In this document: positions 1-64,000 of the stretch, piece by piece
How the letters are laid out: each line of letters opens with the position of its first letter
Numbering within the stretch: the first letter of the stretch is position 1
Assembly (NCBI GenBank): GCA_965202585.1
Contig: OZ241832.1
Span: forward strand, 33,480,001 to 33,544,000
Length of the DNA: 64,000 nucleotides
Source: Thalia democratica
Taxonomy: Eukaryota
Direction of reading: 5' to 3'
Position numbers and translations under genes: made by a program
The notes under the pieces: model-generated
Databases searched by the model: none
The model's input: only the letters and a program-made list of their open reading frames with translations
What the model was told of the DNA's origin: nothing

Positions 1-2592
1 AGTATTAAGTTTAAATAGTGTTATTAAGAATACAAGGGCTTAAACTGTTCAAAAAATCTTTAAAATCCAACTTAGAGCATTAACTGAGGTTTAAAAAATT
101 GTTATTTAATCAATACTTAATCAAAAGATTTCTAAAAAATATATACAGGTTTTAACATTCTGCTCAAAGTACCTTAATCTTTGAAAGTTTAATAGAGTAA
201 ACAAATAATAGAATTTTACTACTTTTATGATTTTAAAAAAATAAGAATTTTACAACTACTTCAAATCATAGTAAACAAAGCTTTTAAACACCTTTTTTTA
301 ATTACGAAAGACTAAATAAAAACTTTAATATGATAGATATTTTTATTTTTTTTTTCACTCTTAATTTTCCTTTTTAAAGACATGTGAAACTTATTCTGAG
401 CAAAAATTCTTCAGATTTTCTTATCCTAACTACATTAACTTTTGTTGAAGAAATATTGTTTAATTTAGTTTCAAACTCTGTCAAAAAATTTTTATACAAA
501 AACTATAAAAATACTTGATTTTCAATTTAACAGTTGCTGCTTATATTCTTAAGTAATTTGTTAAGAAAAGTTTACAAAATTTTAACTAAACTGGTTTTTA
601 CATTCTCTTTTTTTGTTTGTGAGTATACGTTAACCAATTTTATGTATACTATATTATATAATACAGTTGCTCTTCTATAATTATATAAATTATAACATGT
701 ATATGTTTTAAGTCAAGTTTCTAAAAAGTATCAGGGTGGCCATTTTACCTGAAAAACCTCTAAATAAACTAATTTTGTGCAAAAATCTTAAAAAACCTTG
801 ATTATAAAACTTTATATTAAATAAATAATTAAATTTATATTGGATAACTAACAACTGTAATATGAAACAAACAAAATCTCCATAAAACCAGTGTCTTATA
901 AGATAATATTTTGGCTTGCAAAGAATCTTTTTCAGAAAGTGCTTTTTTACATATAAGACTGCTGACCCCTGGTTTACATTTAAATGTTTTTTTTTATTTT
1001 TTGTTACATTGACTACAACGTTGAATGATTAACTTTTATTCATCATCTTAAAATTTCCAGCTTAATCCAAAATCAGTTCTTGTTGCATGGTATTTTGATG
1101 CAATGTCTTAAGAGCACTCAGGATAATTTTAATATAAGTAGTTTGAAAGTTTTTGAAAACATCAGGTTGGCAATGGCTTTTTTTGAAAAACTTAAACTTA
1201 TTTATTTTATCTAAATCTTAGTCTAGATTTTTAGCTGTTTTTTTCTTAAAAATTTGGTTTTTAATTCTGTTGTTACAATTTATACATTTAAAAATTTTTG
1301 ACATTAATTACCATACCATTATTTTTTTAATGATTTTGGATCATAATTATTAGTTTTCTAATTTAATTTTAAACTCAGACACATTTTTTTGAGAGTGGCA
1401 ACCTTATTTGTAACTCGTTTATAATAAATAAAATAGTTTGAAGGACTTTAACTTTTATATTTCCCTAATCCTTTTTCCTTTAGTTTATGAAATTTTTGTG
1501 GCATTCCTGGTGGTTTTTTTAACAATTATAAATTATTTTCCTATAACATTGAAGTTTATATTTTATGTGCTTGGTTATATGTTGATATGGGCCTTGTTAT
1601 AACTGACTATGGCGCTTATATAATGGCACTGTCCTAAGTAAGCCCGTAAATTAATTTCATTATTTAATCTAATAGGTTAATTAAGTGTTTAAGTAACTTA
1701 TACTATTGTTTAACTCAAATAGAGTCTGTCAGTAAAAATTGTATTTTACAATGAATAAACGCAAAGAGAAAGTAACAATAAAAACTAACACATAATAATA
1801 AACAATCTTTAGTTAAACAAATGACAACAAATCAAAATGTCACAGCTAACAGCCTAACTTAGAACGTACAACATTGTTACGCGAGTAAGAGTTTGGTGAC
1901 TATAAGTTTATGGCTCTTAAAGCTAAAGCGACAAAACTCAGCCTAGCTCAAGCAAAGCTTGTGCTTTTAAACAAATTATGTTCTCTCAAAAAAGAGAATA
2001 TGCAAATACCATTACAATAGTAAAAGTTGATTTAGTATATTTTAAACACAAATAAATGATATGTGTATGTATATATATGTTTATATATTAAGAAAATTTG
2101 ATTTAAAAAACTAGATCATATATTTCATAAAAACAATAAAATTCATTTCAAACCGTACCAGTTGAAGATTAAAAATATTTTTTTTGTTTTTATGCAATGT
2201 ATGTTCTGGTTTTATTAAATTGAATTTTCTCACTAAATTATTTAGCCCTTCAAGTGGACTCTGTGGAAAGTGATTAAGTTTATATAATCAAATTATTTTC
2301 TATATGCATATTAGATTTTAAATTGAGTACAATTTCAATTTATAATAAGTTTAACCTATTGAGCAACAATTATGATTCATTTGTAAACTGACTGAATATA
2401 GTTTATACCGCACTAAATAGTGGTTATTGTGTATTAAAATGTCTTTATTATAAACTTTTTACAGTATTTATACCAACTCCTTAAGTCAATTTTAATTTAT
2501 ACTTACAACTTGAAAATATAAATTGTTCATAATGGGTAAATCATAATATTCATTACAGTCATTATATATTACAACAATTTAACATCATAGTT

Positions 2593-4383
2593 ATGTCTGG
2601 ACGAGTTTTGAGAAGTCACAAAAGATCAAAACCTGAAGATGATACAGAAACCACAAAACCACCTGCTAAAGTGTTGAAAACTTCAGTGAAAAAGAAAGCT
2701 CCTAAGAATTCAGTCTGTGCTAAAACTACAAAACTTATCAAGCATAAAGGTAAAGAAAACAAGGTTGCTAAGAAAAATGCAGCTGTATCTAAAGATTCAA
2801 CTACAAAAAAAACTAAGCCACAGCAAAAGAACGCAAATAAGGTTTCTAAAACTACCACTCTAAAAGGCAATAAGCCTCCAAAAGTGGATATAACCAATGT
2901 GAGCACTTTAAAAACCGTTACATTTAAAGGAAAAGTACCTGTTGACGATGAATGTGTGGAGTGTAAAAAAGACTATGTTGTTTACAACAAAGAAAACGAT
3001 GTTTACAATGCCATGCTGAATCAAACTAACATTGCCAATAACAACAACAAGTACTTCCTTCTTCAGCTGCTCAAACACAAGGAAAAACCAGTTTTCAAAG
3101 TTTGGTTCAGATGGGGAAGAGTTGGCAGAATTGCTGGTAAAAAGTTGCACGATTGCAGCACTCTCAATGAAGCCATTGAAAAGTTTGAAAAGAAGTTCAG
3201 TGACAAGACGAAAAATTACTGGTGTGACAGACATGATTTTGAACGTTTTCCATGCAAGTATGAGTTGATTCACATGGATTATGGCAAGACTGATGAACCT
3301 GTAAAAAAAGAGGAATCTTCTGAGATAAAAATTCCGGAATCTATTCTTGAAGAGGAGTTGCAGGCGCTGATGAAGTTGATCTTTGATGTGAAAGAGTTCA
3401 ACAATATAGTAAAAGAAATGCAGTTTGACCCAAGAAGATCACCGTTAGGCAAGCTCACGACTGTTCAAATACAGTCAGGCTATGAGATACTGACATTAAT
3501 TGAAAATATACTGAAAAAGAAAGTCAAAGGAAATTTGGTCCATGCTTGCAACCAGTTTTACACAAAAATTCCTCATGACTTTGGTATGAAAGTTCCAACA
3601 GTTATTAGGAACCAGGAGGAAATAAAAGAAAAAATCAATTTGCTGGAAGCCTTGAGTGACATCAAAATAGCAATGAAGATGATTGAAGAGTCAATGGTCA
3701 AAGGAAATCCTCTTGACAACCAGTACAAAAGCCTTCAGTGCCCAATAAGCGTCCTCAAAAAGACCAGCACCGATTACAAACTGATCGAGAGGTACGTCAC
3801 CAACACTCACGGAGCCACGCACACCGGCTACACCCTCAACATTCAGAACATTTTTTCTATTGCCAAAAACAAGGGCGGCTTCAACAAAAACCTTGGCAAC
3901 AGATACCTGCTGTGGCACGGGTCCCGCCTGACAAACTGGTGCGGCATTCTGAAGCAGGGGCTGCGCATTGCTCCCCCGGAAGCCCCCTCAACTGGCTACA
4001 TGTTTGGCAAGGGGGTTTACTTCGCCGACATGGTCTCAAAGTCAGCCAACTACTGCTGCACGAGCAGAAGACAGCCGACCGGCCTGCTCATCTTGTGCGA
4101 AGTTGCTCTTGGTAACCCAAACTGCTTGAAGGCGGCTGATTATGAGGCTGGAAACTTACCAGCTGGCACAGACAGCGTCAAAGGGGTGGGAAAGACCCAG
4201 CCGGACCCCAGTGAAAATGTTACTATGGGAGATGGGGTGATCGTCCCTGTTGGAAAGCCAACCACCACCCCAGACTCGGATGACAGCGCCTTGCTGTATA
4301 ATGAGTACATTGTCTACGACACTGACCAAGTAAGACCCAGGTATCTTGTGCAGCTTGACTTTAATTTTAAAAGTTTGTGGTAG
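2593..4383 (+). CDS. PARP2: Poly(ADP-ribose) polymerase 2-like, 596 aa, single exon
   Basis: Lys-rich N-terminus; PARP2-type segment KVPVDDEC..YNAMLNQTNIANNNNKYFLLQLL; WGR domain (WFRWGRVG); PARP regulatory domain (PLGKL, FYTKIPHDFG); catalytic domain with H-Y-E triad (LWHGS, GVYFAD, YNEYIVY). Confidence 0.95.
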   Translation: MSGRVLRSHKRSKPEDDTETTKPPAKVLKTSVKKKAPKNSVCAKTTKLIKHKGKENKVAKKNAAVSKDSTTKKTKPQQKNANKVSKTTTLKGNKPPKVDITNVSTLKTVTFKGKVPVDDECVECKKDYVVYNKENDVYNAMLNQTNIANNNNKYFLLQLLKHKEKPVFKVWFRWGRVGRIAGKKLHDCSTLNEAIEKFEKKFSDKTKNYWCDRHDFERFPCKYELIHMDYGKTDEPVKKEESSEIKIPESILEEELQALMKLIFDVKEFNNIVKEMQFDPRRSPLGKLTTVQIQSGYEILTLIENILKKKVKGNLVHACNQFYTKIPHDFGMKVPTVIRNQEEIKEKINLLEALSDIKIAMKMIEESMVKGNPLDNQYKSLQCPISVLKKTSTDYKLIERYVTNTHGATHTGYTLNIQNIFSIAKNKGGFNKNLGNRYLLWHGSRLTNWCGILKQGLRIAPPEAPSTGYMFGKGVYFADMVSKSANYCCTSRRQPTGLLILCEVALGNPNCLKAADYEAGNLPAGTDSVKGVGKTQPDPSENVTMGDGVIVPVGKPTTTPDSDDSALLYNEYIVYDTDQVRPRYLVQLDFNFKSLW

Positions 4384-5361
4384 TATTGCAGTTTTATTTG
4401 AACTTTATGAAAACTAAAAGTTACCTAGAAATTAAATTCATTTTGAAATACCATTTTATTAATTTATCTAAGAAACAAGTGTTAATAATTCTAAAGTTGA
4501 ATGTGTATGTAAAAAGTTTTTGTTTTATTTTAGTTTGAAATTAATTAAGTTAAGCTTTATTAATCATTTTTAAAACTTTAAACGAGAGGATGCAAATACT
4601 TAAGTTAACAAGTTATGTTATTTAATTTATTATTTGAAGTGTAATAGACAAATACAATTTTAATTTCTTAAAAGCAAAAAATCACTGTTTTAATAATTTC
4701 AAATATTAAATTCTATTAAATAATTATTAGTTACTTAACTCTGTTTAGTAGTTTAATTAAAGTAGTTAATTATTTTTTTTATGAAATATAATTTAATATG
4801 GAACATTTTGTTATACTGTTTATAATTTTAAGTTTATAAACAAATTGTTTACATTGTTTGATAAAAACTGTTTTTATTTATTTCTATTAAATAAATGTAT
4901 ATAAATCTATGTTTTAGTCTGATTAGATAATATTTATACAGTTTTGGTGTTCAAAATTCCATATAAATAGTAAATGTATACTAAAAATTTATTTTTAAAA
5001 AAATGCTAAAACCGCTGGTGTTTTTACTCAAATTTGTTTTGTTGATACAAGTTATTGGAAGTTTTTTTTTAACAGTGTTAAAAAATCCTCAGCAAAGTTT
5101 TTAATATTTTTAAGTATGCTGTTCAATTTTATGAAATTTAGTTTATTTTACGACTATTTTGAAATAAGTTAACCATTTATAATTTAAATGATATAAACTA
5201 CAGTTTTGTGGTATCCTACCATAAATTTAAATACATAGATGCAATAGTGGTTCAGTAAGTATGATGTAGATCAAAATTGATTTTGAATTACATTTCTTCT
5301 TTTAAAAATTTCATAGTGGTTTTGTTACTCTTTCTCTGAAACTTAATAATTAGAAACTTAT

Positions 5362-5631
5362 CACAGATGTTCTTGTGCTAAAACTTTATTTCAACTAACG
5401 GCGTTTCACTGCTCTCAAATAAATTTAAGAACAGATCTACGAAAAGATCTAGAAAAGATCTATTCTTAGAGCTTTTTGAGACTCCGTAGATCTGTTCTTA
5501 AATTTATTTGAGAGCAGTGAAACACCGTTAGTTGAAATAAAGTTTTAGCACAAGAACATCTGTGATATACATTCCGATAAGCTTAGCTTATCAGGATCCC
5601 CAGGATTTAACGCCTTATAACGTTACATCTT
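5362..5631. mobile_element. Foldback insertion flanked by a 16-bp direct repeat
   Basis: Inverted arms 5359-5441 and 5485-5567 (83 bp, 1 mismatch, 43-nt spacer) plus a tail of about 65 nt. ATAATTAGAAACTTAT is repeated exactly at 5346-5361 and 5632-5647. Confidence 0.7.
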
Positions 5632-8600
5632 ATAATTAGAAACTTATTCATAAAAAGTTAACATGAAAATACTATAGAATAACTAAGGTTTTATGTTTTA
5701 CCATAACTATAAAAAGTCTAGTTATCTTTATTAGAACTATTATATGTTTTGATTGATAGAAAACTAATTAAGAGATCTCAGTTATTAGAGGAAAAATAAT
5801 GTATTTATTCTTTCATGACTTTGTTATGTAAACTAAGTTTCGGTCAAAGACCTCTTCAGTGCTTAAATGAAAAATTCTATTGAAATAGAATTGAATTATT
5901 TATTAGAATTATTTAAAATTTAAACTTTTTGCTTGCGTGATGGTTAAAAAATTATTTGTTTAGGTTTGTATTACAATGTTTTTATCTAACTTTATTTATA
6001 ATTGTTATTTGTTAGCTTCACAACTAATGGCATTTTGCTACACAAACATTTAAAACAATTCTTATCTGTTAACATTCTCTTTAGTCTAACGCTAACATAG
6101 TGCTGTTTTTGAAGTATGAGAACTTCTAATTTATTCACATAGAACTGTTGCTTTAAACCTGTTTAGTTAAACTTGTAAAAAGTATAACTTTTAGATTGAA
6201 AGAATAAATAAAAGAAGTTCTATCTTAAATTTTACTCTAAATTCTTAGTTTTAACAACTAAAACCTGTTATTTTACTTAAAAAATTGAATACGCTTAAAT
6301 TATTTAGGTCACGTGTATTCCAATTAAGACCCTCGTAAATGTCCGGCCCAAGACATACTTTTTGGCTTGAAAACAGCTTGTTCAAAACTACCAAATTTAA
6401 GCTTCTTTTAAACTCTAACACACTGTTTGTTCTACTTGTATATATAAGAATGAAGCATACTTGTATGTTTTTTGTAACTAAATTTCTTTTGTCATGGTAC
6501 TTTTTAAACAAAGCAAGGTATACAGTAATATATGGAAAATGTTTATTTTTTCAAGAGAACAGTTTTAAAAACATGCAAAACTAATCTTAACAAAAATGTA
6601 CAATAGGCTATACGCACTAACGTAAGTTGATCTCAAATTAACAAGAAATCTCAAAATTCCAAGTTTCAATCTAGTGTGATTAGTTGTAGATTTACAAAAA
6701 AAATCTCTCGCGGGCCACTGAAAAACAAAAGTTATATAAATTGTTTAAAAAACTCATAAAGGCAAAGCTGCATTCAATAAAATCTTAATAAACACCTCCT
6801 TGTACTAAAAATAGAAGTTAAGAGTGTTTTACAAAAAGTTTAATTCCAATTATTTTAAAATTAAAATCAAAGATCTGGCCAGATTCAATTAAAAATAGAA
6901 AGAGAATAGGTCTTTCTTTGCAATAACAAAATCTTGTGTAATCAAAAAAAAAAAGTTCTTATTTTTAGAAAAATTACACTTAGTTCTCTAAAAAGACACG
7001 GCTATCAAAGTTTAATTTCTAAAAACGACTTACTTTACAATGCAAATTTATTGATGTATATTGTAAATCTATAACATTAGAAAAATTCTTTGTCATAAGG
7101 AGTTTTCAAAAGTAGGTTTTGTACTGGTTTATGTTTTTCTAAACTGCACATATCAATATTTATTAGTTTTCTTTATACTGTATGAAATTTAATGAGTGAA
7201 CTTTATTCAATAATCGGTTAAATTTTTCAATGCTCTATGATAGCGTTAAAAAACTACTCGAATATGTAGGGACCCTTCTGTACACATCGTTTGTAAAAAC
7301 AACATTGTATTATACTGAAGCTAATCTATTAATTATGACAATGCCACTAAAGCTTTGTTTTATGTTTGCTTTAGACGTCTTGTGTCATTTTTTTTGTCAA
7401 CGAATTAAGGTATGTAAACTTTAAGGAAAAGCGTTTTTGTAGCAGAGTATTGTTTCAGACTTTGAATTTACGATGGCAGTACAGTTTTTTTGTTTACAAT
7501 GAATGTAATGTTTACTGATAATAGAAAAAGTGTTTTAAAACCATAAAGCAATTTTTGTGTCAGTTGGTACCATTTTTACAGAAAAATAATATCAACACTT
7601 ATAATGCATACTTAAAACATGAGAGTTTAGGTTGGGGTTTCTGTAATCGTTTTCATAATCGCCCCTTTTATTAAAAAATCACCACTTTATAATTTAATTG
7701 CCAATCTATTTACAATCCTCACTAATTTATGGTGCTTGATAGTCAAAATTGCCCCTAAAGAGGCGATGTTATTGGCTACTTTGAAAAACCCTGTATTGAG
7801 TATTCAATTTTATTAAGCGAACTAAATTTCAAACTTGAGAATAAAATATTTCATTATTTAATGATGTCTTTAATGTATAGAAAATTCTTTAAGTTTCAAA
7901 AAGAACTAAAATACAAGTTATGCAGTTATGTAGTGCGTACAAATTTGAAATAGATTGAACAACGTTTTTATTTTTTGCGAATTGTAATATTAAATTATTT
8001 AAATTGTAAAAATATAATTTCCAAGTTTTATTGGTCGTTTTTTAAATTGTTGTTGATTAATATATTTTTAATAAGATAAACGTTAAAACTAGTTTAGAGT
8101 TAACTTTAAAATGCTAATACTGTGCTTACATTGTGACTTTAATAAATGACAAAAAATAAACACTCAAAAACTTTGGTCTAAGGACCTGCTGTACTTAATA
8201 AATTATCGAGCCATACACCACGGATTCAGTTTAATGTCTGTTCTTGAAAATACTTTGAATTAAAAAATGTAAAAAAATCTCTATTATTTGATAAAGTATT
8301 TTGTCATAATTTACTAAATTTTATTGCAATACACGTGAATTATGTGCTGCATCTATTAAAATAGCATATAGTTGCCCCTGTTGCTCATAATCTATTCGTA
8401 CAAACCTTTGAAAAAATTAATGTGTTATAAGTTATCTCATACACAAGAATATATTTGACAAACAGCTGTAGACTTTTTCGTTAAAACTTGGTTGCTTATT
8501 AATTTTATTTTGAAAAACACTGAACAGTTTGGCTTATTATCTACTATTTTTTTATCATCAAGTGAACAAGCAAGTTTTACTTAGGTCTAGTTTACACCGG

Positions 8601-8961
8601 GAAATGACTATTTATGTTTGCATATAGCTTGTATGAAGCAAATGACTTCCTCATTTGTCTAGTAGCAATAATTGTATTTTACAAAAGAACATTTAGCATT
8701 GGAAAAACCTGATACGAAAAACAGGATTCAAACTTATTTGTTTAATTTGAAATCAGCAACTCAAAACTTAGCAAAAGTTTTATAAAAAACTATACTTTAT
8801 TATTTTTAAAGTAGTTTAGTAAGTTTATTTACCCATAGTGTTGATTATACTTCACAAGGATTAAAAAAATATTTAGTGTAAAATTTATATTAAATATAAT
8901 GAGTTAAACTAAACTGTCGATTTTAGACTCATAATATTAAACATACTAATTTCAGTTCAGC

Positions 8962-10468
8962 ATGAAATGTATCGCAATCTTGTTTGCCCTGATGTTGTAT
9001 ATTACAGGTTTTTCATACATTAAATAAATGTTTTTTTCTAACTAATTTTTTTTCTATCTGATTACCACTAAATTTTCAGTAGTTAGTTTATAGTTTTAGA
9101 ATTACTATACGATTAAAAAAATTGACCGAAAATAAATTAATAACTATAAGTATACTTAAAACTAGATTTTTTTATTTTTTAGTATCGGAAGGAAATATTG
9201 TTCTTGGAGGTTGGAGTGGTGTGATTCCAGCAACTGAAGAAACTCAAAACATCGCTAATGAAGTTTTTTTAACTTAATATTTAAACAATTGCAGAAAAAA
9301 TAAATTTTAATGATTTCTCAAACACTAAATTACCACTCAAGATCTGTTTACATGTAGTTTGTTGATTACTTTCGTAAAAACTTCTTGTCTTTTTTAATTT
9401 TATATATTTCATTTTAACATAGTCACTTTGTAACTTATCTTACAGACTTTGTTGTTTTTTTATGTTGAAAACTTGCATCGTATTTTAAGAATGTTTTTAT
9501 TTTGAAACAGGTAAAATGCAAAGTGCAAAACAAGCACAAAAATCTGTACATTTACAAAGCAGTGGATTACCAGGAGCAAATAGTTGCTGGCAGAAACTAC
9601 ATAATTAAAGTACACAACATTTAATTTGCGTAGTTATAACAAAGTTAATCCATAAAACTTTTTACTTTTTATGATGTGGATTTTTTTTATTAGTTATAAG
9701 TATTGACTAGTGTGAGGTTATTCTTGAGTACATTAAGACTTAAAAAAAGATTTAAATTACTTTTCTAAATATAAAGTGAAATTTTTTTGTTAATTAAAAA
9801 TGCTCTGAAGTAAAATTATTTTTAACTTAAACAAGAACTTTACAAAATGAAATTAAATTAAAAGTTTTGATAAAATATTTATACTAAAGTGATACAAAAA
9901 GTATTACTTAATTTATCAATACTTAAAGTAAAGAAGAAAAAAAATGACTATGTTTGTTTTGTATGTTCTGTTTCTACTATTAACAAATGATTATAAAGAT
10001 ACAAAAACGTAAAGATACAAAAAACTTATAGTTTAAATTTGTAGATGTTTTAGATGTAAAGTTTGTTTTAAATGTTTAAGGTTTAGTTTTAAAAAGTTTA
10101 AGCGTAGAAGTACTAATATTAAGTAAATATTTATCTCATTTTTATAACAATTTTAAAAGGGTTTTAAAAACTCTGCTTAAGTTGTACTTCAGGTTATATA
10201 AATAGTATTATATTTAAAAATAGTATAAATAGTATTTAATTTATTATAAAATTCATTATTGACAGACTGTTGAACATATTTAGATGGCAAAATAAGTAAT
10301 TATAAATAACAGTAAAATAAGATTTATTCAATTAAAAGACGTTTAGTACAGTTTTATCTTTCATACAAAAATCATGTAAAATAAACTATGCAGATCCAAA
10401 TAGAAAACAACAAGTTCGTAACAATTGAAGTTTTCAGAGGTTTTGACGACAAGGTCCAGTTCACATGA
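8962..10468 (+). CDS. Type-1 cystatin (stefin)-like protease inhibitor with N-terminal signal peptide, 99 aa; exons 8962-9007, 9183-9262, 9511-9609, 10394-10468
   Basis: Spliced product MKCIAILFALMLYITVSEGNIVLGGWSGVIPATEETQNIANEVKCKVQNKHKNLYIYKAVDYQEQIVAGRNYIIKIQIENNKFVTIEVFRGFDDKVQFT. Contains the N-terminal GG and QIVAG (QxVxG) motifs. All introns are GT-AG with matching phases, and the last two sit at the phase-0 positions typical of stefin genes. Confidence 0.88.
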
Positions 10469-12261
10469 TTTGTTTAACTCAACACTGACGCATTGTCAAG
10501 TTTAAAGCTCAAGCTTAAAGCACTTTTTATTTGTAAATGTTTCAAGTTTAACAAACTAACTCAGTTATATTATGATGCCTGTTAAGCGTTATTTTAATTT
10601 TATACAAGTAGTCGTAACAATAAAATTAAGCGAAAAATAAGTATTTTGATATAAATAAAAATTGTCATAAATTCTAACACTTAAATATTTCATTTAGAGG
10701 TCGTATACAAAGTTTTGTAGCCACTAGCTAAATGATTATTTTTTCATGTGTTGGTTTTGTCTGTAAATGAAAAATAAAATATAACCAGAAGTAAGCTATT
10801 TTTCTTTAATTTTCTTTTTTAATTCTTATTTTTGATGATTTATACAAAGCTTTTGTTTTTTTGTAATTAAAATGCTAAACTGTAAAACAGTTTCATATAA
10901 AAGCTTTTAAAATTATGACTGAAATATCTGACTTTTTACAAATAACTAAAAAATAATATTTAATAGTTTTAAATGTGAAATAGTTTTATTATCTGGTTTA
11001 AGTGAATTTAGCCGACCTTTTTAATGATTAAAAACCTTAGACATTGACAGTTAAATATGCTTTTAAGATTTAAATACTAAAATAGTTATAACATTTAATT
11101 TTGAAAATCTACAATATAACCCAGTATCTAAATTAATTTACTATTTTTTTTTAATAATTTTAAATTTATTATACAATATTTTTTTTGCTAGGTATACTTT
11201 GTTAAGCCAAGCATATTAATCATATAAATAGTATAGAAAATTATATAGATAAAAGATCTAAAAAATCCTACTTGAGATTCAAACTTTAAATTTTCAAATT
11301 TAGTTTATATTTTAAGCTGTAAGATTTAAGGAAATATTATTAAACTTTCTTTATAAAATATTTATAAAGTAGATTTTTATCATTTATTTTAGGGTTTTAC
11401 AAAAATAAAGCTTAATTATATTTAAAAGCTAACTTTAATCTAGTTTAATTTCAGACAAATCTTAAAAAAATGCAGTATGGTATAAACTAGTTAAAAAAGA
11501 TAGCTAAAATAACATAATTTTATAAACTTGCCATTTCAAAAAACTAGGAAGTGACATGATAAACTAATAAACTTATATGATACCAAAAAAAAATTGATTA
11601 CAAATCGTCTGTACTTTATCTCTAAATATCCTACCATAACCTCCTAGCAAGTATTAAGTTCAAATTTAACGCTTTTAATTTACACTTTTGTTGGCTGCTT
11701 TCAATAGAAACTCAGTCTGTTATTTGGTTAACTATATTACTTGTTTTATATTTTTTTTCACAACTTTTATTTTGCTATACAATTAGTCTTAATTGCAGTA
11801 ATTTTTTCAGCGTATAAATTGATTTTAAACAGATACATAGTGCAGTTAGAAAATATGATACTTCTTTTAAACAAAATAGTACTTTTGTTTTAATTTACAA
11901 GGTTTAATAAAAATCGTTTAAAGTTTAAATTAAAGTTGTATATCTTAATTTTAATTAAATAAGAATTTAAGATTTCAGTTTAAGCTAATGAAGCTAAATT
12001 AAATATACAACAAGTTGTTTGATAATAGTTATTAGTATTACAGCTTGAATTTATTAATTAGGTTTACATTTGAACTAGGCTTAAATAATCAATTAATTAC
12101 TAATTAACTCGATAATTGCAAGGTCTTTCTGTGCATCAGGTTCGATCATATTTATATGCGTCGATATCTTCGACTACATTGTTAACAATAATCATAATTT
12201 TTTTACTTTTACTAAATTAAAGGCTTATACAAAAAGAAGCCATAAGAAGCTATTTAAGTTA

Positions 12262-12348
12262 CAGTAACCTCTCGCTTATTTACGCACATTGTGTCCACAG
12301 AAAAAATGTGTAAAGATACGAGAGATCGTAAAGATACGAGAGGTACCA
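12262..12348. mobile_element. Short degenerate Tc1/mariner(pogo)-type MITE
   Basis: TA|CAGTAACCTCTCGCTTATTTACG at the left and an imperfect inverted copy CGTAAAGATACGAGAGGTACCAG at the right. Confidence 0.4.
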
Positions 12349-15300
12349 GATATAGTTACTATAATGGCTGTTTTTTGATAAAGCTTCTAATTAAAAGCAG
12401 ACTGGGGACTTTCCCACTTTTATCTATTTGTTTATTTTATTTATAAATATGAAAACAAAAGATAAAACTATACATATATTTAAAAAAAAGATCTAAATTT
12501 ATGTAAAATAATAATACTTGTAAAAAACTTTTACTAATTTTGATGATAAGTAGATTTCATCTTTATCTTTTTTTATATGTGACTTATTTGATACTTAATA
12601 CTTATATTCTATTCTACTTAGCAAACTGAAAAAAATGTCAAGTGAAAATTAGTGATATGTTTACTAAAAAAACTGAGACTTTTGTTAAGTGTAAGCTCTA
12701 TATTTTTTAAGTACCACTGCTACTTTTTGCTAGGAAGTTTCATTAGATTTATTTTTTAGATGTTTAATCATATATAGGGCAAGAATGCTGTATTATTTAT
12801 TTGTGTTTTAAACTCTTATTATTTCATTAGTTAACACAGTCATATTTCCTTTAAAACAAATTGTATTAAATATATAAAACAAACTCTCATTATTTCATTA
12901 TACTTTCATTATTTAACACAGTTTTTTTGAGGTATAAATAAACTTTCTTATAATTAAAAGATAAGTTAAACTGTGCAGCTTTGTAAAGTATAAAATACAA
13001 AGTTTTTATTGCAAATTAGTTCAAGCATGCTCAAATAAAGTAAGTTCAGAGTTAATCGTGTTTGTTTGTTATCCACAGCAATACTAATATATTTATGTTT
13101 TTTGGAAAACAAAAGACGTTAAACCACGTAAATAGTTGGAATAGATATTTCGACTAACCAAATTTTCACTTTTCTTAAACACCACAAATCGCCAAATTAC
13201 AAATTTTATTTTTATAGCTTCTAAACAAGTCATATAAGTGTACAATTTAAAAATTGCTTGTTTATTTTTATTTTTTAATTTGTTTGGAACACGAAAAGTT
13301 ATGACAAATTATAATGAAGCTTAGTAAATTTTTATTAGTACTCTAACTTTGTTTAGTAAGATGAAATTATATAATTTAATATTTGTTAAAAGAAGTTTTT
13401 ATAATTTGCTTACTACTGTTTACATGTTTGTTTGATGTAAACGTCTTACTTGCATTAAACTAGTGACACTACTATTGCAAACAATTTATGAAACAAAGTT
13501 TTCAATATTTTTCTGTACAATATCTACAACTACCATGACTTACTTGTAGTTGTTAGTATAAAGTGTACTAGAACTTTTTTTAAACTCTAAAAATAACTTC
13601 GTAATTAATAGGGAAGGAAATATAGACTTAATTTAAAAAATCGCTCGTCAGCAAGCTATTTTCAGTTATTCTTACTTAGCAAATAAAAAAGCTTTACGGT
13701 GCTTGAAATAAAAAAACTGAGTGTTAAAATTGTTTACAGACGTAAAAACTATTTTGTTTGTAGTGACGACTTAAATTTGATTATAGCGTTTCTACGCTTA
13801 AAATATTTAAAAAAATTAATCACTCTATATTATGAAACTATAAAAAGGAACCATTCAAATTTCTGTATTTTAAAAATGCAATAAGGAAAATACAAAAATT
13901 TGATGTACGTTGATATTTTGAATTACAATAGGGTTATCCGTTTTATTTTCGATTACAAATGTTTGCTACACGGTCCTCCTTATTGATTAATGTGAAACAT
14001 AAATGCTTTCTTTTAGTCTAGTATAGATTTTTTTTATAGTTTAAGAATATTTTATTTAAAAAAATACTCTACTTCTTAATTTTAAGGTTCTTTTATAATT
14101 TAACTAAAAAGAATATTGTTAAAATTTTTCCATTTTTTAAATTTTACAGATCGTTTTCATATCTACACAGTAGTATGATATTATTCAGTTTGTATAACTT
14201 TGTCATATGAACTCCAAATTAAAGTTTTGTTTTCAATTTTTTAAGATTTGATGAACTACTTTAAATTAATGTCGCTGATTTTGTATAAATTTATTTGGTA
14301 TTAAGTAAAAATTTGATAAAAGAACTTTAAGAAACTTAAAAATTTAGTCAGCTCAAACTTAGAGTATTACAACTTTTTTTAGTTATTTAACTTATAAAAA
14401 AAACACAAATTATGCTACAGATTTACTTACTTTCTTATTGATTAATATAGAAAATATTTGATATAATATAACATTGCAAAAAAAAACTATAAGTAGTCGA
14501 AAAATAGTGTTTAGAATTAGTTATACTTTCTTTTGTTAAAATGTAATTTTGTAAAAAATATTTATATAGAAAAGAACTTCGTTTTTTTTATCATACAAAA
14601 CAAGGAAGACTTTTGCTAAAAATAAAAACACACTTAACTACTTTTGACTTTTTCTAGTTGAAAAAGTTGCTGAAAATAAATTCTTTTGAAGTTGATATAT
14701 TGATTAACATATTTTTTGAAATTTTTTAAACTTTATGAAAATAAAGAGTTCTATCTTAAATTTTAAAGAAAAATAACTATAAAATGATAATTAAAGATAT
14801 TAACAAAACTTGCACAGTTGAAATTTAACAAACTAAATTATCAATAAGTCATCTAAGTAGAATTGAGATACGAAGTTTTAATGACACGTAAAACATTGTC
14901 AATTTAGTGACAATTTAGTTTATTTCACTTCAACTAATGTGACAAACAAAGTTTATAAATAATCTTTAATCTTACTACACTTCGATTTACGACTTTACTG
15001 AACTCTTAGTCTTATACATGTACGATACATTTTTATATTAAAAAAAAAGAGATTTTTTCAAATTTCTTTTTTTAAGTTTGTTAAATGTTGTGAGTTAGTT
15101 TTATATAAAACCAAAGTGAGTACTTAAGTTTATCGGTGTAAAATAGTCACACTATAATTTTATTAAGTAGAGCACACTAAAAAAAATAATTATTAAGAAA
15201 AACCTATGTCAAACATTATAACTTTTTATTTTAGTTATTTAAATAATATTTTGATGTATATGTCTTTTTTTATTTAAAATTGTAGCTTAAAAGCAATGCA

Positions 15301-17730
15301 CAGTAAATCACTAGGCAAACAAAGAAAAATAGTAAAAATTAGAAAAACTACCGTTGTAATGATTTAGTTATATTTGTTAGTAAAAAGTAGACTAAAACTT
15401 AGAAACTAGAAAGAATATACTTTTTTAGTTAAAGTGAAAAGTACAACATACAGTTTGTACAAAAAGTCATGACTCATGAGTCTACGGTAAGCTTTTTTTT
15501 TGTACACTACTCAAAATATATGCTTACCTATGAAATACTATCTTAAAACGATAAATAAAAATATAACTTAACTAAAATATTTTCTTTTTTGTAAAATATT
15601 ACAATTTAAAAACAATTTGTAATAAATAATGTTGTATAAAACAGTTGTGTTTTAAATTGCAGTTGCACTATAACAAAAAAACTCTTAGTTATTTTGTTTT
15701 TAGCAGTTCAAATAACATTGTTTCCTAAAGTAAAAGTTACGTGATAGTTAAAAGAATTATAACTTTTATGTTTTTACTTCGCGTAACTTGTCTAAGGTTT
15801 TTGTCACTGCCTTAATATACAAAATTTCATTTTATTTTAAATTTCAACCTTTTTTAATTGTGCAATATTGAAATTTTGTAAAAGTTAAATAAAATCGTCA
15901 TAACTTTATTTGAAACTAAAAATAGCAATAGATAATGAAAAAAAAAATTAAAAGTAAACTAAGAAAAAAAAAGTTAACTTTTGGTTGTTTTTGTTTATAA
16001 CTTTATTATCATTTAAACTTTTTAAGATTAACAAGTTTCCAATTAACTAAACTGATCACAGTTTTTAGATTTAATCTAGGTAGTAGCCAAAAAATTACAT
16101 AAGTATAAAATTATTAGGTAAAACATAGAAGTATTTTTTAAATTTAAGTATTCAGTTAGCATAGTAATATAAGAATTTTAGCAACTCTGCAAATTCACCA
16201 TTATGTACTAAACACTGGCACATTTTACCATTGATTAAAGGATTAACATTTAGAATAAACATAATTTATACTGAATTAAATATTTTAAAACAAGTAACTA
16301 AAGTAATACTTTAAAATACCTACGGGAAGTTTTTTGTAAACTCAAATAAAAGTTCTAAAATAAGGTTTTGGGAACTAATGTGGACAAAATAAAAGTTAAC
16401 TATTAAGTAGAATTTTGAATGGTATTTTTTATAAAATATTTTATAAAATTTTTAGTTAATTAAAATTTATATAGACTTAACCATTTTTTCTTAGATTTAT
16501 AATGTTTTGATGTTTAAGTTTTTTTAATTTGTTTTTAATAATGTTTAATTATATTTAGTTATGTTATTTAGTCTTGTTTGTTATCTTAAGTAAGCTTGTG
16601 TTTAATGCTGAATGTCTATTGTAAACAAAACTGATCTTTTATAAAGTGCTCTTTATGTGTGGTCAATGAAGCTAAAAATTACTGTTCACTGGCAGATTGG
16701 TTACTCCTATTTTGTACAATACACACATAGGAGATTCTAATGTTTTCTTTTGATGAAAAATAAAACAGTGAACAAAGCACAATGTTTTGAATATTTATAT
16801 ACAGTTAGTTTTGGTTTTATAATCTAGTGATTTTGCACAAGGATATTAAAATTAAATAAAAAAGTTATTATTTTTTATGTATAAAGTTGATAAGTAAATA
16901 TGTTTAATTCTATAAAAACCTTGTTTCTGTTTTATCTTTAACCTGTTAGAATTATTCTTAGCTTTAAACTTTTACAAGGTTAAATGTTAGCAGCTAAGTT
17001 GTTAAAAAAATTTTGTTTATTGTTGCAAGGGGTTGAGTTTGAGACTGATGTTTTTTTTACAAAAAAATAAATAAATAACTTTTCTTGTAAGAAAAGCCTC
17101 AGCCCTTTACAAATAATAAAACAGTAAATAGTTAGACCACATAGTAAGCTAATAATGAATAGAAAGATAAATATTGAAAAGTTTGTCTAAAACTGTTATC
17201 AAAAAAAAAAAAGAACATTTCTAGAATGACTACTAAAGTCAAAGCACACACTTTTGCACTCATTACTTTGTTTTATCTAATAGTTTACTAAAAATAGACT
17301 GTACTACTAAAAATTTTGAGGAAATAAATGTTTAACTTTCATTAAAGAATATACAAGAATTTACTATTGCAGTAGAATTATTAGTTTTGTTTTGTTTATT
17401 TATTTGATTTTTTATTTTTGAAATAAATTCATTCATAAATTAAATTTTTAATCAGACTACAAGGTTTAATTATTTATGAAGTTAAGAAAAAATGGATTCT
17501 CTGGATAACCCTAAATTTTCCAAAATTTCACTGGCTGTTTGATTTTTTTTTGAAAAATACTAAGTTTTGTTTATACATTTAAAAAATGATAAAAACACTT
17601 AATTTCTTTATGTACTACTTTTGTTTCTTTTGTGAGTTGTTAATAGTATTTTGAATTATACTTTAAACTGTTTGTGATGTTTATTTTATAAAAATTTGAG
17701 TGAATAAAAATAAAATTTAGTCTTTAAAAA

Positions 17731-18140
17731 CAGGGTTGCCACACACTCAGGGAGCTCAGGGAATTTTGATTTTTTTTTTTTAACTCAGGGAAACTCAGGG
17801 CAGTTTTGGTTTTTTCTAAAAAGTTCAGGGAAATTTTAAGAAATTTTTAAAAATCTCTGGGAAATTTTTTCTAGATCTAGAATGAGATTTAATTAATCAA
17901 GTTTCAATATTTTGTACAAAAAAGTTTATTTTATTCATTTTTAAGTGCTTATTTAGAAATTTTTTTATTCTTGCGGCAAGTTCTTCAATATTCTTAGAAT
18001 TAACATGGTAAGTTTTTAAAAATAAATAATAATTTAAGGATTTAAAAAAAATTTGGGGAAACTCAGGGGAGTTTAAGGTTACTCAAGGAAGTTTTTTGTC
18101 ACTCAGGGGAAATTTTTTGACTCAAAGAGTGGCAACCCTG
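17731..18140. mobile_element. Non-autonomous TIR element (CAGGGTTGCCAC ends, ACTCAGGGA subterminal repeats); deletion derivative of the 51685-52734 element
   Basis: TIRs CAGGGTTGCCAC / GTGGCAACCCTG. Both ends and an internal segment match 51685-52734 in opposite orientation. No clear TSD. Confidence 0.85.
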
Positions 18141-19058
18141 ACTTAGGCTACTCATTTCTAGTTTGAACTTTTTTGAAAAGCTCAGGCTGACTCAGCCAGT
18201 TATGATACTTTTTATAAATTTAAAGCTAGTTGTTATTGCAAGTTAGTCTTTATAATAATACTTTTTTAAGTTTTACCTATTAGTAAGTTCTTATATTTTA
18301 ATTTTTTTGTTTCTAGCTGTTTAAGCTTTAATAATAGTAAATATATTTTAAATTTTAGCTTGTATGTCCTGGACAAGAGACCTACAACCAAATATTTTTA
18401 GCGTAATTTTATTTTTCAATAAATTATATAACTATATATTAATTTTTATTTTAAATGATAGTATCTAAATTTTAAACTTAGGCTAGTATGTTGATCACTC
18501 AGAGGAGATTTTTTGCCTCAAAGAGTGATTATCCTGTTATTAGCAATCAGGAGCTCTTTGATGTTTTTTCTGATACTTATTTACTTATATTAGTCTTGCA
18601 ATTAGTTCAGGGTGGCCACAAAGTGTGGAAACCTGGAATTTGACAATTTAGGCAAAAAAATCTGGAATTAGGGTAATTTTAAAAATGAAACCTGAATTTT
18701 TGTACAAAAATTGTGAAAAACCTGATATTTTTTGAATTTTAATTTTTTATCAGTCTGATCTGTTAATTAACAATTGTAAATTTTATGATTTTTTGACTCA
18801 ATAAAAGTTTATTCAATTTTTGATTAGTATTTGATAATTTATTACATTAATTTATGAGACTACTGTACTAGTTAATTGTATTTTTATTGTGTTGAATGTC
18901 ATGTACAGTCAGTCAACAAGAACCTGTTTCTGACTGATGCAACTTAATAGAGTTCAAGTTAAGAAAAAACTAAAAACAATGGAAAATTAAGAGCAAGCGC
19001 AAAATAAGAGCACAGCCAAATAAAAATGTCTGATCTTTGTTTAAAGCCCAATGTAAGT

Positions 19059-19707
19059 GGGTAGCTGTCAATTTTGCACCAGTGTACAAAATTGCAGAAG
19101 GGGACAAAATTGCACGAGTGCACAAAATTGCAAGATGATACTTTTGCACAAAGACACTTTTGCACGGAGACATTTTTGCACAAGTTGAATTTTTTATTCT
19201 CATTATTTTTTATTTTTTATTAATTTCAATTATTTTATGTATGTATATGTTTTTTTACTATTACTGTTACCCCTAACCCTTACCCTCGGTATTTAACTTA
19301 TTATTACTTTTTGAATTTTATTTATTTTTTACTATTACTGTTACCCCTAACCCTTACCCTTGGTCGGTAGCTTTTTCTTAAAATTAATTATTCTTAATTT
19401 TTTTTTATAATAATAATTTTTAATATTTATCATTTTACTATTGTTTTTACTATCACTGTTACCCCCAACCCTTACCCTCTGTCAGTAAATTTTTTTTTTT
19501 ATTAATTATTTTTTTCTGTTTTATTTTTACTCTTGTGCCAAAATGTAACTCATGCAAAATTGACCCTTAGTGCGATATTGTCATTGTGCAATTTTGTTCC
19601 CTTGTGCAAGTTTGTCTTTGTGCAAAAGTATCTTCGTGCAGTTTAGTCCCCTTGTGAATTTAGTAACCATGTTCATTTTTATCTTTGTGCAATTTTGACC
19701 CGTTCCT
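19059..19707. mobile_element. Mutator-like (MULE)/foldback non-autonomous element with 9-bp TSD
   Basis: AATGTAAGT at 19050-19058 and 19708-19716. Imperfect TIRs contain GTCAA(T/A)(T/A)TTGCAC. AAAATTGCAC-type subterminal repeats are inverted at the two ends, with three internal copies of ACTGTTACCCCTAACCCTTACCCT. Confidence 0.8.
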
Positions 19708-19774
19708 AATGTAAGTACATAGTTTAAATCCATCAAAATCACCTATTTAAACTCAAGATTATTCTCTACTAAAA

Positions 19775-20055
19775 ATGGTTAAGAAAAGATGTACTTCAAA
19801 AAACCTCAAAGAAATTCTGAAAAACTTGGACAAAATATGCAAAAAACCGATGAGTTTAAATAAATCTGGCCTGATGGTGTAGTGTGGTGTGGCCTGATGC
19901 TGTAGTAGTATATGAATGTGCTGTAATAGAGTAGTGTTTCTGATGACGGCTTTGAAGATTCTCTAAGGTGAATGTTGCAAGATTAACCCATGGCCAAATT
20001 GTTTATAGCAAATTTTTCCTTGGGTTATTAAAGGTACTATAAGCTATTAAAAGTG
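19775..20055 (+). pseudogene. Possible frameshifted Merlin/ISXO2-like transposase remnant
   Basis: Broken frames give KICKKPMSL, PDGVVWCG, DGFEDSL and KTIECFFYL, in the order expected for the N-terminal Cys-motif region of these transposases. Needs several frameshifts and stops. Confidence 0.25.
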
Positions 20056-20381
20056 TTCACTAAAACTATTGAATGTTTTTTCTATCTAACTAAAGCAAAT
20101 AAAGTACATTAATGTAAATTAAGGGTATAGGGAGGGGTGGTAAATCACTTTTTTCACAATTTAATCTTGTTTAAAAAGTTTTAATTAAGCTACAAGATAC
20201 TTTTTACTAACTTGAAAATTTCAAAATAATATATATATAAGAGATATAGTAGGTCAAAGTCGGAGACAACAATAGGTGCCTTATGGGAGGCGCAAAACCC
20301 TTACATCCTAAATAAACTGCTATTAAAAGATGAATATGAACAGTAGCTTGATTCTCTAACTCCTAAAAGTCCCGTGCACAC

Positions 20382-21331
20382 CACAGTGGGCTGAAAACGG
20401 GGTTCAACCAGCCATTGACTATAATAAAGTAGTTTTGCAGAATGAAAAAAAAAATGTGTTAAACATAGTTAGATAGAGCTTGATTTCTTTGTTTCAAAAT
20501 TGGTTCTTCTTGAAGTATTTAAGAAGTTGTGTAAGTTTAAATCCAAACAATATTTGCCTATTGCAGTGTACAAACTACTCAAAATTCTTCATAGTTTTTG
20601 TTAAAAGTTTGTTTCAGAAAATTGCAAAAAAATTTAAAAAGAAATACTAGTTTAGAAAAACTTTTTTTATCCTTATTTTTGAATTTTGTATTATGTATAT
20701 TGAAAAATAAAGTAAGTTAATTTAAAACTAATAGTTTTTAGACTATTTTTTTAATTTTATAAATTGATTTTTTTAAAAAGCAAATAGGCATCAAAGTATT
20801 GCTTGTATAAACCAAAAAAAAAGTTATATGCCTATCAATATTTTATTGTTAATTTGTATATAATATAGAATCCCTGTCATGTTAGCTAAAACTTGAAAAA
20901 AAAGAGATCTATTTGTGATACCCTATATTACCCTAAATACACAAATGAATTTTTAGAAAGAATAGCAGTTTTTTTAATGAGAGTAATATACTTTTATCTT
21001 TAAATTTTCGACTTTATTTATTTTATTTTCGACTTTTTTGATTAACACATACAAAGTAAAATAAAATAAAAGTTTTTATCAAAGCTGTTAGGGTATTTTT
21101 TAACAGTTGTTGTAGGCCTTAATTTTGACATATTTTTTTTGACTTTTTTTAATCTTAAAAAAAGCAAAATTTTTTACATATAAGCTTACATAAATTTCAA
21201 TAAACTTTAAGCAGAATAGAACCAAAACTAGTTTTTAAAAGAATAAGCCCAGCTCCAAGTAATTGAATTAATCTCATAGTTTAATTTTACAGTCACTAAA
21301 ATGGTCTATGGCTGCTTGCCAGCCCACTGTG
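20382..21331. mobile_element. Non-autonomous Transib-like element, copy 1
   Basis: Ends CACAGTGGG / CCCACTGTG; 5-bp flanks CACAC / CACAT. Both ends match the 45566-46536 copy in opposite orientation. Confidence 0.8.
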
Positions 21332-22111
21332 CACATCATATTTTTATGTAAACTTGTTTAAATATATTATTTATAATCAGGATGACCATTTAAACTGGAA
21401 TCCTGGAAATTTTATAGTATTTAAAAAATAAACTAAAGTTTTGAAAAGTTTTTACAGGTAAAATAATGAAATTTAGTTTAGGTACATAATATCTATTAAA
21501 AAAAAATTCATGTTAATTTAAGATAAAAGAAACATTTAAAGTATCATACATTATCTTTTCAATATTTTTTTACTACTAGTTTGTTCATCTGGTTTTGTTA
21601 CTAAAAATGTTATTTTATACTACAAATTGACAAGAAAACATGTAATTTCAAAAACCTGAAAAAAAAACAGTGACCACTCAGTCTAATGTTAACTTGAGTA
21701 AGTTAAATAAGCTTAAAATTCTAAATGCTATAGTGTAAATAATTTGAAATAAACTATATATTATAAATAAATTCTGGCAGAAAAAATACTTGAAAAAAAA
21801 AACTTTAATTATACAAATTTAGTATGGACTCATATATTTTATCAGGATTATATTAACAAGTGTGTGAAAGAGATTGAAATAATAGTTTTATAACAAAATT
21901 ACTAATTTATTAACAAGGTTGCCACAAATTTAGGATAAGACAAGTTAAGAAAAAAACTTGCTAGTTTAATTTTTTAAGAAACTCAGTGAGTAGGGTGGCA
22001 TTATCCTGAAATAGGGATAAAAATCCTGGATTTTTATAGTTTTTACATGTAAACTTATAAAATTTATATTACATAAGTAAAATCTGTTAAAGACCAATAA
22101 TAACTATAATA

Positions 22112-22478
22112 CAGGATTGCCAAAAAATCTCAAATTCTTGAAAAACTTGGAATTTGACAGTTTAAGCAAAAAGAAAAAAAAACTAGAGTTTGAGATATTT
22201 TGAAAAAAAAACCTGGAATTTTAAACTATTTTTACATGTAAAGTAACAAAATTTCAATTGATACAAAAAATATATCACAATGACAAAACTTTTTTGTATA
22301 ATTTTTTTCATTAAAAAAAATATTTAGAATAGTAAAACAGTTTCTTTTCAATGTTGTTATTACTGCTTAAGACAGTTTTTTTTAACTTAAGTTTGATTTT
22401 CTACTAAACAAAAAGGATTAGAAAACTTGTATTTTCAAAAATCTGGAACTATGTTATAAAAAAATAATGGCCACCCTG
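22112..22478. mobile_element. Representative of a dispersed ~370-bp CAGG(G/A)T(G/T)GCCA...TGGCCACCCTG MITE family
   Basis: Imperfect TIRs and shared AAACCTGGAATT internal motifs. Related, more decayed copies or fragments lie near 732, 1162-1404, 18608, 21379-21680, 28585-28965 and 44579-44916. Confidence 0.65.
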
Positions 22479-22647
22479 AGTGGATTTTATTTAAAGGTGT
22501 GTGATGTATAATTTAAGAAGTTAGTAAAAGTTAAACTTAGTTTATGTGCACATAGAACTTATTTAGTGCATTTTAAAATATTTTAAAGCTATTAAGGCCA
22601 CAGGGAGGTTTGCTAATACTTTTATATTAAAATACATATAAATTTAC

Positions 22648-23019
22648 ATAAAAACAAATTATACAGTAATCTTCCTTTATTCTACCAACATATGTTTCTG
22701 TGTGTCAACAAATAAACACACTTCAACTGGGTTCTGTAAAAAAATAATTACTGTAATGAGAGAATAGAAGCATAGAATAAAGTAGGTGTATACATGTTTT
22801 CATTAAAATAAGATATTTTCTACAGATAATTTGTTTTAATGAAAACATGTATACACTTATTTTAATGAAAACATGTATACACCTACCTTATTCTATGCTT
22901 CTATTCTCTCATTACAGTAATTATTTTTTACAGAACCCAGTTGAAGTGTGTTGATTCGTTGACACACAGAAACATTTGTTGGTAGAATAAAGGAAGATTA
23001 CTGTATAATTTGTTTTTAT
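22648..23019. repeat. Long near-perfect palindrome (arms about 165 bp, 43-nt spacer)
   Basis: Arms 22648-22812 and 22856-23019 differ at about 5 positions. The spacer contains an extra copy of TTTTAATGAAAACATGTATACA. Confidence 0.9.
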
Positions 23020-24261
23020 TTATATTCCAGTGAAGTTACTTCACTAGGATCTTTTGTTAGCAAACAATTAAACCTAAATTTTGAACAGTTATAAATTTAC
23101 ATAACATTTTTTAAAGTTTTTTTTTAATGCTTTTTTTTGATATATACTCAGAAGTATATGTGAAAAAAACTCAAGTTTTTGTTGTCAACTATCTTGAAAT
23201 TACAGAATAAACTACAAGACTTTTCTTTGTTTTTTAACCATAAACTTAGAAGCTCAGAAACCTTGTTTTACTAGAAGTAGACATTCAATTTTTAAAAGAA
23301 TAAACTAATATATTGTGATCAGTATTATCATCTAAAAGTTTCTTTTTTAACTTCAAAATTTTAGTGTGTAAACAATAAAAGAAATACAACATTAAGTTTC
23401 AAACTTTAAAGAAAACTTATAAGTTTATTGTCTTTATACTTATATAAAGTTTGACTACTTGTAGCTAAGTTGGAGGTCTTTAAATTAAAATCAACTGTAA
23501 TATAAGTGTCTTACCCTTAGTAGCCTTAATAAAAGACTTTAAACAAAGTTTCTACTCTTTTTAAATTACAAAAGTTTAAATGTCATATACAGTAAACAAG
23601 AACAGGTGCTAAACTTGACATGGGTAGCTTAATAAATAAAAAAAAGTAAATATGTTCAAAAAAAGTTTAATGAGCCCTAGACAATATCAATTGGATATTT
23701 TAAACTAAGTAAAGATAATCATTTCAGAACAAAATCTAAAAGACTTAAAGTAATAGCTTTCAAAAATAGTTTTTGCTTTATGTTTTTATATATTAGAAAT
23801 ATATTTGTTATAAACTTGACAATGAGGCAAATTAAACTTATATTTAAACATTTTTTTTTTTTTTTTTTCAGTTTTGAAGTTTGAAAAACTTTAATTGTTA
23901 CTATATCTATGATAAAATATAATATACAAAAGCAACTTGATTTTACTTTGTTCATGCTTTGTTCAAAATTTTATTGTTGTTTTTTGAGCTATTTTTAATT
24001 AAAAGTAATTCTAAATGTATTTAAAAGTATATTTGTAATTTAAAATTAAATATTTCAAGCTGTTAAAAAATTAGAAAAGTATAAAGTTTAAGTCTTTTTG
24101 AGATTGCAAAAAATGATTGGCTAAATTTTGTTATCATCTAAACAGATTTCTCAAGTTAGCTGCTTAGATTTATAGTCATACAGTTTCAACAAAAATTTTA
24201 AATATATATTATATTTTCAGGTTTTTAAAATAATATACACAACAACTTTTTAATAATTAAG

Positions 24262-27200
24262 ATGGTGTACAATGATGACAAAACTCGTGTTCTTATAACT
24301 GGTTAGTATTTTTATAAATAACTAGAAATACTGTTACTGAAATTTATATATATATTTTAAATTAATTCACTAGTTTTTGTTAGTTAACATGTTTTACTAA
24401 AGCTCATTGCAAGATTGTTTTAGTTCTTTGAACTAATTATTAAAAAAATTACTCTTGTGTATAACAGTCAAAATCAGCTAGGTATAAAAAGTTTAAATAG
24501 TAAGATTAAATAACATTTTACTTAAAGAACGTTGGTTAAAAATTTATATAGAAAAGCTGATACTTTAAATTTCAAAATCAATTTACTTTTATTCCAAAAA
24601 AAAAAAACAAGTCATAAAAAATATAGAAAGTGTTTTTAAAAGATGAAATGCATACACTTGAAGTTTTATTATTGATTGAGGCTAAAAATAATTTTTTTGT
24701 ATTTTTTACAGAGTTTCCACACACTCAGAACACTCAGGATTTTTTACAGTCTTTTAAAATCTCAGGATGTCGCAGGACAGCTCAGAGTAACTCAGAAAAT
24801 TTTGATTTAAAAAAAAAAGACTGACTCATGATAATTCTCATTTCTTTTCTTTTATTTTCTTTCCAATTTCTTTTAATAAAAATCTCATGAAAGTATGTTT
24901 TTTTAACAATAATGTAAGGTCAAGTTTTTAGCAAGTTAAGGTGTTATATAAAAAAATATGATCTGTTACAAGGTTATACAAACAAATTAGTAATTTTAAC
25001 TAAATGGATTTCATTTATATTTGTATCACTTTTATTGCACTAATTTGATTTTTAATTGACTCGTTGATTATAAAACAAGGGTTTTAAAATAATTTTTTAC
25101 TTTGCTAGTTATTGATCTAGCTATATTTATTTACTGTTTTGAAAGAAATCAACTATAATATTGACTAATTAAAAAAAAGAAAGACTTTTTATTCTAAATA
25201 CATCCTGTTCCAATGTCAACTTATTGTAAATCTTAGTGATAATGTTTAACCAAACAATTTATTTCAGGTGAGAAAATGTATGATGTGTCTTCAAATCCAA
25301 GCACAAAAGATTTTAAGGACACAGTGAAAATAAATATTGTTAATTTTAATGAGGAAGATAAAGAAATTACATTTGATCTCATTGGTTTGTTTTTTATTTG
25401 GATAGTAAAGAATGTTCTATATTTGATCTTAGACTTTTTGCAATCAAAGTATTAGTAAGATTTTTTTCAAATCTTATATTTTATACATTTATTGGTTTAC
25501 TTAATAAAAAAATTATCGAAAAAATTGTGCTTTATGACAGATTTTTCTTAATATTGTATCAAGGAATATTTTCATAAAGTTTGAGGTAATTATCTTGAAA
25601 AACGTAGGATATATATTTGTAGTGATTTCTATTTATTCTCCGTTTTAGTTTTCTCCTCCCGTAAGGAACCTATTCTACACTATGACTTTAACTTACCTAG
25701 GCTTATTTAAAGTTTTTAGAAAAACTCAGTGTAATTTCTTTTAATTCTCAGGCAGGTTTTTTCAACTAGGTCTATATTTTAAACCAGTGATCCGCGAACA
25801 TGCAAGACAAAATCTGTTGCCTGTGAGGTACTTTTCAGCTTAAAAAACTTTTTGAAAAAGTTAAAATATAACTTTTAGAAACCACAACTAGGCTTTATAT
25901 TTGTTAATTAATATCACTAGTGGTTTATTATTGTTTATCAAATTTTTTATTTCAAAGTAAGTTTTTTATTTGAAGACTACAGTTATTTTAAACAATTGCG
26001 GCCAATGTAAGATTTCTTTTTGTAGTGATCTCAACCAACTTTTAGTAAGAAAATTAGCCTGTTTTTTATAAATGGCTGCATACTCCTGTCATAGACGTTA
26101 AGTCTGTGATTACTTTCTCGATTTAGACTTAGTTAAAAAAAATATTTTTCAAGTATTTGGTTCTCACCTATTTTTAAGTTCTTTTTATATAAAACTCAAG
26201 CCAACTGAGGCTGTTTTGATGAAACACTCTTTTTTGTTTCCGGCCACTTAATCTGGCTTTTATGCTCAAAGTTTAGTAGCCCTGTATTATAATTGTTCTT
26301 CTGTGTACTAATACTTTCAATAAATTTTTTCCAGTATTTTATACGTGAACACTGTTTCAGTTTTAAAATAACAAATAACTAGTAAAAAAAAGCATTAATT
26401 GTAAGTTTTAAAGTTACCGTTACACAGTACAAAAATTAATGACGTTTTTTAAACTTAAATTGTATTTTTACACATTAATAGTTTTATATAATTATATATA
26501 TATACCAATTATATAAAGTAGACTACCGCTTAAGTACGCAAATTGAACCCGACTAAAAAGTGCGTACTTAGCACGGGTAGTGCGTACTTTTTGACGACAT
26601 AGTATTATATGAAATTTAGTTGTTTGTTTTCTTTCTTCCAACTAGCCACCAAATAATTAAACCAAATAAACAAGTCCTTTTTTTTGAATAACATTTAATA
26701 TATAATTCTAAATTTTTTTTATAGATTTTAAAATAATTTAATTTTTCTATAAAAAGTTTCTACATAACTAATACATACATTTAAGGCCATAGGGGGGGGG
26801 TAGAAGCCATTTTTTGACCAAAAATAACATATAGACTTATATTATAGTAAATTTCATAATCTTTCAGATGCTTTTTTTAGATTTTAAAAATATTAAGTAA
26901 CTTTTTTTTTATGACCGGTCATATAAAGAGTTGTCTTTATAAAGGGTATATAAAGTCTAACTTTAAAGCCGTTTTTCTCGAGTTTTTAAAAACGGGCTTT
27001 AAAATCTATCTCCTCCTTCATTTTTCAAGCAATCTTCTTCAAATTTTCTGGAAGTGTTCCTTACATTATGAGAAAAAAACGTTATTTGTGAATTTTAATA
27101 ATTTTAAAAAATAAAATTTTTATGACAAAAAAAAAAAAAAAAAAGTGATTTTTTATCAAAAAAAAAATTTTATTTTCAAAAAAAAGGTATTTTTACTTAA

Positions 27201-30200
27201 AATTTTTCAAAGTCACAAATAATGTTTTTTTGTTATTGTATAAAGAATAGACTGTGAAAGTTTAAAGAAGATTGCTTAAAAAATGAAGGAGGAGATAGAA
27301 TTTGAATGCATTAGTCTTTTTTTGCCGTTTTAGTTTTTCCTTCCCCATAAGGAACCTGTTATGCGGCCCGACTTTGGCCGGTCATATCTCAAAAACTAAT
27401 TCGAATTTTTAAAAACGGTAAAAAGCAACTTGAAGCTTAGTAAAAACTCTATAAAATAAGATCAACTTGTAAAAAACATGGCCTACCCCCCCCTATGGCC
27501 TTAATATAGAAAGTCAATGTCAGTCAATGATATAAAAAGAATATTAAGCCATACTTTCCATATTTTGTTTTGTTAGAGGGAAAGTACCAAACTACATTGT
27601 GTTTACCAAACATTTTCAAAACATCAATGTGTGTACATTTAAATTAAATTATGACTCAACTATGTTGTATTTGAGGGTTTTTTTTAACTTTGTCATCTAG
27701 ATTTATTTATTTTATAGTATTACAGCTCAAATATCATTATTCTTTTCACTTTTCTGCAACCACTACATAAGTATTTAATTTACTAACATTTAATAACAGG
27801 ACTGTCACAATCTCAGGCCACTTAGACTACTCAGGATTACTCACCCTAGTTTAAAAATTGTGAAAGTCTCAGGCTAACTCAGCAGGTTTTTTGTCTCTCT
27901 GGATAAGTGCGTACCAAAAAAAGTGCGTACTTGAGCGGTAGTCTACTGTACTTATATAATTTCAAGTCACATAAACTCCATTTTAAGTCTTTAAATTTTA
28001 ATATACATTTTAAAACAATACTAAAAATTGTGATTAGATTATTCTTTAGACATTTTCAAAAAGGTAAAGCTAACTAAGGTAAAATATTATGGTGACAAAG
28101 ATGCTAAATAAATTTCTGTATTACTAATAAGTTTCAGCAAATTTAAACTAACCTAGTTTTTTTTGTAAACTTTTTTCTTCAAAGAGTGATAACCCTTACA
28201 AAAATTTACATAAATTTTTAAAATAGTTTTGATAATTTTTCAATTGTAAATAATAAATGGTTATTTCGAAAGGTTTCAACTGTGCCTTGGTAAACGCCTT
28301 CAGAAGAATCTTGTTATCAGAAATTCCAACAATGGCATTTGAAAAATTTCATCGCGCCATCAACTCAACTTATATCAAGGTTTCTACTGTTGTAAATATT
28401 ATTTTTTATATATCAATATTATACATAGTAGTTTTGTAATTTTTTTTAATTAATTTAGAATAATGCAACAGTTTTAATAATGTTTAAAAACAAGTTTAAA
28501 TGAAAATGTATCATGTAATAACGTATACTCATTACTAGATGTAATAAAACATAATATGTTATTAAGATTAATTTGTAATTAATACACGGTGGCCATTAAA
28601 CCTGGAATCCTGGATAAACCTCGAGTTTGACAATTTTGCCTAAAACCTGTATAAACCTGGAATTTTGATTCAAAATCACTAAAAACCTGGACCTTAAAAC
28701 AATTCTTACAGGTTAAGTAGTAAAATTTTGGTTTGACACGAAAAACCTATCATATAGATAAAAATATTTTGTTATCATTTGGATTTTTTTTTTAAACACA
28801 CTTAAAGTAGCTTTACAGTATCTTTTTAACATTATCATTCTATTTATCACAAATTTTATCTTAAATTTTATTTTAAACTAAAAATGGACCCAAAAATGTG
28901 TACTTTCAAAAATCCTAAAGAAATTCAGAATACCTGAATAAATTTTCACAAAAATAAGTGGCCCCTTTTAAATAAAAAATCTAAAATATAGACTAATAAA
29001 CACAAAGAAACACTGAACACATAAATGCATACTTTTTAAATAAAAAGTCTAGCTTATCAGTTTGTTAGACCTGATCAAACGTTTTATTTTTTTTTAAACA
29101 AAATCAAAGTGGAAACAAACAAAACAATAAACAGGAAGAACATTAAACTATAACAGTTTGTAAATAGTATTTGAAAATAAGTATAGATAATGTTTCATTT
29201 GTCCTTACTAGCTATATTAAAACTTAATATGTCATTTGGATTTTTAATGTACATTTAAGAAAAAAATAGGCTGACAGACGCAATGAACAACTGAACACAT
29301 AAACATGTTTGTAACGCAAAGCTTCATTTTTAAACAAAACAAATTTATAATAACTTCAAGTCCGTTTCTTGTAAACATGAAATATTTGAAAACAAACAAA
29401 GTAATAAGCAGAAAGAACTTGATTTAGGCCATTGACAAAAAGCGTTTAAACAACAAATATACAAAATATTCAACAAGTATGAACAATCAGGACGAAATCA
29501 TGGCGCACCGGCTGTCCTTGCTTCCCATCCGCGCGGACGCCAACCTGTTCGAGAGCACCGACGAGCACGAACTCGCCCAGTACGACCCGGAAACCGACCG
29601 GGGACTGCTGCCCAAGAAGCACCTGAAGTTCGTGGTGGACGTGGAGTGCAAGTGGAAGGCGGGCGCGGACAAGAAGAGCGACAGGGAGGTGAGCATGGAC
29701 AACTACAAGGTGCTGAGCGGGCAGGTCAAGTGGGCGCCTTTCCAGGTTCGACGTTGTTCAAATAAACCTCAGTAGAATTGACTATTAATTATATTTGTTA
29801 ATCCACTTTATCTCACATATTTTGTTTCATTTATTTTATGTGCAAATGAATTCACCAGTTAAACGCTGTTGTCAAGTTGGCGCTTTTCCAGGTCGGTTTG
29901 ACGTTGTTGTGAAAAATAGTTTTAATATGTTTTTGCGTTTTAGTTGAAATATAAATTTATAAAATTTTCCATTGAATTACTTCTCGATTTGACGTTGTTC
30001 AGTAGAGTTAAACTTAAGTAGAATTGATCTTTAATAGTTGTGCATACATACTTTGAAAAGCTTTTTAGCTGTCTTAAACTTAGAACAAACACATTTTTTT
30101 TTCATTTAACATATTAAGTTTCATTTATTATTTCTACAAATAAATCCACCCGTTAAAACGGTTTGGCGCTGGTTAATATGTTTGCATTTTAGTTTAAATT

Positions 30201-31799
30201 TGAATTATAATTTTTTCCATTTAATTACTTCTCGATTTGACGTCGTTCAGTAGAATTAAACTTAAGTAGAATTGATTATTAACAATTTTGCATATGTGCT
30301 TTGAAAATCTTCTGAGCTGTCTTATACTTATATATAACAAACACTTTTTTTATTCATTTAAGTAGTACACATTTTTTAACATACCAAGTTTCATTTATTT
30401 TTTTCTACCAATGAATTCGCCCGTTAAAACGTAAATATTAATTTATCATTGTTAATTTTTCCATGTAACTCCTTTTCGTATATTTGCTAACTTTTTTTTT
30501 TAACACCATGCCTTGAACACTTCTGTCTCTCAAAAATTAACCCCTGATGATTTTTAACCCTAAATGATTTTTAATAATTTTACATATATACTGAAAACAA
30601 ACACATTTTTTTTATAAGTCCACATTACCTCAAATATCATGTTTCTTTTATTTTTTCTACAAGTGAATTAACCCCTCTTAAAACGTTCCAGGGCCAGGAA
30701 GCAATTTACGGGGACGTCGGCCTGGTCCACGACGACATCCTGCTGGCCAAGATGTCGGTGGGCCAGAGGTTGGAGGGCACCCTGATCGCGGTGAGGGGGA
30801 CGGGCAAGTCGCACGCCAAGCACCAGGCCTGCCACGCCTACTACAAGCTGATGCCGACCATCAAGCTGAAGAGGTCGTTCGTGGGAGAGGAGGCGAGGAA
30901 GCTGCAGAGGTGTTTCGCGAAGGGCGTCGTCGAGTGCATCAAGAACGAAGACGGTGAGTTTGAACTAGTAACACGTAGACCTAGCGTAACCTAAATTAAT
31001 AAAATCTAAGTTTAAATTATTCTATGACATGTTTGACTCCCACTTTTTTATTTTCTGTAAAAGTAAGTGCATCCAATTTATTTGTTCATGTATAAAAATG
31101 TATGATAACAGGCGACGCGGAGGCGATAACTGAAAATATTAAAAACTTGAATATTTAAAGAATTTATTTTATAATAATTTCTTAATATAAAGAAATTATT
31201 AAATTCAAACAGGTTACGAGGAAGCGGAGGTGATACCCCAGATGGTGCGGGAGGACACCTGCACCAGGGAAGTCTACAATCAGGGATTCTCTCACGACGA
31301 CGTGCAGTGCGGCATGGACAGGTGGGAAAATAACTCGTGTTTCGTGTTGTTATATGTTAAAAATTCAAAATGAAATTGTTTTTTTCTGTGTTTTAATTAA
31401 CAAATTAAGTAGATTTTTTTTGGGGAAAATAACAGGTGGGAAAAATAACTCGTATTTCGTGTGTTTTTATTTAGAAAATATCTTGCACCCCTTCAAAGCG
31501 AAGTTGTTTTTTTTTTCCAATTTTTTAATTAGCAACACGTAGATTTCTGTTGTAGTTAATTTTCCTTTTAGTATAAATGTTTTAGTACATTATATAGAGT
31601 TTATTAGTTATGCTTATTGCATCAAAAACAATGTATATTGACAAATTATAAATATCTCAGGAACCACTTCATCTTCAGCATAGAGTCCGAGAACAGCAGC
31701 AAGAGCCCGGACGTGTTGTTCTGCGAAAGTTTGAGGGTCCTGATGGGGAAATGCACTACTTTGTTGGAATGCATGGAGGCTAAAGAAGATGATTTGTAA
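24262..31799 (+). CDS. POLR1C: RNA polymerases I and III subunit RPAC1 (AC40), 342 aa; exons 24262-24301, 25268-25384, 28273-28379, 29491-29745, 30692-30953, 31213-31321, 31661-31799
   Basis: Motifs FDLIG, NAFRRILLSEIPTMA, DEIMAHRLSLLPI, VHDDILLAKM..GQ, KGTGKSHAK-like, HFIFSIES and LRVLMGKC. All six introns are GT-AG with consistent phases. Confidence 0.93.
26516..27948. mobile_element. Tc1/mariner-type non-autonomous element in POLR1C intron 2, interrupted by a Kolobok-like insertion
   Basis: TIRs (A/C)AGTAGACTACCGCT(T/C)AAGTACGCA match at 23/25, with TA at both flanks. Confidence 0.75.
26785..27500. mobile_element. Kolobok-like non-autonomous element, copy 1
   Basis: TTAA|GGCCATAGGGGGGG ... 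CCCCCCCTATGGCC|TTAA. GG...CC ends with a TTAA TSD fit Kolobok rather than piggyBac (CC...GG). Contains an internal inverted repeat and is homologous to 46633-47326. Confidence 0.8.
29746..30691 (+). repeat. POLR1C intron 4, made of 3-4 degenerate tandem units (about 125-290 bp)
   Basis: Recurring blocks CGATTTGACGT.GTTCAGTAGA..TAAACTTAAGTAGAATTGAT and TTTCATTTATT..TTCTAC.A.TGAATT..CCC.TTAAAACG, plus a 19/21 copy of the exon-4 3' end at 29871-29891. Confidence 0.8.
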
Positions 31800-33307
31800 T
31801 ATATGTCATATGAGAAATAGGAATATTTTGGCAGCTTGTTTAACCAGTGAATATTTTTTGACACCTTTTGGATATTTTACAAATCTATCGTTCGAATGAT
31901 GTTGGATTATTTAATATTAGTTTAAAAAAATTAAAATGATTGGTTGTTATAATGGAAACTAAAATTTTTGTTCTTAAACAAACTGTTTCGAATCGTTTTT
32001 AAAGGCTTTATTTTAAATGCACTTTAATTGTAGAGTTTTTGTCTAAATATTTTGAGTGAGAAACAATTTTTTTGAAGATTGTCTAACAAACTCAGTATTT
32101 AAAGTTTAAATTTTTTAATGCCTTGTATTAACACATTAATGTTAATTGATAATGATTTTAAATTTTCAATAGACTTTTTAGCAAATAAATTATCTTTTAA
32201 TGTTTCTGGTCTAAATTACTATTATTTAATACATTTTTCACTTGATTGGTTTTAAGTGATCGATTTTTTTTAGTACAATTGTGTTAGAAAATTTTATCTA
32301 GCTAATAACTAGATTCTTTAAGATTTTATGATGTAAGTTTGAACACTTAAGTAGATGTTAAAACACATTTTGTAATTTTATCGCTTAATAAATTTTAATT
32401 CCAATATTTTTTGATTGAAGCGTTCCGCTATCAAACTTAAGTTATACCTTTAAAAATTTGCTAAAATATTTGTGTTGACAAAAGCTTTTAAAAAAATATT
32501 GATTTCATATATAAACTTCTAGTGACTACTATAGGGTATTTATAATATGCCTTTTATCTTTACTTTGTAACTTTTTTTCTAAAGCTTTATTGGATTAATT
32601 TGAAGCATGTAAGAGCAGCATTACAGTTGTTTTATAAAATACATTGAAAGTTTACACTTAAAATTAAAAAGTCGTTAGCTAAAACGAAAGTTTTTGGTCT
32701 ATTTCTTAAACAGTAAAAGTTTAGTTGATAAGTTCGATTTATAATCAATAAAGTTTCTGATTTATCGTTGCAACTGAAAGAGTTCAGTTAGAACTTGAAA
32801 ATTTTAGTTATTCAAATAAGTACAACTAAAAACAAAGTGTGTCAAAAATAGTGATGTACCGGACCCACAATTTCAAAACCGGACTTTTTTTCAAATTAGG
32901 ATCCGGCCGGATCCGGATAGTTTATAAAATAGAATATGACCGGACCCGTATATATTTTTCAAATTAAAATCTGGCCGGAACCGGATTCTTAATACTCTAA
33001 GTTATTTGTAATGTAAATAGTATAAAAACTACTATGTACGATAATGAAATTTTATTAACAAACTACTAACAAAGTATAATTGTGTGAAGTTTATCTTTTA
33101 TGTGTTATATCTAACTATATACTTAAGAATTTTGAAAAATTATAGTTTCAAAAAATTAAGACTAAAAAATATTAATGTGCTGCTAAAATAATTTAATAAT
33201 AAGAAAGTTTATGATATATTATTAAGGTCTAGTAAAGATTAACAGTTGAAAATAGTAGCTTGTATGTTTGCTAATTTTCTGAACAATATTTACATTTAAG
33301 TTTTATT

Positions 33308-33414
33308 AAAATTGAAAGAACAAATGAAAAACTTGAAATTGAAAGAACAATAAAAAAACTTCAAATTGAAAGAACAGTAAAAAAAACTTCAAATTGAAAG
33401 AACAATAAAAAACA
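33308..33414. repeat. Four-copy ~27-bp tandem repeat inside the hAT element
   Basis: Unit approximately AAATTGAAAGAACAATAAAAAAACTTC. Confidence 0.85.
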
Positions 33415-33423
33415 CTAAAATAT

Positions 33424-33620
33424 CTATTTTGCTAAGTTGTGGTGAAGAAGTAAAAGCTTTTGCCCGGTATTTGGAAACAAGCGATTGCGCGTATTTTCAT
33501 ACAAATTACCAGCTTCAGAAAACAATCGTTCTGAATACACAGAAGATGGAGGTGCTGACATGCATTTCCTTGTAAAGCTTACGAGATAGGGGTAGCTAGA
33601 GTGAGTATAAACTAGCCTGA
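33424..33620 (-). pseudogene. hAT transposase C-terminal dimerisation-domain remnant
   Basis: Minus-strand translation YPYLVSFTRKCMSAPPSSVYSERLFSEAGNLYENTRNRLFPNTGQKLLLLHHNLAK* contains the SS..SER.FS.AG...RNRL motif. Confidence 0.85.
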
Positions 33621-34808
33621 GTCAGAATGAGGTTTTTAAAAACTTAAAAAATTACTTTAATCTAATAATCAGTAGAACAGCTAGCCATAAGGTTGACAAT
33701 TTGGTAGTAAAGTTTTTAATTTTATAACATAGGTAAAGAGTTGCATTTCTGAAATGTTTATTTCGTATTTTAAATGTAAATTAGTCACGTGTACAAAATG
33801 AGCCAATCTCGGTAGGTGTTTAATTTTAACTGACGAAAATGACTCTTTTTAATTTACTCAGGGTTTGTTTTTGAAAAAATACTTTTCTGTATGCTCTTTT
33901 TTACTAACTAGATCCGAATCGGCCGGATCTCTGTTAGGATCCGGCCGGAACCGGATCCGAATCTTTTTTTTAAGTCAAGATCCGGCCGGATCCGGATCTT
34001 TTTTCATATCAATTAGACAAAAATGGCAATATCCGGCCGGACCCGGATAGTGAGTCCGGTACATCACTAGTTAAAAATCAGTAACTTGAGAATTTTGTGA
34101 CAAAACTAAACGTTATGAAAGATTCCAAGTGAGCTACTAGTTATATGCGAAGCTAAGGAGTATTTAGTGAAGAAATCAATTTAAGTAAATATTTCTAACT
34201 TTTACCTTCTTAAATAAATGCAATTAGTAAAACATTACACAGATATAAAAGTTCTCAAATTCAGTTATAAAAGGTATATCTTGCTGCCTTATCAGTTCTA
34301 TACATATTTTTTTTCAACTTTTATGGTCAGAAAGTAATTAATTAAAGTTAATTAGTAACATAAGTAACTAGCAGCTATTAATTAATATATAAATATTTTA
34401 TTTACAAAAACTTAAATTATATACAAACTAATAAACTCAAAACTACAAATAAAGGTTAATACATCACAAAAATTTAACAGTTTAGTTAAAGTCCTTATGT
34501 TTATAACGATTAAATTTTATATATAGATAAATTGCTCGATATAACAATTCTGAAATAAACGTTTTCTTCACGCATTAAATTGAATAGTTTTATTTTCATT
34601 TAAATTACAGTAACTTTCTATACTTATTTTTCCGCTAATTAACTTCCTTAGATCACCTACTTTTTAATTCTCGGATGTCATATAATTCCTACCTGATATA
34701 ATTTCTAGCCAGTATTTATTTCGGCCATCATCAACAAAGTTGAGATGTTATATGCCATCGATAATAAATAAAAAACTTTACCACAAGATCAACAGCATCC
34801 GAGACAAT

Positions 34809-34849
34809 CCTACGACCGGTTTCGTCCTTATTAGGACTCATCAGGTAGG
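34809..34849 (-). ncRNA. Minimal type I hammerhead ribozyme (predicted cleavage between 34814 and 34813)
   Basis: Minus strand reads CCUAC-CUGAUGA-GUCCU(AAUA)AGGAC-GAAA-CCGG-UC^GUAGG: complete catalytic core, stem I CCUAC/GUAGG, 5-bp stem II, palindromic stem III. Confidence 0.9.
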
Positions 34850-35039
34850 AATAGTGGCGAGAAACCGCTATTGTGATTTTAAACAAGCGGGCTTAAGTAC
34901 AAAGTACTGAAGCGACCTTTTGTGGGTAAAGTTGAAAAAATGACACAGCTAAATCATTCACAGCCCAACGTCTCAGACATTGTCAGCTTGTTGAGAGATT
35001 ATAGTCTGCGCTCGTTTGATCAGTTTTAGCCATACTATT

Positions 35040-35080
35040 CCTGCCTGATGAGTCCTAATAAGGACGAAACCGGTCGTAGG
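35040..35080 (+). ncRNA. Minimal type I hammerhead ribozyme (predicted cleavage after 35075)
   Basis: CCUGC-CUGAUGA-GUCCU(AAUA)AGGAC-GAAA-CCGG-UC^GUAGG; stem I is kept with one G.U wobble. Confidence 0.9.
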
Positions 35081-35456
35081 ATTGTCTCGGATGCTGTTGA
35101 TCTTGCGGTAAAGTTCATTATTTATTATCGATGGCATATAACATCTCAACTTTGTTGATGATGGCCGAAATAAATACTGACTTCATATACAAAGATTAAG
35201 AGGTAAGTAATAATTAATTTAATTTGCTTGAGTTTTCTTTTAGCTCAACGTCTGTAAAGTGAACAAAAATACTACTGGGATCTAATATATTAGTTTTAAT
35301 TCTTTTAAAGTCAATGGAAAGTTTTGAAGAATGAAGTTAAAGTATTTTTAAAACTTTTTATGCCTCGTTGTGTAAAAATATTTGAAAGAATATGGATAAT
35401 AATCGCAATGAAATAGTTAGTAAACATGTAGTATGTTAATGTATATGGGATAGGTA

Positions 35457-35710
35457 TTTTGAATTTTTTAGGTATTTTTCGGTCGAGCTAAATTTTGAAC
35501 TTTTTTAGGTCATTTTTAAGTATAAGCTAGTTTTTGAACTTTTTAAGGTCATTTTCAAATAAAAGCTGTTTTTTGAACTTTTTAGGTCATTTTTAAGTAA
35601 AAGCTGTTTTTTGAACTTTTTTAGGTCATTTTTAAGTATAAGCTGTTTTTGAACTTTTTAGGTCATTTTTAAGTATAATCTGTTTTTTGAACTTTTTTAG
35701 GTCACTTTTC
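35457..35710. repeat. ~37-bp minisatellite, about 7 copies
   Basis: Unit approximately TTTTGAACTTTTTAGGTCATTTTTAAGTATAAGCTG, with isolated copies near 36210, 36430 and 37430. Confidence 0.9.
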
Positions 35711-37984
35711 TAAATAATCTTTATTGAGTTGAATCAAAGGTCCATATTTTTTACTGAAAAAAGTTATAACTTATGAATTTCATAACAAGTCTGAATATTC
35801 CTAAAGATATTTACGCAGTATTAAATATTTATTGAACGTCGAAAGTAAAACCGCTCAAAAAGTTTGGTCTAAGGACCTGTAGTAATCAAGAACATTTAAG
35901 TAATTGAGTCATACTCCGTGGATACAGTTTACTATCTTGTTCAGGGCAAGTGTGCCAAGACTTTTTAAATTTAATATTTTTTTAGTCAAACAGCTAAAAT
36001 ATACTGTATAAAATTAGATTTTTATAAATAATAAATCAACAACTATAGAAAAAAATTAATAACATAACTTAGTTGTTCAATATAAAGGTTTCTTAAAAGT
36101 TTTCATACGTTTTGACTCCTTAAAATATATCAACATTAATTTTTAACCTTTTTCTAAACTCCTTTTTATGCAAAATACTTTTAAGAAGAATGCAATTAGT
36201 ATTAATTATTTTTGAACTATTAGGGTCATTTCTAACACTTCTGTTATTAAGAAAATAAATTGTTGATGAAACAACTTTTTTTCGGACCATTGTTTTCAAG
36301 ATTAGGTATTTTTTGAAGTTGTTTTATCTTTTGATTACTTTTAGTTTCTCAAAAACGATTTCCAACACTTTCATAAACTTATATCATATAGAAGTTACCT
36401 TAGAAAAGCATGGTATTAGTACTACTTATTTTTGAACTTTTTAGGTCATTTTTAACACGTATGCAAATTAGAGTTCAATCAAAGGTCAGAGCAAGGATTT
36501 TCTGAGTCAGCAGAAATGTAGTCTAGCTGTTTCCTTATAAATCTAGTCATTCCTAAAAATACCTACGTAGTGTATGGACCTTTTGATTAATTTTTTTAAT
36601 TTTAGTTTGTTTTTTTAAATTAAGAGAAACTAGTTGATTAATTAACGATATGAATATTTTTTTGTTTATTTTAGAATTTTTTTAATAGGTATAGTTTCAG
36701 TTATTTGCAATATGTATTGTTAAAGAAATATCAATATTATAAAGAACCTTTAGGTAATGTATACCATAGTTAAATAAATATTTTTATGACTAAAAGTTTT
36801 ATGCCAAAGACTGATATTAAATGTTTAAATGATTTGAAATATTTAGCTGAGATTTTTTGAAAATATATTTTGAATTACAATTCTACGGCACCCTAACCTT
36901 AAACTTTCAAATATTATTTCTCAAATCAGTATCATAAGAGTTAATTTAACAGCTATAACAAGTAAGGTTTTCTTTTAATGCATGCAAAAAATTAATTTCG
37001 GTATTTTAATTTTAAGTATTATCTGGTATACTTTTCTATCTAAATAAAAATAGTTGTGAGATAAAGTGTTTTAAAGTTTTTTCACTAAAATTACACTTTT
37101 AAAATTACACTAGATATACACTTTTAAATAGGATAAGTAGTAATTTAAAAATTTTCTATTTAAATTGCTTAAGCTACAAACAGCAAAGTTATGAAAGTTC
37201 TTCTTTTATACCAAGTCCATTAGTTTTTGAAGAAAACTCTAGGAATGCCATTTTAGTAAAACGTAGGAGTCAAAATTTAACAGTATTACATTTTATATTA
37301 AAATTTAAAAAATTTAAGTTTAAAAAAAGAGTTCAGTTATTATCAAGTTCAAAACTAACTTAAATCTGTTTCAAGTAAAAAAAAGTCAAGGAATTTCTCA
37401 TAGCTAATAAAAATAGCTTACTTTGCATTTTTTTGAACTTTTTCCGGTCATTTTTAATATGTAAGCTTAAAAAATGCTGACTTGACACTACTAAGGATTT
37501 TTTTTTCCTTAGTGTGATTTCGTTTGTCATACAAATTGAGTCTAGTTAACAAGTAACAGTCTTTTTACTTACTTGCTTATTAAAAATGATAAATAATTTT
37601 ACCACAAACTACATAGTTACGATACCATTTAAGTTTAGAAATTGAAATACTATAGATCTTCAACAAAACGGTAGTTTTAATATTCTATATTTAATAATTC
37701 TTTAGGTTCGTATATATTTCTAAATATTTTAAAACACATTCTGTCGGTACCCTCTTAAAAGTTAAAGCATAGCTTACCCGAAGAAAATTTCTTAAAAATC
37801 CTAAAAACATTTTCAGATATTTAAGTTTTTTCTTATATTTAAAAAAATTAAATCACAAAAAATGTAATCTAATTTTGTATTTTAAATGAATTTCAAATTT
37901 GGATTGATAACAATTACTATATCATTTTTTTTTTATAGAAAAATCTACAAAACTCGATAGATTAATTTTGTTACATTAGATACA

Positions 37985-39458
37985 ATGCAAAGCAACAACA
38001 CAAACAACCAAAACTTCACGGGTCAACTGAACAGGACTTACCCCCAGAAAAGAGCAGCCGACTTTCAATACGACAACAGAACTGTCAGGTCCGACCCATC
38101 TTACATGCAGCAAACTGCATACGGTAACCAGAACCAACAGTACAAACAGCAAGTTCACATGAACCCTTACGACCCGAACGACAGTCTGGTCAGCAGCAAC
38201 ACAACTGGTTACTATGACAACGACCCTTCTAATCCCGATTACCAGCAGCAAAGTCCTTATCCTGCGAGCTACGATCTTGTCAGCACGAATATGAACGGAT
38301 CTTATCAGCAGCGCCACCAAACGGTTAGTAGTAATCCAGCCAACAGTACAATGCAAAACAGTGTGGTGCAGTCTAGCGGCAGTTTTATTGCAGAAGACAG
38401 TAAAGCAAGTATCTACTCACAAGGTGGTGCTAATTCTGGTGGAATGAGCTTACCACCGCTCCATTCTACTCCGAATAGCCAAAGTTACTATGGAAACGTG
38501 TCCATCCAAAACACACATTCTCAATACCCGATAAACAAGAAGCAACAAAAAATGTTAGGAGGTCATTTATTTAACAGTCCAGTCATAACAGATGACGAAC
38601 TGTTGAAGTTGAGTACTCGTGAGCTCAATACCAAACTGCAATTCTATAGGTAAATTACATGTTGTAAAATTCTTTTATAACGACGAGTTTTAAGTTTTAT
38701 CTTTGCTTTAGACTAGCTATAACTAAGTTATAAATCAAAAATTGTAGTTAAAAAAGAAATCAGTTAGTACGTTTAAGTACAGTTCCTCTTTCTTCTTTAT
38801 GAAAAATGATTGACAATCAAAAAGGAATAGGTGCCATTAAGTAGTAAAGTAAACATACGTACATAATTTTTTTTTGGTAGAATGTTTTTAAATTTATTAA
38901 CAGCATATTAAACAGTTTTTGTTAGAACAGTATTCGTAAGCATAAAAAAGTACATGAAATTTATTAAAATATTTCTTAATATTTTTGTTTCTTCTTTTGA
39001 TTTTAGGTTTTACAGTATATATTAAAAGTACTAAAACAAGTTATGTAAACTATATTTAAAAAACATGTATAACAAATAAATCAAAATAACAAATCGTGTA
39101 TGTAAAATTGGTTACGAGTTACTTATAACAAATTTTCACAAACCACCGCTAATTTTTAGTGATGAAGAGAAAGATATGTACAAATCAAAACGAAGAACAC
39201 TAAAGAACCGAGAGTATGCGAAAACTTCACGAAATAAATTCACAACCGAACTAGAGGAAACTAAAAACAAGGTAGGTTCCACTTTGTGTAAGTCAAGAAC
39301 GTGTTAACTAAAATTTAATTTTTAAAATTTATTAGGCAAAAGAATTAAAGAATGAGAGAGACACTTTGGTGAGGATATTAAAAGACTTAAAACAGAAGGG
39401 AGTTAGTTTTGATGCCTACAAAAAAGAAGCACCTTTTTTAGATGAACTACTTCAATAA
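37985..39458 (+). CDS. Maf-like bZIP transcription factor, 299 aa; exons 37985-38649, 39160-39271, 39336-39458
   Basis: Q/N/S/Y-rich N-terminus, then DDELLKLSTRELN (Maf extended homology region), SDEEKDMYKSKRRTLKNREYAKTSR (Maf-type basic region) and a short leucine zipper. Splice phases are consistent. Confidence 0.85.
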
Positions 39459-41823
39459 ACTAGTACGAGCTTAGGAACAAAAATATTTTATCTTATCCAT
39501 ATTTTAGCATAGAAATTTAATTTTGACCGCTAAAAATTATTTTAAAATTATTCTTTTTTAAACAAACAAACTAAAATTTAAAATAAAACAGAGGACAGTC
39601 TTACCTTCTTTTATAAGCTAACACTAGTATGTATATTTTTAGTTACTGGATGATTTTAACAGTGAATAAACTTTATGGAATGTTTTAAATCTAAAGTTTC
39701 TACACCAACATTTAATAGCTTTTTTATAGAAAATATAAATTTGTTTTTTCTAACTGCTTCTTCTGCAAAGTTCTACTTTAGCTCTAGTTTTTAAGTATTT
39801 GTTTTTTGAATTAAAACTTTTAACTTATAGCTAAATCTAGAGCCATTTGGCTAAAGCAACCCCTCTACAAAACTTTTATTTGTAGTATACCTCTTGTTTG
39901 CGTGTCTGCCATTAAATGTTTTTTTAGTCTATAATATATTGTTGGTGATTTATAAGAACTTCTAAAAGTTAAGTTTGCTAACTTAGAAACCCTAATAGTT
40001 GATTTGTTTTATATACTTTAAAACTTTTCATACTTTCTAAAATTCAGATAGTAAAATGTTTTTATTTGTTATTAATGATATCTTTAAATATTTCTCTATA
40101 CATTCGGCTTTATCTCAAAGTTTAAACAGAATCTAATTATAATTGATGATTGAAATATTTTACTAAAGAATTGTTAAAAAGTTTTTTATTTACATTTTAG
40201 ACCGAAGTTTATCCTTTAGTAAGTTTAAAAAACTACAAGTTTTTTTTCAATTAGAGTTCATTAGGGATTTTTTAATGTTTTAAATGTTGTCTTTGTTACA
40301 AAAATTCTAAATATGTTCGATTTTGAATAAACAAATGAATAAAGTACTTCACTTTTTAATTGTTTTGTAAGTTTTATATTAGTTTTAGTATAATACTTAA
40401 TGGTGAATATTGTTTACTTAAACCAGTTTACAATAAAAATTTAAGTCAAGAAAGAAACTTGAAAAGAAAACTCTTTCAATCTTTAGCAATCTAAATTAGT
40501 AAAATTGTTTTTATCTTATACATATAATGTAATTTTAACTTGCTTTGGCTAATAAAAAGATTAAAAACACTAAAACTTTATATATATATTTGAGTTTAGG
40601 TTTATAAAATTTAATGTTTATATTTTTGTTTATGGAAGTGATTTCCAAGTAAAATGCATAGTTTAAATTTAATCTTAAGTAGTTTAAGTTTTAAGTAAAA
40701 ATAAACAAAGTAATCTATCAGAGTTTAAGTATAAATTAGATGTGTTAGTTGGGATAATACATGTAAGTTGCACGTATACAAAATAGTTCTTGTGTGTTCT
40801 CCCAATCCCAGCTTCCTTTTGAAAACAGAGCCGTTATAAAAAGCTCATGTAAATATAGGTTATTGGAATCTTCCAATTTTTCACCTTAATTAGTCAAGAC
40901 TAGATGCTTGACAGTTTAACTTTTAGAAACAGTTACATTCCCTTGTTTAAAGCTATGGTCAAATTTAGGCAAATATGGAGTTAATATTTTATTATATAAA
41001 TTCATTATGTTTTGACAGTAAATATTTTTATTTTAAATTAACTTTTCGATTTAAGAAACCAAAAATTCTCATCAAAACATTTAAATACATACAAAAAATA
41101 TTAAATTAAAAAAATTAGCTCATAAAATTACCAAAACGTTACTGGTTTTTATTAAATAGTGGAAACAACTTTATTATGAAATCTGTTTTTCAAGTTTCGA
41201 CAGTTTAATTTTTAGTTGTTCTAAGTTATTCGAAGTACCTCTTTGAGTAAACATTTTTATTTATTTTAATCTTTTCAATTAGACTACATAAACATTTCGT
41301 TGTTATTTAAATAGTTTTCATATATGATAGAGAAAGTTTTAAAACTTACTTGAGTGTATTTATTTCTACTAATTTTGATCATTATCTTTAAATTAATTGA
41401 GTTCAATTTTGCTATCATACTCATAACTAGATTAACACGAGCATTTTTTTTCAAGTTTAAAACGTTTTTTAAATGTGGGCCCTTGAAAATTTTTACAAGA
41501 ATTCGAATTGTCAGGTTTTGAATTTCTGTGATTTGAATAATTTAATTACTGATAGATTTTAACATATTTTTAATAACTTTAAATTGTTAGATACGTTTGG
41601 TGGGTAGATTAAGACTTAAATCGACCAGTCTTTTTTGTACACCTAAGCCATATACTAGTTTTGTTCGGCATTTTTATGTCATTCTCATATTTTTTAAGAT
41701 AGGTTGTTGTACCTTGTACAAAAAACTGTTATTAATTCACAAAAAAAAAAAATAGTTTTGTTAAAAATCTTTTTTAGCCCTTAATTGAACCACATGAACA
41801 TTAACAATAATCCATGTTAAATT

Positions 41824-41862
41824 CCGCGACCTGATTTCGTCTTTATTGTGAGTTGCCAGGCA
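41824..41862 (-). other. Possible decayed relic of the same hammerhead motif
   Basis: Minus strand TGCCTGGCAACTCACAATAAAGACGAAATCAGGTCGCGG aligns end to end with TGCCTGATGAGTCCTAATAAGGACGAAACCGGTCGTAGG, but the CUGAUGA core is destroyed. Confidence 0.3.
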
Positions 41863-44800
41863 TTTAAACATGCATTCATAATAATCTAATTAATGCAGAA
41901 CTTTTAGTTTAATTGTATCTTATAGTAGAATAGTTTCACTGCTTGTTGCGACATATTAAGAAAACAAAGCAGTTTTAAAAGATCCTTCTTTAATTTAGCT
42001 GTTTTAGTACTGGTATTATTGCGTATCAACTTTTAAGTAGTACGCATATACATGTCAAATTGTGTATAGATTTACGTCACTTACTGAAACTATATTTATT
42101 ACATAGTTTATTTAATGAAAGTTAAATTGCACAAATATTTAAAATAAAATCTTAAATTAGCATTTGAAATATAAAAATAATTATTTCCTATTAACTCAGT
42201 ATGGACACTTGGCAGTTAATTTCTGACTAATGGAGATTATATTATGCTGTGCGTGTCTCCTACTTTAGATTTTAGTGAGTAATGTAAAAGAAAATCCAAA
42301 ATTAAATTTTGAATTTTCAAATTAAAAAAGAATATGAGCTTTTAAAATAAATTTAGTTTAGACTAGTTTTAAAATTTCAAAAAACTTAACAAACCTTACA
42401 AATAAGGTTTACTTCGAATGAAATGAAAAATTCAACGTAAAAAGTATTAAAACAAATTTTGATTTCAAAGATTTAAGAAAAAATATTCTTTTTTTCAAAT
42501 GTTAACCTGATTATTTAAAAAAAAAGACCGAGAAGAAACATTGTATTAATAAAATATGAAAAGTGAATACCCTAAAAAGTTAAATTTCTTGTAGTAAGTA
42601 ATGCTTGAGTGAGCTTTGTAGAAATTGTTTAATCATTAGTCTGACTGCCTTCAGATGCTTAACAATATTGTTTCATTATTCTTTTAGTTTGTGTATTTTT
42701 AACATATACTGAGAACAGTTTTGTTTATTTATTCAAAAAACTAGCTTAAAGTTTTTTCTATACAATTTTAGGTTATGTATAGCAATATATTAGTTTTAAC
42801 TTGAGCCTGGAAGTTAACAAAAACAGCTGTCTTTTTCAGTACTAAAGTAGCAACATAGAAGTAGCTATATGATTTGATAAGTTAAACAAAAAATATATCT
42901 AAACTAACGAAAATCCACCAGAATATGGCACAAAATTTTCTAAATAGGTGTAAGAGTTAAAAAGCATAAAAATCAAAACAAACTTAACTTTAGTGTTCTT
43001 CATCACATTGGAGAGATAAATAAGCTACAAAAAATCTGCAAAACTTGTATTTGTGATAAAATGGAATTTGTAAACACTGACAGATTGACTAAAAAAAACT
43101 TAGAAAAACCTTTTTGGTTCCTGCCCTCACTTTAGAAAGCTTGAGTTTAAAACTTTAAAGTTGTAATGGAATTAATGGACTAACTGTTTATATGCGTTTG
43201 TCTTAATTATAAAATTAATCAAAAAACGGTAAAAAAATTAAAAGTTTTCAAAACGTGCAACACTATAGTATTAAACATTTTAACCCATACAATTTTAAGG
43301 TACAAAGTTGCCTTTAAGTTTGTAGTGTAATTTTAAAAAATGCATTCTCAATAATTAATATGTTTACCAGCTTTAATCTGCAAATTTTCCAGACCTTAGT
43401 TAGTAGTTTAAGTGTTTATTTATAACAAATTTATTTAATTTTATTTTTCTAATAATTTAAATTTTTCTAATAGATTTCTTTAGTTCTAATTACACTTTTC
43501 AAATTTAAGTTTAAGCCTTGGTATCTTTTTTCTTGAAAGTTTTTATTATGTGTTTTAACTATAACTCAAAATGTCTTACATTGTTTAATAACGGGTTTTA
43601 TAAAAATAAAATAAGTGAGTCTCTTTATGTTAAAATCAACAGAAAAATAGTAACTAACTATTTTTTTAATGTAATTAAGGTAATAAAATTATTTATATAG
43701 TATCAGTGCTTTGGTTTAAAATAACGACTTATGACAAAGATTTTAAATTAAGTTATTTATAAAAATTACACATGTTTAAACTGAATAAAAAACATTTAAA
43801 GTAGCAGTACATTATCTTTTCAATGACTTAAATTAAAAAAACTTTGTAGCTTAAGTTAAGTTTCCTAGTAAAAAAATACCAGAAAACTTGTACTTGAAAA
43901 ACATCTGTGATCAAATCAGAAACTTGGAAAAAAAAATAACAGTGTCCACTCTAGTTTTGCATAAATAATAGATTTGCTACACACTCAAGCTACCCAAACA
44001 AATTCGAGCTAGTTGATTTTTTTTGCAAAACTAAGGCTAGTTGGGGTATTTTTATTAAATCTTAAGCTACTTTTATACTACTACTGAGTCTTATTATTAT
44101 TATATTTTAATATTTAGATTTTGATTTAATATTTGTAGATATTTAAGCTTTTGTAAGTAAACAGCTTTTTAAAGTTGTAGCTTCATGTTAATTAATTAAA
44201 AAAACTCGATGTAATTCATGCCAGTTTCTGGTCATACTGGCTGGCTTTTTTCTTCGGAGATTGACAATTTTCTGCAAAAAGTTAAATGATGTTTTTTATC
44301 ATCTTTGAACTAGTGCAAGTGCTATAAATGGCTTAAAACACTGAATCCAGAAATCTAAAATGGTTTTATAACCAGCCAGGTATTAGCAAAAAAAGAAAAA
44401 GGTTTTAGGCATTTTTAGAAATCTAAGTTTTAAAATCTAAACTAAATATTCCAGGAAAACTGAAGTAACCGGTAGTTTTATATCCAGACAAATTATTTAA
44501 AAAAGAATCTAGAACTGGATCCTAATTTTGTTGATTACTACTAAAGTATTTGAATAGTTAAAAAATTTCAATATGAGTAGGATGGTCATTTATTTGAAAA
44601 CGTAGAAGTACTTTGTGTAATTTGAAAATTTAGACAAAAAAACTGCTACAACCTGGAAATTAATATTAAAAAAAAAACCTTGAATCTATTTTTTTTAATT
44701 TAAGTAACTAGATTTAGATTATATAATGAAAAAATAATCTAATATGTTAAAATTTATATTTAAGTAGAGTTTTGTTAACAATTATAGTATCTTTTTGTCT

Positions 44801-44971
44801 ATTATGTACTAATAAATTTTAAGGTTAAATTTTAACTTAAGAATTAATTTCCTTCTTCATATAGATAAGAAAACTCTTATTTAAAAAAAATATCTAAAAA
44901 GCCAGTGGTCCCCTTGTTTAAGTAAACACTTAAAATACTCCTAAAAACCTACAGATTATCATTTTAATGTG

Positions 44972-47900
44972 ATGAAAATTTATAATAGTAAGCACCTTGG
45001 AAATTTTTCAAGAACAAAAACCAATGTTGACAAAGAGGGCTGGTTATCAAAAAAAGGAGAGTTAAACACCAGCTATCAGAAAAGATGGTGTATACTAAAA
45101 GGCAATCTATTGTTTTATTTTGAAAAAAAGTAGGTAAAATTTTATCATTATTAAATTTTTATTTTAAACTAAATTAAATGAATTTTATATGTTTTTATAA
45201 TTTTTTTTTTCATTTTTAATAACTATTTACTTTTAAATATAAAGCTGAGCAAGTATATGAGTATTTCAACTTATTATAATATCAAACTTTTTAATCTATT
45301 TTGTTTGCATAAAATAGTAGTTTTCATTTAAAGTATAAAAGTATTATTTTAAACCAATATAATATACTTTTAAAAATTTATTTAAGTTTAAGATAAAATG
45401 TAGTTTTGAAAATGTTCTTACTCAATAGAAAATATTTATAACTTTGTCATTAAGTCTGATATATTTTATTTATATTTAGTTGTATTTTCAAATGTGGTTA
45501 TTTTAACTTAATACCAGGTATCCTAAACTAGGCAATAGCGTTTATGAAGGTATTTTTGACTATTACACAGTGGGGTGGCACATGGCCACTGACCGTTTTG
45601 GTGAATTGAAAATAAAACCAAGGGATTTATTTATTTGTTTTGAGCTGCTTCTTCTTTTAAAAACTGGGTTTGGTTCTATTCTGCTTAAAGTATACTAAAA
45701 ATTATGTAAGCTTAAATGTAGCAAGTTATTGCTGTTTTGTAGTATAAAAATAAGTCAAAGTTAACCTCAAATTTATGTCAAAATTAAGGCCTACAGGAAC
45801 TGCTAAAAAATACCTTAACAGCTTTTATACAAATATTTTATTTTGGTTTTATTCTTCTCTTCGGTTTAGTGTTAACTAAAAAAGTTAAAATTCTTTGAAA
45901 AAAAAACAAGTTTATTTTTCTCATTAAAAAACAACTGCTATTCTTTCGAAAATTTCACTGGTGTATTTAGGGCAGTATAGGGTATTTTTAAGAGAGAATA
46001 TCTCAATTGCCTAGTGCTGAAATATCTTCTTTTTATGTGTTTTAGCAAATATGACAAGGATTCTATACACAAATTTACAAAAATATTTATCATTAGGGAT
46101 ATAACTATTTTTTTAGGTTTATACAAGCAATATTTTGATGCCTGTTTTTTTTAAATATAAATATTCAAAACCAAAAACACAATAAAATTTTTTAGTTTTA
46201 AAATAACTTATTGCATTTTCTAATACAAATTAAATCAAATTTAAGATAAATGGTAAAAAGATTTTCTAAATAAGTCTTACAGGTAATTTTCTGCAAGCAA
46301 TTTTTTACGAAAACTATGAAAAATTTTGAGTAGTTTTTAAACTAAAAAAGGCAAAAACTGGTTGAACTTAAACTTACATAACTTCTTTAATACTTGAAGC
46401 AGAAAAATATCAAAACCAATTTTGAAACAAAGAAATCAAGTTCTGTCTAACTATGTTTAACACTTAGTATATTTTTTTTTTGGAAAAATTATTCTAAGTT
46501 AAATGGCCACTTGAGCCCCGTTTTTAGCCCACTGTGTATTAAAGACAATAACTAGAAAACTTATAAAAATGTAAATGGGCATTTGTTTAATAATTGGGCA
46601 AGGACTAATAAAGGGGAGTGTTTGTTTATTAAGGCCATAGGGGGGGGGGGGTAAACCATGTTTTTTACAAGTTGATCTTATTTTATAGAGTTTTTTCTAA
46701 GCTTCAAGATGCTTTTTATTGTTTTAAAAAATTCTAATTATTTTTTGAGATATGAACAGTCAAAGTTGGGCCGCATAATAGGTTCCCTATAGTAAAGGAA
46801 AACTAAAACAGCAAAAAAAGACTATTTCATTTAAAATCTATCTCCTCCTACATTTTTCAAGCAATCTTCTTTAAAATTTCACAGTCTAATCTTTATACAA
46901 TAAAAAAAAACGTTACTTTAGAATTAAAAAAAAAATTGTAAAAGTATATTTTTTTTGAAAAAAAAAACACTTTTTTTAATTTTTTTTTGGATAAATTTTT
47001 TATTTTTTTAAATTATTAAAATTCTAAAGTAACGTTTTTTCCTTATATTATAAAAAACGTTTCCTGAAAATTTGAAGAAGATTGCTTGAAAAATAAAGGA
47101 GGAGATAGATTTTTAGTGAATTTTAAAATTTCCAAGAAAATTGACCCCAAAAAATTTGCGGTCCATACATTTATATTGGAAAATGTTTACAAAAAATTAA
47201 ATATCTCAAAAGTTAAATGATATTTTTGAAATCTATAAAAACTGGCTTGTAGTTTATACTTTAAACTTTCATATAAAAGCCAAAGTTATTTTTTGCAAAA
47301 AAAAATGTTGGACCCCCCCTATGGCCTTAATATCTGCCAAGTGGTTTATGAAAATTAGTTGGGAAACCCAAGCTTAGACATACAAAAAAAAGTTTAGTAA
47401 TTCTATAAAATTTTGAAAAAATGCAACTAAAAAAAATAAATAAAAAAGAAGTTGACAATTTATACTTATTAAATATAAATCAAGTATCTCATTTTTAAAT
47501 GGTTCTAATTTTAGTAAAAAAATATTAAATTAGTAATCTTTTTCCCCTTTTTAGTTTGCAACTCCCATAAACATTTTATAAATCAGACATCTATATTTTC
47601 ATAGTTTATTAAGAAACTAAAAACTAATTAAAAAACTAAAATATGGAAGACTTATAATAAAGATTATGTAACCCTTAATATACTTGAGTATAAATAAAGT
47701 ATTTCAGTATACAAAACATTAGAAATTATGTAATAGAAATATTTAAAACACTTTATGAAAATTAATGAATACTTTACTTTAAAAAAATGCTTGGTTAAAA
47801 GATGTTGCACTTAATATATAAGCTTTTATAACATAATTGATTCTGTTAGATAAAATTTGCACTTATGATGTTTTTAATGCTCAGAAAATACCAGAAATGC

Positions 47901-50322
47901 AAATCTCATAAATTGATCTTATTTTGAAATTTTACTTTTACTTTTAAATTCACTATCAGACACTTTTTACCACTGAACAGAAATCAAGGTAGTTTTTGAG
48001 ATATTAGGTATAAAAGTTGATGAGTTCAATATTTTTCTTATAAAAGGTATAAACTAAAGAGACAAAAAGTTAACTTTCACTAAAAATCTGTGTTGTCTTT
48101 AAATTTTATACCAATCTTAGTCAAAGTTTTACAGCTGTGAAATTACTAATATTTAGATTTTTCACCCGAAAATTAATTGTTTTTTAATGTTTTAAAATTA
48201 CAACTTTTTATTTCTTTTCAACAATAAAAGTAACTTATCTCGAATATTTGTTGTCAAACTCAAAATGTATGTAAATTGGTTTTTATTTCATTTTTAAATT
48301 TTCAATAAAGTTCACTACAAAAAAATTGCTTTTTATAATATGAATCCTAAAACTTTAAAAAAGGACTATCTATTTTTAAACGTTAATGAAGATAACATAA
48401 ACTGAAAAATACTAAAAAAAAATAATTTATATTATATATTTATATATACTATAAAAATATACAATTTGTATATACTGTACTTTAGTTTACTCTTAGTTTA
48501 TTTTAGCTTCATTAACTAATATATGATTTAGATATTAGTTACAAACCAATTTATTTAATTTTTGTTGTTTTATCCCACAATATTATAAAACTTTTGTGTA
48601 TATGATTTACAATATCTTCAACTTGTTTATATGTTTTTTCAGGTTTAATTTACAACTGAAAATCTCTAGAGAACTTAAAGTGAAAATTGTTTTGTACTTA
48701 GAACTTGTTAAATAAAATGTTAAATTTAAGTAGTCAATTTGTAGGCATTAAAAAAACATAAAAATAAACTGCTTAAAAATGTATAAAATTTTTTTTTTAT
48801 TTCTCTTGAAATACAACAATATTTTTTTTTAGTTATGCGAAAAACATTTCTTAAAAGTTTGTGCTCATACATAGGTATAAAAAACATAGAAGAAGATAAA
48901 TTTTAGTTAAAAAAAAACTATTTTAAAGTTGACCTAAACAAGTTCCAAACTCTTACATCAAAAAATTTTTACAAAACTGAATGTACCTCAAAATGTATAT
49001 AGGTTTTAAATATTCTAATTTGATTATAAAAGAAATTTTATTAAAAAAATCTTTGACATCCTTATGGTCTTAACTCGTACGACTTAGAAAACATACTTTC
49101 TTTTCTCATCTATAAAAAGTAGCAAAAATTGTTCCACACTCCAAATATAACCTTTTGTTTTATTGTTGTAACTGTAACACAGTAAAATAAGTGTTTTAAT
49201 AATTAACTTTTGTTAACTGCACAGAAACGACACCTCCCCCATCGGCGTGATTGTTCTTGAAAACTGTTCGGTTCAACTGGCGGAAGGAGGCGACTCGCCG
49301 TTCACGTTTTCCATTCAGTTCAACGGTCAGTCCACCAGAACTTACAAGCTGACTGCCGACGATGATGTTTCCTGCAACTCGTGGATGAAAGCCCTACTCC
49401 ACAGCAGTTACATGTTTGTGTAATTTGTATTTGTTTCTTTTTAAGTGTTTGTAATTACTTACCTGCAAATATAAATGTTTTTAAACTTTCTTATAATATT
49501 ATATAATATTATATTCTATAATATTATATTCAAAAGAACATTTAGATTATTATTACTATTTTTTAGTTAGGGTTGATCACGCCAATTCGATCATCAGACC
49601 ACAAGTTTCGGTAGACTGAGACCGGTTTCGTCCTTTTTAAACTTTGTTAAACTTGAGCTTGCCTCACGGCAAACGATAGTTCAGGCTTCTGCTCTGCTGA
49701 CTTTCGCCGATGTTTTTTGTTGAATTTTTTAGTTATTTAGATTTTGTTTGTATCTAAGCTCACCAATTTTGGTCATACTTTGCCAACTTAGTTGTTTTTA
49801 AGTAGCTTTTAAGTTTTTCAGAACCTTAAATGATTGCTTTACTTTGATTATTATTGTTATCAAGTTGTAAATATCATATGGTACTCAATTATATAGAAAT
49901 GTATTGTTGTTTAATATTAAAAAACCTTGCTCAATTATTAAATTCAAACAATCAGGTACATGCAGATTCTAGTGAACGAGATGCAACGTGAAGTTGACAA
50001 AACTGACAGCAAAGAAGACAGCGAGAAAATAAATTCCCCGCCGAGGCACCTCGACGTGCTGAACTCCATCGACGTGGTCGACGGTCAGAAAAACAACCTT
50101 TTCGTTTCGAACGCGTCCAAGTCCAAGTCGTCCATTCTCCGCAAGATTTCGCCCAAGTTTGGCAGGAAGGCTCACGCGCCTCGCAAAAGTTCAGTCAGGC
50201 TTTCCGACTCGATGAATTTGCGGCAGGACTTTAAGACTTTGCATTTGAAGTACAGGAACGAGATGTTCGGAGCGGCTCGAACTGACGCGAAACAAAAAGA
50301 AACGGAGATTGAACTTATTTGA
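44972..50322 (+). CDS. PHETA1: Sesquipedalian / PHETA (FAM109)-like PH-domain endocytic adaptor, 237 aa; exons 44972-45129, 49225-49413, 49956-50322
   Basis: DKEGWLSKKGELNTSYQKRWCILKGNLLFYFE, PIGVIVLENCSVQL, TRTYKLTADD, WMKALLHSSY.YMQILV.EMQRE match the N-terminal PH domain and following helix of this family. Phases are consistent. Confidence 0.85.
45566..46536. mobile_element. Non-autonomous Transib-like element, copy 2, in PHETA intron 1
   Basis: TATTA|CACAGTGGG ... CCCACTGTG|TATTA, a perfect 5-bp TSD. Confidence 0.88.
46633..47326. mobile_element. Kolobok-like non-autonomous element, copy 2
   Basis: TTAA|GGCCATAGGGGG ... CCCCCCCTATGGCC|TTAA; reverse-orientation homolog of 26785-27500. 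Confidence 0.8.
49620..49635 (-). other. 3' half of the hammerhead motif (truncated copy) in PHETA intron 2
   Basis: Minus strand AAGGACGAAACCGGTC is an exact 16-nt match to the ribozymes at 34809-34849 and 35040-35080; the 5' half is missing. Confidence 0.55.
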
Positions 50323-51684
50323 GTGTTAAATTTTTATTCTCTGAGCGTTACTTTTGTTTTTTACTTTTATGAATCATACTAAAGTTTGGCTGCATTTTAA
50401 ATTGATTGCTTTGCAATTTAGATTTGTTTTTTAGTAGTTTGATTTAGAATAACTTGATGTTTGCCTTATTTTTCGTATATGAGAATGGATTTTATTTTTG
50501 TCTATATCGATTTGTTTAATATATTTTTAAATATTAGTAGTTAACATATTTTCTATTGTTTGTTTTACACATGTTTTTCATGCTGTTTTGTACGAAGTTT
50601 GGATATGGACTATATGAAGTATTTGTATATAAAATATTAAGAAAATTAAAATTTCTTCATTTTACTTTGCACAAAGTTTGTATTATTTTCTTTAGAGTTT
50701 TTTTTATGGATTAGTATGGGGATTTAGTCATAACAAAAACAGATTTAAAATTTTAAGCAGATTCTAAATATTATTCTAGCTTTGAAATGGAAAAATAGTT
50801 ATTGAACAGTCAAGTTATCTAGATTATTTTAAAGATATTGAATGTCATTCAGTTCTTAGTTTTTCTATATATTAACTTTATAAAGTACATTAAATTGTTT
50901 TCAATAAACTTATTGAAAGAAAATTTTATTCTATAACAAAAGTAAGAAAGTTTTCAAAGTGTGTTATCAAATGTATTAGTATTAACAATGTTGTCTAAAC
51001 ACTAAGCTTTATTTGTTAAAGCTTGTACTAATGACTAATGTTGTGCTTATGTAAGTTTTAATAATAATTTTTAGTCCGTTTTGCATTTTGATTTTTTTGT
51101 TATATTTTACCTCAATTTCTTGTATACTTTTTATTTTATGTTATTTTAAATACGTGAATTGCTTTATACATCAGTATAAAAAATTCATATTGGTTAAAAA
51201 ATGTTTAGAATTGTATTAAATCAATGAAACTTATAGCCGATGATTCATTCTTATTAGTTGTTAACAATTAAAACTTATATTAGCTCTTTTTCTTATATGA
51301 TGATTAATTGAAAGTTTTAAAAGTATACCGCTTAACCTTATAATATAACTTTTTATTAAGTTATATAAGTTAAAATTAAGTTTCTCGTTGAAAATAATTT
51401 TATGTCACGTAGAATTGTTTTAGAATAAAATATATATTTTTCGTGCCTTGAAAAACAAAATTTTAATGCCACATAACATTTTATGTTAACTTTTTCTACA
51501 ATATGCAATAAATATATACAGTTGTTGCCTTAAAATAAAATTTAGCTGTTTTAGCTTGCGAACTAAGCTTTGATTTATTATAAATTTTTTGAAATTTGGT
51601 ATTTGTTTATTTAAAGATTTTTTATTTACGGTAAGCATTTTTACTTTACATTTTTTGCAGAAAACTGACAAATTTTTATAACAT

Positions 51685-52734
51685 CAGGGTTGCCACTCTT
51701 TGAGCCAAAAAATCTTCCCTGAGTGACCAAAAATTTCCCTGAGTAACCTTAAATTTCCCTGAGTTTCCCTGAGTATTTTTCAAATCTTAAAAAAAAAATT
51801 TCTCTTCTAACACAAAATATTAATACCTCATTCTCATTTTTCTTATTTAATAATGAAAGGAAGGTTGTATGTGTATGCTTCTGCATTAAATTTATGAAAA
51901 AAACTGTTTTCAAAAACTCAATCTTAAAAGGTTTAAACCAATTAAAAATTAAAAACTAAATTTTTGCACAACTTTGTGTAAACTTGTTAGTTAACTTTCT
52001 ACATAAAAGAATAAAGTTTAATTTGTTTGACATTAATATTGACAAAATTAAATTATACTATAATAATAATTTCACATGAAGAACTCACTTAAATGCATAC
52101 ATAATAACTTCATTATGACTTGTATGTCTTTCCTAACAACTGTTCTGAATGCAGTAAATAAAACTTAAAAGTTTAACATTATTGTAAAAATGTATTGATT
52201 AATGCTTAAACAAATAACAAATAACTTAATTATTTAAAAAATAAGAACTAATAGTACAACATAGTGTTTTTTAAACTAAATAAGTAACTAAAAATAAAAA
52301 GTTTATTAGAAATTTTCAATGAATAGTTAACAACAACTTTCATTTCTCTAAACTGTTTGATTTTACTTAAGTAAATATAAAATTAAAACTTTAAAAAACT
52401 ACAAAGTCAATACTAAGAATATTGAAGAACTAGCCGCAAGGCTAAAAAAATTCTAAATAACCACTTAAATAATAAAAATTACTACTTTTGAACAAAATAT
52501 TGAAACTGGATTAACTAAACCTCATTCTAGATCTAGAAAAAAAATTCCCTGAGATTTTCAAAAACTTCCCTGAAATTTAGAAAAAAAATCAAAACTTCCC
52601 TGAGTTTCCCTGAGTTGAAAGAAAAATGCCAAAATTCCCTGAGTTTCCCTGAGTTTCCCTGAGATTTTCTACAGTTTGAAAATTCCCTGAGATTCCCTGA
52701 GTTCCCTGAGTTCCCTGAGTGTGTGGCAACCCTG
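51685..52734. mobile_element. Non-autonomous TIR element (CAGGGTTGCCAC ends, TTCCCTGAG subterminal arrays)
   Basis: 12-bp TIRs; many 9-10-bp TTCCCTGAG repeats at both ends; AACAT on both flanks; homologous to 17731-18140. Confidence 0.85.
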
Positions 52735-53283
52735 AACATGAAATATTAGTTAACTAATATATATATATATATATATATGTTAGAAAACAATTAGTAAAAT
52801 TTAATGACTAAAGTTGTATAGTTCTGTTATATTATAAAGCGTATCAGTCCGTGAATAAAATATTGCAAAACTTTAAAATAGTCAAACTTTTATTTTTTAT
52901 TCACAGTAATTTGACTAAAGATTTTTTTAAAGTGTTCAAGACCTGTTTATTTTTTTTTTCCGACAAATATTGAGTAAATAAGTTTTTTTATTTTAACTCT
53001 ATACAAGTACTATGTTTAAATATTTTGTTTTAAACATTTGAACGTTGATAATTTATTAAACCAGCTTTAGTATTTACAAAATTGTTTTTATATAGTAGTA
53101 ATAATGAAAAACTTATACATTAATTATTCACATTAATATGTTTGTAAAAATTCGGTAGAATGGTTCCTTATAGAGTTATTTAATTTTTGTTGTAGTTTTT
53201 TTTATTAATGGTTATAAATAATAAATTTATTATTAAAATTTTCTACAGCGGTATATTAATACTAAAATCTCCTCACCTTCAAA

Positions 53284-56200
53284 ATGTCCAGGCTGACTTT
53301 CGATTGGCTGAAAACCTTCCAATCAAAAGTCTCCATTCAAACAATGACCCTCACCCCCGGCAACATCAGCCAATCAAAAGCCTGTTTCGTCATCATACCG
53401 GGGAATCCCGGCTGCATAAAGTTCTACGAGCGGTTCGCAACCGCGGTGGGCGAAGGGACGGGGGTCGTGGTCAAGGGGGCGTCCCACACCGGCCACGCGA
53501 AAATCCCCTCAAGCGATCATCGACATCCGGGACTGGAGGAATGCGGGCTGGAGGCGCAGATTCGCCACAAGGTGGAGTTCCTGAGGCAGGAGGTTCTGGA
53601 CGCGTTCGAACGAGTAGTGCTTATCGGACATTCTATTGGTTAGAGCGTTTAGTTGACAATATTATTTTGTTATTTTTTTTGTATCTTAACTGATTTTATT
53701 TCTCACGGTTCGCTTTAAGTTATTTTCAGAACTTGAATGAATTGTAGTAATTTTAATTTGCAATACTTTTAGTTTTATTTTAGTATAGTTAAAATTTTCT
53801 TAATTGTTATGCAAGCATAAACTCTAAATAAGTATTTTTTTGTTTATATTTTAAAGTTCTTTACAAAGCAAGTCATTGCTTTATACTTGAGTAAGGTTTG
53901 AGAAATTATAACCTTAAAGTTATATTTCGTTTTTGCTCATAAAAATTAATAAATATATTTTAAATTATTTTTCATAAAATTATGAGGAGTTGTTTTTAGC
54001 CATAAAGTTAATTTAGTAATGCCTACATTTTATTTAGTGAAAGTATTATTTTTCTGTATTTTGTAATAGAATAACATAAATTTATTTTTTAAAACTTGAA
54101 AGTTTTCTAATGCTACCAACATAATAAAAATAACCTTAGTAGCATTTATTAAGACTTGGCGAACATTAGCTTAACAAGACCTATTTTCGTAATTTTTACA
54201 TAATAAAATTTCAATACAACACAAAATGTATACTTGAAAAACACATGTACATCAACTAATGTACCAAATCTTCAGGATGCTACATGATCCTGCACCTGAT
54301 GGACCTCCTCACCAAGGAGGAGCAGAGCAAGATCACCAAAAACATTTTACTGTTTCCCACCATAGAGAAGATGAGGGAGACGCCTAACGGAAGAAAATTG
54401 ACGCCGCTATTAACGTACGCCAGGTGGGCATTCCCCTTCACCGCCTACTCCGTCTCCTACCTCCCCGACCGCCTCCTCAACTACACCCTGTCCTTCTTCG
54501 TCAAGGTTTGAATGTTTTACAGGGTTCGTGCGCGTCAGGCTTAATCAGTTTTTTTGACAAAAGTTAAAAAACGTCAGGCTTAATCAGTTTTTTTATTTAA
54601 AAATTTGAGAATCTCAGTTTAAATGCTTGAAAATCTTTGATTAAAAAAAATTGACAAATCTTTTAAAGATGAAATTGAGATGTGAATCTATTTCTAAATG
54701 AAGATTTAGTTATTAAAGATAAAATCAGTCAGTATTTGTAATAATAAGTGCTTAAAACCTTATATTGAATCTCTAAAATTTTTTAAGAACCTTTATTGTT
54801 TTGTTTTGAGTGGGTTATATACGTCTAAATTATGAAAATTCATTAAAAAACTACAGTTTAGTTCAATAACTTGGCTGTTTGTTTGAATTTTAATACTCGT
54901 GTAAGCGTTTCATTTTAAAATTTAATAAAACACAACAATGCACGTCGTTTAAATATAAATCTTCTGGATATGTTTTTACTTAGATCTTAACTAAATAGAA
55001 CAGTTGTGTTTAGTAATATATATTAAAATTTTACATTAGATATAACACTTATTTTAAAACTTACCACTGAATTTGTTATGTTAAGGGAATAGGGGGGTTA
55101 ATCACTTTTTTCACAATTATTTTTTTTTTATTGAGTTGTAACTAAGCTATGAGTTGCTTTTTGCAGAGTTTTAAAGCTCAAAATAAAGCTGGTTAATGTC
55201 GGAGACTACAATAGTAATAATCAAGACTCCCCAACACCTAAAATGACTTCTAAAGGGGATTTTCCTTACTTTGAAAAAATGTCAGGCTAAGCTGGTCTCA
55301 GTCAGGCTAAATGGAAAAATTTCGCGCATGAACCCTGATTTTAGTAAAATGTTTTTTTCTAATTTTGAAATGTTTTAAAGTAAGCTAAAGGTGGGATTAA
55401 ACAGTTTTGTTTGGAACAAAAGATTTAAATTGAACATTTTGTAAGTTTGCCGTTTGGCTCTATGCCAGGTAGGTTTATTAAAAAGAAAAATTAGCATAGA
55501 ACAGGGTGTAGCATCCTTTTATAAGCCGCCTATTTTTTCTTCAAAAATTACTCGCGGGCCGCACTTATCTAAAATTACTGTAGTAATGAATAGAAAGCGG
55601 TACTGTTTTACACTAAAAATGGTAAATAGTAAGCGAATATAAAACTCTGGTGTTTACTGTATAATAAATTTAGAGCTTAATTGTAAGTTTTTATCATCAA
55701 ACCCTTTATTTTTATTGTTTTAAAAACTATTTAAGCACATTGCTGGCTGCAGAATTTTGCTTTGCAGCCCGTATTTGTCTCTTCAGCCACAAACTTGTCG
55801 ACCCCTTGCTTAGAGTAATGAAAGTAGTAATTGTTTTATATAAGTTTTATTATTATTTTTTTCTAAATTCATTGTTGATTTAGTCAAATTGCTTAGTTGT
55901 ATTTTACAAAGGTAATTGTAATTTTTTTAAAGCACCAAGTCACTTATTTCCAAATGGTTGTTTTGAATGTTGTGTGGCCCGTTATCGTAAATATTTTACT
56001 TGTTGTTTATTAAAAACTACTAGCGTTATCAATCATCATCAGTTTTTCGCAAAGATCATGAAACACGTTTGCCGTGCGAATATTTCATTTGCGCCTGAGC
56101 TTTGCATTTTTAAATTAGAAGAAAACGTTAATCAGGCAACATGAATTATTCAAAGCTCAGCTGGTGAATGCCAATTTTAAGCCGTCAAAAGCTTTGAATA

Positions 56201-57302
56201 ATTCAAGTGCGATTGTTGAAATCAGTCAAACTTCAAACAGAACACTGAGGATTCGTGCGTGCACGAAATAGTCAAGAAGAACTTGCTCACCCCAGAAGTG
56301 GCCAACAGCGTTTCGTTTCTCGGCCTTGAAGAAATGCTTCAGGTGACTCTTTATTCATTGTAATAAGTAATTTATGATTTTTTTTAAATGATTAATTTAC
56401 CTGGCTGATGAAAAGTAAGTCTGTTGAACTGGAAGAAACTTTGTAAGTTTAGTTTGTAAAACTAGTCTATTTAAATGTAAAAAAAAAGACTTTAATACTA
56501 TTTTTGCTGTTAACAAAGTAAGTTTACCAAATATAATTATAATAAAAAAATGGTTAGAAAAAAAAGTTAATTAGTGTTTAAACTTTACACTTAAAATAGT
56601 TTAATATATATTTTAATTTTTTTTTTACTATTACAAATACTTTAAGGTTTAATAAATATATTTAATTTACAAGTTTTAACGAGTGACTGGCTTTAGTAAT
56701 TGTATTCATAGTATGCTACATTTAATTAACACAAAAAAAAAGAATTAATTAAACAAATCCAATAACATTAAATGAATAAGTTTTATAAGCCTAAATTAGA
56801 GTAGGAAGTATTACTTTACATCATAGTTTTTCTAATTAAATATGTTTCTGTTATTAATGTTTTAAAACTTATTACAATGTTAAAAACTTTTTATTACTTA
56901 AAGCTCAAATTTTAAGTTATTTTGTTTATTCAGAAACAACTCTTAATTTAAGTAAAAAAAACTCTTGTTTGATATGTTACTAAATTGAAGTTTTCAAAGT
57001 TGCTCTTACTTTACAATTACTCACGCGTAACAAACCACGTGACTAACAAACAACGCGATTGGTCGCAGGTAACGGAGCGCGACGACCGGCTGGTAGCGAG
57101 GCACGCCGGCAAGCTGATAATTTACTACGGCAAGACGGACAAGTGGTGCACGAGCGAAATGCACGAGCAGGTGTCCGAGATGCACGGGGGTCGAGCGAGG
57201 GTCCACCTGTGCCAAAAAGGAATCCAGCACGCCTTCGTGCTGGGGCAGTCGGCCGAGACGGCGGAAATGGTGGTCGGGTGGGCCGGGGAAATTTTCGGTT
57301 AG
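53284..57302 (+). CDS. LDAH: Lipid droplet-associated hydrolase, 306 aa; exons 53284-53638, 54276-54505, 56241-56342, 57069-57302
   Basis: IIPGNPG, SHTGH, GLEAQIRHK, GHSIGCY (GxSxG nucleophile), LLFPTIEKM..TPNG, EEM.QV..RDD, YYGKTDKW (Asp) and HAF (His). Phases are consistent. Confidence 0.92.
54520..55337. mobile_element. CAGGG-ended TIR element in LDAH intron 2 containing a fragment of a TTAA-GG family
   Basis: Ends CAGGGTTCGTGCGCG / CGCGCATGAACCCTG (14/15) with GTCAGGCT subterminal repeats. The segment from about 55080 resembles the one at about 20069. Confidence 0.6.
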
Positions 57303-59898
57303 AGTTGCTTGAAGGGGAGTTTTTGTTTGCGGGTTTGTACCAAAAGTGAGGAAAGTTAGTTATAAAGAGTATATTTTTAACATTTTATATATATAGGTTA
57401 AAGTTTTATTTATCAAAACAGCTGTTTTTACTTATTTTTTAAAATTGTTTTTTAATGCAGTAAGTTAGCTTCAACTTTGTATTGTAATTATAAACTAAGC
57501 TTGCATTATTTTTTTTTAATTTGCAGTATTATTATGTTAATTTTCTTATAAAATTCGCAAAAGAATTCTATATTATTTTCATAAGTTATAGAGATTATAT
57601 TTTTAACGTGAAATTTACTTCAAAATTATTTTACTTACCTTGTCGATATGAAATTACACTGTTTTTTTTTGTGCATGAAATTGATTTTAGATCAGTTATT
57701 ACATTTCCTCACTTAAGTCTTTATCTCCATTGAATTATTTATGCTTTTTTGTTTACCGCTTTAGTTTTATTTAAAAGTGCAATGACTGTTGACTTCAATT
57801 CATTTATTTGTTTATTGATTATTAAGAGATTTTGATAAATATCATTGTGATTTTTTGTCGGTATCTTATGAATATTTCTTCAAATTTAAATACTATCATT
57901 TAACTTATAAACTACCTATAGAACATGTTGCTCTCCTGATTAAACATAAAATTTTATCAACTCTAATGTATAAGTTCTAATAACTTTTTAATACTAACAA
58001 AATAAAATAAAATTTAAATTTGTTTTAAAGTATATTTAAACAACCAAACGTCTTTATTTAGAATTTTTATTAAAAACTCTTTTCCAAAACGATTTCTTAT
58101 TACGTTTTTCTTTTCTTGTTAAAATTCCTTCACCTGGTACCGATTTTGTTTGCTCCCTTTCATTTGTGTCGAATTCTGAGTGACCTTTACCTAAATTAAT
58201 AAATCATTATTTTACATTAAAATTAAATCGATATTGTGGCGTTAATTTCTTATTTGGACGTTTAAATGGTTCAGTTTTAAAACTTATTTTCTTCAAATTT
58301 TTGCTGGGTAGAAAATATATTCATAGTTAGTCAACCAATATATTCAATGCTTGTTAAAACTGTCATATAAAATAGTTATACAAATATTATTTTATTTATT
58401 TATTTTATATTACTATACAAATGTTTCATTACTATTTTGGTCTTAATGAGATTATCACTTTTGAAAATTAAAGACGTTTGGTTGTTTATATATATATGTT
58501 AAATATAATAATTTAATATAAATAAGAGTATTTTTATAACGTTTGTCAAGTTAAATAATAAGACACAGTTGATATAAGTTTTCAGCCTACCTTTTGTTTG
58601 TTCTTTTGACAAATAGGGTTTATTAACTTGTTTAAAGTTTAATGATAACTTTGATAAATAATTTACCACTTTTTAGTTATTTACTGCATTTTAGCTATTT
58701 ATAAAAAATAGGTTTACTAAAATGGTTTTAATAAAAAATGCTAATTCAGAGAAGCTAAATGAATTAATAAAATATATTTGAATAAGATATTATAAATATA
58801 GTAAGCACAAGGTCTGTTTATGCTAGTAAAGAATTCTGTTTGTTATTATTTTTTCAAAGACACTTATACAAATAAAACAGTTTTTTGTTCAGAATGACTT
58901 AAAAATGATAAAAAAAGTTGATAATTTTTGTAATTTTCAATCTGGCTAAATTTACAAAAATAGGTTTTCAAAATTAAATATATTACGACATAAATCTAAT
59001 AAATACTTAAAATTTTGCAGCAAAAAATTACATCACAGTGTTTGTTTTTTGCTGTAAAATAAATAGTGCAGTATTAGTATTTAAAAGATAAGAATTATTT
59101 TCAAAAAACTTAGTTTTATAAGTGTGCATAAATTCTAATCAAAATTTAGAACTATATTGTTCTTTTTGATGCTTTTTTTGTGCAATAGGCCTATTTTTTT
59201 ACAAGTAACATATTTATAATAAGATAAAATTAGCCCTTAATTTTTTTTTTACTAGATTTAAATAAATAAACACAACAGGAAAATTTTGTTAATGAAAGTT
59301 TTAGTTGTGTGATGAAAATTCCTTTATGTTTAATTTTTTTTTTTAACTTTCAACTAAAAAAAACCAGCTACATTTAAAGAACTTTATTATTTTGTTCTCA
59401 GTATTTTAAATACATAGTTATTTGAAAATGTTGTTCCACTTTGAGCTACGTAAAAATTACACGTTTTGCTTTAAAAAACTTGAACTTTAAATACAATTTT
59501 AAACACTATGTTATACAGTCTTATATTAATTACTCGTTGCTTTACATTGATAAAATATATTTTTTGTATTAAAGTCAATAATATTAAATTGTAATCAATC
59601 GTTATATTTGTTAGTGACAATAATAGAACAAATAAAATAGCAATCAGATCTACAAACTTGTAAACAAAATAAAATATGCATTGCACACGGTGGAGTGCAT
59701 TTATGATAACTAGGTAAAAAATTTTTACACCAAATGTACTTTCTTCAAAAAAAAAAAGCGTTGAGAAACTCTTAAGCCGAAAAACGGATCATATTTTGAA
59801 GATGGTTTATTACAATCAAGTTGCCGTTTGACGTCTTTCAAACACGAAAACCAACAATTCACCATCAAAGACAAACAGTTCACCACAAATCGCGCCAA

Positions 59899-60510
59899 TC
59901 ACAAGTCAACGAGCGACAGCAGCGAATTCTCGGTGTCGGGGAATTCCGACTTGAACACCACGTCGTCCGACTTCATCCGGACGACGCACGAGCTTATCTC
60001 GTCCATGACGTTCTCCAGCTCCTGCTTCCTTTTCCTCCGGCCCAGCGTGTCGATCACCACCGGCATGCGCATGTACTTCTCGTACATCTTCCTGTTGTAC
60101 TCCTCCAGGAACACCACGATCTTCCGCTTCTCCTCCCTCGTAAAAAAGTTCCTTTCCCCCTCGTTTTTCCTCCTCTTCTTGTTGAAGTCCTTCTCCTCTT
60201 CCTCTTCGATTTTAGCGAGCTCTTCCCTTTTCAGGCCCCCGACGCTGGTTTGCGCGTCCAGCCTGCACTCTTTTATGATGTAGTGCGGCACCTTTCCGAA
60301 GTTCGGGTTCAACAGGTAGTTGATCATCTTCTTGGCGGGCGCCTGCTTTTCAAACTGCTTCACTTTGGCCTTGTTCTCTTGCACGTAGTCGGCTTCGATG
60401 CGGTTTATGGTGGTTTTTTGCAAGAGCAAGTCCTTGTTGTACTTGCTGACCGGCTGGCCGGTCTTCGGGTCGAACACCGGCGCCTTTGATGTAAAGTCGA
60501 ACTCGGCCAT
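59899..60510 (-). CDS. ENKUR: Enkurin-like protein, 203 aa, single exon
   Basis: YLLNPNFGKVPHYI, FTREEKRKIV..L and MPVVIDTLGRRKRKQELENVMDEI resemble the enkurin domain. GC-rich codon usage starts at the ATG at 60510. The true start is uncertain. Confidence 0.75.
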   Translation of the reverse strand: MAEFDFTSKAPVFDPKTGQPVSKYNKDLLLQKTTINRIEADYVQENKAKVKQFEKQAPAKKMINYLLNPNFGKVPHYIIKECRLDAQTSVGGLKREELAKIEEEEEKDFNKKRRKNEGERNFFTREEKRKIVVFLEEYNRKMYEKYMRMPVVIDTLGRRKRKQELENVMDEISSCVVRMKSDDVVFKSEFPDTENSLLSLVDL

Positions 60511-60653
60511 AAAGAATTTTGTGGAAAACAGAGACAATGGAACAAACAAACAAAAAGTAAACAAAATATTGTTTCGATATTTTAGTTGAAAATTACCGTT
60601 CAATTTTGTTTCATTGTTACATCATCTATTGATTTTGCGTAAATTTTGATTTT

Positions 60654-63600
60654 TTAGACAACTGGCGTTATTAGGCATCCATTGGAATTTACAATAAAGA
60701 TTTTACGATCATTGTTAACAATAGTGAGCACTTAAAAGACTCTAAAAGTATATCATAAAATAATGTTTAAAGTTATGTGCTTAAATTGCTTTTGAGCTGT
60801 CAAAGCATATATAAATATCTGTGTAACTACTCACAAACATGTTTAAATTTAGTTGTTAAGATGAGAAAAGTATCTAAATAATTTTTAAATAATTATTCAG
60901 TTTTGCTTATAAATTATAATAAATGCAAAGATAGCGCAATTGTGGTATAAAAGTTCAGGTTTTGAATTAAAAATTTAGTGACGAAAATAAATAAGTATGA
61001 GCAATCGTTTTCAGGTTTATATAAACTTATACAGGTGTGAAACAGTAGATTTGAACAATTTTTGTAGTAATCTTAACGGATTTGAATATATTTTTTGTTT
61101 ACGTTCTGAATATGTAAAATATTTATCATTCAAAATAACTGTAACTTTTGAAAATGTGCGAAAAAAACTACTTACGTGACTCGATAATTCTAATGTTGCA
61201 ACGTTTGTCCCCGAGTTGATTTGAATTAATATCATCCTTTTTCATCAATGACTTTGACCTTTTATTTTTTTCATTTAAAGCAATACTTGAAATATCAGTT
61301 TCAGACGAAACACTTGAACAATTCTTGTTTTCTTCATACTTCTTATAATAAGTCTCGAGTAAATAACGTAACTCTTTTACAGAGTTTATCTTTAGATCAT
61401 CAACAGTCAATTCTTTGCTACATTTATCTTTTTTACAACCTTTTGATCTACTTTTTCTTTTTGAGTCAGTGTTTGCTAAGACAACATCATTGTCATTATT
61501 AGTTTTACCACGTGATACTTGCGTATGTTTAAAACATCTATCACTCGTGTTAGAATAAATTGTACTCAAATTAAGTGAATACTGGTCTCTTTGTTTTACT
61601 TCATCTTTAAGAGCTCTGCTTGTCGGGTAGACTTGCGAATGCGCTAAATTTTCACTGTTTAAGCACAGTTCGTTTTCAAACACGTCATTTGAATAATCAA
61701 CTTTCCCGTTGTTTGTTTTACCTTCAGCCGGGTAATCGCGATTCAGTTTGTTTCTGTTATTTCGCAAAGTAACAGCCGCTTCGCATAAGTCCAATATTTC
61801 ATCTATAGACATGGTGTTGTTGTTTTGCAAAGAAGTGTTTTTGGGCGGTTTTACTAATTGACTGTCTAATGGTGCAGGTGTTATTTTGCTTCCTATATTC
61901 ACAGGCTGTATTTTGTTACTTTCTCTATTTAGAGCATGTATGAACTCCGACAGACGCTTTGATTTCGCATGGTCGTTGCAGATTTCCAACTTGTCTTCTT
62001 TCGATTCTTTACCGGGTTCAGACGTCTTACAAGCTGACAGTTTTGATGAGAAATCGTTATTTGTCACTTTGGTCAAAGATAGAGTGTTCGGTTTAAATGT
62101 ATTTCTTTTAACTTCATCACCATTTTCTTCGCGATTCTGATTTTTATTGCCACTGCTGGCTAAATTGAAATCAGAGCTTGTCGGTGAAGAAATTACACTA
62201 AAACGACAGCTTTTGTCGTTGTTGCTAGTTGGAAGTTGTCTGTCGATGTTACTTCCGTTTGTAATATTTACACGAATGCAGTTTTCAATGGCGGAAAGAC
62301 TTTGAAGCATACATGCCTTGTCGGTTTCTGATGCGCTTTTCAAATTTTGAATGCACTTTTCCAGTTCACTTATACTTAGCTTGCTTTTTTGCAACAAATT
62401 TGCAGTGTTAGCTTGACTGTCGACTGTTGAGTCACTTTTTGTGGTTCGGCTGTTACATTTCAGAGTATTGTCAACAGTAAGCGTGTTTACGTCTTTTGTG
62501 TGAAGTTTGTTTTTGTTAAAGTCGTCTATTGCTTTACTTATTTTGTTTAAAGTTTTGTACTTTTCTCCTTTGAAATCTTCTGTTTGTTTTTGAGAAGTGA
62601 ACTTCTGAAGAGCTTGTAGAATATTAGATGTCTCTGATTGGTTTGTTTTATTGTTGACTATTGACGGAGTTTTAGTATTCCTTCTTTGATTAAAATGTAA
62701 ACTTTTGGTTGATCCTGTAATTTTTTGAACTAGTTGTATTACATACGGATGAAATAAAGTAGTTTGACTGGTTTATATTCACATATATACAATATGTAAT
62801 TTGCTAATAAAAGCAGTTAATTATAAATATAATTTATATGTTTATGGTGTTTATGTAGTAAAATTTCACTTTGATAAAGCCAAAACACCTCTTGTTTTAT
62901 GACAAAACAAAGTCAGTGAAATCGCTAGTTTTGTAAAACTGCAAAATGAGACGAAGTAAACTAAATTATTTTTGTAAAACCATAAATATTACAAATAGTA
63001 TAAGTGTCGCATGTCTTTAATGATTGATTTAAAAAGACTTTACAGTTTGTTTTCGTATTTTAGAGTTGTATTTTAACAACATACAAAAGTATCAATACCT
63101 TTAGTCGAATCCAAACTTAAGTTGTGACTTTCTAAAAAGCTTAAACTAGTAGATAACCAAGAATGCTTTAAAACTTCTTCTATTTCAATTCTGTTTTCAG
63201 CATTTTTGTTGTTCAGAGCTCGGTATAAATTCCTAAAATCTGTTTTTACTCACAACTTGCACTTTGAATACTTTTTATTAATTTGCTCAACTTAAACAAC
63301 TTTAAAAAACTTGTTTTATGTAACCTAAATAGGTAAAACCTTAATTTACCTTAATTTTTAATTTACACCAAGCTAAGTGTAAGATAAACATGTAAACTTA
63401 TCTCACTTTCACTGTATCCATAGAGATTTGAAAAAGAGCAATTTGAGTCGCTTATTCCTATAAACTTTTTCAACATAATCCCTCTGTAACATAATAAAAG
63501 TATTTGAATAGATATATAAGCTTGTATACTACTTACTTGACAAAAATTTTTACACGGAATTCAAATAAGCTCGATTCATATTTAAGCATCAACTTACAAG

Positions 63601-63723
63601 TTAAGAACGTCGTTTGCCTTGCCAAAACTGAACACACCACCCTGCACGACACGCATGTGGTGGAATCCTGAAAGTTTCAGGTTGCAATCCCCAGTTGCCA
63701 GCACACTTTTCAGGCTGAAGTTC
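60654..63723 (-). CDS. 3' part of a degenerate protein kinase (probable pseudokinase) with a long low-complexity tail; exons 63723-63598, 63483-63407, 63239-63099, 62714-61176, 60730-60654; 5' end not resolved
   Basis: Spliced frames give NFSLKSVLATGDCNLKLSGF (subdomains VIb-VII-like), ANDVLNLGIMLKKFIG (IX-like) and SENFRNLYRALNNKNAENRIEIEEVLKHSW (XI-like), followed by a 1.5-kb S/N/K-rich exon. All four junction phases match. A possible further exon near 63880-63980 reads YVKYYKIF..HIFFLSD. Confidence 0.6.
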
Positions 63724-64000
63724 CTGAAAAAAGTGTGGGTTTAGTTGTTTTAATTAAATAAAAAGTACTATACTTTTTTTGAAAGGGTACAATTGAACTT
63801 TTTTATTTTATCAATTAAACGTATATATATATATGTTTTTCTGTTTTAATATTCGTAGAAGTTTTATATAAACTTATTATAAAACTCTAAATGTTCAGTC
63901 TGAAAATTATAAATATCTGAAAGGAAAAAATATGTCGCGTTGTCTGGACAGTAAATATTTTGTAATACTTCACATACACATTAACTTAACTAGGTCTAAT

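Follow-up and report, generated by a model that had tools for sequence, protein, structure and literature searches.

Two hammerhead ribozymes that face away from each other inside an inverted repeat raise the question of whether the repeat and the ribozymes form a module kept by selection or are the product of an insertion. Such a pair lies near the middle of the 64,000-nucleotide stretch of Thalia democratica DNA analyzed here (the window). The original prediction, made from the sequence and its open reading frames (ORFs), described two complete minimal type I hammerheads, linked them to Penelope-like elements (PLEs), and proposed a young or maintained ORF-less unit that could work as an orientation-dependent self-cleavage switch. 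The ribozymes and the arms that carry them were examined together with the family to which the repeat belongs, the junctions of the insertion, and the published insertions of related elements.

Results

Two complete type I hammerheads lie on opposite strands

The 31-nt hammerhead core (CTGATGA to GAAACCGGTC) occurs exactly twice in the 64 kb, at 34814–34844 on the minus strand and at 35045–35075 on the plus strand, and not once in 100 dinucleotide-preserving shuffles of the window. An E-value scan of 34600–35300 gave full-length matches of the Rfam model Hammerhead_HH9 (RF02275) to both copies (37.2 and 30.1 bits; E = 9.5e-08 and 1.8e-05), and all core positions of the model were aligned in each. 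The core is complete in both, with CUGAUGA, GAAA and UH, the G10.1-C11.1 pair and the C17 cleavage site. Two hammerhead cores on opposite strands, pointing outward, were thus confirmed by core match and by model alignment. Neither score reaches the gathering score of 52, since the 5-nt stem III loop of the model is absent here; this is the sole gap in the alignment, and at Rfam gathering thresholds the whole window gave no match. Scores below gathering are expected for dimer-type hammerhead variants. Cleavage is predicted after the C at 34814 in the minus-strand hammerhead (34814|34813) and at 35075|35076 in the plus-strand hammerhead, and the two predicted sites are 261 nt apart. Outside this genome, the 31-nt core had no match in IMG/VR, and a search of JGI metagenome contigs returned one contig in which stem I is unpaired and the flanks are unrelated, so that it carries no information on the family.

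Table 1. Features of the element and its surroundings (window positions; a point marks features without strand)
Feature	Position	Strand	Description and basis
Inverted repeat	left arm 34707-34855, right arm 35034-35182		149 nt each, 97% complementary, 178 nt between the arms; repeat search
Full family unit	34707..35033	-	left arm and spacer; tandem joint and boundary contigs
Spacer	34856..35033	-	178 nt at the 5' end of the unit; repeated, not unique, sequence; depth
Inverted 5'-truncated partial copy	35034..35182	+	last 149 nt of the unit; 3' end outward, to the right
Hammerhead of the full unit	34808..34850	-	stem I UCCUAC/GUAGGA; core 34844->34814; Rfam model match, core match and cofold
Hammerhead of the inverted partial copy	35039..35081	+	stem I UCCUGC/GUAGGA (G.U); core 35045-35075; Rfam model, core and cofold
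Candidate 7-bp target-site duplication, TCATATA	34678..34684 (left), 35183-35189 (right)	.	uncertain in AT-rich DNA
Possible PLE-type tail, 22 nt	34685..34706	.	opens with the 13-mer ATTCCTACCTGAT; uncertain

Three helices surround the core in each copy. Helix I is 6 bp long and open, as in type I hammerheads of Rfam clan CL00010, and helix II comprises 5 bp, is closed by AAUA, includes the G10.1-C11.1 pair and has no bulge. Helix III consists in the monomer of 2 bp (A-U and C-G) round a 2-nt loop, inside the palindrome ACCGGU, and reaches 6 bp only intermolecularly, in the cofold. The monomer folds of the two copies did not take the hammerhead shape (z of about -0.9). A ribozyme of the dimer type should behave in this way, and the result was not counted against hammerhead identity. 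For the dimer, RNAcofold predicted two complete hammerheads that share a 6-bp ACCGGU/ACCGGU stem III, at -34.5 kcal/mol versus 2 x -15.2 kcal/mol for the monomers. The predicted cofold, with its intermolecular stem III, supports the earlier view that the ribozyme requires a partner. As for the label "minimal type I," type I stood, but the helix sizes are those of the classical metazoan type I layout and not of the minimal hammerheads (min-HHRs) of PLEs. Helix II of PLE min-HHRs has 7–8 bp and a bulged base (PMC4209133), in contrast to the unbulged 5 bp found here beside a helix I of 6 bp. In its predicted layout the hammerhead is closer to classical metazoan type I, retrozyme and Rfam HH9 hammerheads than to the PLE min-HHR.

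The arms and the spacer make up an element of 476 nt. Compared position by position (34710–34855 against 35034–35179), the arms differ at 4 of 146 positions, 34772/35117, 34773/35116, 34783/35106 and 34846/35043, which amounts to a divergence of 2.7%; a further mismatch, 34709/35180, lies at the outer edge. The arms of 141/145 identity and the spacer of 180 nt given at the outset were essentially right, the spacer being 178 nt by the present count. RNA of the full 476-nt element was predicted to fold into a near-perfect hairpin of ~146 bp (-314 kcal/mol, z = -35). Such folding is what any inverted repeat does.

The repeated unit is non-coding and belongs to an abundant tandem family

Contigs of four public runs were mapped to 34300–35440, and two of these runs, X1 and X3, are DNA-type data sets. 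In X1 and X3 the flanks had depths of about 58–105 (57.6–105), with a few bins reaching up to ~550, and are single-copy, whereas the bins of the element (34690–35196), spacer included, had summed depths of 1.4–9.4 x 10^5. Within the spacer the summed depth stayed at 2.3–5.7 x 10^5 throughout, against the ~58–105 of the flanks. The excess over the flanks indicates a family with thousands of copies, although summed depth is not itself a copy number.

The organization of the family was evident from a joint that leads from 35032 to 35176 on the opposite strand and that, the arms being mirror images, amounts to 35032->34713. Its summed depth was ~5000 in each of X1 and X3, and 15 contigs continued after 35032 with GTATTTATTTCGGCC, which is the outer end of the left arm (~34712). 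The joint from 35032 to ~34712 indicates that the family unit consists of left arm plus spacer, arranged head to tail, with its sense on the minus strand. The tandem period of the family is ~321 nt and the unit at the locus measures 327 nt (149 + 178), with ~5–6 nt, TGGCT(A), at both ends. At the family boundary, 34709/34710, 77–78 contigs per run continue into differing AT-rich sequence. The unit has a GC content of 40%, and its circular form, taken from cleavage site to cleavage site, was predicted to fold at -85.4 kcal/mol; 71% of its bases were paired, and z was -3.4 relative to 200 dinucleotide shuffles.

The longest ORF that touches the element encodes 58 aa, and a Pfam search of ORFs of at least 120 aa found no reverse transcriptase (RT) or GIY-YIG ORF in the element or in the 64-kb window. 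The ORFs of that size were PARP/WGR, enkurin-like, or without Pfam assignment. The description of the unit as ORF-less is supported by these data. An autonomous Penelope-like element at the locus is ruled out, as an ORF with PLE-type RT and GIY-YIG is lacking.

In the metatranscriptome contigs of X22, the element had a summed depth of ~320–2700 and the flanks had 0, and DNA carry-over would look alike. One X22 contig spans the tandem junction; carry-over from thousands of genomic copies gives the same picture.

A full unit and an inverted partial copy meet head to head

At the locus, the full unit runs from 35033 to 34707 on the minus strand and is joined at its 5' end to the right arm (35034–35182). 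The arms share one end point, 5–6 nt beyond the tandem junction (TGGCTA in the left arm, TGaCT in the right), which makes each outer end a 3' end of the element. The two halves abut at 35033|35034 without target DNA between them. They also have minority variants of the family in common, at 34750/35139 (where the window state accounts for ~10–27% of depth) and at 34769/35120 (~10% at 35120). Family joints between opposite strands were found elsewhere at 34838/34897, 34913/34945, 34934/35033, 34945/34991 and 34949/35041. The occurrence of such joints at many positions indicates that inversion is recurrent, that its breakpoint is variable, and that insertions of the family generally bear it as a scar. 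The arrangement found here is thus the PLE type, a head-to-head inverted 5'-truncated copy with breakpoints that vary among copies.

The common arm ends, the shared minority variants, the abutment of the halves and the recurrent inversions in the family point together to one source and one event. Very likely the insertion is the product of one retrotransposition event, in which a small non-coding hammerhead repeat, an animal non-LTR retrozyme, entered in the head-to-head form typical of PLEs. Both outer junctions were crossed by contigs of two samples (X1 and X3), which rules out an assembly artefact as the source of the head-to-head layout. Among the contigs listed, none spans the inner inversion junction, 35033|35034, and among the joints listed, none skips ~34707–35182, as an empty-site allele would. 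The link to Penelope-like elements drawn in the original prediction gains support from this insertion architecture.

The ends of the element offer a candidate duplication and a candidate tail

No abutting target-site duplication (TSD) of at least 8 nt was found at the ends of the element. The 7-bp candidate in Table 1 would, if it is a TSD, require that the 22 nt between its left copy and the element be a tail; the length applied for a PLE-type tail was 30–40 bp. The 13-mer with which this possible tail opens, ATTCCTACCTGAT, repeats exactly the 5' part of the ribozyme in the left arm, private A included. Matches of at least 13 nt to the element occur at 9 places in the other 63.5 kb, which corresponds to a chance of ~0.01 for one so near an end, and the alignment score of the 13-mer was 26 versus a maximum of 34 in shuffled 210-nt flanks. 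Local alignment of the flanks to the unit dimer gave nothing above shuffle level that would represent an older degenerate copy.

The insertion is young only in a relative sense

The change in stem I (34846/35043) had been read as one that turns an A-U pair into G.U and keeps the stem. Pairing is indeed kept (CCUAC/GUAGG in the left arm, CCUGC/GUAGG in the right), but the polarity is reversed: at 34846 the right arm's G.U state accounts for 92% of the depth in the family, which makes G.U ancestral and the A-U pair of the left arm derived. Consensus strings of the related family carry GCGG and GTTCATT, matching the right arm, and the other three arm differences accordingly also look like changes in the left arm. 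All four arm differences thus appear to be left-arm changes, and none is private to the right arm among the variants listed. For two halves of one event, changes confined to the left arm are mildly odd.

The spacer differs from the near-unanimous state of the family at 4 of 178 positions (34856, 34878, 34918 and 34994). X3 also has the insertion, on a haplotype with 25 differences in 418 positions of the left flank (~6%), and the presence of the insertion on a diverged haplotype of a second sample indicates that it is not very recent or private. "Young or maintained" therefore held in one part: the insertion is young in relative terms, given the 2.7% between the arms, the 4/178 in the spacer and the second haplotype, and a maintained unit is unsupported.

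Discussion

The 476-nt element is of a known kind, an animal hammerhead retrozyme inserted Penelope-style, and it is an ordinary copy of an abundant family. Metazoan non-LTR retrozymes (PMC7229834) are alike in having a non-coding unit (~321–327 nt here, ~170–400 nt in the published ones), one type I hammerhead per unit, tandem copies in the family that number thousands, and low GC combined with a highly self-paired predicted circular form. Animal non-LTR retrozyme RNAs of 170–400 nt were themselves described as "highly self-paired" (PMC7229834). The locus is unlike them in that it holds one unit plus an inverted partial copy rather than a tandem array. Circular RNA and self-cleavage have been published for the metazoan retrozymes, whereas the evidence here consists of sequence and predicted folds. 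The words "tunicate" and "Ciona" are absent from the text of that study (Cervera and de la Pena 2020, PMC7229834).

The form of the insertion is matched by the PLE insertions with inverted pLTRs (Arkhipova et al. 2013, PMC3846280; Craig et al. 2021, PMC8557442), which likewise carry an inverted 5'-truncated copy at the 5' end, have 3' ends at both outer sides and hold a hammerhead in the repeated part; at the present locus the short tail and TSD are candidates. PLE insertions as a rule have an adjacent inverted 5'-truncated copy, with tails that are optional and TSDs that are short or absent (PMC8557442, section 6; PMC3846280), and among the inverted arrangements the head-to-head one is most frequent, with TSDs of 8–10 bp or none (PMC3846280). 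The likeness is one of architecture, since the locus differs from these PLEs in being 476 bp long and in having no RT or GIY-YIG ORF. The paired min-HHRs of PLEs (Cervera and de la Pena 2014, PMC4209133) lie on opposite strands ~100–700 bp apart, a range that includes the 261 nt measured here, and share with the present ribozymes a palindromic stem III that implies action as a dimer. In vitro, cleavage by single min-HHR motifs was not detectable, and the activity of dimeric constructs was low (PMC4209133).

A module kept by selection, in which a read-through duplex would hide the ribozyme and feed small RNAs and RNAs initiated in the spacer would self-cleave, is very unlikely. On either strand one ribozyme is sense and the other antisense, so that a read-through RNA folds as a hairpin, and the near-perfect 146-bp duplex predicted at -314 kcal/mol (z = -35) is what such a module would call for, as are two intact cores, a stem I change that keeps pairing, and an insertion common to two samples on diverged haplotypes. 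The hairpin is not conserved, however: the family unit is direct, and the inverted junctions vary in other copies. The arms, moreover, are diverging (2.7%), and the lone sense ribozyme has a stem III of 2 bp and is predicted to be non-hammerhead as a monomer, much as the published single PLE min-HHR motif was without detectable cleavage (PMC4209133). With a direct family unit, variable inversion points and one sense ribozyme per strand that is predicted to need a partner, the proposed orientation-dependent switch was left unsupported and remains conjecture. The inverted-repeat hairpin arises as a by-product of the insertion, in line with what is published for PLEs (PMC8557442, PMC3846280), and is not a device.

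Other routes to the same layout were also weighed. Two independent insertions of the same family, adjacent or nested and in opposite orientation, are no more probable than the selected module; a family with thousands of copies could supply them, and the halves could differ in age, given that all four arm differences look left-arm, but no target DNA separates the two abutting halves, the minority variants at 34750/35139 and 34769/35120 are common to both, and head-to-head joints recur in the family and are the published norm for PLEs (PMC3846280). Less probable again is a MITE or foldback DNA transposon with hammerheads present by chance in its terminal inverted repeats. The spacer is no less repetitive than the arms, a convincing abutting TSD is absent, and the family has tandem joints, one defined 3' end, and 5' ends and inversion points that vary, all of which is the behaviour of a retroelement, whereas terminal inverted repeats of 149 bp, a total of 476 bp, the lack of an ORF and AT-rich surroundings would all fit a foldback element. 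The least probable source of the second arm is a palindromic duplication after insertion (through template switching during replication) or an artefact of assembly: assemblies are known to suffer from inverted repeats (PMC8557442), but both outer junctions, with 3' ends facing the flanks, were found in contigs of two samples, and the arms differ at 4 positions.

A single head-to-head insertion of a retrozyme probably arose, by analogy with published PLE insertions, through reverse transcription primed from both sides of a staggered break made by a GIY-YIG endonuclease, or else through a template jump or self-priming. The RT and the endonuclease would on the same analogy be supplied in trans by autonomous PLEs. 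In L1 twin priming, both strands of a staggered break prime reverse transcription and an inverted segment results. That outcome is alike, but L1 belongs to a different class of retroelement with an APE-type endonuclease, and the comparison is an analogy only. The hammerhead itself probably acts in tandem or multimeric transcripts of the family, as suggested by the published systems (PMC7229834, PMC4209133). In such transcripts two hammerhead copies would pair through the palindromic ACCGGU, form a stable stem III and cut out a unit-length RNA, which could then be circularised by tRNA ligase. A read-through transcript of the locus would, according to the predicted fold, form the ~146-bp hairpin with the ribozyme masked, as a side effect of the scar.

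For annotation, the locus is to be masked as a retrozyme or PLE-type repeat and not treated as a candidate regulatory RNA. It provides a clean, junction-resolved example in which small hammerhead retrozymes share the head-to-head scar of PLEs. It has been argued that retrozymes derive from PLEs as non-autonomous elements, and the PLE-like scar fits that proposal for animal retrozymes (bioRxiv 10.64898/2026.07.22.740005). An unlikely further idea is that head-to-head copies are transcribed through and that their ~146-bp hairpins are diced into small RNAs that silence the retrozyme family in trans; if this were true, PLE helpers that share the ribozyme core would also be silenced, and the scar would be a built-in brake on the family. 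The retrozyme/PLE picture is extended here to a marine animal whose genome is AT-rich. The window, too, is AT-rich: its eukaryotic DNA has a GC content of 21–36% in 2-kb bins, and host genes are present in it, for example a PARP ORF at 2593–4383.

Other occurrences of the ribozyme core

A second repeat family bearing a hammerhead is represented by a 5'-truncated copy in the window (see table). Of its ribozyme, AAAGGACGAAACCGGTC alone remains, followed by TCAGTCTACCGAAAC..., and CUGAUGA is absent from this copy. The same post-cleavage sequence recurs in the loose ends that extend past position 35075 in the contigs of public runs, and the ribozyme core at 35041-35075 is therefore common to several repeat families of the T. 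democratica genome. The identical 31-nt hammerhead core was also found in an AT-rich metagenome contig (L001) that is otherwise unrelated to the element. Stem I of that core is unpaired, and farther downstream the contig has a transposase-like reading frame; this copy is possibly a relic carried by a different organism.

Features within and beyond the window
Feature	Location	Strand	Remarks
Hammerhead core, 31 nt, identical	L001:194-224 (JGI contig Ga0164294_10174981)
Second hammerhead-bearing repeat family, 5'-truncated copy	49560-49650	-	Break inside ribozyme
Minisatellite, AT-rich, TTTTTGAACTTTTTTAGGTCATTTTTAAGTATAAGCTG-like	35454-35721		37-39-nt unit, at least 7 copies
Q/N-rich ORF	37985-38653	+	Terminal motif DDELLKLSTRELNTKL
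Possible 7-bp TSD, TCATATA	34678-34706 region (left); 35183-35189 (right)
Putative 22-nt tail	Within 34678-34706		Beside left TSD candidate

Flanks and neighbors of the element

The putative tail opens with 13 nt that match the 5' part of the left-arm ribozyme, down to the A variant private to that ribozyme, and this match could be due to chance or to template switching. Farther left, at 34309-34495 and its flanks, DNA sample X1 carries two haplotypes (contig depths of 43.6 and 39.7) that are separated by 16 differences and one gap over these 187 nt, and sample X3 has the divergent haplotype only. The allelic divergence in this non-coding DNA is thus very high, about 6-9%.

To the right, the minisatellite lies 270 nt from the element. 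The Q/N-rich ORF, for which a Pfam search returned no match, begins about 2.8 kb downstream of the element, and its terminal motif is similar to the extended homology region found in Maf/NF-E2-type bZIP factors.
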